The notes beneath the pieces are model-generated. The model was not told where the DNA came from. It saw nothing but the letters and a program-made list of their open reading frames with translations, and did no database searches. The translations under genes were made by a program, and so were the position numbers. From Elusimicrobiota bacterium (GTDB lineage: Bacteria; Elusimicrobiota; Elusimicrobia; 2-01-FULL-59-12), in contig JBBQYF010000003.1 of assembly GCA_038208955.1 (NCBI GenBank), positions 1-36,726 of the forward strand: 36,726 bases of DNA. The letters run 5' to 3'. Below are positions 1 through 36,726 of the stretch, piece by piece (the first letter of the stretch is position 1; each line of letters opens with the position of its first letter).

Positions 1-379
1 CACTATAGATGGGCCAGGTAATTTTCATTTCGCCATTTTTTTCATGCTTGCGGTCGACGGTGATTTTTTTAAACCAGTCCGGTAAGAATTTTGGGGCGTC
101 CTTCGTATAAATGGGACGCCCGGACGCGCCTTCGGGATAGCGCTTAATGGTCAGCGCGCGGTCCTTAATATGGGGAAGAATAACGGGTGCGATGAGACTG
201 TAATACTCGAGAATATCGCGTTTACGAAAACCCGATTTGGGATAAAGCACTTTGTCGGGATGCGTTAAGTGTACGGCGTGACCCTCAATTTGGACGTCGA
301 CGGCCGTGGTGCCGCGGGGCAGAATCTGATCAAATGGATGGGGGGATGAACGAGCAACCTTGCGTTTCATTTGTTCCAT
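1..379 (-). CDS. ligD: NHEJ DNA ligase D polymerase (primase-like Pol) domain protein, partial (runs off the window edge)
   Basis: Not in the ORF track; translated by hand from ATG 379: MEQMKRK...VQIEGHAVHLTHPDKVLYPKSGFRKRDILEYYSLIAPVILPHIKDRALTIKRYPEGASGRPIYTKDAPKFLPDWF. This matches the LigD Pol N-terminal motifs (LTHPDKVL, KxDLxxYY, LPHLxDRPLTLxRYPxG, PDW). GAGG lies 6 nt upstream; ATG 370 is an alternative start. Confidence 0.88.
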   Translation of the reverse strand, partial: MEQMKRKVARSSPHPFDQILPRGTTAVDVQIEGHAVHLTHPDKVLYPKSGFRKRDILEYYSLIAPVILPHIKDRALTIKRYPEGASGRPIYTKDAPKFLPDWFKKITVDRKHEKNGEMKITWPIYS

Positions 380-491
380 TAGAGGCCTCGGTCGACGGGC
401 GAGTTACAACGACCTCGGCACTACGGGCGTAACGCGCTAACATAAATCGTTCACCCGCCGAGTCAGCCGGGCAGCGACTACGCAATACCCC

Positions 492-520
492 TTGACATTC
501 CTTAAGACCGCTGCTATCCC
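492..520 (+). promoter_or_regulatory. Putative sigma70 promoter for the surface-protein operon
   Basis: Perfect TTGACA (492-497), 17-nt spacer ending in TGc, and a weak -10 TATCCC (515-520). Confidence 0.4.
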
Positions 521-612
521 TGCCCTTGATGTCAACCATTGTTAATCGGCCGTCGCCCCTCTCATCCGTTCGGCAATCACCCGCTCTTCTCATTCGCTCC
601 TGGAGGCATGAC

Positions 613-3600
613 ATGAAATCTTCATCACAACAATCCGCCCGCCAACTCGAAAAGATTTTCCGGCTTTCGCTGCTGGCCAGTTTTGCGCTCGTTACAAGCG
701 CGCATGCGGCTTCCTTTACGGTGACCGTCAACGGGGCGGGTTGCGCGGCGAACGCTCAAGTGGTGGCGGTGGTGCAAGGGTCACAAGGACCGGATTCAAC
801 GAAGAGCGTCGTTACGACAGCCGACGGTAGTGGGATAGCGACTTTTTCGGGATTGACGACCAGCGATGCTTATCAGTTCATGGCTGCCAATGCCGGCTGT
901 ACGCCTTCGATGCGGGACCAGTCGATGTCTCCAAGCAATGGACCTCAGTCGATTACGGACGGCGGAACCAAAGCGATTTCATTAACGAGCGGAAATTCCG
1001 ATGCGACCGTGAATATGACGGTCAAGTTGCCGGCCGGCGGAAGTTTTCCAAAACTCGTGACCGGAAGTTGTAATGTGGCGTCCAACAATGTGCAAGCAAG
1101 CTTCGGCATTAGCTCTTTTGCCGGCCAAACCGGAACCTTAACTTTTTACAACCTGCGTCCCGGACCCGCCAATACCTATAACTGCAACGTTTTTTCAGCG
1201 GAGGATAACCGCGGCAGCGGAGCACCTGTGAACACCACGCTCACGCCGACCCAAAATTTTACGATTCCCGGCACCATCGATTTAACGCAAAGCTTCGCGC
1301 CTCCGCCGTCGACCGAAAACCAAGGATCTCGCGACGGCAGCAATATTGGATTCCCAAACCTCTCGGTCTTCCTTAAGAATGGCGTCAACGCCGCCGTTCC
1401 GATGGCGCAACTTCGTCTGAAAACGTCCCCCACTGGCAATCCCGTTCAATATACGCAATCCGACATGAATGGCGTGGCCAACTTTTACGGTTTGGACCAG
1501 AACACCACCACTTTCTTCTTAGACGTCACGGCCCCGGCCCTCCAGGGATTCGTGAATCTCGAATTTTCGACCCCGAGTTGGACCACGACATACAGCACCG
1601 CCATCACGCTCGGCGCTCTGACGCATCCCGGAACCATTTCGGGTTCTGTGCGGATGAACGGAGCGGCGCTGCCCGGCGTTTGGATGAACTGCAATCCCGA
1701 TTTTAGCCCCTACCCCGGCTCCGACACCTTCGGGGGCGATATCCCGAACCCTGGCGCTGGAAATGTCGGAGGACAACTCTCTACAGGAACTTTCAACTTC
1801 CATGATCTTACACCTGGGAATTACAATTGCTCGGTCAACTCTCCCTTTTCGCAATCCGGGACTGTCGTGACTGATGGTGCGGACGGTACCCACAGCACCA
1901 CCGATGATATTCGCTTAACGATCGATAACCTCGGAATTTTCAAGGTTTACAACGCAGTGTCGGGCGTCCTCATTAGCTCCAACACGCCGATTGTTGTTTC
2001 GATTCCCGTGAACGCCGGTGCCGATGGAACCATTTCCGGAACTTTAACCTTCCCCGACGAGGCCGATCTCAGCCTCAATCCGGTGACGATCCTAGCCTAT
2101 GGGCAATCGACTCCGGGCGATAATACGCCACCCAACGGCGGCGTTACGGTCTCGACCGGCATAGGCCAAACGCAGCTGTACACATTGAAAGTTCCGTCGG
2201 GCCACACCTACTTCATTCAAGCGCAAGGTATTACGTATGGGCCGGTTAATTTAAATGATTCTCCGACCGCCGATTTAACGTTAAAAACGTCGGCATCAAA
2301 CTTGAATTTCACCATGGCGAAAGCAGGTTCGATCGAAGTTACGCTCGCGACGTCGAACGGCTCGCGCTGGCTCCCGGTGACGCAGCCGCCACTGGGCGCC
2401 GGATCTGACTGGTTTCAAACGGGTTACTGCGGCGCCAGTGTGAATGCGAACGGACAAAGTGTCCGGTCGTGGAATCAGGGATCGCCCGATCAAAGCGGCG
2501 TCGTCAACATTCCGGGTTTACCGGCGGGCAGTTACAACCTGCAATTTCAAGCCAACGGCGGCGGATGCACGGTAACGAACACCGTCCTTAATAACGTCGT
2601 TGTCGGGATTGGGCAAACCACCAAAGTAACCTTGACCGTCCAGAACGGAGTCGGCGTGGACGTCCACACGGGCGCATTGCCGGCAGGCACCGTCGTTGTC
2701 GATACAAGCCATGGCAGCGGGCACACCGACGGGCTCTTGCTCGCCACCGTTGTGGCCTATCCCCGCGGTACGTCGTTGACGCTCGACACCCTGCAGTCAC
2801 TGGGCAATCCCGAGAACAATCAAGATCCCAATCTGCAACTTTCCCTTGATAAAAGTTCTTTCAATAATGTCCTGAACGTTGCGTCCGTCGGGTTTATTCC
2901 GGGCAACGTGGGTGGCGGCCAATTTTCCGCTCCCAAAGTAACGCCCGGAGAATTGACCTTTTACCTCTTCGCTTCACAAAAAGGCGGGCCGGAGTTTCAT
3001 ACGTTGCTCGGCAAGGCCAATGCCGTCGTCGACGCGGCGCATGCCGATGTCTTCAGTACGGTGTTCGGCAGCAGCGCCGTGCCGGTTAATATCGCCAGTA
3101 GTTTTGGTAGCGCGACGATCACTGGAAAAGTGAACGGCAGCCACATCATGACCAAAGATGACTTTGTGGCGGCGGGCGGCGATGAAAATAAAGTGTTTAG
3201 CCATATTCCGATATGCGCGATCTACGACCAGAATGCCAGCCTGCTGGGCTTTGGCACGGCGATACCGCCGAACTTGACGCAAGCGCAGAAGGACGCGGTA
3301 GATTCGTCCTTTGCCGCCAACGATGCCGACGGATTCCTGGCCGCGTTAAACAACATTCAGTTCAGCTACACCGTCGCGTTTCTCCCGTCGGGCAACTACA
3401 ACCTGGCTTGCACGACTCCCAATTACCCGCCCGTGTTGTCCAATGTCACCTTGACCGACAACCAAACCATCACGCTTGATGTCGACTTCGATAAAAGCGC
3501 CGGTGCAGGCGGAACAATCTCGGGTACGGTCGCGGACTCGGGCGGGGTTAAACTCGCTGGAGCCACGGTTACAATTCGGACCAAAACGCTGACGAAAACC

Positions 3601-5265
3601 CAAACGACCGATTCGACGGGCGCCTACGCCTTTCCGAATTTGGCCGACGGCATCTATCGCATGGAAGCCGCCGTTCCCGGATTTGCCAGCGCGACCGACA
3701 AGTCGATTATTGAAAATGGCACGCCCGCGACGGTGAACTTCGCCCTCGTCAGCGCGCCGGGCTCAATTACCGGAACGGTTTACGCCTCGGTCTTCCCCAG
3801 CAAAGTAGCCGCCGGTGGGGCCGATGTGTACGCTTACGACGACACAGTCAATGCCGCGCGGCTCGGGCCCGATGCTCCGCACTGGACAACCCAAACGGAT
3901 GCCAACGGGGTTTATACGTTGCCCAACCCCGCACCGGGGGATGTGATTAAGATCTTTGCAACAACCGATGGGAAATATCCTGCCGGCACACAAGTCACCG
4001 CCACGGCCTCAGTCGTGACGGCGCCGGATCTCAGCTTAAGCGCCATTCCGCCGACGCCGACGGTTCTTTATAAGCCGCTTGGGGGCGCGACGATCGACCT
4101 GACCGTCCGCGTGCCGAAGGTTCTGGCATTTGCTCCGACGCTCGCCTGCAGCGCGGGGGCGACTTACACGGATACCGGTGCCACTCCTTACACGCTAGTC
4201 TCAGCCCCAAATAATGTTTACGAAGCCTCAGTCATCACCATGCCGGCCACGGTCAGCACCTGCCGGTTAATTACCGACGACGGCGACAAGGCCCAAACGA
4301 TCGACACCTTGGTGAACTTGACGACAGTTAAAGAACAGTCGAATAGCACGATTCGTAATGAAGCCTTCGGCGGTAGCGTCGAAAGTGATACCGATAATCA
4401 AGGCGCATCGATTGACTTCCCTATGGGATCGATCGTTACGGCCTCAGGAACATTGCCCACGGTGCAAATCGTGCGGGATGCGTCCTTATCGGTCTCCGCC
4501 GCCGTAACTCAAACGACGATCATGAGCGACTCCTTCGAACTCGCGAGCGATGCCAATCTACAGCTCGGAAATGGAAAGTCTTTAGATATTACTCTGCCCG
4601 TTAGCCGGACGACGTTGCCCGATCCGAAATCATTGCGCCTGGCACAAATCATCAACGGACAAATTGTTCCCGTGCCCGGCGAAGGTTTCTATGACGCTCT
4701 TACCGGCCGCTTCACAGTCTCGGTCAACAGTCTCGGGAATGCTCCGGCCGCAAGTTCCATTCGAATGGCCAGCGCGAGCCCGTCTCTCAAAGGCTTGGCT
4801 CCTTACAAGAGTCACAGCTACGGCTTCGATGTTGCCCGCGCGGCTTCGCAAAGTGGAAGCTTTGTCCTGGTCGGCGTCAGGACAGCGACGCCGCCGGGTC
4901 CGACGAATGCCGCCTATGGGGGGGCCACGCTCGGAGCGTTCAACTTCCCAAATCCGTTTAACTTGAAATCGAAGACCATTGGTCTGCTCGATGGATCATC
5001 GATGACGACCGACGGAACGATCCTGCACTATGACTTGCCGGCCGCGAATGCCGGACACGTGATTATCCGAGTCTTTTCAGTGTCGGGTGAGCTCGTACGA
5101 GTCATTGACGAAGGAGTCAAAGCCGGCGGTATCACTTACTACACGGCATGGGATGGCAAGAACATGAACGGTGCCGACGTGGCGACTGGCGTGTACTTTG
5201 CCGTGTTCGACGTGCCCGGTCTAAAGCCTAAACAGCATGTCGTCAAAATGGCGGTGCTGAAATGA
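613..5265 (+). CDS. Large secreted surface protein (1550 aa) with carboxypeptidase-regulatory-like/Ig beta repeats and a C-terminal FlgD-Ig/T9SS type-A sorting-like domain
   Basis: GGAGG at 602-606 precedes ATG 613. Sec signal ends ...LVTSAHA. Repeated GTISG(S/T)V/GSITGTV strands. C-terminus reads FNFPNPFN...IRVFSVSGELVRVI...WDGKNMNGADVATGVYF...KMAVLK. Confidence 0.8.
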   Translation: MKSSSQQSARQLEKIFRLSLLASFALVTSAHAASFTVTVNGAGCAANAQVVAVVQGSQGPDSTKSVVTTADGSGIATFSGLTTSDAYQFMAANAGCTPSMRDQSMSPSNGPQSITDGGTKAISLTSGNSDATVNMTVKLPAGGSFPKLVTGSCNVASNNVQASFGISSFAGQTGTLTFYNLRPGPANTYNCNVFSAEDNRGSGAPVNTTLTPTQNFTIPGTIDLTQSFAPPPSTENQGSRDGSNIGFPNLSVFLKNGVNAAVPMAQLRLKTSPTGNPVQYTQSDMNGVANFYGLDQNTTTFFLDVTAPALQGFVNLEFSTPSWTTTYSTAITLGALTHPGTISGSVRMNGAALPGVWMNCNPDFSPYPGSDTFGGDIPNPGAGNVGGQLSTGTFNFHDLTPGNYNCSVNSPFSQSGTVVTDGADGTHSTTDDIRLTIDNLGIFKVYNAVSGVLISSNTPIVVSIPVNAGADGTISGTLTFPDEADLSLNPVTILAYGQSTPGDNTPPNGGVTVSTGIGQTQLYTLKVPSGHTYFIQAQGITYGPVNLNDSPTADLTLKTSASNLNFTMAKAGSIEVTLATSNGSRWLPVTQPPLGAGSDWFQTGYCGASVNANGQSVRSWNQGSPDQSGVVNIPGLPAGSYNLQFQANGGGCTVTNTVLNNVVVGIGQTTKVTLTVQNGVGVDVHTGALPAGTVVVDTSHGSGHTDGLLLATVVAYPRGTSLTLDTLQSLGNPENNQDPNLQLSLDKSSFNNVLNVASVGFIPGNVGGGQFSAPKVTPGELTFYLFASQKGGPEFHTLLGKANAVVDAAHADVFSTVFGSSAVPVNIASSFGSATITGKVNGSHIMTKDDFVAAGGDENKVFSHIPICAIYDQNASLLGFGTAIPPNLTQAQKDAVDSSFAANDADGFLAALNNIQFSYTVAFLPSGNYNLACTTPNYPPVLSNVTLTDNQTITLDVDFDKSAGAGGTISGTVADSGGVKLAGATVTIRTKTLTKTQTTDSTGAYAFPNLADGIYRMEAAVPGFASATDKSIIENGTPATVNFALVSAPGSITGTVYASVFPSKVAAGGADVYAYDDTVNAARLGPDAPHWTTQTDANGVYTLPNPAPGDVIKIFATTDGKYPAGTQVTATASVVTAPDLSLSAIPPTPTVLYKPLGGATIDLTVRVPKVLAFAPTLACSAGATYTDTGATPYTLVSAPNNVYEASVITMPATVSTCRLITDDGDKAQTIDTLVNLTTVKEQSNSTIRNEAFGGSVESDTDNQGASIDFPMGSIVTASGTLPTVQIVRDASLSVSAAVTQTTIMSDSFELASDANLQLGNGKSLDITLPVSRTTLPDPKSLRLAQIINGQIVPVPGEGFYDALTGRFTVSVNSLGNAPAASSIRMASASPSLKGLAPYKSHSYGFDVARAASQSGSFVLVGVRTATPPGPTNAAYGGATLGAFNFPNPFNLKSKTIGLLDGSSMTTDGTILHYDLPAANAGHVIIRVFSVSGELVRVIDEGVKAGGITYYTAWDGKNMNGADVATGVYFAVFDVPGLKPKQHVVKMAVLK

Positions 5266-6296
5266 GCGCCATCATGAGGATCCAGGAAAAGACCATGAGA
5301 ATATTTAATCGGCAATCCAATCGGATCGAAAGTCTCTTGAAGAGTGCCTGCCCGGTCGTCTTGGCCATGAGCTTACCGCTCACGGCTTGGGCGGGGAACG
5401 GTTCCGGAACGACTGGGGCTCAGTTCCTCGAAATCGGCGTCGGCGCGCGCGAGCTCGCCATGGGCAGCGCCGGTGTGGCGCTTGTCGACGATGCACATGC
5501 GATGTACTGGAATCCGGCGGGCGCCGCGACGATTGCGACTCCGCGTTTGGACGCTTCCTATAACAATCTTTACCAGGATACGAACCAGGGGTTTGTCGGG
5601 TTTGCATTGCCGGCGAGGGGGGGCGTGTGGAGTGCGGGGGCGGATTACTTGCAAGTGCCCAGCATTGAGCGGCGGCTCGGCGATTATTACACGCCGGACT
5701 ACACCTTTACGTCCAAGGATTCCGCGCTCATGCTCTCGTACGCCCGTCCAAATACGTTTCTTCCTGGACTGGCGCTCGGTGCCAACGTGAAATTGGTCCA
5801 GAGTTATTTGGATAGCGCGAGCGCTCATGCCTTCGCTGTAGACTTCGGAGCGCTCTACCGCGCCGTGGAAAAACCCTGGTCGCTCGGCTTCTCGCTCGCC
5901 AACCTGGGAACAGGCCTAAAATACGTGGATGCCACCGAACCACTTCCCTTGGGAGTCAGGTTTGGGGGAAGCTACGGGCTCTTTGAGCACCGCCTGGTCC
6001 TCGCGGCAAGCGTCGATTCCTGGTTGCGCGATGCGCGGACGTATGAAGACGTGGGTGTCGAGTACAAACCCGTCTCATGGACGGCCCTGCGCGTCGGTTA
6101 CCAAGCGGGACATGCCCAGGATCAATTGGGCAGCAGCCTCGTCGGGTTCAGCACTGGGGTCGGTTTCCAATTCTGGGGATTGAATGTCGATTACGTATTT
6201 ATCCCATACGGAGATCTCGGCACTACGCAGCGATTCACGGTAGGCTACCGTTTCGGCGACGCCGCCGCGCCGGACCTGCAAATGAAAAGCCACTAA
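5262..6296 (+). CDS. PorV/PorQ-like (UPF0164/FadL-superfamily) outer-membrane beta-barrel
   Basis: ATGA overlap with the upstream gene. Signal peptide ends LPLTAWA. Motif FLEIGVGARELAMG...AMYWNPAG, alternating beta strands, last strand GYRF. Alternative start at 5295. Confidence 0.82.
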   Translation: MSAIMRIQEKTMRIFNRQSNRIESLLKSACPVVLAMSLPLTAWAGNGSGTTGAQFLEIGVGARELAMGSAGVALVDDAHAMYWNPAGAATIATPRLDASYNNLYQDTNQGFVGFALPARGGVWSAGADYLQVPSIERRLGDYYTPDYTFTSKDSALMLSYARPNTFLPGLALGANVKLVQSYLDSASAHAFAVDFGALYRAVEKPWSLGFSLANLGTGLKYVDATEPLPLGVRFGGSYGLFEHRLVLAASVDSWLRDARTYEDVGVEYKPVSWTALRVGYQAGHAQDQLGSSLVGFSTGVGFQFWGLNVDYVFIPYGDLGTTQRFTVGYRFGDAAAPDLQMKSH

Positions 6297-6315
6297 CCAA
6301 CCTATACAAAGACGG

Positions 6316-6350
6316 AAAAAAGAGGAGCGCCTTCGGGCGCTCTTTTTTTT
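6316..6350 (+). terminator. Rho-independent terminator, possibly bidirectional
   Basis: Stem GAGCGCC (6325-6331), UUCG loop, GGCGCTC (6336-6342), followed by T8; an A6 run precedes the stem. Confidence 0.92.
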
Positions 6351-6477
6351 ATCCCAGGGGTCGCGGAAGGTGGACCAGGAACGAAACAATCCAAAGACCA
6401 AACTTTTCTTAGGTCTCGCGGCCCCTCATTTTAGGTCTATTCCAAGGGGGAGGGATTTGGCCATAATAAATGACATT

Positions 6478-8514
6478 ATGCGAGGCCTCCCGCTTTTATT
6501 ACAGAAATCTGTGACGCTGGCCCTCGTCCTTTGCTTGCCCTCCAATTTGATCGCGGCAGGATCCCGCGTCGCTTTCAATCCCGTTCCCATCGCGACCGCA
6601 AACATGAGCCTGTTTACTCCGCAAGCGCTGATGCTTGCCCCGGTATCATCGCTTGTTCCCTCGCTCGAAGGTCAGAGGCAGGCCGAGTGGGTACGCCGTC
6701 CCGCTACGACGGCAGCTTTACGCATGAACCTCCCGGAGGAACGATCTACCGGGCGGCACCGGTGGGTAAAACCGACTGTTTTAATGCTTCTCAGTGCAGC
6801 GGCGCTGGTTGGCCCCGCGGCCTTTATTCTTCATCAAACCTTACGCAAATCGTCGGACGATGTGCGCGCCCGCGCTTGGCCGATCAAAGCGCTTTTTGCT
6901 TTTTATGTTCGCTATATCGACCGCTACGTGCAGGTCGAAGGCCTGGATAATCTGCCCGTGAACGGTCCCTTTTACGTCGTCGTCAATCATGGGTATAAGT
7001 CGGGAGTTGATGTGTTCCTGCTGGCCCTGATGATTGCCGCGCGCGCGGGACGGGTACCTCGGATCCTAGTGACCGGTGATAAACGCCCGAGGACGGAAGA
7101 CTTTGAACGCCGTGGGCTCGAATACTTCGGAATCGCGGAACGCGTCGTATCGGCGAATCCCGCTTCCCTAACGCCGGCGCCGCAGAGCCAACGATTAACC
7201 GATCGAATGGTCTCCTACTTGCAAGAAAATCCCCGACATGTCTGGATCGTTTGTCCGAAGGGAAGCGCCACGGCCGATCCGGCGGAACAACTCAAGGACT
7301 GGCGCAAGGGAGTGGGCCATAGCGCCTTAAAAAGTGGATTTCCGATCATTCCTGTCGCGTTTGCCGGATTGTCGCTAGACTGGACACCGCACGACGTTCT
7401 TTCCTCGGGCTGGCATGCCGGAACGAAGCTAAAAACCCCTGCGCCATTTTCCGTGCGCATTAGAATTGGCACATCTGTAACTCCGAAAGGAACGGCGGAG
7501 GAGATCATGGCGGTGTTGAACTCCAATGTTAAAACGTTGATGCGCGGTATGCCCGGTCTTTTGCCTGAGAACGGCGAAGACACGCGGCTCAATCCTCCCG
7601 ACCATCAGCTGGTTCTACGAGACGGGCGAGTGCTCCGTTACCGCGATTACGGCTCAGGAACCCCAGTTTTTCATACCCACGCATTTCAGGGCTCTGCTCT
7701 CGAACGCTTTCCAGGACTTAATGAAATTTTACGGCGATTGCGTGTTCGGTTAATCGTTCCCGAGCGTCCTGGCATCGGCCAATCCACTCCGCAACGTGAC
7801 CGCACACTTGCTGACTGGCGTCTGGACTTCAAAGAACTTAAAACTGCGCTGCTCGGCCCCAGCGAGCGGTTTAGAATGGTTGGGTTTTCGGCCGGTGCTA
7901 CGTACGCCCTGGCCTGCGCCGATACGGAGGGCTTAGCGGCGCTGGCCTTAGTCAGCCCGATGGGTCTGCCGCGATCATGGAGCCATTGGCGGCACTATTC
8001 GAGAAGCACCCGGCTGCGGCTCGGCACGGCGCGTCTCAATTTGAAAAACACTCGAGATGCATTTGATCGCGAAGGCCGGAAAATCTTGTCCGACAGCGAT
8101 GCTTATTTCTCGGCCTACCTTCTTCATAGGCCGGACGACGATCGTAACACGCTGTCGGAGCTCGAAGCCGCGAGACTTTTTAGGGAAAATCGCCTGGAAG
8201 GATATGAGAAGGGCGGGGGCGCCGTATTCGCGGATCTGAAAGCTGTCCAAACGCCAATGCCTGTCTCACAGGAATCCATAAGGGCCTTGCATCCGCTGGT
8301 CTTTCACGGTTCAACGGATAGTGATGTTCCCATCCAAGTTGGAAAACTCCTCGCCGAATGGTCCGAAGGAATTTTTTTCCCCTATCCGAACCGCGCGCAC
8401 TATTTGATATTCACCGAGTTCGAGACGATCTTAAGGAAATTATTAATGGTGGATCATTCGGCAATGGCTCAAGGTTCCAAACACGGGCTCGTTTTACCAT
8501 TAATGGGAGCGTAA
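6478..8514 (+). CDS. Fusion of a PlsC/MGAT-like acyltransferase domain and an alpha/beta hydrolase, with a signal-like leader
   Basis: Acyltransferase blocks VEGLDNLP..GP..VVVNH..D, CPKG, ALKSGFPIIPVA. Hydrolase: DGRVLRY, PERPGIGQS, GFSAG nucleophile elbow, HGSTD, RAH. ATG 6478 is preferred because the GTG 6370 start lies just after the terminator. Confidence 0.75.
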   Translation: MRGLPLLLQKSVTLALVLCLPSNLIAAGSRVAFNPVPIATANMSLFTPQALMLAPVSSLVPSLEGQRQAEWVRRPATTAALRMNLPEERSTGRHRWVKPTVLMLLSAAALVGPAAFILHQTLRKSSDDVRARAWPIKALFAFYVRYIDRYVQVEGLDNLPVNGPFYVVVNHGYKSGVDVFLLALMIAARAGRVPRILVTGDKRPRTEDFERRGLEYFGIAERVVSANPASLTPAPQSQRLTDRMVSYLQENPRHVWIVCPKGSATADPAEQLKDWRKGVGHSALKSGFPIIPVAFAGLSLDWTPHDVLSSGWHAGTKLKTPAPFSVRIRIGTSVTPKGTAEEIMAVLNSNVKTLMRGMPGLLPENGEDTRLNPPDHQLVLRDGRVLRYRDYGSGTPVFHTHAFQGSALERFPGLNEILRRLRVRLIVPERPGIGQSTPQRDRTLADWRLDFKELKTALLGPSERFRMVGFSAGATYALACADTEGLAALALVSPMGLPRSWSHWRHYSRSTRLRLGTARLNLKNTRDAFDREGRKILSDSDAYFSAYLLHRPDDDRNTLSELEAARLFRENRLEGYEKGGGAVFADLKAVQTPMPVSQESIRALHPLVFHGSTDSDVPIQVGKLLAEWSEGIFFPYPNRAHYLIFTEFETILRKLLMVDHSAMAQGSKHGLVLPLMGA

Positions 8515-8598
8515 CGATTCATCCCGCCAAGGCATTATCGCGGCGATGTTACAGCCAGCGATACTGAGACAAGATTTTGAACGGGGAAATGTTTTTTC

Positions 8599-9231
8599 AT
8601 GTATGCTCAAGCCATGTCGGCGCAAACTCCAACAGTGCATCTGACGGCCTGTCACAGTTGCGATGCCTTGCTGCGGCTGCCGGCCGTTCAACACAGCACT
8701 TTCCACTGTCCTCGCTGTGATGCGGTCGTTTACCGCGCGGGTTTGGCCAAACGGGTAGACGACGCGCTGGCCTTAGGCCTGGCGGCGGCGGTTTTTTTTC
8801 TGTTGGCGAACAGCTTTCCAATTGTCGCGATTGAGTCGGGCGGGGATCGGTCGTTCGCGACATTGCCTGGCGCGTCGCTCGCGCTTTATAAGCAGGGGAT
8901 GAGCTTCGTGGCGTTCGTCGTGGCGATAACAACCTTGTTTATTCCGGCGATCGAACTAAGCTGCACGTTGGGAATGCTGTGGTTTGCCAAGTTTAAACGA
9001 AGCTTCTCGCTGACATTTTTATTCCGGTTGCGGAAGCGCTTGCGTCCGTGGAGCATGATTGAGATTTTCATGTTGGGCACCCTGGTTGCCATTGTAAAAT
9101 TGGGAAGTTGGGCGCACGTGTTGCTCGGTGTCGGCCTCTGGTCACTGGGTATTTTTATGGTCCTGCATGCCGCCACCTCGCACGCTTTTGAGGCGATTGA
9201 ATTTTGGAGCAAGGTTCAAACCGAGTCATGA
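8599..9231 (+). CDS. pqiA: Paraquat-inducible protein A family (first half-size copy)
   Basis: CHSC...CPRC zinc motif, TM helices, WSMIEIF..G.LVAIVKL signature. Confidence 0.88.
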   Translation: MYAQAMSAQTPTVHLTACHSCDALLRLPAVQHSTFHCPRCDAVVYRAGLAKRVDDALALGLAAAVFFLLANSFPIVAIESGGDRSFATLPGASLALYKQGMSFVAFVVAITTLFIPAIELSCTLGMLWFAKFKRSFSLTFLFRLRKRLRPWSMIEIFMLGTLVAIVKLGSWAHVLLGVGLWSLGIFMVLHAATSHAFEAIEFWSKVQTES

Positions 9232-9881
9232 ACGAAAATTTTGTAACGGCCCGGGCGCGCGGACTTATGCTTTGCGATGTCTGCGGGTTTCTGATGCAAT
9301 TCAAATCCAAGCGACCTGAAAATATTCATTGCCCACGTTGTGGCCAAGCGGTTTATCCGCGAAAGCCGGCGAGCCTGCAGCGGACGGCGGCCCTCGTGCT
9401 CGCGGCGGCGATTCTGTATTTTCCCGCCAATATGTTACCGATTATGCGGACGTCCACACTCACCTATGTTGACAACAACACCATTTTGAGTGGGATTATA
9501 GAACTGTGGTCGGGGAACTCTTGGCCCCTTGCGATCTTCGTTTTCTTTGTCAGCATTCTCGTGCCGCTTCTTAAATTAGCGGCGCTCAGCCTGTTGATTA
9601 TCAGCACGCATTATCAATGGCGATGGCGGCTTCAAGAACGCACGAGACTCTATCGCTTTCTCGAGTTCATCGGGCGTTGGTCGATGCTCGATGTCTTTGT
9701 GGTTGGCTTGCTCGTTGCCCTGGTGAAACTGCGAGGTCTTGCCACTGTTACGGCCGGTCCCGGGGTCCCACTCTTTGCATCGGTTGTCATTTTAACGATG
9801 TATGCCTCGCAAGCATTTGATCCGCGTCTCATGTGGGATCATCAAGCCTCATCAACTCCCGACCCTATCCGTGGATCCTGA
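9228..9881 (+). CDS. pqiA: Paraquat-inducible protein A family (second half-size copy)
   Basis: ATGA overlap at 9228. CDVC...CPRC, YFPANMLPIM, TILSGIIELW, IGRWSMLDVFVV, FDPRLMWD. Confidence 0.92.
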   Translation: MNENFVTARARGLMLCDVCGFLMQFKSKRPENIHCPRCGQAVYPRKPASLQRTAALVLAAAILYFPANMLPIMRTSTLTYVDNNTILSGIIELWSGNSWPLAIFVFFVSILVPLLKLAALSLLIISTHYQWRWRLQERTRLYRFLEFIGRWSMLDVFVVGLLVALVKLRGLATVTAGPGVPLFASVVILTMYASQAFDPRLMWDHQASSTPDPIRGS

Positions 9882-11388
9882 ACAAGATCATCGGGATGTC
9901 CCCGCCGCTGTCGGCCAGCGCACACGCTTGCCGCTCGTCTGGTTCGTCCCGATCATTGCCGCCCTGCTGGCCGGTTGGATCGCCCTTCGCGCGCTGATTA
10001 CTCACGGTCCGACGATCACCATCGCTTTTAAAGATGCCGCAGGCATCACCGCCGAAAAAACCAAAGTGCGTTACAAGAGCGTTGATGTGGGTGACGTGAA
10101 ATCGGTGACGATCGATCCGGATCATCGGAACATTCAAGTGTCGGTCGAGATCGCTGGCTTTGCCCGACCCTTCCTTGTTTCTGATACGCGGTTTTGGATT
10201 GTTCGTCCCCGTTTAGGCGGTAACGGCGTTTCCGGGCTAGAAACATTGGTGTCGGGCGCTTACATTGATATGGATGTAGGGCGATCGAAAACGACCAAAC
10301 GCGAGTTCGTCGGTCTCGAAAATCCGCCGGGAATTACGGGTGACGTGCCGGGCAAAGAATTTGTCTTAAGCACTCCGGATCTGGGTTCCCTCAGCACCGG
10401 TGCGCCGGTTTATTTTCATCATATTCAAGTCGGCCAAATTAGCGCGCTGGCCCTGGACGACGACGGCCGCGGCATTACCCTGAAAGTTTTTATTTATACG
10501 CCGTACGACCGCTTTGTCACCCAAGACAGCCGCTTCTGGCACGCCAGCGGCGTCGACATGTCCGTCGATTCCTCGGGCATCCGTCTTCTGACAGAATCGA
10601 TCACAACGATCCTTCTGGGTGGTGTCGCCTTTGAAGCGCCGACGACTTCCAACTTGAGCGCTCCGGCAGCGCCCGAAACTCGGTTTGAATTGGCGGCCAA
10701 TCGCGATCTGGCTATGAAACCGCCCGATCGCGTTATTGAACCCTACGTGCTTTATTTTGACGAGTCCCTGCGTGGTTTGACCGTCGGTTCTCAGGTCGAT
10801 TTCCTGGGAATTACTGTCGGCGACGTCACGGCTTTGCACGCCGAATATGATCACGTGAAAGACCGATTTATTTTTCCAGTGTTTATTAACATTTATCCGG
10901 AACGCATCCGCTCCCGCGATCCGAAGGCGGGTGCTTACCCCGGGCATTCCTCGCATCCGCTTGTGGCGCATATGATCGATCGGGGCTACCGGGCGCAGCT
11001 TCGCTCTGCCAATTTGCTCACCGGACAACTTTATATTGCGGTCGACAATTTCCCGCGTGCGGCGAAAGTGAAGCCGCATCCCGAGCTCGAGCCTATGCCG
11101 CTCCCAACGGTTCGCGGCAATCTTGATGAACTGCAGAAGACCATCGCCAGCGTGGCCAACAAAATTGACCACTTGCCGCTCGAAAAAATTGGCCGGGACG
11201 TGGACAATGTTCTTTTGTCATTCAATAACACGCTCAGCAGTACGACGACCGACGCACCGTTGACGAACGATGTCCATGCGACGTTGACCAGCGTCGGCCG
11301 CGCCGCCGATTCACTTCGTGTATTTACCGATTATTTGGATCAGCATCCGGAAGCGTTGCTCCGCGGTAAAGCCAAGGAGGATAAATGA
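9871..11388 (+). CDS. pqiB: PqiB, MCE-domain intermembrane transport protein (3 MCE domains)
   Basis: N-terminal TM (WFVPIIAALLAGW), three MCE repeats (KTKVRYKSVDVG; GAPVYFHHIQVG; GSQVDFLGITVG), SGLETLVSGAYI, helical tail ending HPEALLRGK. GTG 9871 is the likely start. Confidence 0.92.
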   Translation: MDPEQDHRDVPAAVGQRTRLPLVWFVPIIAALLAGWIALRALITHGPTITIAFKDAAGITAEKTKVRYKSVDVGDVKSVTIDPDHRNIQVSVEIAGFARPFLVSDTRFWIVRPRLGGNGVSGLETLVSGAYIDMDVGRSKTTKREFVGLENPPGITGDVPGKEFVLSTPDLGSLSTGAPVYFHHIQVGQISALALDDDGRGITLKVFIYTPYDRFVTQDSRFWHASGVDMSVDSSGIRLLTESITTILLGGVAFEAPTTSNLSAPAAPETRFELAANRDLAMKPPDRVIEPYVLYFDESLRGLTVGSQVDFLGITVGDVTALHAEYDHVKDRFIFPVFINIYPERIRSRDPKAGAYPGHSSHPLVAHMIDRGYRAQLRSANLLTGQLYIAVDNFPRAAKVKPHPELEPMPLPTVRGNLDELQKTIASVANKIDHLPLEKIGRDVDNVLLSFNNTLSSTTTDAPLTNDVHATLTSVGRAADSLRVFTDYLDQHPEALLRGKAKEDK

Positions 11389-11972
11389 GTCGTCATTTTA
11401 GTCGTCTAGGGATAGGGTTGGCCGCACTGGCCTCGCTGGGTGGGTGTTTGTCGCCGCATGAAAATTTTTATACGCTGGATGCCGTCCGACCCACGCCACC
11501 GCAGACCGGTCCTCTCGTAACGATTGTCGTTGGACCGGTCGCTTTACCGCCACTGGTCGACCGTCCGCAATTGGTGGTCCGAGAGGGCGATAACAAAGTC
11601 AAAGTGCTAGAGCAAGAACGCTGGGCCACGCCTCTTAAGGAGTCCTTGCCGAGGCTTCTCGCCGACGAGCTCAGTCAGCGCCTCCCAGACCGCCGCTTCG
11701 TTGCGGCGGGGAGTCGTGCCATCGCCGCAACCGGCGGACGGCTCGTCGTCGATTTCACCCGCTTTGATGTCACGGAGGTTTCTGGCGCCCATGTCCGGGC
11801 CCATTGGATCTATCGTCCAGTCGAATCCGAAACCGATCCTGTCGAAGGGGACTCGGACGTGCAGATCAAACCCACGCTGGCCGGATACGAAAGTCTCGTG
11901 GACGCCTTGCAGCGTGCGAGCCTGGCTCTCGGCGACGATATCGCGGGTCATTTAAAACCTTCGGGGAAATAG
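11385..11972 (+). CDS. pqiC: PqiC-like ABC auxiliary outer-membrane lipoprotein
   Basis: Lipobox LGGC, FYTL, GPVALP..VDRPQLV, RWATPL; ATGA overlap with pqiB. Confidence 0.9.
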   Translation: MSRHFSRLGIGLAALASLGGCLSPHENFYTLDAVRPTPPQTGPLVTIVVGPVALPPLVDRPQLVVREGDNKVKVLEQERWATPLKESLPRLLADELSQRLPDRRFVAAGSRAIAATGGRLVVDFTRFDVTEVSGAHVRAHWIYRPVESETDPVEGDSDVQIKPTLAGYESLVDALQRASLALGDDIAGHLKPSGK

Positions 11973-12066
11973 GAAGGGAGTCCGGCGATCGGGGCGGGCG
12001 GTGCCTTCGGGGGAGTAGGCCCAGTCAAAATGGGGCCTTGTTGTTCATACTCTAGTAACAATCAAC

Positions 12067-12075
12067 TGCTACACT
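12067..12075 (+). promoter_or_regulatory. Putative extended -10 promoter element
   Basis: TGcTACACT about 48 nt upstream of ATG 12123; AGAAGG RBS-like sequence at 12112-12117. Confidence 0.4.
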
Positions 12076-12122
12076 TTGTCTCTCGTCGTCGATCATTTAA
12101 TAGTCGGTTCTAGAAGGCACGT

Positions 12123-12908
12123 ATGTCCAGATTCGCACCCTGTCAATTCTTCAATACCTTGGGCGAGCATCGCCTGGGTCCCCGGATGGGATACCACTTC
12201 CGCCATAACTTGGGCGTACGAACACACCTCCGTCGGCAATTCCGTAAATATCGGGTGGGCGCTTCATCCATTTATGCCGAGGGCCAATGGGTTCAGGTGC
12301 TCGACAAGGAAAGCATTCAACGCACCCTCGACGCGGACTCGAAACATCGGGGATTGCCATTTCTTCCCTATCAGTGGATTCATTGCGGTGAGATTTACCG
12401 CGTCCAAAAAATTATTCGCAGCATGCTTGATGACGAAGGGATATTCCGGCCCATTGCGCGGACGGTTTTGCTAGAGAACGTTGATTGCAGTAGCAACCCC
12501 GCCGGACAAGGTTGCGGGCGCGGTTGCCCGCTGATGTTCCGCGACGAGTGGTTAAAACCTGCCGCGCCCGCGACGACTGTGGTGCCGGCGCTCAATGGCT
12601 TGCCGGGCCGCTACGCGTGTGTGCGTTCAGCCCAAGAAATTCAGGCGACACTCGATTCCAAGGGCAAACGAGACGGTCTTGCATTTATGCCGGAGATGTA
12701 CCGGTGGACGGATCGGCGCTTTCGCGTGACTCGCTCCATCGAAAAAACCTTCGAGTTCGAAAAATATGTGACCCCTCGCGGAGGGGTATTTATTCTCGAC
12801 GGCCTCTATTGCTCCGGCGCCATCCTCGGGCGGGCCGGTCTATGCGAACGAACGTGCTCGGTCTTGTGGCATAAAGATTGGTTAACCTTCGAAAACACTC
12901 CGGCCTGA
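12123..12908 (+). CDS. Hypothetical Cys-containing protein made of two homologous domains
   Basis: Internal duplication: ESIQRTLDADSKHRGLPF...C...GCGRGCPLMFRDEWL versus QEIQATLDSKGKRDGLAF...C...LCERTCSVLWHKDWL. Confidence 0.7.
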   Translation: MSRFAPCQFFNTLGEHRLGPRMGYHFRHNLGVRTHLRRQFRKYRVGASSIYAEGQWVQVLDKESIQRTLDADSKHRGLPFLPYQWIHCGEIYRVQKIIRSMLDDEGIFRPIARTVLLENVDCSSNPAGQGCGRGCPLMFRDEWLKPAAPATTVVPALNGLPGRYACVRSAQEIQATLDSKGKRDGLAFMPEMYRWTDRRFRVTRSIEKTFEFEKYVTPRGGVFILDGLYCSGAILGRAGLCERTCSVLWHKDWLTFENTPA

Positions 12909-12920
12909 TAGCCGGAATCG

Positions 12921-13790
12921 ATGGAACCGTCCGTTAAAAAAGTCTTAATCGAGGGGTGGGAGAAGATCGGCCGGTTCGCGGCGGCCTCCTACATCGTCGG
13001 ACCGGAATTGAAAGATGGTCTGAAGGCTTGCCGCCGCCAAGCCACCCGCCAATGTCCAACGACCCTTGCTTACTGGAACAACGTTAAAGAATCTCCCGAA
13101 CTTGTCGCCGCCGCCTATCTGCGAGCGCTCGACGCCTTGGCGAGTGAAAAACTCGATTCCTACCTTTCGATCAAAGCCCCTTTTATTGGTTTCAACCGGA
13201 CGCTCTTCAAAGAGGTCTTGGAGCGTAGTAAAATGCGCTCGGTCCCCTTACACTTCGACGCTCAGGGGCATGGCGAGGCCGATGACACCTTCGCGATGAT
13301 CGACGAAGCCCAGACCCATTATCCAGGCATTGGCTGTACGTTGCCGGGCCGCTGGCGGCGTAGTCTCGCCGATGCGGATTGGGCGATCCAGCGCGCACTT
13401 CCTGTGCGTGTCGTTAAAGGCCAATTGCCGGACCCCCAAACGCCCGAAATAAATTTACGCGAAGGTTTTCTGGCCGTGATTGACCGGTTGGCGGGACGCG
13501 CGCGGTCCGTGTCGGTCGCTACGCATGACGGTCCGTTAGCTGAAAAAGCGATCGACCGATTACTGAAAGCGCGGACACCTTGTCAGGTGGAGCTGCTTTA
13601 CGGATTGCCCGCCCAGCCGGTTCGCCGGATTGCCGAGCGCGCCGGTGTCCCAGTGTGCCTGTACATACCTTATGGGCATGGATTTCTGCCTTACTGGTTT
13701 TCCCAAGCCTACCGCAGGCCCGTTATTTTTTGGTGGATCACGCGTGACATCGCAAGGGCGACGGCATCGAACGTTCTCATCGGGCGATAA
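12921..13790 (+). CDS. Proline dehydrogenase-like FAD (beta/alpha)8 oxidoreductase, atypical
   Basis: PRODH-fold motifs SIKAP, VRVVKG, VATHD, ELLYG, YIPYG. The canonical substrate-binding RR is absent at the aligned position. Confidence 0.75.
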   Translation: MEPSVKKVLIEGWEKIGRFAAASYIVGPELKDGLKACRRQATRQCPTTLAYWNNVKESPELVAAAYLRALDALASEKLDSYLSIKAPFIGFNRTLFKEVLERSKMRSVPLHFDAQGHGEADDTFAMIDEAQTHYPGIGCTLPGRWRRSLADADWAIQRALPVRVVKGQLPDPQTPEINLREGFLAVIDRLAGRARSVSVATHDGPLAEKAIDRLLKARTPCQVELLYGLPAQPVRRIAERAGVPVCLYIPYGHGFLPYWFSQAYRRPVIFWWITRDIARATASNVLIGR

Positions 13791-13830
13791 ACGGTCTTTC
13801 CCGCGCTCGGCAGGGACGCTAACAAGGTTG

Positions 13831-14823
13831 CTAGCGATCAATCGCCTTCATATTCGCCGCCGCATAGCGGTCGCCCACGACGGCGTTTTCCGGAACCGCC
13901 TCTTCGAGCTCGGCAATGTCAGTGGAAGACAGGGATATTTCCGCGGCCGCCGCATTCTCTTCCAAATACTTCCGGCGTTTGGTTCCGGGAATCGGCACAA
14001 TGTCTTCGCCTTTGGCCAGTACCCATGCCAGCACCAGCTGACCGGCTGTGATTCCCCGACGCGCCGCGATGGCTTTCACCCGCCCGACCAGCGCTTGATT
14101 TTTCTCGAAGGCCTCCCCCGCAAACCGCGGATAGCGTTGGGCCCGGGAATCGTTTGCGGACAGGTCACTTTTTTGAGTAATCGTTCCCGTCAAGAACCCG
14201 CGGCCTAAAGGGCTATAGGGAACAAATCCAATCCCCAGCTCGCGAACGGTCGGCAGGATCGTCGCTTCGACGTGGCGTTCCCAGAGGGAAAATTCGGTTT
14301 GCAAGGCTGTCACGGGAAAAACTTTATGCGCGCGCCGGACCGTTGCGGGCGAGGCCTCTGAGAGTCCCAGGTAAAGCACCTTTCCCGCTTTCACCAGCAA
14401 CGACATGGCGCCAACGGTTTCTTCAATCGGCGTTTCTGGATCGACGCGATGTTGGTAATACAGATCAATGTGATCGACACCCAGGCGTTGGAGCGAGGTG
14501 TCGCATGCTTGCCGGACATACTTGGGTCGGCCGCTTATTCCCCAAAAGGAGGGATCTTCTTTTTTGCGCAGGCTAGCGAACTTCGTCGCCAGAAAAACAT
14601 CGTTGCGGCGGCCGCGGATCGTTTTGCCGATCAGCGTTTCATTGTCGCCCAAGCCATAGGCATCGGCGGTATCCAGAAAATTGATCCCCAGATCTAAAGC
14701 TCGGTGAAGCGTTGCCGCGGATTCGGCATCGTTACGTTCGCCATAGAATTCGCTCATCCCCATACAGCCCAGACCCATCCGGGAGACGATCGCGCCTTGG
14801 GACCCCAACTTTACTTTGTTCAT
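13831..14823 (-). CDS. Aldo/keto reductase
   Basis: [50 protein letters not shown]. Confidence 0.95.
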
Positions 14824-14844
14824 GAAAGCGTCAACCCCAATTGC

Positions 14845-16125
14845 TTAATAGTAAGGTTCCCAAATCCAGAACACCAACTCCGTGAGGCGTTTATGCAGGC
14901 CGCGGTGGCTCCAGATGTCGTAGGTCACTTCGTCGCAATTTTTTCGATCGTCGGCGAACATTTTTTCCATTTTCTCCGCGAATCCACGATCGTAAAAAGC
15001 AAGACTCTCTTCCGCATTGTTGTTCATGGAGCGGGCATCGAAGTTAATGGAACCGATGGTCGCGTACAGGCTGTCGACGACGAGTGTTTTGTGGTGCATC
15101 ATCGTCGGTTTGTATTCGTAAATTTTTACACCGCCCTTCAGTAATTCGCCGTAATGCATCCAGGAAGCGGAACGCACCATCGCGGAATCGCTGTAGCGTC
15201 CTGGAACCATGATCTGGACATCAACGCCGCGCTTGACGGCTTTCACCAAAGCGTCGCGTACCTGCTTGTCCGGTAGAAAATAGGGATTGGCAATATGAAT
15301 ACTTTTGTTGGAGGTTTGGATGGCGACGTAATAGAGCATTTTAGCCAGGGAGGAGGCGTCCCCCTTGGAGGCGCGAATCGCTTGTGCCGTGATCGAGCCG
15401 GCGGGAGCGATCGTCGGATAAAGGTGGTCTCCCGCCAAAATTTCGCCCGTCGTGTAAGTCCAATCCTCTGAAAAAATCGCCTGCATCTGTGCGGCGACGG
15501 GACCATCGACGCGCACCTGCGTATCGCGCCATTCATTTTTTGTCCGAGCGTTGCCCAGCCAGTTTTTCTGAATTCCCAGGCCACCCGTATAGGCGATATG
15601 ACCATCGATGACGAGAATTTTACGATGCGTGCGCTGCGCGGTTTTATAGATCGTGAAAATCTTAAGCGGACGATACGTCCGGACTTGCACGCCCGCCTCC
15701 TCCAATTGTTTTTTCATCGCCAGCGTAACCCGGCCGCCGAAGGCGTCCCGCAGAAACCGCACTTGCACGCCGCGTTTGGCTGCAGCCACCATGGCATCGG
15801 CGAACTGTTGGCCGGCCGCGTCGGGCTTAAAAATATAGGTTTCTAGGTTGACGGTATACTTCGCTTCACGGATCTCGCGTGTCATGGTCGAGAAAATGGC
15901 ATCGCCATTTTTCAGAAGCTCGGCGGAGTTGTTGTCTACCATCGCGGTGCCAAGCGATTCAGCCGAATGACGAAATTGGGGACTTTCGATCGCAAAGGGA
16001 TGGTCGAATTTATAAACGTCGCGTTTCTCCGAGCGAATGGAACCGGGAATTAAGGCGCAACCACTCACGCCGAATCCGGCGAGCCCGAGGGAAATTATTA
16101 ACGAAAGAGAGTGCGAGGGACGCAT
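14845..16125 (-). CDS. cls: Phospholipase D family / cardiolipin synthase-like protein with a lipoprotein-type signal
   Basis: Two HKD motifs (HRKILVIDG, HHKTLVVD), WRDT, NPYF, GSINFD.RS...N.E. Lipobox VSGC. ATG 16125 chosen as start. Confidence 0.85.
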   Translation of the reverse strand: MRPSHSLSLIISLGLAGFGVSGCALIPGSIRSEKRDVYKFDHPFAIESPQFRHSAESLGTAMVDNNSAELLKNGDAIFSTMTREIREAKYTVNLETYIFKPDAAGQQFADAMVAAAKRGVQVRFLRDAFGGRVTLAMKKQLEEAGVQVRTYRPLKIFTIYKTAQRTHRKILVIDGHIAYTGGLGIQKNWLGNARTKNEWRDTQVRVDGPVAAQMQAIFSEDWTYTTGEILAGDHLYPTIAPAGSITAQAIRASKGDASSLAKMLYYVAIQTSNKSIHIANPYFLPDKQVRDALVKAVKRGVDVQIMVPGRYSDSAMVRSASWMHYGELLKGGVKIYEYKPTMMHHKTLVVDSLYATIGSINFDARSMNNNAEESLAFYDRGFAEKMEKMFADDRKNCDEVTYDIWSHRGLHKRLTELVFWIWEPYY

Positions 16126-16179
16126 GGCTGACCGTGGGACACGCAAGAGGGCGAAGGGGTTACCGGTCGTGGCGCGGCG

Positions 16180-16683
16180 CTACCGGTTCCAGTGAATACC
16201 CTCTCGCATAGAGGCGAATTGTGTCTGGGCATTGGACCAGGCATCCTTGGGGGCGGAAAACGTTATTTGGTCGATAAAGGGGGGCTTGCTTGAAAAGTAG
16301 GTTTGCTCGATACGAGCTTCTTTATCTTTTGCGGTGCCGATGACGAGAACGGACGAACGACCCGCAAACAAAACTCTGGATTGGCGAGTGTATCCCGGTT
16401 CAAAAAGTTGAGTCAGTATTTCCGAGCTAACCCAAACATCGAAAGGGTAGTCCGCTTTCTCGCGCTGCGCCGTGATGGTGATGTGGGGATCGGCCGAAAT
16501 TTGGAATGTGATCGAGCCTGTGTCGGGTGTCTCGCGAAGGTCCGCTTCCGTCCATGAGCGCTTCACCCGGAGGTGCACGCCCACCAAGGAATCATTGACG
16601 TCCTTCCATTCTGTTGCCGGTTCAGCCGAGGCCGCGGAGACTACGCTAAACCCAAGCAGCATTTGAAGCATGGTCCTTTTCAT
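16180..16683 (-). CDS. Hypothetical secreted protein (possibly PsbP/Mog1-like fold)
   Basis: AGGGGG RBS before ATG 16683; signal peptide ends VSAASA. The fold is a guess from the strand pattern and terminal helix. Confidence 0.65.
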   Translation of the reverse strand: MKRTMLQMLLGFSVVSAASAEPATEWKDVNDSLVGVHLRVKRSWTEADLRETPDTGSITFQISADPHITITAQREKADYPFDVWVSSEILTQLFEPGYTRQSRVLFAGRSSVLVIGTAKDKEARIEQTYFSSKPPFIDQITFSAPKDAWSNAQTQFASMREGIHWNR

Positions 16684-16847
16684 AAGGCCCCCTGAAGACT
16701 CACAGTCCAATCCAATTACCCCACCGGGCATCTATCCGACACTCTCATACAGTACAACTAAATAGGCTCTGGCAAAAGCGACGAAATGGGCGATTCGGAA
16801 AGGAATGCTGCAATGCGGATGTAACATTGATCATGCAGGCTTAGAGT

Positions 16848-17033
16848 ATGAAAAAAGTTCGCGTCCCGAATCCTCCCACGCCCGTCGTCGCGACGGATAC
16901 GGAAAGTCTGATGACCGAAATGTCGCGTTTGTATCGTGAGCGAATACGCGCTCTCTACAATAACGATACCGCCGGCTTGCAAATGACCGCCGACCAAATA
17001 GAGCTCATTAAAAAAAAGCTTGCCGCGTTGTAA
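16848..17033 (+). CDS. Small hypothetical helical protein (61 aa)
   Basis: Fills the gap and abuts the convergent decarboxylase stop; amphipathic helical composition; no RBS. Confidence 0.55.
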   Translation: MKKVRVPNPPTPVVATDTESLMTEMSRLYRERIRALYNNDTAGLQMTADQIELIKKKLAAL

Positions 17034-18470
17034 CTATTGTCGCTCGGATCGCAGCCGCTGGGATTCCTTTTGAATCGTTAACCAAGCCTGCCGCAAAACC
17101 TCTTCATTCGTCAGAATATTTCCGACGGCCAATCGCAAGACAACGCGGCCTCGCAGGCGCGTGGTCGTCAGGTACAGGCTGCCGGAGTCATTGAGGCGCG
17201 AAAGCAGGGTTTCATTAAACGCATCAATTTGGGCGACAGTCCCGTCGAACTTTGCCCGGAAACACTGCACCGCCATCGACGCGGGTGCCATGCGTTCAAA
17301 GGAGTGATCCGCCTCCAGCCAGGCTCCGACCAACGCCGCTAAGCGCAGATGTTCTCGGAGGAATGCTTCGATACCCGACCGTCCAAACGACCGCCAGACC
17401 ATCCAGGCTTTCAGGGCACGAAAGCGCCGACCGAGCTGGATTCCATAATCCATATAGTTCACGTCAGACTTCGACGCATCGCCCGCGAGATATTCGGGGA
17501 CGAGGGCAAAGACGGCACGCAAAATATCCGGTCGTTTGACGAACAGGACACTAAAGTCGAGAGGTACAAAAAGCCATTTATGCGGGTTAATTACGATTGA
17601 ATCCGCCTCTTCGGCACCGTCAAAGAACGGACGACCCTCGGGGAGTAAAGCCATGGCCCCTCCGTAAGCGGCATCGACATGCATCCAGAGATGGTGACGG
17701 CGACAGATAGCGGCCACGGACCGGAGTGGGTCCACCGCGGCGGTCGAAGTCGTACCCACCGTGGCAATCACGGCCATGGGTTCGTGTCCCTCCGCGCAAT
17801 CGGCCTGAATGGCTTCTTCCAACGCTTCCGGCCGTAGGCGAAACGCCTCGTCGGTCGCGACCCGAATGACATTGGTTTCGCCCAGCCCAAGGAGTATGGC
17901 TGCCTTCTCGAGCGAGCTATGGGCCTGGTCGGACGCATATAAGCGGAGTGATTTGGATCCCTTTGAAAGTCCATTGCGCCGAGTGCCTGGACGCACTTGC
18001 TCGCGCGCCGCACTCAAGGCATGCGCGAGTCCGACGGAAGCAGTGTCATAAACGATGCCGCTGAACTCGGACGGAAGGCCGAGCATGTCGCGAAGCCAAC
18101 CCAGCACCACCGTCTCAAGCTCCGTCGCTGCCGGCGAGGTTTGCCAGGTCATCGCGCTGACATTCAGCCCGGCCGCCAGAAGTTCGGCGACGATACCTGG
18201 ACCTGTGGTCGTCGAACCAAAATAAGCGAGGAAGGCGGGATGTCCCCAGTGCAGAACGGCGGGTACAATGTCCTGCCGAAATTGATCGAGAAGTACCGAA
18301 AACGGCGTGGGTTGGTCAGGAAGTTGAGGGGGGAATTTGGCCGAAAATATACCCGGTCGAATTGCCGGAGAAACGCGCTGATCGGAAAGGGTGGCGCGGT
18401 ATGTCGTTACCCACTCACTGGCCTGGCGCAAAGCGTCGGCAAATTCTTCCGACGCCCAATCGCGAGGCAC
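17034..18470 (-). CDS. Group II PLP-dependent (aromatic-L-amino-acid-type) decarboxylase
   Basis: HWGHPAFLAYF, WQTSPAATELE, SDQAHSS, GTT.T.AVD, HVDAAYGG, NPHKW (PLP Lys), QLGRRFRALK. GTG start 2 nt after the upstream stop. Confidence 0.92.
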   Translation of the reverse strand: MPRDWASEEFADALRQASEWVTTYRATLSDQRVSPAIRPGIFSAKFPPQLPDQPTPFSVLLDQFRQDIVPAVLHWGHPAFLAYFGSTTTGPGIVAELLAAGLNVSAMTWQTSPAATELETVVLGWLRDMLGLPSEFSGIVYDTASVGLAHALSAAREQVRPGTRRNGLSKGSKSLRLYASDQAHSSLEKAAILLGLGETNVIRVATDEAFRLRPEALEEAIQADCAEGHEPMAVIATVGTTSTAAVDPLRSVAAICRRHHLWMHVDAAYGGAMALLPEGRPFFDGAEEADSIVINPHKWLFVPLDFSVLFVKRPDILRAVFALVPEYLAGDASKSDVNYMDYGIQLGRRFRALKAWMVWRSFGRSGIEAFLREHLRLAALVGAWLEADHSFERMAPASMAVQCFRAKFDGTVAQIDAFNETLLSRLNDSGSLYLTTTRLRGRVVLRLAVGNILTNEEVLRQAWLTIQKESQRLRSERQ

Positions 18471-18472
18471 GT

Positions 18473-19483
18473 TTAATGTCCGCTAGAAAGCAGCCGCGCG
18501 CCGGCCACCCAGTCGCGGCCCGTGCCCTTGGAAAGAATTCGATCGCCAAAAGGATAGCCGCGTCTTGTGATACGCCAGTAAAGCGCCCAATAAACACTGA
18601 CGGATCTTTCCAAGATCCAGAGGGGCGCGTACAAGGTGAGCCACCATGGGAAAAAAGCCCCCGCCGTTCCTCGCCGGCCGCGTTGCGCGATCGCCATCAC
18701 CGGCAAAAAAATAAGCGCGACAATGACCAGCGCGGTGATCGGTCCCCCTGCGCAGAGGCTGGCAACGAGGGCCGGAATGATCGCCAAGAAAAAAGCCGTT
18801 TTGAGCCGCATCACAAAGTCCTCATAAGCCTGCCGCGGGCGCTGTTCCCACCATTTAGTTATTGTCGGTGGTCGCTTTTCAATAAAGAGATCGGTGGCAA
18901 AATCGATGCTGGCCCCGGCGACAACAAAGTGTCGCACCATCTCTTCGTTGTCAAAAAGGACGTCCCCATCAAAAGCGCCCACGCGGCGAAACGCGCTCTT
19001 GCGAAATCCGCAGGTGCCAGAGTAGTCGCCCGTCGAAAGAAAACCGCGGTTAAGCAGCATCCGCGCGGATTCCAGCCGCGCCCACCAGGTCAAAGAATAA
19101 CCGCGGGGTCCAGCGGGAAAATAATTCTGCGGGCGCACCAGCTCAGCCGACTCGAGTCGTCGGTAAATCTCGGAAAGGCCGTGGGCGTCATAGCGGATAT
19201 CGTCATCAGCGACGACAGTGGCGTCAAAGCTGGAAAAGGACAGACCCGTATGAATACCGTTGACCTTCCCGTTTAAATAACCATATTTACCATCGGCGGC
19301 GATGTGCCGCGCGTGGCTTGACCAAGCGGCATGGTGAAGAGCAAAAATAGAGGCGGGCGACCCATCGATAACCAAGATCTCGCAGCCGGTCTGAGCGAGG
19401 CTCCGCAAGTAAGAGGCGATTTCTTGAATGTCGCTAGGAACCAGGCCTGCGCGTCGAATTGGAAGGATGTAACTGAGCTTCAT
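18473..19483 (-). CDS. Membrane-associated GT2/GT21-like glycosyltransferase
   Basis: ILVIDGS, NGKVNG, ADDD (DxD), QRPRQ (QxxRW-like), C-terminal TM helices; ATGA overlap at 19480-19483. Confidence 0.8.
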   Translation of the reverse strand: MKLSYILPIRRAGLVPSDIQEIASYLRSLAQTGCEILVIDGSPASIFALHHAAWSSHARHIAADGKYGYLNGKVNGIHTGLSFSSFDATVVADDDIRYDAHGLSEIYRRLESAELVRPQNYFPAGPRGYSLTWWARLESARMLLNRGFLSTGDYSGTCGFRKSAFRRVGAFDGDVLFDNEEMVRHFVVAGASIDFATDLFIEKRPPTITKWWEQRPRQAYEDFVMRLKTAFFLAIIPALVASLCAGGPITALVIVALIFLPVMAIAQRGRRGTAGAFFPWWLTLYAPLWILERSVSVYWALYWRITRRGYPFGDRILSKGTGRDWVAGARLLSSGH

Positions 19484-20550
19484 TGCGAGGCGTCGCGACA
19501 AAGACGAGTGACGGCCGCACCGGCGCGGTCGCTTATCATGCGTTGCTGATCATAACCCCAAACGATTTCCCAAGCGTCGTGGGGGTGCATGGCGGCCAGC
19601 GGCAATGCCACATCATTAATCATCCATTGGCCGTGCCGCTCGTCTTCACGAATATGGAGCGCCCAATACCCGCCCGCCGCCGCCCCCAACTTCAGTCGCT
19701 CTGCCGCGGCTTGATAGGGGCGGAAGGCTGCGGGCACGGCTGTCTCGAAATAAAGAAGGCCGCCGATATACCGCAGGTAAAACCGTTTCCGCTCAGAGAG
19801 CAGGAAGCTTTGCGTAATCCCAGCCAATACCTGCCAAGGCACGACGTTCAGATAAGCTTCCGGTCGAGAATCCATCCCCAGTTCGTCCAGCATGGCTTTA
19901 AAATAAGATGAATGTTTACGGCGTAATTGACCTCCGCCATATTCCTCGACGATTAGCCGGGTTAACATCGCGTGCACTTGGTTTGACGCCCCGCCAAGCA
20001 CGCGCGAGAGTTGGCTCGCCTCAACCAGCCCATCCAGAGACGCAATTTCCAATAGACATCGGTAGCCCGGGAGAGTGACCTGGTCTTGATAGAACAATCC
20101 ATCGGCCGAGATTGGAGGATTTAGATCGCGCGAGACCCGTTGCCGCAAAGCAGCCACAACATCAAGGGCGGGAGACGTCGGAGAGCATTGGGTGTTTTCC
20201 CAGTTCTGCCAGGGCATCTCGATCCGGTCGCGCACGTCTCGCAAATAACGCGAACGTTCGTTCGCGTAATTGGTTAAGTCGTCGAACCAAAAAAGCTTCA
20301 GCCGGTAGACGCTGTAAAGAATGCGTTGCAAAAAAAGGCGCGAGCGGTCTTTCGCGCCGGGTCGGAAAGCCTCGGACAAGGCTAATTCAAGGGCTCGCTC
20401 AAACTCTCCAAGAGAAGAAGGCTCGCGTTCCACAACTTCATCAATGTTGGGCAAAGAGATAAATTGGCGAAAACGGTATTCGGCTTGAGCGTAAATGTCG
20501 CGCGGTTGCTGCCGGCGGTCGGTCGCAGGCGTTTTAAAGAGCGATGACAT
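19480..20550 (-). CDS. Heme-oxygenase-like diiron ('iron-containing redox enzyme', HDO) family protein
   Basis: AGGAGG RBS. Candidate ligands EEYGGG...KH, FE, HIREDERH in an all-helical sequence. Confidence 0.82.
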   Translation of the reverse strand: MSSLFKTPATDRRQQPRDIYAQAEYRFRQFISLPNIDEVVEREPSSLGEFERALELALSEAFRPGAKDRSRLFLQRILYSVYRLKLFWFDDLTNYANERSRYLRDVRDRIEMPWQNWENTQCSPTSPALDVVAALRQRVSRDLNPPISADGLFYQDQVTLPGYRCLLEIASLDGLVEASQLSRVLGGASNQVHAMLTRLIVEEYGGGQLRRKHSSYFKAMLDELGMDSRPEAYLNVVPWQVLAGITQSFLLSERKRFYLRYIGGLLYFETAVPAAFRPYQAAAERLKLGAAAGGYWALHIREDERHGQWMINDVALPLAAMHPHDAWEIVWGYDQQRMISDRAGAAVTRLCRDASQ

Positions 20551-20688
20551 AAGACCTCCTGGATTGGAATTGTCCGCAGTTGGGACGACGATGCAGTTGT
20601 CGTATTATTTCTGACACGTATTTATTCGGACCCGTTACAGGAAGAGAAACGATCCGCTCTTCAGAAGAATCATGACGCGGTTTAACGG

Positions 20689-20729
20689 AAAAAGGGGACG
20701 GGCCAGCAAGCCGGAGGTCGCCGTGCCCC
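20689..20729 (-). terminator. Probable rho-independent terminator
   Basis: Minus strand GGGG(C)ACGG...CCGTCCCC imperfect stem followed by T5, just after the 20738 stop. Confidence 0.5.
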
Positions 20730-20737
20730 GTAGACGG

Positions 20738-20884
20738 CTAGCGTTTTTTGGACCGCTTAGCCATTTTACGGGCCGGCAACCGCCGGCGGGGAGTGGAATC
20801 TTTCCGAACGGACTGCCCAGCCACCTCGACTATAGAGGCACTTTGAACATCGGCTTTTCGGGCGGGTTTGAGCTCTTCCTGCAT
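20738..20884 (-). CDS. Small basic protein (48 aa), below the ORF-track cutoff
   Basis: Translated by hand: MQEELKPARKADVQSASIVEVAGQSVRKDSTPRRRLPARKMAKRSKKR. Starts 14 nt after the upstream stop and ends just before a terminator-like hairpin; RBS is weak. Confidence 0.45.
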   Translation of the reverse strand: MQEELKPARKADVQSASIVEVAGQSVRKDSTPRRRLPARKMAKRSKKR

Positions 20885-20898
20885 AGGGCGCCTATTGA

Positions 20899-21189
20899 TT
20901 ACGCTTGGTTGTAGCGATCGTTCCCTTCGAGCTTAACCAACTTATTGTAAATGCCCAGCAACAAAAATGTCGGAGCCCATAGCCCCACAAAATTGGCCCC
21001 AGGCCGCGTCCGGCGATTGAGTGCTAGGCTTGCCGACAATGCAATGCTTCCCAAGGCCAGGTTTAGGAAAAGCATCGACGGAAGCTTCGCCGTTTGATTC
21101 TCGATCTGCTTTGTTAGCTTGCCTTCTTGAATTGGCTGGGTCGCGACGTTTTCGACAACTTGTTGGGCGGTTTCTTTAATCGAGTTCAT
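20899..21189 (-). CDS. Small conserved membrane protein
   Basis: GGAGA RBS before ATG 21189; EGKLTKQIENQTAKLPS, then two hydrophobic segments ending FVGLWAPTFLLLGIYNKLVK. Confidence 0.75.
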   Translation of the reverse strand: MNSIKETAQQVVENVATQPIQEGKLTKQIENQTAKLPSMLFLNLALGSIALSASLALNRRTRPGANFVGLWAPTFLLLGIYNKLVKLEGNDRYNQA

Positions 21190-21321
21190 AATCTCTCCAA
21201 CTTTCCCGCAACCTAACCACACACGACTGGATGCGTGGATGAGGATTGGACAGTCTGCTAAATCATCCGGTTACAAAAAGCCGCGGTTTCTGAAAATAGG
21301 ACAATCAAACGAATTGCTACC

Positions 21322-22485
21322 ATGGTTTTAGTGACGAAATCGTTTGATCCTGATCATTTCCTGAAGCACTATTGGCAAAAAAAGCCGGCGCTGATTCGCC
21401 GGGCGTTTCCCGGTTTCCAGGATCCGGTAACGCCCGATGAATTGGCGGGACTTTCGCTCGAGCCCGAGGTGGATTCGCGTCTCGTCATGCAGCGCGGGGG
21501 AAAGAAACCTTGGCAGGTGGTGCATGGCCCGCAACGAAGCGCGGTGCTGCGCCGGCTGCCTGTGAGCCATTGGACGCTGCTGGTTCAAGGGGTCGACCGC
21601 TACGTTCCGGGGGTCGCTGCGTTGCTCGAGCAGTTCCGTTTCATTCCCGATTGGCGCGTCGAAGATATCATGATTAGTTTCGCGCCCCGTGGCGGAACGG
21701 TCGGGCCGCACATCGACAGTTACGATGTTTTTTTATTGCAAGGAAAAGGTCGCCGGCGATGGTGTTTGGATAGCCAAGCGTCGAGCGATTTAATACCGGA
21801 CCTCGACCTCCGCATTCTGAAACATTTCCATGCCAGGCAAGATTGGGTTCTCGAAACCGGTGACATGCTTTACTTGCCGCCTGGGCTCGCCCATTACGGC
21901 ACGGCTCTCGAGGAATGCCTCACTTATTCGGTGGGATTTCGTGCGCCCTCGTCGATGGAGATGCTTATTGCGGCGCAAGAGCGACTGGCCAAAAGCGAGC
22001 AACCGGATATTCGCTATAGCGACCCTGATTTAAAGAGAGTTGTTAATCGAGCCGAAATTTCGCGGACGGCCATCGTTCAATTCCGAAAGTTGCTTACCGA
22101 GAGCTTGAGCCGCCTGGGCGATCAGGACTTCAACAGCCTTATTGGCGAGCTCTTAACGCAACAAAAAGGAGCCACGTTGGATGAGGAATTGTCCGTCGAT
22201 GCGGCCACCCTGCGGTCACGATTGCGAAAGGGTTGGCTGTTATCGCGTCGTCCGGGAAGCCGATTGGCTTATATCAAGCGTGGCGCCGCCGTTGACTTTT
22301 TTGCCGATGGCCGGCGATACGCGCTAAACGGTAAGCTCGCGCCAATGGCCCAACTCCTGACAAGTCGGCCTCAATTCGCCTCGGTCACGTTTTTGTCGAG
22401 CCTTCGAAATCGGGACTTTGTACGGCTGATGACGAAGCTTGTCAGCGCGGGCACCTTTCAGCTTAGTAAGCCAAAGCACCCATGA
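21322..22485 (+). CDS. roxA: JmjC/cupin 2OG-Fe(II) oxygenase, RoxA/YcfD family (ribosomal protein uL16 hydroxylase-like)
   Basis: FLKHYWQKKP, ELAGL, WTLLVQ, FIPDWR..DIMIS, VGPHIDSYDVFLLQ (HxD), GDMLYLPPG.AH, YSVGFRAP. The true start may be GTG 21331. Confidence 0.88.
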   Translation: MVLVTKSFDPDHFLKHYWQKKPALIRRAFPGFQDPVTPDELAGLSLEPEVDSRLVMQRGGKKPWQVVHGPQRSAVLRRLPVSHWTLLVQGVDRYVPGVAALLEQFRFIPDWRVEDIMISFAPRGGTVGPHIDSYDVFLLQGKGRRRWCLDSQASSDLIPDLDLRILKHFHARQDWVLETGDMLYLPPGLAHYGTALEECLTYSVGFRAPSSMEMLIAAQERLAKSEQPDIRYSDPDLKRVVNRAEISRTAIVQFRKLLTESLSRLGDQDFNSLIGELLTQQKGATLDEELSVDAATLRSRLRKGWLLSRRPGSRLAYIKRGAAVDFFADGRRYALNGKLAPMAQLLTSRPQFASVTFLSSLRNRDFVRLMTKLVSAGTFQLSKPKHP

Positions 22486-22943
22486 AACCACCCCCAACCA
22501 TCACCAGTAACGAATGGTGCCATGCGGCGCCGTCGAAGATTCATGGGCTTGGACTTTTTGCCCGTCTGACGATTCCCTTCGCCACGGCCATCGTGGAATA
22601 TGCCGGCCCGCGGATAGCGATCCGCGCGGGCAAGGAAATGGCGGAGGCGGGAAATGTCTTTGTGTTCCGCGCGAACCGGAGGGAATTCATCGACGGTTCT
22701 GTGTCACACAATCTCGCGCGTTATGCCAACCATTCCTGTCAACCGAACGCCGCGAGCGTCCGAGTCGAGGGGCAAATATGGCTCCGAGCGAAGCGGACCA
22801 TCGCGAAAGGCGAAGAAATCACCTACGACTACGGTTTCACTTTCCGCGACACCCCAACGGTCTGTAGTTGTCATTCCCCCGGCTGTATCGGTGTCATTGT
22901 TGCGGCGCGCCACCGGGCCGCGATGGGTCGGCTGCGCCACTGA
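22482..22943 (+). CDS. SET-domain protein-lysine methyltransferase with post-SET cysteines
   Basis: SKIHGLGLFA, EYAG, ARYANHSCQPN, GEEITYDYG, CSCHSPGC; ATGA overlap with roxA. Confidence 0.92.
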   Translation: MKPPPTITSNEWCHAAPSKIHGLGLFARLTIPFATAIVEYAGPRIAIRAGKEMAEAGNVFVFRANRREFIDGSVSHNLARYANHSCQPNAASVRVEGQIWLRAKRTIAKGEEITYDYGFTFRDTPTVCSCHSPGCIGVIVAARHRAAMGRLRH

Positions 22944-22950
22944 CGAGGAG

Positions 22951-23550
22951 TTAGCTCAGGGCTTCAGCCACGCGGCCAATCAATGCGGCGCCGGGCTTGA
23001 GCGTTTTATCTCCGGTCGACCAATTGGCGGGACAGGCTTCATCCGGGTGGTTCATGAGATAGGCGTTGGCCTTCATTTTCCGGACGAGTTCTTCGGCGCT
23101 GCGCCCGACATTGTAGAAATTCACTTCCGAGCTCACCAGTTTTCCGTCGGGGTTAATCAGAAAAGTGCCGCGCAGCGACAAACCCGTCGACTCGTCCGAG
23201 ACGCCGAAGAGCCGCGAGACCGCGCCGGTGGTATCGGAGGCCATTAAGAACCGGATACGCGACAGCAGCTTCTCTTCGCGTTGCCAAGCCAAATGCACGT
23301 ATATTGTGTCGCGAGAGACGGAGACGACCTGAGCGCCGGCCGCTTCCAGTTCATCGTTGAATGCGCCCACGTCTGCCAATTCCGTCGGGCAAACAAAGGT
23401 GTAATCGGCCGGATAAAAAACGAGAATAGTCCATTTTCCGTTCTTCTTGGCATCTTCGAGCGAAAACAGGCCGAACGATTTTTCCTTTGGGTCGTACGTT
23501 TCCATTTTAAAGTTTGGCACATCCTGTCCGATCTGAATGGCGGAAGTCAT
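22951..23550 (-). CDS. ahpC: Typical 2-Cys peroxiredoxin
   Basis: AAGGAG RBS before ATG 23550; FYPADYTFVCPTE, RGTF, GR, EACPANW. Confidence 0.93.
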   Translation of the reverse strand: MTSAIQIGQDVPNFKMETYDPKEKSFGLFSLEDAKKNGKWTILVFYPADYTFVCPTELADVGAFNDELEAAGAQVVSVSRDTIYVHLAWQREEKLLSRIRFLMASDTTGAVSRLFGVSDESTGLSLRGTFLINPDGKLVSSEVNFYNVGRSAEELVRKMKANAYLMNHPDEACPANWSTGDKTLKPGAALIGRVAEALS

Positions 23551-23572
23551 ATAAACGTCTCCTTGTTTTGAA

Positions 23573-24532
23573 TTAAACGGCTGCGACGTGGTGCGATTCT
23601 TGCGTTTCGAGCCAGCGCGCCACTTGAATCGCCGCCATGCATCCCTGACCGGCGGCGGTGATGGCTTGGCGATAGATATGGTCGACGCAATCGCCGGCGG
23701 CGAATACGCCCGGAACGTTGGTGCGCGTATGCCCGTCGGTAGCGACATAGCCGACGCTGTCAAGATCAATCTGATCTTGAAATAATTCGGTGTTGGGTTT
23801 ATGCCCGATCGCGAGAAAAAGGCCGGACGCGGCAATTTCTTCTTCCGCACCCGTCGCGATGTTTCGAATCTTCAGTTTTTCCAACAAATCGCTGCCGACG
23901 GTGTCGACCAAGACGTAGGGAGTTTTCCAATGAATCTTGGGATTGGCGCGTGCGCGGTCGATCATTACTTTCGAAGCCCGAAATTCGTCGCGGCGATGCA
24001 ACAGGACGACTTCGGAGCCGAACCGGGCGAGGAACAGGGCTTCTTCCATCGCGGTGTCCCCGCCGCCAATGACGGCGATCGGCTTATTGCGAAAAATCGG
24101 CAGCGCCCCGTCACAGGTCGCGCAGGCTGAAATCCCACGATTCCAGTAACGAGTTTCGGCTTCGCTGTTGAGTCGCAAGGCGGCCGCACCGGTCGAGATG
24201 ATGATCGATTCGGCTAGGTAGGTTTCCTCTTCCGCAAAGACCTTGAACGGCCGCGAGGTAAAATCGACGCGCTCGACATCCTTATCCAGGACGACCGCTC
24301 CGAAGCGGATCGCTTGGGCACGGCAACGGGCCATGAGTTCAGGCCCCTGAATGCCCTCTGGGAAACCCGGAAAGTTTTCAACTTCCGTCGTGGTCATCAG
24401 CTGGCCGCCCGACTGCCCCCCCTTAATAAATCCTCCGAGGATAAGCGGTTTGAGATCAGCGCGCGCCGCATAGAGGGCGGCGGTATAACCCGCGGGACCG
24501 GAACCGATGATGATCGTTTTGTGGATAGCCAT
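23573..24532 (-). CDS. trxB: Thioredoxin-disulfide reductase
   Basis: IIGSGPAGYTAA, GGQL..TT.VENFPGF, CATC, GGGDTAMEEA, HRR, YRQAITAAG; AGGAGG RBS. Confidence 0.96.
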   Translation of the reverse strand: MAIHKTIIIGSGPAGYTAALYAARADLKPLILGGFIKGGQSGGQLMTTTEVENFPGFPEGIQGPELMARCRAQAIRFGAVVLDKDVERVDFTSRPFKVFAEEETYLAESIIISTGAAALRLNSEAETRYWNRGISACATCDGALPIFRNKPIAVIGGGDTAMEEALFLARFGSEVVLLHRRDEFRASKVMIDRARANPKIHWKTPYVLVDTVGSDLLEKLKIRNIATGAEEEIAASGLFLAIGHKPNTELFQDQIDLDSVGYVATDGHTRTNVPGVFAAGDCVDHIYRQAITAAGQGCMAAIQVARWLETQESHHVAAV

Positions 24533-24585
24533 GACGCTTAATTCCTCCTAATCGTTTTCCTGTAAGTACTCTACCACTCTTGTGA

Positions 24586-24611
24586 CTATTTATCCAATAG
24601 ATGCTATCTCT
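24586..24611. promoter_or_regulatory. Putative OxyR binding site
   Basis: CTAT-N7-ATAG-N7-CTCT between the divergent trxB and oxyR genes: three of the four boxes of the ATAG-N7-CTAT-N7-ATAG-N7-CTAT consensus, one with a mismatch. Confidence 0.6.
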
Positions 24612-24658
24612 TGCTATCATTTACAGGAGCAATTAACACATCCTGGGAGGCAGACCCG

Positions 24659-25552
24659 ATGGACCTTCAGCAACTTCGCTATATTATCGCAGTAAACCGC
24701 GAGCGACATTTCCAGAAAGCCGCGCGCCGGGCGGGGATTAGCCAGCCCACTTTAAGTTTGCAGATTCAAAAACTTGAGAAAGAGCTGGGAGTACTACTCT
24801 TCGAGCGGTCGCCCCACAGGGTCAGCCTGACCGCTGCGGGGGAGAAATTTATACCCCAAGCTCAGGCGCTACTCGAGTCTTTGGATAAAGCCGTGGTTGA
24901 TCTTAAAGAACGATCGAATGAGGTGGCCGGCCGAATCCGATTGGCGGCAATCCCGACGGTCGGTCCTTACCTGCTGCCCGGAGTAATCCAATCGTTTTCG
25001 CGTTTGGCGCCCAAGGTCACGCTCGAAATGCATGATCTGACAACATCGCTATTACTCGAGTATCTTAAGGACGGGCGCGTAGACCTCGGGATTTTAGCCT
25101 TGCCCATCGAGACGTCCGGGATGTTGTTTCGTTCTTTAGGAAACGAGTCCTTCCTTCTCGCAGTGGCGCGACGCCACCCGTTAGCGAAAAAAAAACAGAT
25201 CACGACCAAGGAAATTCTGGCCGAACGGATGCTGATTTTACAGGAGGGTCATTGCTTCCGCAACCAGACGCTTTCTTACTGCAAAATATCCGCTCAAGAT
25301 CCCCAGATCGTGTTTCAGGGAAGTAGCCTCACATCGGTGATGCGGTTAACAGCCGCCGGGAACGGCGTCACCCTCGTCCCGCGCATGGCGGCAGAGCCCC
25401 GTCAGAACCCTGATTTGGTCTTTATCCCCTTTGCGAAACCCGGTCCCTCTCGTGAGCTGGGGATCGTCTGGCGGATTACCACTCCCCTCACCCGCGCGCA
25501 TCATCTCCTCATCGATAGCATCGAAACCGCCTTTCAAAACCAGTTGCAGTAG
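24659..25552 (+). CDS. oxyR: LysR-family H2O2 sensor
   Basis: GGAGG RBS; LysR HTH (HFQKAA...SQPTLS.QI.KLE); IPTVGPYLLP; both redox cysteines in EGHCFRNQTLSYC; divergent from trxB-ahpC. Confidence 0.92.
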   Translation: MDLQQLRYIIAVNRERHFQKAARRAGISQPTLSLQIQKLEKELGVLLFERSPHRVSLTAAGEKFIPQAQALLESLDKAVVDLKERSNEVAGRIRLAAIPTVGPYLLPGVIQSFSRLAPKVTLEMHDLTTSLLLEYLKDGRVDLGILALPIETSGMLFRSLGNESFLLAVARRHPLAKKKQITTKEILAERMLILQEGHCFRNQTLSYCKISAQDPQIVFQGSSLTSVMRLTAAGNGVTLVPRMAAEPRQNPDLVFIPFAKPGPSRELGIVWRITTPLTRAHHLLIDSIETAFQNQLQ

Positions 25553-25603
25553 GCGGGCGCTGTCTGCAACATGGCTGTAACATTATTAAGATAGGCTAGA
25601 AGT

Positions 25604-26107
25604 GTGAACGACCGCTTGGTTTGTTGTTACCGCGTCAATATGGATGGGCAAGTGGTGGGGCCTTATCCTTTGCACAATCTTCGCCGGCTGCCGGGGTTTA
25701 CCCTCCAGACGCCGGTGCAGCTTGAAGGCACTAACGAGTGGAACCCCGCTTTTCAGGTGCTTGACTTAAAAGCCTATTTTGCTAATCCCGTTCGGACATC
25801 TTTCGAGCAAACGGCTGCTCCCCAACAGTCTCTAAACCTGATGATCAAGGGATTCGATTCGGCGAGCCTGCCGCCGGTCAAGCGTCGCCGGAACGCTTTA
25901 CCGCTGATGCTTCTCGCCTTAATGTTTTTGGCTTCAGTGGCGTGGAAAGTGTTGGGTACGGCGGAAATCAAAGCAACAATTGCTCAAACCGAAATTTGGG
26001 CTATGGGTTTGTTTAATAAACCGCTGTTGTCCATTCGATTGACGGCGATGACGCGGGGACTTCAAGAGCGTACCGCCCTGCTTTTCAAACACACCGCTAA
26101 CTTATAA
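25604..26107 (+). CDS. Membrane protein with an N-terminal GYF_2 (DUF4339)-like domain
   Basis: DGQVVGPYP...TPV..EG..EW.PA pattern followed by one TM helix (LPLMLLALMFLASVAW). Confidence 0.65.
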   Translation: MNDRLVCCYRVNMDGQVVGPYPLHNLRRLPGFTLQTPVQLEGTNEWNPAFQVLDLKAYFANPVRTSFEQTAAPQQSLNLMIKGFDSASLPPVKRRRNALPLMLLALMFLASVAWKVLGTAEIKATIAQTEIWAMGLFNKPLLSIRLTAMTRGLQERTALLFKHTANL

Positions 26108-26131
26108 CGCCGATCTCATAAGCGAGAGACA

Positions 26132-26920
26132 TCATTTTCTCTTCGCCGCCGGAACGGAAAATTCCGCCCAAATAACCGTGTGATCGGAGGGTTCTTTAGC
26201 TTTACGAGGAGCCATGTCCACTTCGATCCGCTTGCAACGAGCCGCAAGACCCTGCGTCGCCAGGATGTGATCCAACCGCCATCCGTAGTTATGCTCCAAC
26301 ATCCCCCGCCAATAATCCCAATAGGTATATTGAACGCGGTCCGGATATTTTTCGCGGAACACGTCGACGAACCCCCAAGCGAGAGTTTCTTTATAGGCTT
26401 TTCGTGCCCGCGGATCAAAGCAGGGATCGGTTAAACGCCGATCCGGATGATAGACGTCGATCGGCTCGGGTGCGACATTCATATCGCCAATCCAAAGCGC
26501 GGGCTTTGCCGGATCCAGATGGCGGTCAAGAAAACCTCGCAATCGCTTGAACCACTCGAGTTTAAATGTAAATCGGGCGGTGGCGATGTCCGTGCCTTGT
26601 GGAACGTAGGTATTGATCACGGGCAGCCCCGCAAAAACGGTTAGCAATAAGCGCGGATCTTCATAGGCACTTTTTTTCTCTAACCCCCGAATAACCGAAT
26701 CGGGTTTCTGACGCGATAGGGTCGCGACGCCGGCGTATCCGGCCAGCCCGTTCGTTTCAACATGGTAGCCCAAATCGCGGATGGCAGCGACGGGAAAAGC
26801 GGCGTCGGAAACCTTGGTTTCTTGCAGGCACAACACGTCGGGTTGATGGGCGCTCAGCCAGGCCAACACGTGTGGCAAGCGTTTGCGAACGGAATTAACG
26901 TTGAAAGTTGCGATTATCAT
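26132..26920 (-). CDS. xth: Exodeoxyribonuclease III / AP endonuclease
   Basis: ATFNVNS, DVLCLQETK, YVPQG, GDMNVA, YTYWDY, GWRLDH, SDH. Confidence 0.95.
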   Translation of the reverse strand: MIIATFNVNSVRKRLPHVLAWLSAHQPDVLCLQETKVSDAAFPVAAIRDLGYHVETNGLAGYAGVATLSRQKPDSVIRGLEKKSAYEDPRLLLTVFAGLPVINTYVPQGTDIATARFTFKLEWFKRLRGFLDRHLDPAKPALWIGDMNVAPEPIDVYHPDRRLTDPCFDPRARKAYKETLAWGFVDVFREKYPDRVQYTYWDYWRGMLEHNYGWRLDHILATQGLAARCKRIEVDMAPRKAKEPSDHTVIWAEFSVPAAKRK

Positions 26921-26932
26921 GCGGGGTTCTAG

Positions 26933-27436
26933 TTAATGGCCGGTCGTTGATTTGCGGGGAAAATTGCCGATATCTTTAGAAGCCGCACTCCACCCGACGA
27001 GACCGGCGGTGGCCGCACCCGATAGCAATGTTAAAAACAACCACAGCGAGGACTGTGGGTCACTGTCGACCGGAGCGAATACAGTCCCCCCTGGGGGAGC
27101 CGCCATTTGAAGCATCGCGACAGCGGTCGCCCACACGAATAGACCATGCAATGCGCTGTCTCCGCGAGAAGGAATTGCCGCCGCCCGAGCCCCCACATGA
27201 CCACCAATAGAAAGACTCAGGCAGAAGGTCATTAACTTCCAAAAGCTTGCCGCTCCGCTCGGAGGGAGGGTAATGTCGAGCGCCCGACCTAACACCGCTA
27301 GCGTAAAGTAAATGGACAAAGCTAAAACCGTTCCGGCTCCAATGGCTGGCCAAGAAATTCGCCGTAACAAGTGTGCGGCAATGATCGAAGGCGCAACCCG
27401 TCTTTCGAGGGGGCTGCGCCTTTCTTCGTCGGACAA
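26933..27436 (-). CDS. Hypothetical 4-TM membrane protein
   Basis: RISWPAIGAG...LHGLFVWA pattern and four hydrophobic segments; TTG start 5 nt after the upstream stop. Confidence 0.7.
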   Translation of the reverse strand: MSDEERRSPLERRVAPSIIAAHLLRRISWPAIGAGTVLALSIYFTLAVLGRALDITLPPSGAASFWKLMTFCLSLSIGGHVGARAAAIPSRGDSALHGLFVWATAVAMLQMAAPPGGTVFAPVDSDPQSSLWLFLTLLSGAATAGLVGWSAASKDIGNFPRKSTTGH

Positions 27437-27441
27437 GTCGA

Positions 27442-27870
27442 CTAACGTCCGACGGTGTGCTCGAATTTTCGCGTGACCTGGTTGGGAATGACGGCTTCGC
27501 CCCGCTCCGCTAACTTGTAATCAGTAACCGTCCACAGAGCCATTAACCCGGCGCCCGCGGCCACAAAGAAATTCCTGGCATTGATCAGCTCGTTGAAATG
27601 CGCCATCCAAGGCAACGCCATGAGGGCGAGCGCGCTGATAAACTCGACAGCCGCATGGACGGTGAATGGAATCATTCGCCGGAATCCCAGCGGGTAAGCC
27701 GTAAACAAGCTGAGCATCAGCTGTAACGCCGCGAAAGCGTAACAGGCATTCCGCGGAGTCCCGTACCAATTAAAGACCGAAGGCGCGAGGATCAAAACCG
27801 CGACCGCTGCGTAATCCATATACCCATGCATTCGCGGCCCCATCTTTCTGTAGATCGAATCATCTCTCAT
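27442..27870 (-). CDS. Small 4-TM membrane protein (SPW-repeat-like, internally duplicated)
   Basis: AAGGAGG RBS; halves HGYMDY...AP...TAY and HAAVEF...LPW...TDY. Confidence 0.75.
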   Translation of the reverse strand: MRDDSIYRKMGPRMHGYMDYAAVAVLILAPSVFNWYGTPRNACYAFAALQLMLSLFTAYPLGFRRMIPFTVHAAVEFISALALMALPWMAHFNELINARNFFVAAGAGLMALWTVTDYKLAERGEAVIPNQVTRKFEHTVGR

Positions 27871-27880
27871 AAATTCCTCC

Positions 27881-27915
27881 TTTGATGAAGAATTTGACTT
27901 TGATGAAGAATTTGA
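27881..27915. repeat. 17-bp tandem direct repeat (period 18)
   Basis: TTTGATGAAGAATTTGA at 27881-27897 and 27899-27915. Confidence 0.9.
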
Positions 27916-27985
27916 ATGTTGTCCTCTCTTAAATTAGACAAGCCCATTAACGCTTGGTTACCTTCGGCCGCGTTTCTTGTGGCGA

Positions 27986-28216
27986 CTACTTGGTGTGTTT
28001 GGCTTGTGACTGAGCGCCGATTGCATGCGATTGTTTTTCGAATACTCGCTCGACGGTACCGGAATCGGCATGCGCCTTCCGCGCGCACTCGCAGGGGTTA
28101 CCATCGGCGCAGGTGGCGCAACAAAAGGTCACACCGCCGCGTGAATACCCATGTCCTGCGTTGACGGAATCCGGACTATAGGCCAGACCACAATTTGCAC
28201 AGACTTGATTAGCCAT
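27986..28216 (-). CDS. Small Cys/His-rich prokaryotic metallothionein-like protein
   Basis: AGGAGG RBS; 76 aa with CxxC...FCCxxCA.G..CxC (7 Cys, 4 His). Confidence 0.68.
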   Translation of the reverse strand: MANQVCANCGLAYSPDSVNAGHGYSRGGVTFCCATCADGNPCECARKAHADSGTVERVFEKQSHAIGAQSQAKHTK

Positions 28217-28409
28217 TGGTTTTTCCTCCTATTAGTTAATGAGATCCCCACAGGATGAGAGATGTTACACAAGCACGTCCGAGAAAAATATCGAACCGGG
28301 GGTTCATTTGGCCGGGTCGAATTAGGGATTGCAGCCGACAAATAAAATTGTTGTAATTATTATGCGCTTTGAGGAGAAAGCGATCCTTTTATACGCCCGG
28401 GGGGGGTAA

Positions 28410-29963
28410 ATGCACAAAGTTTCACCAGCGAACGTCGATTCGGGATTCCCGGCCATGCCCTGTTTCACGATGGTCAATCGTCAATGGCAAGTCCTTTATA
28501 GCAACCCCGGGAATCATGGATCGGTGCGAAAACAGGCACCACCGTCGGCAAAGGAACTGTACTGGAAAATGTGGCCTGCATTGCTGGGGACGTCGGCCGA
28601 GCTGTCTCTCCGCCACGCGATGACCGAGGGATTGGAGGCCCATCTTACCCATTCCCTTCCTGGGAAATCTTCAAATCAACCGGTAGAAATTGACGCTTAT
28701 CCCTACAAACAAGGCCTGGCGATTCATTGCCGTCGGGCCCCACGCCAAAAAATGAGACCGAAAACCGAGACAACAAAACAACATGGCTTACTTCCGCTGA
28801 CAAAAGAACAAGAGATATTTTACGAGGCAGAAAAACTGGGCAGCATTGGTCGGCTGGCCGGCGGGGTGGCCCATGATTTCAATAATCTGATCACGGGTAT
28901 TTTGGGGTTGACTCAACAGGTCAGCGATGAGCTTGGAGCCGAGAGCCCGCACCGTCAGGATCTTGAAGAGGTGATCACCGCTACCCGCCGGGCATCCTCT
29001 TTAACGCGACAATTGCTGGCATTTGGCCGGCGGCAAGTCATGACCCCGACGGTTTTTAACCTAAACCGGCTGCTCGTCGAAACTAACAGGCTTTTTATGT
29101 GCACGGTGGGAGACGAAATCGAACTCAAAATGACCTTGGACCCACGGCTGGGAGATGTAAAAGCCGATTCGAGACATGTGGAACAAGTGATCGTCGCCTT
29201 GCTGCTGAACGCAAGGGATGCCATGCCCCAGGGCGGCCAAGTTTTCGTCGAAACATCCAATTCATCATTTAGTGGAGACGATGGACCGAATTGTTTCAAC
29301 GCATCTCCGGAAGCGTACGTTCGTTTGTCCATTTCCGATACGGGCACCGGCATGGACGCGAAAAATATTCGGCATATTTTTGAACCCTTTTTTACGACGC
29401 GCGAGCAAGGCAAGGGTTTGGGTCTCGGCCTGGCCGCCGTGTATGGAATTATTAAGCAAAGCGGCGGCGACATCTCCGTCTATAGCGAAGCGGGAGTTGG
29501 CAGCACATTTCATATTTATCTGCCGCGCGTAGCGGGAGTCACCCCCTTTGAACGCCGTGCGTCCACGCGCGGCGTCGGCCCGGTCGGCAGCGAAACCATT
29601 CTCGTCGTCGAGGATGAAGGAATTGTGCGACGGGTCGTGACCAATGTCCTGCGCAAAAGAGGATATCAGGTCCTCGAATGCGCCAACGGTCAAGACGCTC
29701 TGGCGGTTTTTGATCAGCAGGCGACGATTGATCTTCTACTCACTGACGTCATCATGCCGGGCATGAACGGGAGGGAATTGGCCGACTTGCTTCTAACCAA
29801 GCGCGCTGATTTGAGGGTTCTATTTATGTCAGGGTACCCTCGGGAAGTCATTCTCGAAAAGGGAATTTTACCCACCGAAACGGCTTTCATACAAAAATCG
29901 TTTTCGGCCGACGCCCTCTGTCATAAGGTCCGTGAGACCTTGTTGGGGAAGACGGCCGGCTAA
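28410..29963 (+). CDS. Soluble hybrid histidine kinase-receiver (CckA-like) with a degenerate N-terminal sensor
   Basis: H box LAGGVAHDFNN, N box NARDAM, DTGTGM, IFEPFFTT, GLGL; receiver VVEDE...LLTDVIMPG...K. Start uncertain. Confidence 0.9.
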   Translation: MHKVSPANVDSGFPAMPCFTMVNRQWQVLYSNPGNHGSVRKQAPPSAKELYWKMWPALLGTSAELSLRHAMTEGLEAHLTHSLPGKSSNQPVEIDAYPYKQGLAIHCRRAPRQKMRPKTETTKQHGLLPLTKEQEIFYEAEKLGSIGRLAGGVAHDFNNLITGILGLTQQVSDELGAESPHRQDLEEVITATRRASSLTRQLLAFGRRQVMTPTVFNLNRLLVETNRLFMCTVGDEIELKMTLDPRLGDVKADSRHVEQVIVALLLNARDAMPQGGQVFVETSNSSFSGDDGPNCFNASPEAYVRLSISDTGTGMDAKNIRHIFEPFFTTREQGKGLGLGLAAVYGIIKQSGGDISVYSEAGVGSTFHIYLPRVAGVTPFERRASTRGVGPVGSETILVVEDEGIVRRVVTNVLRKRGYQVLECANGQDALAVFDQQATIDLLLTDVIMPGMNGRELADLLLTKRADLRVLFMSGYPREVILEKGILPTETAFIQKSFSADALCHKVRETLLGKTAG

Positions 29964-31051
29964 AACGTTGCTGAGCCTAGCTCCGCGGGATCTCGGAAGA
30001 TTCTCCAAACTTTGGTTGAAATCCCCGCAAACGTTCGGGTGACGGCGGCGTCCGAATCGGGACCGTTATTGCGAATATAAATGCCGGCGATTTGGTTTGG
30101 ATATTTCCGAGCGAGGGCCGCGAAGGGGGCTTGATCTTGCTGGCGCGTGTCCCCGACCAGAATAAAATGCCGTCCTGGAAAGCGCTGCAGTACCATTTCC
30201 ATCGCCGGAAATTTCGTGGTAATCGATGACCCGAAAATAACAGCCATATTGGCGATGAACGCATCGATGGAATGACTGAGAGAATTGATCTCGAGGGTCT
30301 TTAGGTGCAGGATTCCTTGTGGAAAACCTTGGCTGGCCAACGCGTTTGAGAGCGGACCAAAAAGTTGCCAGGGCGACGCCGAAAAATAATGGAAGACAGC
30401 ACCCTGCGCCTGCCATTTTTGATAGACCGGGGGCATTGCCGGGTCGGCTTGTAAGTGGCGCGTCACGGCTAAACCTCCGGAGTCCGGGCCGCTGGATGAG
30501 CCCGACATTAATCCGTCCAGATCCGAGATGATCGATGTGCCGGTGGGAGCAATAACGATCGCTTGCCCTTTGAATTCTCGAGAGTCGTCCCGGCAGGCCT
30601 GCGTTTTAAACGCCAGCCAGGGCGCGGTGTGGGCGTCGGCAGAAATACTCGGAAGTGTCACGTCTTGATGGATAAACCCATCTTCGTCGGATTGTTCCAA
30701 CTTGACGGTTCTGCCTTCCAATTGAATCGGGACATTTTTCTGGGGTTCGCCGTGAAGCAGGAAGGGCGTGACGCGTTGCTGTAAATTAACAGCTTCTTCG
30801 GCGGCACCTGGAAAAAGGGCGGTTAGTGTGACGACGCGCGAAATGCCGCGCTGAATGGAAGCGTCCGGTTGGCTTTGATGGACCCAAGCCGTGACCGGCA
30901 GCGCCCATTGGCCATCCGCTTGTTGGTAGGTATACGACGGATAGAAATCCACTTGCTCCGTTTTCTTCAGGTAACAATGGGGGGCACATCCGGCCGACAA
31001 AATAAGAAGACCGATTAAAGACAGGCCTCGAGGGCGGCGTTCTCGTAACAT
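29960..31051 (-). CDS. App1 (DUF2183) phosphatidate phosphatase-like lipoprotein
   Basis: AAGGA before ATG 31051; lipobox LSAGC; SIISDLD, FHYFSASPWQL, GFP.G, FILVGD..Q.D, IYIR. Confidence 0.75.
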   Translation of the reverse strand: MLRERRPRGLSLIGLLILSAGCAPHCYLKKTEQVDFYPSYTYQQADGQWALPVTAWVHQSQPDASIQRGISRVVTLTALFPGAAEEAVNLQQRVTPFLLHGEPQKNVPIQLEGRTVKLEQSDEDGFIHQDVTLPSISADAHTAPWLAFKTQACRDDSREFKGQAIVIAPTGTSIISDLDGLMSGSSSGPDSGGLAVTRHLQADPAMPPVYQKWQAQGAVFHYFSASPWQLFGPLSNALASQGFPQGILHLKTLEINSLSHSIDAFIANMAVIFGSSITTKFPAMEMVLQRFPGRHFILVGDTRQQDQAPFAALARKYPNQIAGIYIRNNGPDSDAAVTRTFAGISTKVWRIFRDPAELGSATF

Positions 31052-31114
31052 GACTATCCTTAGAAACTCGCGAACCTGACAACGTAACAACCGCGTGATT
31101 TCAAGGAACGTCGC

Positions 31115-32308
31115 TTAGTCGCCTTTCACGCTGATAACCTGCTTTAGCGTCGCCACAACCTCGACCAGATCGTCCTGGTCGCGCATGACTTGATCGATGT
31201 CTTTGTACGCGCTCGGTAATTCGTCAATCAGCGCCGGTGAGCGGCGGCACTCCACCCCCTTCATCTCCCGGTCGAAATCCATCATGCTCAGCCGACGCCG
31301 GGCCTCATGGCGACTAAACCGCCGCCCGGCACCGTGTGAGCAGGAATGGTAGCTCAAGGGATTCCCTTTGCCGCGGATGATGTAAGACTTGGTTCCCATT
31401 GATCCAGGAATAATGCCGAGCTGCCCCACGCCCGCTTGAATCGCGCCTTTTCGCGTGAGCCACACGTCCCTCCCAAAATGTTTTTCCATTTGCGTAAAGT
31501 TGTGATGGCAATTGACACGCTCGCACTCCATTTCGCGTTCGTGGCCAGGTTCGTTATAAAAATGCAGGGACAGTTCGCTCAAGACCCGGTTCATCATCTC
31601 CTCACGGTTCTGCATCGCATAGGCCTGGGCCCATAAAAGGTCTTTTACATAGCGGGCGAAGTCGGGCGATTCTTGGACCAGGAACGCCAGGTCCGGGTCG
31701 GGAACGCTCGTCGCATAAGTCTTCATTAGCGACTTGGCGCGCTCGATGTGTTTGGTCGCCAAAATGTTGCCGACGCCGCGCGATCCCGAATGAAGCAGGA
31801 CCCAGACTTGCGACTTTTCATCGATGCAAATTTCAATGAAATGGTTTCCCGAACCGAGCGTTCCAAATTGATGCAAGGCTTTGTCTTTAAGGCGCTCGTC
31901 TTGGCTCAAATAATCCGATGGGCCCGCGGTGGTTGAGGCAAGAGATTCGCTCATGAACCGGATGGCTTCAGAGCTCGGGCGGCGGTTGATGCCGCCGGCA
32001 CCTAGCGGAATTTGGCGTTCAATACCCTGCCGAATTTTTTCGAGGCTGTCAGGCAGTTGGCTCGACGTAAACTTTGTTCGCACGGCGATCATTCCACAGC
32101 CGATATCAACGCCGACGCAAGATGGGATAATCGCGCCTTCGGTCGCCACCACGGTCCCCACACAGGCCCCCTTGCCCAAGTGAGCGTCGGGCATCACCGC
32201 CACATGCTTAAAAACAAATGGCATGGACGCCAAGTTGTTGACCTGCTCTTTGGCTTGCGGGTCGATCACAGAAGCCCAAGAAAGAACTTTTTCACTTAAC
32301 TGTTTCAT
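31115..32308 (-). CDS. rtcB: RtcB RNA ligase
   Basis: GAGGAG RBS before ATG 32308; VMPDAH.G.G, VGVDIGCG, GTLGSGNHFIE, HSGSRG, CHHN, RKGA, PGSMG, SHGAGR, DE.P.AYK. Confidence 0.95.
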   Translation of the reverse strand: MKQLSEKVLSWASVIDPQAKEQVNNLASMPFVFKHVAVMPDAHLGKGACVGTVVATEGAIIPSCVGVDIGCGMIAVRTKFTSSQLPDSLEKIRQGIERQIPLGAGGINRRPSSEAIRFMSESLASTTAGPSDYLSQDERLKDKALHQFGTLGSGNHFIEICIDEKSQVWVLLHSGSRGVGNILATKHIERAKSLMKTYATSVPDPDLAFLVQESPDFARYVKDLLWAQAYAMQNREEMMNRVLSELSLHFYNEPGHEREMECERVNCHHNFTQMEKHFGRDVWLTRKGAIQAGVGQLGIIPGSMGTKSYIIRGKGNPLSYHSCSHGAGRRFSRHEARRRLSMMDFDREMKGVECRRSPALIDELPSAYKDIDQVMRDQDDLVEVVATLKQVISVKGD

Positions 32309-32439
32309 GCCGCAGCTCCTCAGGAACATGCCCCGGCGCTCCCTCTCGAGCGCCGGCATTATTATTTTACAACGCGCGATATGGCGGGCCCAAGCGTCAG
32401 GAATTGTGTGGGGGACGGTCGGACAACAAAATGACGGAC

Positions 32440-32880
32440 TTAAATCAGCAGAAAAAGGATTGGCAAAAAGAAACCGATGAGCAAGGCGCACCAGATAGGT
32501 CGATGGTCGCGGTTGTACTTAAAGGCCAGATTGATTCCAAGAAGCGTGGTGAGAATCAATCCGATGCACATCGTAAAGATAAACCATTTCAATGTCTGCG
32601 AGGGATGCGTATGCGGCCGCGGTGCCGGTTGGGAAGTCTCTACGGGGGCGGTTTGCTCTGCCTCATTTGGCGCCGCCTCTTCTCGGCCAGGCGAAGCGGC
32701 GAGTCGTTGGTTTTTGTGAACCTCCGCCAAAGTTTCAACCCACGCCGGGGGTCGATAAGGACTGCCGGCACGGGACTCGTGCAAGCCAAAGGTTTGCAGG
32801 CCGCCGCTGAACGCAAAAAAGAGGATACAGGGCGAAAAGAAAACGCCCAAATAAAGATGGAGTTTACGAATGCCGTTCAC
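32440..32880 (-). CDS. PepSY-associated TM-helix membrane protein
   Basis: RKLHLYLGVFFSP..LFFAFSG N-terminal helix, a second His (EVHK), and two further TM segments. Confidence 0.75.
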   Translation of the reverse strand: MNGIRKLHLYLGVFFSPCILFFAFSGGLQTFGLHESRAGSPYRPPAWVETLAEVHKNQRLAASPGREEAAPNEAEQTAPVETSQPAPRPHTHPSQTLKWFIFTMCIGLILTTLLGINLAFKYNRDHRPIWCALLIGFFLPILFLLI

Positions 32881-32936
32881 GGTAAATAGTATACAAGAGT
32901 CGAATCCGGAAGCGGTAAGGACACCCGGTACTCCCG

Positions 32937-32942
32937 TATAAT
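32937..32942 (+). promoter_or_regulatory. -10 box 6 nt before the uup start codon (leaderless-type promoter)
   Basis: Perfect TATAAT followed by GGCTGA-ATG, with no Shine-Dalgarno. Confidence 0.6.
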
Positions 32943-32948
32943 GGCTGA

Positions 32949-34766
32949 ATGGGTATATTGCTTAGCTGCCGTGAACTCGCGAAGAGCTACGGCCCGCGTC
33001 CGCTTTTCGAAGGCCTTACTTTTGGCTTGTTCGACAATGAGCGCACCGGTTTGATCGGCCCCAACGGATCGGGAAAATCCACCTTGCTCAAAATTTTAGC
33101 GGGTCTTGAAACGCCCGACTCGGGGGAGCTGGCCCTCCGGCGCGGTTTGCGGGTTCGTTATCTGGCGCAACGCGATTTTCTGAGCGACGCTCCGCGCGGT
33201 ATCACCGTACGAGATGAACTGGTCGCTGCCGTGCAAGGGCTTGGTCTTGAAGATTACGAAGTCGATATTCGCGTGGACTCCGGGATCGAGTCGTCAGGGC
33301 TTCATCCCGACCAGCGGGTCGAACGGTTGTCGGGCGGGTGGCGCAAACGTTTGGCGATCCTTTCTCAGGTGCTGTGTGAACCCGATCTGCTGCTTTTAGA
33401 TGAACCCACGAACCACCTCGACATGGACGGGGTGCTTTGGCTCGAAAGTTTTCTCACGGGGCTAGATTTTTCGTTCCTCGTCATCACCCACGACCGGCGA
33501 TTTCTCGAATCTGTTTGTAACCGGGTAATCGAATTAAACAAGCGCTATGAGAAAGGCCATTTCAGTAGCGTGGGGAGTTACAGTCAGTTTGTCGAAAACC
33601 GCGAAGCGCTGTTCGATGCGCAGGCCGCTCATGAGGAGACGGCGCGCAACCTCGTTCGCCGCGAGGTGGAATGGCTGCGGCGCGGCCCCAAGGCGCGCAC
33701 GACGAAACAAAAAGCTCGGATCGACCGCGCCGGCGAGCTGATCGAGGCCCTGGGCGATCTCGAATACCGCAACGCACAGGATCGCTCGGCCACAATTGAT
33801 TTCTCTAGCAGCGATCGACAAAGCAAACGGCTGGTTGAAGGCGTGCATATTGAAAAAAGCATGGGCGGCCGGAAACTGTTTGGCCCGATCAATCTCCGGC
33901 TCGGTCCCGGTGACAAGCTCGGTCTTCTGGGCGGGAACGGTAGCGGTAAAAGTACCTTGCTGAAGATCCTGGCGGGCACCCTGGCTCCGGACTCGGGCCA
34001 AATGAAGCGCGCGGATGGCCTAAAGGTCGTCACCTTTGACCAACACCGCGAGCAGTTGGATTTAAATCTCACCCTGCGACGGGCGCTCTGTGATTCGGGG
34101 GAATTCGTGCATTTTCGCGGCAATCCGATTCACGTCATCGGCTGGGCGGAACGGTTTCTCTTCTCGAAACTGCAACTGGATTATCCGCTGGGCCGCCTCT
34201 CCGGAGGGGAACAGTCGCGCGTGCTCATCGCCCGGTTGATGCTTCGCCCCGCGGACCTCTTGCTTCTCGACGAACCAACGAATGATCTTGATATTAATTC
34301 GCTCGAAGTTTTAGAATCCAGCATGCTCGATTTTTCGGGCGCCCTCGTTCTCGTCACGCATGACCGCTACTTGCTCAACCGCGTCAGCGATCAAATTCTT
34401 GCCTTGGACGGCCGCGGTCATGCCCGTTTCTACGCGGACTTGGCGCAATGGGAAGATGCCCGCACGAACGAGGCACCGTCTGAGCCGGACATTCTTCCAC
34501 CGACGCCACCCCAAAAAGTTGCTCCGCCCGGGCGGCCCCCGGCAAGACCGGGTCTGTCGCGGGAAGAATTAAAGGAGTTAAAAGTCATCGAAGCCAACAT
34601 TCGAGCGGCCGAAGGGGCCAGAGAGCAGGCCCGCCGCGCCCTCCACGATCCCGCTTTTGCCGCCAATGCGGTTGAATTGACGAAACGGCAGTCCGCCCTC
34701 GACGCGGCACAAGCCACCGTCGATGAATTGATGAAGCGCTGGGCCGACTTAGAAACCCGCCGTTAA
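32949..34766 (+). CDS. uup: ABC-F family ATPase (Uup-like)
   Basis: Two ABC domains (GPNGSGKST/LSGGW/LDEPTNHLD; GGNGSGKST/LSGGE/LDEPTNDLD), linker EVEWLRRGPKARTTK, C-terminal coiled coil, no TM segments. Confidence 0.9.
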   Translation: MGILLSCRELAKSYGPRPLFEGLTFGLFDNERTGLIGPNGSGKSTLLKILAGLETPDSGELALRRGLRVRYLAQRDFLSDAPRGITVRDELVAAVQGLGLEDYEVDIRVDSGIESSGLHPDQRVERLSGGWRKRLAILSQVLCEPDLLLLDEPTNHLDMDGVLWLESFLTGLDFSFLVITHDRRFLESVCNRVIELNKRYEKGHFSSVGSYSQFVENREALFDAQAAHEETARNLVRREVEWLRRGPKARTTKQKARIDRAGELIEALGDLEYRNAQDRSATIDFSSSDRQSKRLVEGVHIEKSMGGRKLFGPINLRLGPGDKLGLLGGNGSGKSTLLKILAGTLAPDSGQMKRADGLKVVTFDQHREQLDLNLTLRRALCDSGEFVHFRGNPIHVIGWAERFLFSKLQLDYPLGRLSGGEQSRVLIARLMLRPADLLLLDEPTNDLDINSLEVLESSMLDFSGALVLVTHDRYLLNRVSDQILALDGRGHARFYADLAQWEDARTNEAPSEPDILPPTPPQKVAPPGRPPARPGLSREELKELKVIEANIRAAEGAREQARRALHDPAFAANAVELTKRQSALDAAQATVDELMKRWADLETRR

Positions 34767-35088
34767 CATCGCGCTCAGGTCGGGGACAGAGGGCCCAAAA
34801 CCATCGACGACCGGCCCATTATTTTTAGTCATTTAGCCTCTATAACCCGCTAAGGTAGTTCCCTATACTAAATCCTGCTTATGCTTAGATTCCCGCTGCG
34901 CGGCATGGCGATGCTTTTAATTTCTACGCTATTGCTTAATGGCCGCCGCGCGGAAATCATGGCGCCCTTGGGGCCCCGATCGCGTAGTGGGCCTTATGGT
35001 CTGTCAATACTGGTGTTCGGTGGATTTAATTCTCTCCGAACTTCGTTTATCATGTAGCGATTTAAGTCATGGGAGGTTCCCCGTATCC

Positions 35089-36726
35089 GTGCATTTTCGA
35101 CTTTCTTCAATCATCGCTGTTTTTCTCATTTCTTGCCTCGCCTCTGATCCGTCCATAGCGACAGGATACGAGGCCGCGCGGTTTCACGTCCATCACAACT
35201 CGATTTCTATAGAAGGTCTGTGGTACCGACAAGCGTTAGCGGCTCCGATCCAAGCGGGCACTCCCTTAGAACTCAATCATTGGTTGCGACACTGCGAGAG
35301 TATGACGGCTAGAGACTATGAGGCGCATTTGAAAGAAATGGATTCTTTTATCCGCGAGAAAGCTGCGGTCTATTGGCAATCAATTCAGGCAACGGCGAGC
35401 GAGCCCGAAGGCGAGGTGGTGAGGCGATGGCTATCGGAGCTATCCAAAACACTTTCCGAATTTCCTCTGTCCTCGGAACTGATGAACGCGACGTACGATT
35501 TTTTAGATACAAAGTCGTTAGAGGAATCCCTTCGGCAGTGCGGCCATGCCGTCGTTGCGCTGCTGCTTTGCCTCATTCAGAGGGATATTCTTGCTCAAAA
35601 TTTGAAAGAGGCGGTTCAGCAACTTTACGTTTTGACCGACTATATGCACACTCTTTCCGATTTGCATGAGAGTACAGAAAGCGGGTTTCTGATCGGAAGC
35701 CATCCTGATTTTCTGGCGGCGCGCGCCATCCTCTCAACGGCGATCCCCGGCATTCTTCAGCGAATCGAAAAATCGATGAGCCTCATCTCGCCCGTATTGG
35801 AACCGCATTTACGTCTTATGAAGTCAGCCGTCGATTATGTGTGTTATCAAGCGTTAGGGATTATGGTTCCGGATTTTGTCTGGGTTCACAACACTCAAAA
35901 TCTTATTCGGGCAGGATTGACGCGCGTGGCGGCGACGTTGGCCGAGCATATAGGACCTCATTCGCGCGCCAACATTGACGAATCTGACATTCGATTCGTA
36001 CCGGAAATCCTAGCCACTCTACTGCCTAAGCTTTCTCCCGCAAAGCCCAACGCCGCCAAAGAGCCCGTACGAGAATGGGCTTTTCGAGTTTTTTCCTTGC
36101 TATTCATTCAGATGCCGGACTATGAGCTGGATTATGTTCCGTCTTTTGACCTTTGGATGGCCGAGATCGCCATTCGATTTGGCGTTAAGAATCCCGGGGG
36201 AATCAATCGCAAGGCCACACGCCTCTTCCGCTCGCTGTTGGTCCATAAAGACGGCGCAATTCCGCGAGGTCTCGTGCTGACGTTTCGAAACGATCCCGAG
36301 CATGCAGAGCAATACCAAACCGGTCAACATGTTGTTATCGACCTGGGGCAGTTTGCCGCTCACCGAAAGGCCCGCCGATCTTTGGATATGCATTCTTTTG
36401 CGTCACCTCCGCCACGACCAGCGCTTGTCGAACGGTTTTTCGATTCATTTCACACACCGTTGGATCCGGTCGAACTGGATTACTACGAGCGCGTACGTGG
36501 CTTTCTGACGAAACGTCTCGATGAACCGCGGCCACCTATAGTATTGAGCGTCTACCCTCGTCCCTCGCTACAAAATGATGAAGCGGATCCCATGGTGCTC
36601 CCGGGCCACTTTATCGTCATCGGAGCGGAGGGGCCGCGACGCGCTCGCATCGTAATGGAGGATCCTAATTCAATTTTTATGGTCAACGATCCCGTGACGC
36701 GCGTCGGGCTAGTCGCCAATATCACG
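35089..36726 (+). CDS. Large hypothetical protein with a signal-like leader, partial (runs off the window edge)
   Basis: Not in the ORF track. The frame is open from 34921 to the end (translated by hand). GGGAGG at 35071-35076 lies 12 nt before GTG 35089: MHFRLSSIIAVFLISCLASDPSIATG...LWYRQALAAP. No family recognised; in-frame ATGs at 34939 and 34996 are alternative starts. Confidence 0.75.
   Translation, partial: MHFRLSSIIAVFLISCLASDPSIATGYEAARFHVHHNSISIEGLWYRQALAAPIQAGTPLELNHWLRHCESMTARDYEAHLKEMDSFIREKAAVYWQSIQATASEPEGEVVRRWLSELSKTLSEFPLSSELMNATYDFLDTKSLEESLRQCGHAVVALLLCLIQRDILAQNLKEAVQQLYVLTDYMHTLSDLHESTESGFLIGSHPDFLAARAILSTAIPGILQRIEKSMSLISPVLEPHLRLMKSAVDYVCYQALGIMVPDFVWVHNTQNLIRAGLTRVAATLAEHIGPHSRANIDESDIRFVPEILATLLPKLSPAKPNAAKEPVREWAFRVFSLLFIQMPDYELDYVPSFDLWMAEIAIRFGVKNPGGINRKATRLFRSLLVHKDGAIPRGLVLTFRNDPEHAEQYQTGQHVVIDLGQFAAHRKARRSLDMHSFASPPPRPALVERFFDSFHTPLDPVELDYYERVRGFLTKRLDEPRPPIVLSVYPRPSLQNDEADPMVLPGHFIVIGAEGPRRARIVMEDPNSIFMVNDPVTRVGLVANIT

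Follow-up and report, generated by a model that had tools for sequence, protein, structure and literature searches.

A two-part N-terminal leader carried by unrelated proteins in one family of uncultured Elusimicrobia

Two genes in a 36,726-nucleotide stretch of DNA from an Elusimicrobiota bacterium (GenBank assembly GCA_038208955.1, contig JBBQYF010000003.1; the whole stretch is called the window) were found to encode proteins with similar N-termini. The features of both genes are collected in Table 1. Protein 1 starts with MRGLPLLLQKSVTLALVLCLPSNLIAAG...SLFTPQALMLAP, with C19 and Q49 as landmarks, and protein 2 with (V/M)HFRLSSIIAVFLISCLASDPSIATG...GLWYRQALAAP, with C16 and Q48. Both leaders read as stated in the preliminary description of this DNA, with Cys-to-Gln distances of 30 and 32 residues, and they are followed by unrelated bodies.

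Table 1. Features of the two leader-bearing genes (positions in the window)
Feature	Position	Strand	Basis
Window protein 1 gene, 678 aa	6478..8514	+	ORF from ATG 6478
Leader 1, signal-peptide part, residues 1-28	6478..6561	+	Family alignment A4 and family logo
Leader 1, second motif L-F-T-P-Q-A-L-M-L-A-P, residues 45-55, Q49	6610..6642	+	Sequence
Protein 1, predicted transmembrane helix, residues 99-120	6772..6837	+	Kyte-Doolittle scan
Protein 1, C-terminal tail P-L-M-G-A	8497..8511	+	Two small final residues
Window protein 2 gene, 546 aa read, runs off window end	35089..36726	+	ORF from GTG 35089
Leader 2, signal-peptide part, residues 1-26	35089..35166	+	A4 alignment; logo anchored on D-P
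Leader 2, second motif L-W-Y-R-Q-A-L-A-A-P, residues 44-53, Q48	35218..35247	+	A4 alignment

Protein 1 is composed of the leader, one transmembrane helix, a PlsC-type acyltransferase and an alpha/beta hydrolase (Pfam Acyltransferase at residues 151-295 and Abhydrolase_6/_1 at 401-643). The signal part of its leader contains R2, K10 and the hydrophobic core VTLALVLCL. The D-P of the family consensus is replaced by S-N and followed by I-A-A-G, a site of the signal peptidase I type at which this leader may be cleaved. The predicted helix had a Kyte-Doolittle mean of 2.22 over 19 residues. Seventeen homologues of the body were found in other lineages, with 36-41% identity and lengths of 522-595 aa. 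Seven aligned homologues start at about residue 82-139 of protein 1 and have no leader, and relatives from other phyla lack its first 82-100 residues or so. In alignment A7 the leaderless homologues begin 0-20 residues ahead of helix 99-120, which corresponds to their own N-terminal hydrophobic helix. No full-length relative of protein 1 was found in about 40 related genomes, where only weak partial matches were obtained, and a search of genome contigs for related loci found none. AlphaFold2 run without an alignment gave a mean pLDDT of 33.7 and no usable structure. A Shine-Dalgarno-like run lies about 22 nt upstream of the ATG. The adjacent 1,579-aa protein at 526-5265 has a FlgD_ig-like C-terminal end and no leader.

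In protein 2, the signal part consists of R4, the core IIAVFLISCL and then A-S-D-P-S-I-A-T-G, and C16, D20, P21 and A24 fall on the exact consensus positions. GGGAGG is found 12 nt upstream of the GTG. No Pfam family was over threshold in the body; StiP alone was matched, with 20.4 bits against a cut-off of 28.7 bits. Profile A6, built from metagenome N-terminal fragments (50 leader fragments), matched protein 2 with E=3.4e-6 among the 12,619 local ORFs and with 5.8e-7 in the genome search, and the protein is clearly a member of the leader family. Protein 1 is a divergent member, since it was matched by A6 with E=0.029, at rank 17 of 12,619 ORFs, with the alignment at the N-terminus. A canonical leader protein of genome G010 matched residues 40-123 of protein 1 with E=5.3e-5.

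The consensus of the family was M-P-K-x-L-x-R-I-V-A-L-L-L-V-P-C-L-I-A-D-P-x-x-A-x-A, followed by about 28 residues and F-x-x-Q-A-L. The pattern first given as CLxS[ND]..IAxG was recovered as a degenerate local form of the segment V-P-C-L-I-A-D-P-x-x-A-x-A, in which the hydrophobic core ends and an A-x-A site of the signal-peptidase type follows. A profile of 39 leaders (alignment A4) matched 592 protein clusters, counted by their representatives, at E<=1e-3 among 1.84 billion proteins, nearly all at residues 1-70. Nearly all of the best 150 of these 592 matches aligned from residue 1, in proteins of 57-3,814 aa. The genome of the window, an Elusimicrobiota MAG, encodes at least 32 proteins with the leader. 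Of 11 genomes from a single family of uncultured Elusimicrobia, 10 carried the leader, with 6-44 copies each; it was found in 0 of the 297 other searched genomes of the phylum sample. A profile from the first 18 hand-picked leaders recovered only its own members in G000. Profiles A2 and A3, made from the degenerate copies of G000, undercounted relatives, and an apparent absence of the leader from G001, G002, G007 and G009 was overturned by A6.

A logo of M1 to A24 was made from the 118 of the 150 best library matches that carry D-P, and one of F-x-x-Q-A-L from 148 of the 150. Part one showed M1 at 90%, K3 at 72%, R7 at 91%, L13 at 95%, C16 at 83%, L17 at 93%, A24 at 81% and A26 at 54%, and part two, for the best 150 matches, F at 92%, Q at 78%, A at 97% and L at 82%. 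Conservation was concentrated in R7, L13, C16, L17, D20, P21 and the F, A and L of the motif, with a variable linker between the parts. Q-A-L was invariant in the 19 first-found leaders (alignments A1 and A2), and its A and L were kept in at least 90% of the 39 rows of A4. The Q was located at a median of residue 49 in the best library matches and at residues 42-64 in the first 18 members. AlphaFold2 models of 50 leaders contained one helix at 3-27 (pLDDT about 85) and another at 36-55 across the motif (pLDDT about 65). No Pfam or NCBIfam model matches the leader; for Pfam this covers the N-termini of 27 members in G000 and of 51 in the library, and 50 leader fragments. One NCBIfam match, of CsgG to one of the 50 A6 fragments, was at chance level (E=0.035) and was disregarded.

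A resemblance between two proteins could be due to chance or to wrong start codons. The strict regular expressions of the preliminary description were uninformative, as only the two source proteins were matched among 12,619 ORFs. QAL occurs often as a tripeptide (819 times in all ORFs) and was enriched only 1.3-1.8-fold after N-terminal hydrophobic stretches; a scan for enriched tripeptides, a blunt test, was dominated by the WNP/NPA (PorV-like) family and ranked QAL 25th to 203rd. The score of only E=0.029 for protein 1 and the 22 nt between its ATG and the Shine-Dalgarno-like run also fit chance. However, [FW]..QAL occurred 21 times in signal-peptide-like ORFs, and 12 of these occurrences were at residues 35-65, a zone which holds 8% of positions, where 1.7 were expected (p=1e-8). 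Library matches that cover roughly residues 1-70 of proteins called independently, the exact consensus spacing (C16, D20, P21) given by GTG 35089 and the alignment of the G010 protein to protein 1 likewise speak against chance or misplaced starts. For the family and for protein 2 these data already contradict this explanation, whose probability was judged to be negligible. The shared N-terminus is real and undescribed, a putative address tag found on far more than two proteins, and the notion of a lineage-specific bipartite leader, with a Sec-like segment and a second motif on dispersed unrelated proteins, holds for 592 clusters in one family.

Signals for Sec export and signal peptidase I begin with a positive n-region, continue with a hydrophobic h-region some 7-15 residues long and carry small residues at -3 and -1 of the cleavage site. 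The leader follows this grammar, with K3 and R7, a core of 12 residues, and A24 and A26. Cleavage by signal peptidase is predicted from the -3/-1 rule. The early mature region is uncharged, the linker having a net charge of -2 to +2 in 27/27 G000 members. The median cysteine content of the bodies was 0.18%, compared to 0.31% in strict signal-peptide proteins of the same genome (p=0.33) and 0.93% in proteins without signal or transmembrane helix (p=1.6e-9). The uncharged linker and the exported-type cysteine content indirectly support export of the leader proteins, as had been suggested; their designation as effectors found no such support.

Other types of signal fitted poorly. In a lipobox an invariant Cys follows at +1 after [LVI][ASTVI][GAS]. 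Of the 118 D-P-anchored matches, 99 kept the Cys and 19 had S, A, F, L or N in its place, and the residue at -1 was Pro in 72%; the lipoprotein reading was rejected. LVLC had already been described as not a canonical lipobox; in the family the residue at -1 is mostly Pro or Leu. Read by eye, about half of the first 31 leaders contained the Cys. A Tat signal, marked by S/T-R-R-x-F-L-K and dependent on TatC, was rejected on the single Arg (R7) of the consensus, R-R being found in few members only, and on the lack of TatC in leader-bearing G007 and G003. A prepilin-like signal was rejected on the absence of a G-F-T-L-I-E-type start. Pfam matched no beta-sandwich sorting domain, the C-terminal mark of T9SS cargo, in any leader protein scanned. 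Nor did it match a TPS/haemagglutination-activity domain of two-partner secretion in the N-terminal regions of the same G000 members (27), library members (51) and leader fragments (50).

A search for secretion machinery co-occurring with the leader had been proposed, and none was found. Exosortase, S41 peptidase, rhomboid, signal peptidase I, Omp85, PorV-like, C39 peptidase and TatC genes were compared, with G004 as leader-free control, and none tracked the leader. Signal peptidase I genes were present in 5/5 genomes tested including G004, which also contains S41 peptidase, rhomboid, Omp85 and PorV-like genes. No C39 peptidase was found in the genomes tested. Exosortase_EpsH was found in 1/5 genomes, G003, and was absent from the leader-bearing G000, G007 and G005, and PEP-CTERM/exosortase sorting was rejected. 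TatC was found in G000 and G005 only among the tested genomes, and not in G003 (37 leader copies) or in G007, a complete genome with 15 copies.

Leader proteins also share their C-terminal end, which is nearly always made of small residues, mostly Ala-Ala after hydrophobic-x-Arg. Among library matches of at least 300 aa, 44/66 end in AA and 7/66 in SA, and in the parts of G007 covered, AA or SA ends each of the nine leader ORFs (8/9 in AA). In G000, 22/25 complete members end in [AGS][AGS], against 106/1,194 other ORFs of at least 300 aa, and AA ends 12/25 members, against 46/1,194 (p=1.4e-10). The tail logo (n=51) had L/I/F/V at -5 in 32/51, R/A/L at -4 in 28/51 and R at -3 in 20/51, where Ser, Thr or Gln were otherwise mostly found, and then A-A. 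The preliminary description noted the end LPLMGA of protein 1 but missed that the signal is a terminal pair of small residues, mostly Ala-Ala, and not LPLMGA itself; the P-L-M-G-A of protein 1 can be seen as a weak form of the hydrophobic-x-R-A-A end. Ala-Ala also ends 46 non-leader ORFs (16 expected), among them an IS256 transposase, histidine kinases and enzymes of ordinary kinds, so the tail is not exclusive to the leader. It is genomically encoded, on 1-2% of proteins (estimated at about one gene per kb). The tail resembles an SsrA/ClpXP degron in sequence. The tmRNA tag of the genome ends in P-L-A-A, and clpX was found in 5/5 genomes tested. According to PMC10862746, the strongest C-terminal degrons of E. 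coli end in Ala-Ala, with the consensus [L/F/Y/W]-[L/A/R]-L-A-A, and according to PMC7142297, a native sigma factor with an Ala-Ala end (sigma-AntA) is a ClpXP substrate.

The leader is modular and sits on unrelated bodies. No pair was found at E<=1e-3 in an all-against-all BLASTP of the first 18 members, nor did BLASTP of their neighbours reveal a recurrent partner gene. The proteins are mostly large (up to 3,924 aa) and mostly without a Pfam domain (18/27 in G000), and the domains which were recognized vary from protein to protein. In G000 these were Response_reg, PGM_PMM, PALP, SAM methyltransferase, AAA_12, His_Phos_1 and Epimerase, and in library members GGDEF, GntR, HTH_17, Sigma70_r4, RNA_pol_A_CTD, Acyl-CoA dehydrogenase, ATP-grasp and HATPase_c. 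Most of these are cytoplasmic types which need nucleotides or DNA, and this counts against the interpretation preferred below. In several members, e.g. receiver-domain and PGM-like proteins, the domain follows the leader with no transmembrane helix in between, so that a plain reading puts their cargo in the periplasm.

The preferred interpretation proceeds from the observed motifs and their positions, the restriction to one family, modularity, cysteine depletion and terminal Ala-Ala. In this view the leader would direct export of the Sec type, its second motif would be an address read in the periplasm, and the C-terminal end would be a degron acting as a fail-safe; we consider the chances of this view to be about even. 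The lack of machinery that tracks the leader, the marginal A6 match and G-A end of protein 1, the Ala-Ala ends of non-leader ORFs and the frequent Arg at -3 of the tail weigh against it, as does the cytoplasmic-type cargo. Part 1 would be a Sec-type signal peptide that can be cleaved off and is unusually constant in sequence, with M-P-K-x-L-x-R, a 12-residue hydrophobic core ending in V-P-C-L-I-A, and D-P-x-x-A-x-A. The linker of about 20 uncharged residues would join it to part 2, the short [L/F]-F-x-x-Q-A-L helix. Once the protein has crossed by Sec and been cleaved, presumably behind A26, part 2 would lie near the new N-terminus in the periplasm, where a putative partner may read it, much as a TPS domain or the N22 segment of CsgA is read, and direct the protein to, or keep it at, a specific site in the envelope or outside the cell. 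The tail, hydrophobic-x-[R/S/T/Q]-A-A-COOH, could act as an SsrA-like ClpXP degron removing copies retained in the cytoplasm. The catalytic domains of protein 1 probably stay cytoplasmic behind helix 99-120, so only the first 70 or so mature residues, with the motif, would lie outside.

Alternatively, the leader could be an uncleaved signal-anchor or tether, its F-x-x-Q-A-L helix lying on the membrane or on a binding partner there, and the proteins would be membrane-tethered enzymes and regulators which are not secreted. This would suit the cytoplasmic-type cargo domains, the single long helix modelled at residues 3-27, the position of leader 1 before a helix that is the N-terminal membrane anchor of leaderless homologues, and the further, often paired transmembrane helices of many members (C7 135-183; C27 121-164, 1050-1108 and 1741-1833). 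However, the core has only about 12 residues, contains a Pro and is followed by the conserved A-x-A (A24 and A26) typical of cleaved signals, cysteine depletion agrees with exported proteins, and the positive charges on the N-side would still place the body outside, which leaves the cargo problem as it was. A tether is considered unlikely. Turnover could also explain both ends: the proteins would be short-lived and cytoplasmic or membrane-associated, with ClpXP or FtsH recognising the Ala-Ala and with a hydrophobic N-terminus that serves as a second degron or as a membrane-recruitment element. The cytoplasmic-type cargo agrees with this, as do the likeness of the tail to ClpXP degrons, the L-A-A end of the tmRNA tag, the presence of clpX and the Ala-Ala ends of cytoplasmic signalling proteins, e.g. 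a GAF histidine kinase and a GAF-HD protein. We regard turnover as very improbable, because it leaves the signal-peptide grammar, the uncharged linker, the A-x-A site and the cysteine depletion unexplained, and proteins of 2,000-4,000 residues are costly to make merely for degradation.

Conserved signal peptides are also known from variable surface-protein families. The leader proteins could accordingly form a fast-evolving multigene family in which the ends were kept by descent or recombination, F-x-x-Q-A-L having no sorting role beyond ordinary Sec export. The large size of the proteins, the lack of a Pfam family in 18/27 G000 members, the great differences between sister genomes and a copy number of 0 to 44 within one family would be expected of such a family, as would the lack of a full-length relative of protein 1 and a pair of near-duplicates in G007 (2,345 and 2,343 aa), each adjoining an IS256-type transposase. 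The members nevertheless show no BLASTP similarity to each other, the bodies include unrelated conserved enzymes (PGM, PLP enzyme, acyl-CoA dehydrogenase, GGDEF) with relatives elsewhere that have no leader, and specific conserved residues with a variable linker are the pattern of a recognised signal; descent from one family is considered quite unlikely. Equally unlikely in our view is that leader and Ala-Ala tail together label cargo for an undescribed route carrying large cytoplasm-type proteins into other cells, which might be prey, host or neighbours. The activities delivered would include receiver domains, GGDEF, DNA binders of the GntR and sigma-region-4 types, phosphoglucomutase, methyltransferases and a lipid acyltransferase/hydrolase, and the SsrA-like tail would give self-protection, ClpXP destroying the copies left in the producer cytoplasm. 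If true, this would be an "export or die" principle of immunity without immunity proteins.

The preferred reading, of an export leader with a periplasmic address motif and a fail-safe degron, can be compared to several known systems. In two-partner secretion (type Vb), TpsA has a Sec signal and an N-proximal TPS domain, which is read in the periplasm by the Omp85 transporter TpsB. Similarly, very large and otherwise diverse proteins carry in the leader an N-terminal Sec-type signal and, close behind it, another conserved element, which would be needed only once Sec transport is complete. The TPS domain is, in contrast, a folded beta-helix of about 250 residues and the leader element a helical motif of some 15. 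The number of Omp85 paralogues, 2-4 per genome, does not vary with the presence of the leader (leader-free G004 has 2), and no Ala-Ala tail rule is known for TpsA proteins. In curli (type VIII) secretion the N22 segment behind the signal peptide targets CsgA to CsgG. The leader would likewise have a short targeting segment directly after a cleaved Sec signal, but whereas N22 serves one substrate family from a dedicated operon, the leader is on dozens of unrelated, dispersed cargos with no linked channel gene. As in the YSIRK/GS, ESPR (autotransporter) and twin-arginine signals, residues beyond the generic n-h-c grammar are conserved, implying a special route or timing; the leader differs in sequence, is mostly without twin arginine and is confined to one Elusimicrobiota family.

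Tags such as LPXTG, PEP-CTERM and the T9SS C-terminal domains have each led to dedicated cell-envelope machinery. The leader resembles PEP-CTERM/exosortase, GlyGly-CTERM/rhombosortase and T9SS CTD tags in being short, on many unrelated proteins and of narrow phyletic range, and its layout of K/R, helix and D-P mirrors the PEP, helix and basic end of PEP-CTERM. Unlike these tags it is N-terminal and doubles as a signal peptide; exosortase was found in 1/5 genomes tested, and rhomboids also in leader-free G004. Like SsrA-type degrons (PMC10862746 and PMC7142297), the tail ends in Ala-Ala-COOH, with R/A/L at -4 and a hydrophobic -5 residue, but mostly has Arg, Ser, Thr or Gln at -3 where SsrA tags have Leu. 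Also unlike SsrA, this putative degron is genome-encoded and coupled to an export leader.

Cytoplasm-type enzymes and regulators here carry an export signal, and this signal is paired with a genome-encoded SsrA-like end; if the latter is a fail-safe degron, the pair would represent a new quality-control principle in secretion. The leader is a sharply defined, undescribed tag without a curated model (592 clusters, 6-44 proteins per genome, one uncultured family). For uncultured organisms it picks out proteins that probably belong to the envelope or the extracellular space. The two ends help to decide where giant genes start, whether they belong to the family and whether they are complete. The literature searched contained no description of the leader. 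The source names of ten library members were "hypothetical protein", "predicted ATPase" and "phosphoribosylpyrophosphate synthetase", none of which mentions a leader. In the ESM Atlas, residues 1-90 of a consensus-like member gave a best value of 0.81, to hypothetical proteins mostly from Elusimicrobiota, and this was taken as a lead only.

The N-termini of the two window proteins, on reading of the ORFs, were as the preliminary description had given them, with Cys19 and Gln49 in protein 1 and Cys16 and Gln48 in protein 2. The features of the window and of the complete related genome G007 are collected in the table. The window is contig C3 of a 2.9 Mb assembly (G000) of 316 contigs, 90% complete and with 54% G+C. 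The nearest relative of its ABC-F protein, at 62% identity, comes from a MAG titled Elusimicrobiales bacterium. For protein 2 the sole Pfam match was StiP, below threshold. Homologues of protein 1 in other lineages were 17 acyltransferase-hydrolase fusions of 522-595 aa with 36-41% identity, one of them titled Bryobacteraceae. The seven aligned homologues start at about residues 82-139 of protein 1, that is at its helix 99-120 or at most about 20 residues before it, with one starting after it, and the leader was found in none of the seven. The grafting of the leader onto an acyltransferase-hydrolase body can be seen directly in this alignment. Protein 1 and the Pqi cluster may form a lipid-remodelling and lipid-transport neighbourhood.

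Features of the window and of G007, with their coordinates
Feature	Location	Description
Large repeat protein	526-5265	1,579 aa, CarboxypepD_reg repeats, FlgD_ig-like C-end; PorV-like gene directly after
PorV-like outer-membrane protein	5262-6296	Pfam PorV, 35.7 bits
Protein 1	6478..8514 (+)	start ATG, 678 aa
PlsC-type acyltransferase (Pfam)	protein 1, residues 151-295	
Alpha/beta hydrolase (Pfam)	protein 1, residues 401-643	
PqiA, PqiA, PqiB (three MlaD domains), PqiC-like lipoprotein	8599-11972	directly downstream of protein 1 gene
Protein 2	35089..36726 (+)	start GTG, continues past window end
IS256/Mutator-family transposase	G007:C1:91743-92993	415-416 aa, ending ...VAA
IS256/Mutator-family transposase	G007:C1:1400608-1401855	415-416 aa, ending ...VAA
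400-kb sample	G007:C1:500001-900000	

The strict patterns proposed earlier matched just the two source proteins among the 12,619 ORFs of G000. The looser pattern [FWY]..QAL gave 60 matches, 14 of which, by eye, lay 20-35 residues behind the signal-peptide-like start of a long ORF, and four further members lacked the aromatic residue. In these 18 first members the Gln was at residues 42-64, and BLASTP between their bodies gave no pair at E<=1e-3, in agreement with the claim that the bodies are unrelated. In the 1,182 ORFs whose start was signal-like, [FW]..QAL fell at residues 35-65, which are 8% of positions, in 12 of 21 occurrences, compared to 1.7 expected (p=1e-8). With a relaxed pattern the count was 34 of 199, where 18 were expected (p=2.4e-4). 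The resemblance of the two proteins could be due to chance, and the bare tripeptide QAL, enriched only 1.3-1.8 times, speaks for this; given the positional result and the library matches described below, which confirm and greatly extend the shared leader, chance is very improbable.

A profile of 39 leaders found 592 proteins at E<=1e-3 among 1.84 billion representative proteins. The best 150 of the 592 were nearly all aligned from residue 1 to about 70, and their lengths ranged from 57 to 3,814 aa, the short ones being contig-end fragments. The alignment consensus was MxKxLxRIVALLLVPCLxADPxxAxA ... FxxQAL. Of the best 150, 118 contained D-P, and in these 118 part 1, the Sec-signal-like part, was conserved at M1 (90%), R7 (91%), L13 (95%), C16 (83%), L17 (93%) and A24 (81%). 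Part 2, the F-x-x-Q-A-L motif, was conserved, over 148 of the 150, at F (92%), Q (78%), A (97%) and L (82%), with the Gln at a median position of residue 49 and a median distance of 28 from D to Q. The consensus is present in G000 in degenerate form. A second profile, built from 50 metagenome N-terminal fragments, gave E=3.4e-6 for protein 2 and E=0.029 for protein 1 (aligned at the correct place, rank 17 of the 12,619 ORFs), and added members missed earlier. Profile and pattern routes joined gave 32 members in G000, including the variant cores E-A-L, Q-T-L, Q-A-I and S-A-L.

With the second profile at E<=1e-3 the leader was found in ten of 11 genomes in the family to which the window belongs, with 44 matches in G005, 37 in G003, 32 in G010, 23 in G006, 22 in G008, 17 in G002, 15 in G007, 13 each in G009 and G000, six in G001 and none in G004, which is 95% complete. 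In an even sample of the phylum (301 genomes), matches at E<=1e-4 were seen in G000, G001 and G007 only, and none of the 297 genomes outside the family gave a match. Since both genome sets are samples, the range is to be read as not found in those searched, and within them the proposed lineage restriction was right. The leader matches no Pfam or NCBIfam model, its proteins are named in the source databases as hypothetical or after an internal domain, and no description was found in the literature searched. The leader is undescribed in the curated libraries and literature searched. An unusual trait of this putative protein-sorting signal is that it is coupled to a degron-like C-terminal end.

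Judged from the sequences, the leader is a module joined to bodies that are unrelated to one another. No Pfam match was obtained for 18 of the 27 scanned G000 members. The remaining domains were acyltransferase with hydrolase, AAA_12, PALP with DDAH, alginate lyase, methyltransferase, His_Phos_1 with Epimerase, PGM_PMM and a response-regulator receiver. Fifty-one library members held 29 different families, each in one member, including GGDEF, GntR, HTH_17, Sigma70_r4, RNA_pol_A_CTD, acyl-CoA dehydrogenase and HAD. Most of the cargo domains that can be recognised are of cytoplasmic type, and in several members the leader is followed by no transmembrane helix.

Part 1 is built like a cleaved Sec signal, with Lys3 and Arg7, a 12-residue core with Pro, and A-x-A at 24-26. 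The stretch from part 1 to the motif is almost uncharged (net charge -2 to +2 in 27 of 27 members), and the stretch behind the motif is often basic. AlphaFold2, run on an alignment of 50 leaders, predicted a helix at 3-27 (pLDDT about 85) and a further one at 36-55, spanning the motif (pLDDT about 65), with no compact fold (pTM 0.25). In G000 the bodies of leader proteins had a median Cys content of 0.18%, compared to 0.31% for strict signal-peptide proteins (n=45, p=0.33) and 0.93% for proteins lacking both a signal-like start and a hydrophobic helix (n=346, p=1.6e-9). Tat was excluded as a general route because the leader has a single Arg and TatC was not found in G007 or G003. TatC was patchy in the family, being present in G000 and G005 and not found in G003, G004 and the complete G007. 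The leader Cys was rejected as a lipidation site on the library logo. Among G000, G003, G004, G005 and G007, an exosortase gene was found in G003 only.

The hint in the preliminary description to examine C-termini proved fruitful, as the last two residues of leader proteins are small. Complete members in G000 ended in AA in 12 of 25 cases and in [AGS][AGS] in 22 of 25, compared to 46 (p=1.4e-10) and 106 (p=9e-20) of 1,194 other ORFs of at least 300 aa. The 66 library matches of at least 300 aa ended in AA (44), SA (7) or AG (3), some of the rest being probably truncated, and all nine leader ORFs in the 200 kb around known matches in G007 ended in AA (8) or SA (1). The tail logo had a hydrophobic residue at -5 (32 of 51), R, A or L at -4, R at -3 (20 of 51) and A-A last. 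The Ala-Ala tails are encoded with each of the four Ala codons and followed by each of the three stop codons, and the constraint therefore acts on the protein. Among C-terminal degrons of E. coli, the strongest are described as having an Ala-Ala end with the consensus [L/F/Y/W]-[L/A/R]-L-A-A (PMC10862746), and a native sigma factor with an Ala-Ala end is described as degraded by ClpXP (PMC7142297). clpX was present in five of five genomes tested, and the G000 tmRNA tag ends in P-L-A-A. This tag (aragorn; contig listed as C160/C161) has 23 residues, many of them Met or Pro.

The tail also occurs outside the leader proteins; among the 46 other G000 ORFs, compared to 16 expected, are ordinary enzymes and histidine kinases. 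Of all C-terminal dipeptides in G000, Ala-Ala is the most frequent, at 88 of 3,333 ORFs of at least 150 aa, 58 of 1,219 of at least 300 aa and 37 of 416 of at least 500 aa, with examples on contigs C12, C18 and C154. In unbiased 400-kb samples, the leader-containing G007 had AA ends on 8 of 196 ORFs of at least 300 aa and the leader-free G004 on 5 of 225; among ORFs of at least 500 aa the excess in G007 (6 of 49) was much less in G004 (2 of 82).

The best-supported reading, to which we give about an even chance, is a two-part export and sorting leader with an Ala-Ala fail-safe degron. The fixed-sequence Sec signal would carry the N-terminus across the inner membrane, cleavage would leave the F-x-x-Q-A-L helix some 20 residues behind the new N-terminus, and this helix would be read in the periplasm, in a manner like that of the TPS domain in two-partner secretion and the CsgA N22 segment. 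Copies remaining in the cytoplasm would be removed through the Ala-Ala end. In protein 1, helix 99-120 may stop transfer, leaving an N-terminal piece of about 70 residues with the motif outside and the lipid enzyme at the cytoplasmic face. The estimate stays at this level because the cargo is of cytoplasmic type, no machinery was found, and we infer cleavage, export and degradation alike. The preliminary description had named co-occurring secretion machinery as something to look for; about ten candidate families were compared, with G004 as control, and none tracks the leader; neighbourhood comparison gave no partner and no recurrent neighbours of the members. Its reading of a leader confined to one lineage stands, export is plausible from the sequences rather than proven, and the term effectors is unsupported.

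An uncleaved tether, with the N-terminal helix kept in the membrane and cytoplasmic-type bodies behind it, is unlikely; the A-x-A of part 1 has the form of a cleavage site. Leader and tail as the conserved ends of a fast-evolving multigene family are distinctly less likely than a tether; the unrelated enzyme families among the bodies speak against this. Slightly less likely still are two ends that are both pure turnover signals; the degron-like tail would fit this, but the Sec-like build of part 1 would be left unexplained.

PorV-like matches numbered 22 in G000, 6-13 in sister genomes and 7 in the leader-free G004, and such proteins account for a strong WNP/NPA enrichment behind N-terminal hydrophobic stretches. 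A second class of giant proteins has a like signal peptide and Ala-Ala end with a different N-proximal element, [V/I]-L-I-Q-D-L-H-x-N-x-x-V-Q-x-x-I-A. It was seen in G000 on C32 (3,175 aa) and C42 (1,647 aa), and in the G007 sample as ORFs of 12,935, 1,730 and 1,536 aa. Both tabulated transposase copies adjoin leader proteins that form a near-duplicate pair (2,345 and 2,343 aa), and two further IS256/Mutator copies, 422-aa open frames with a like end, were present in the same G007 sample.
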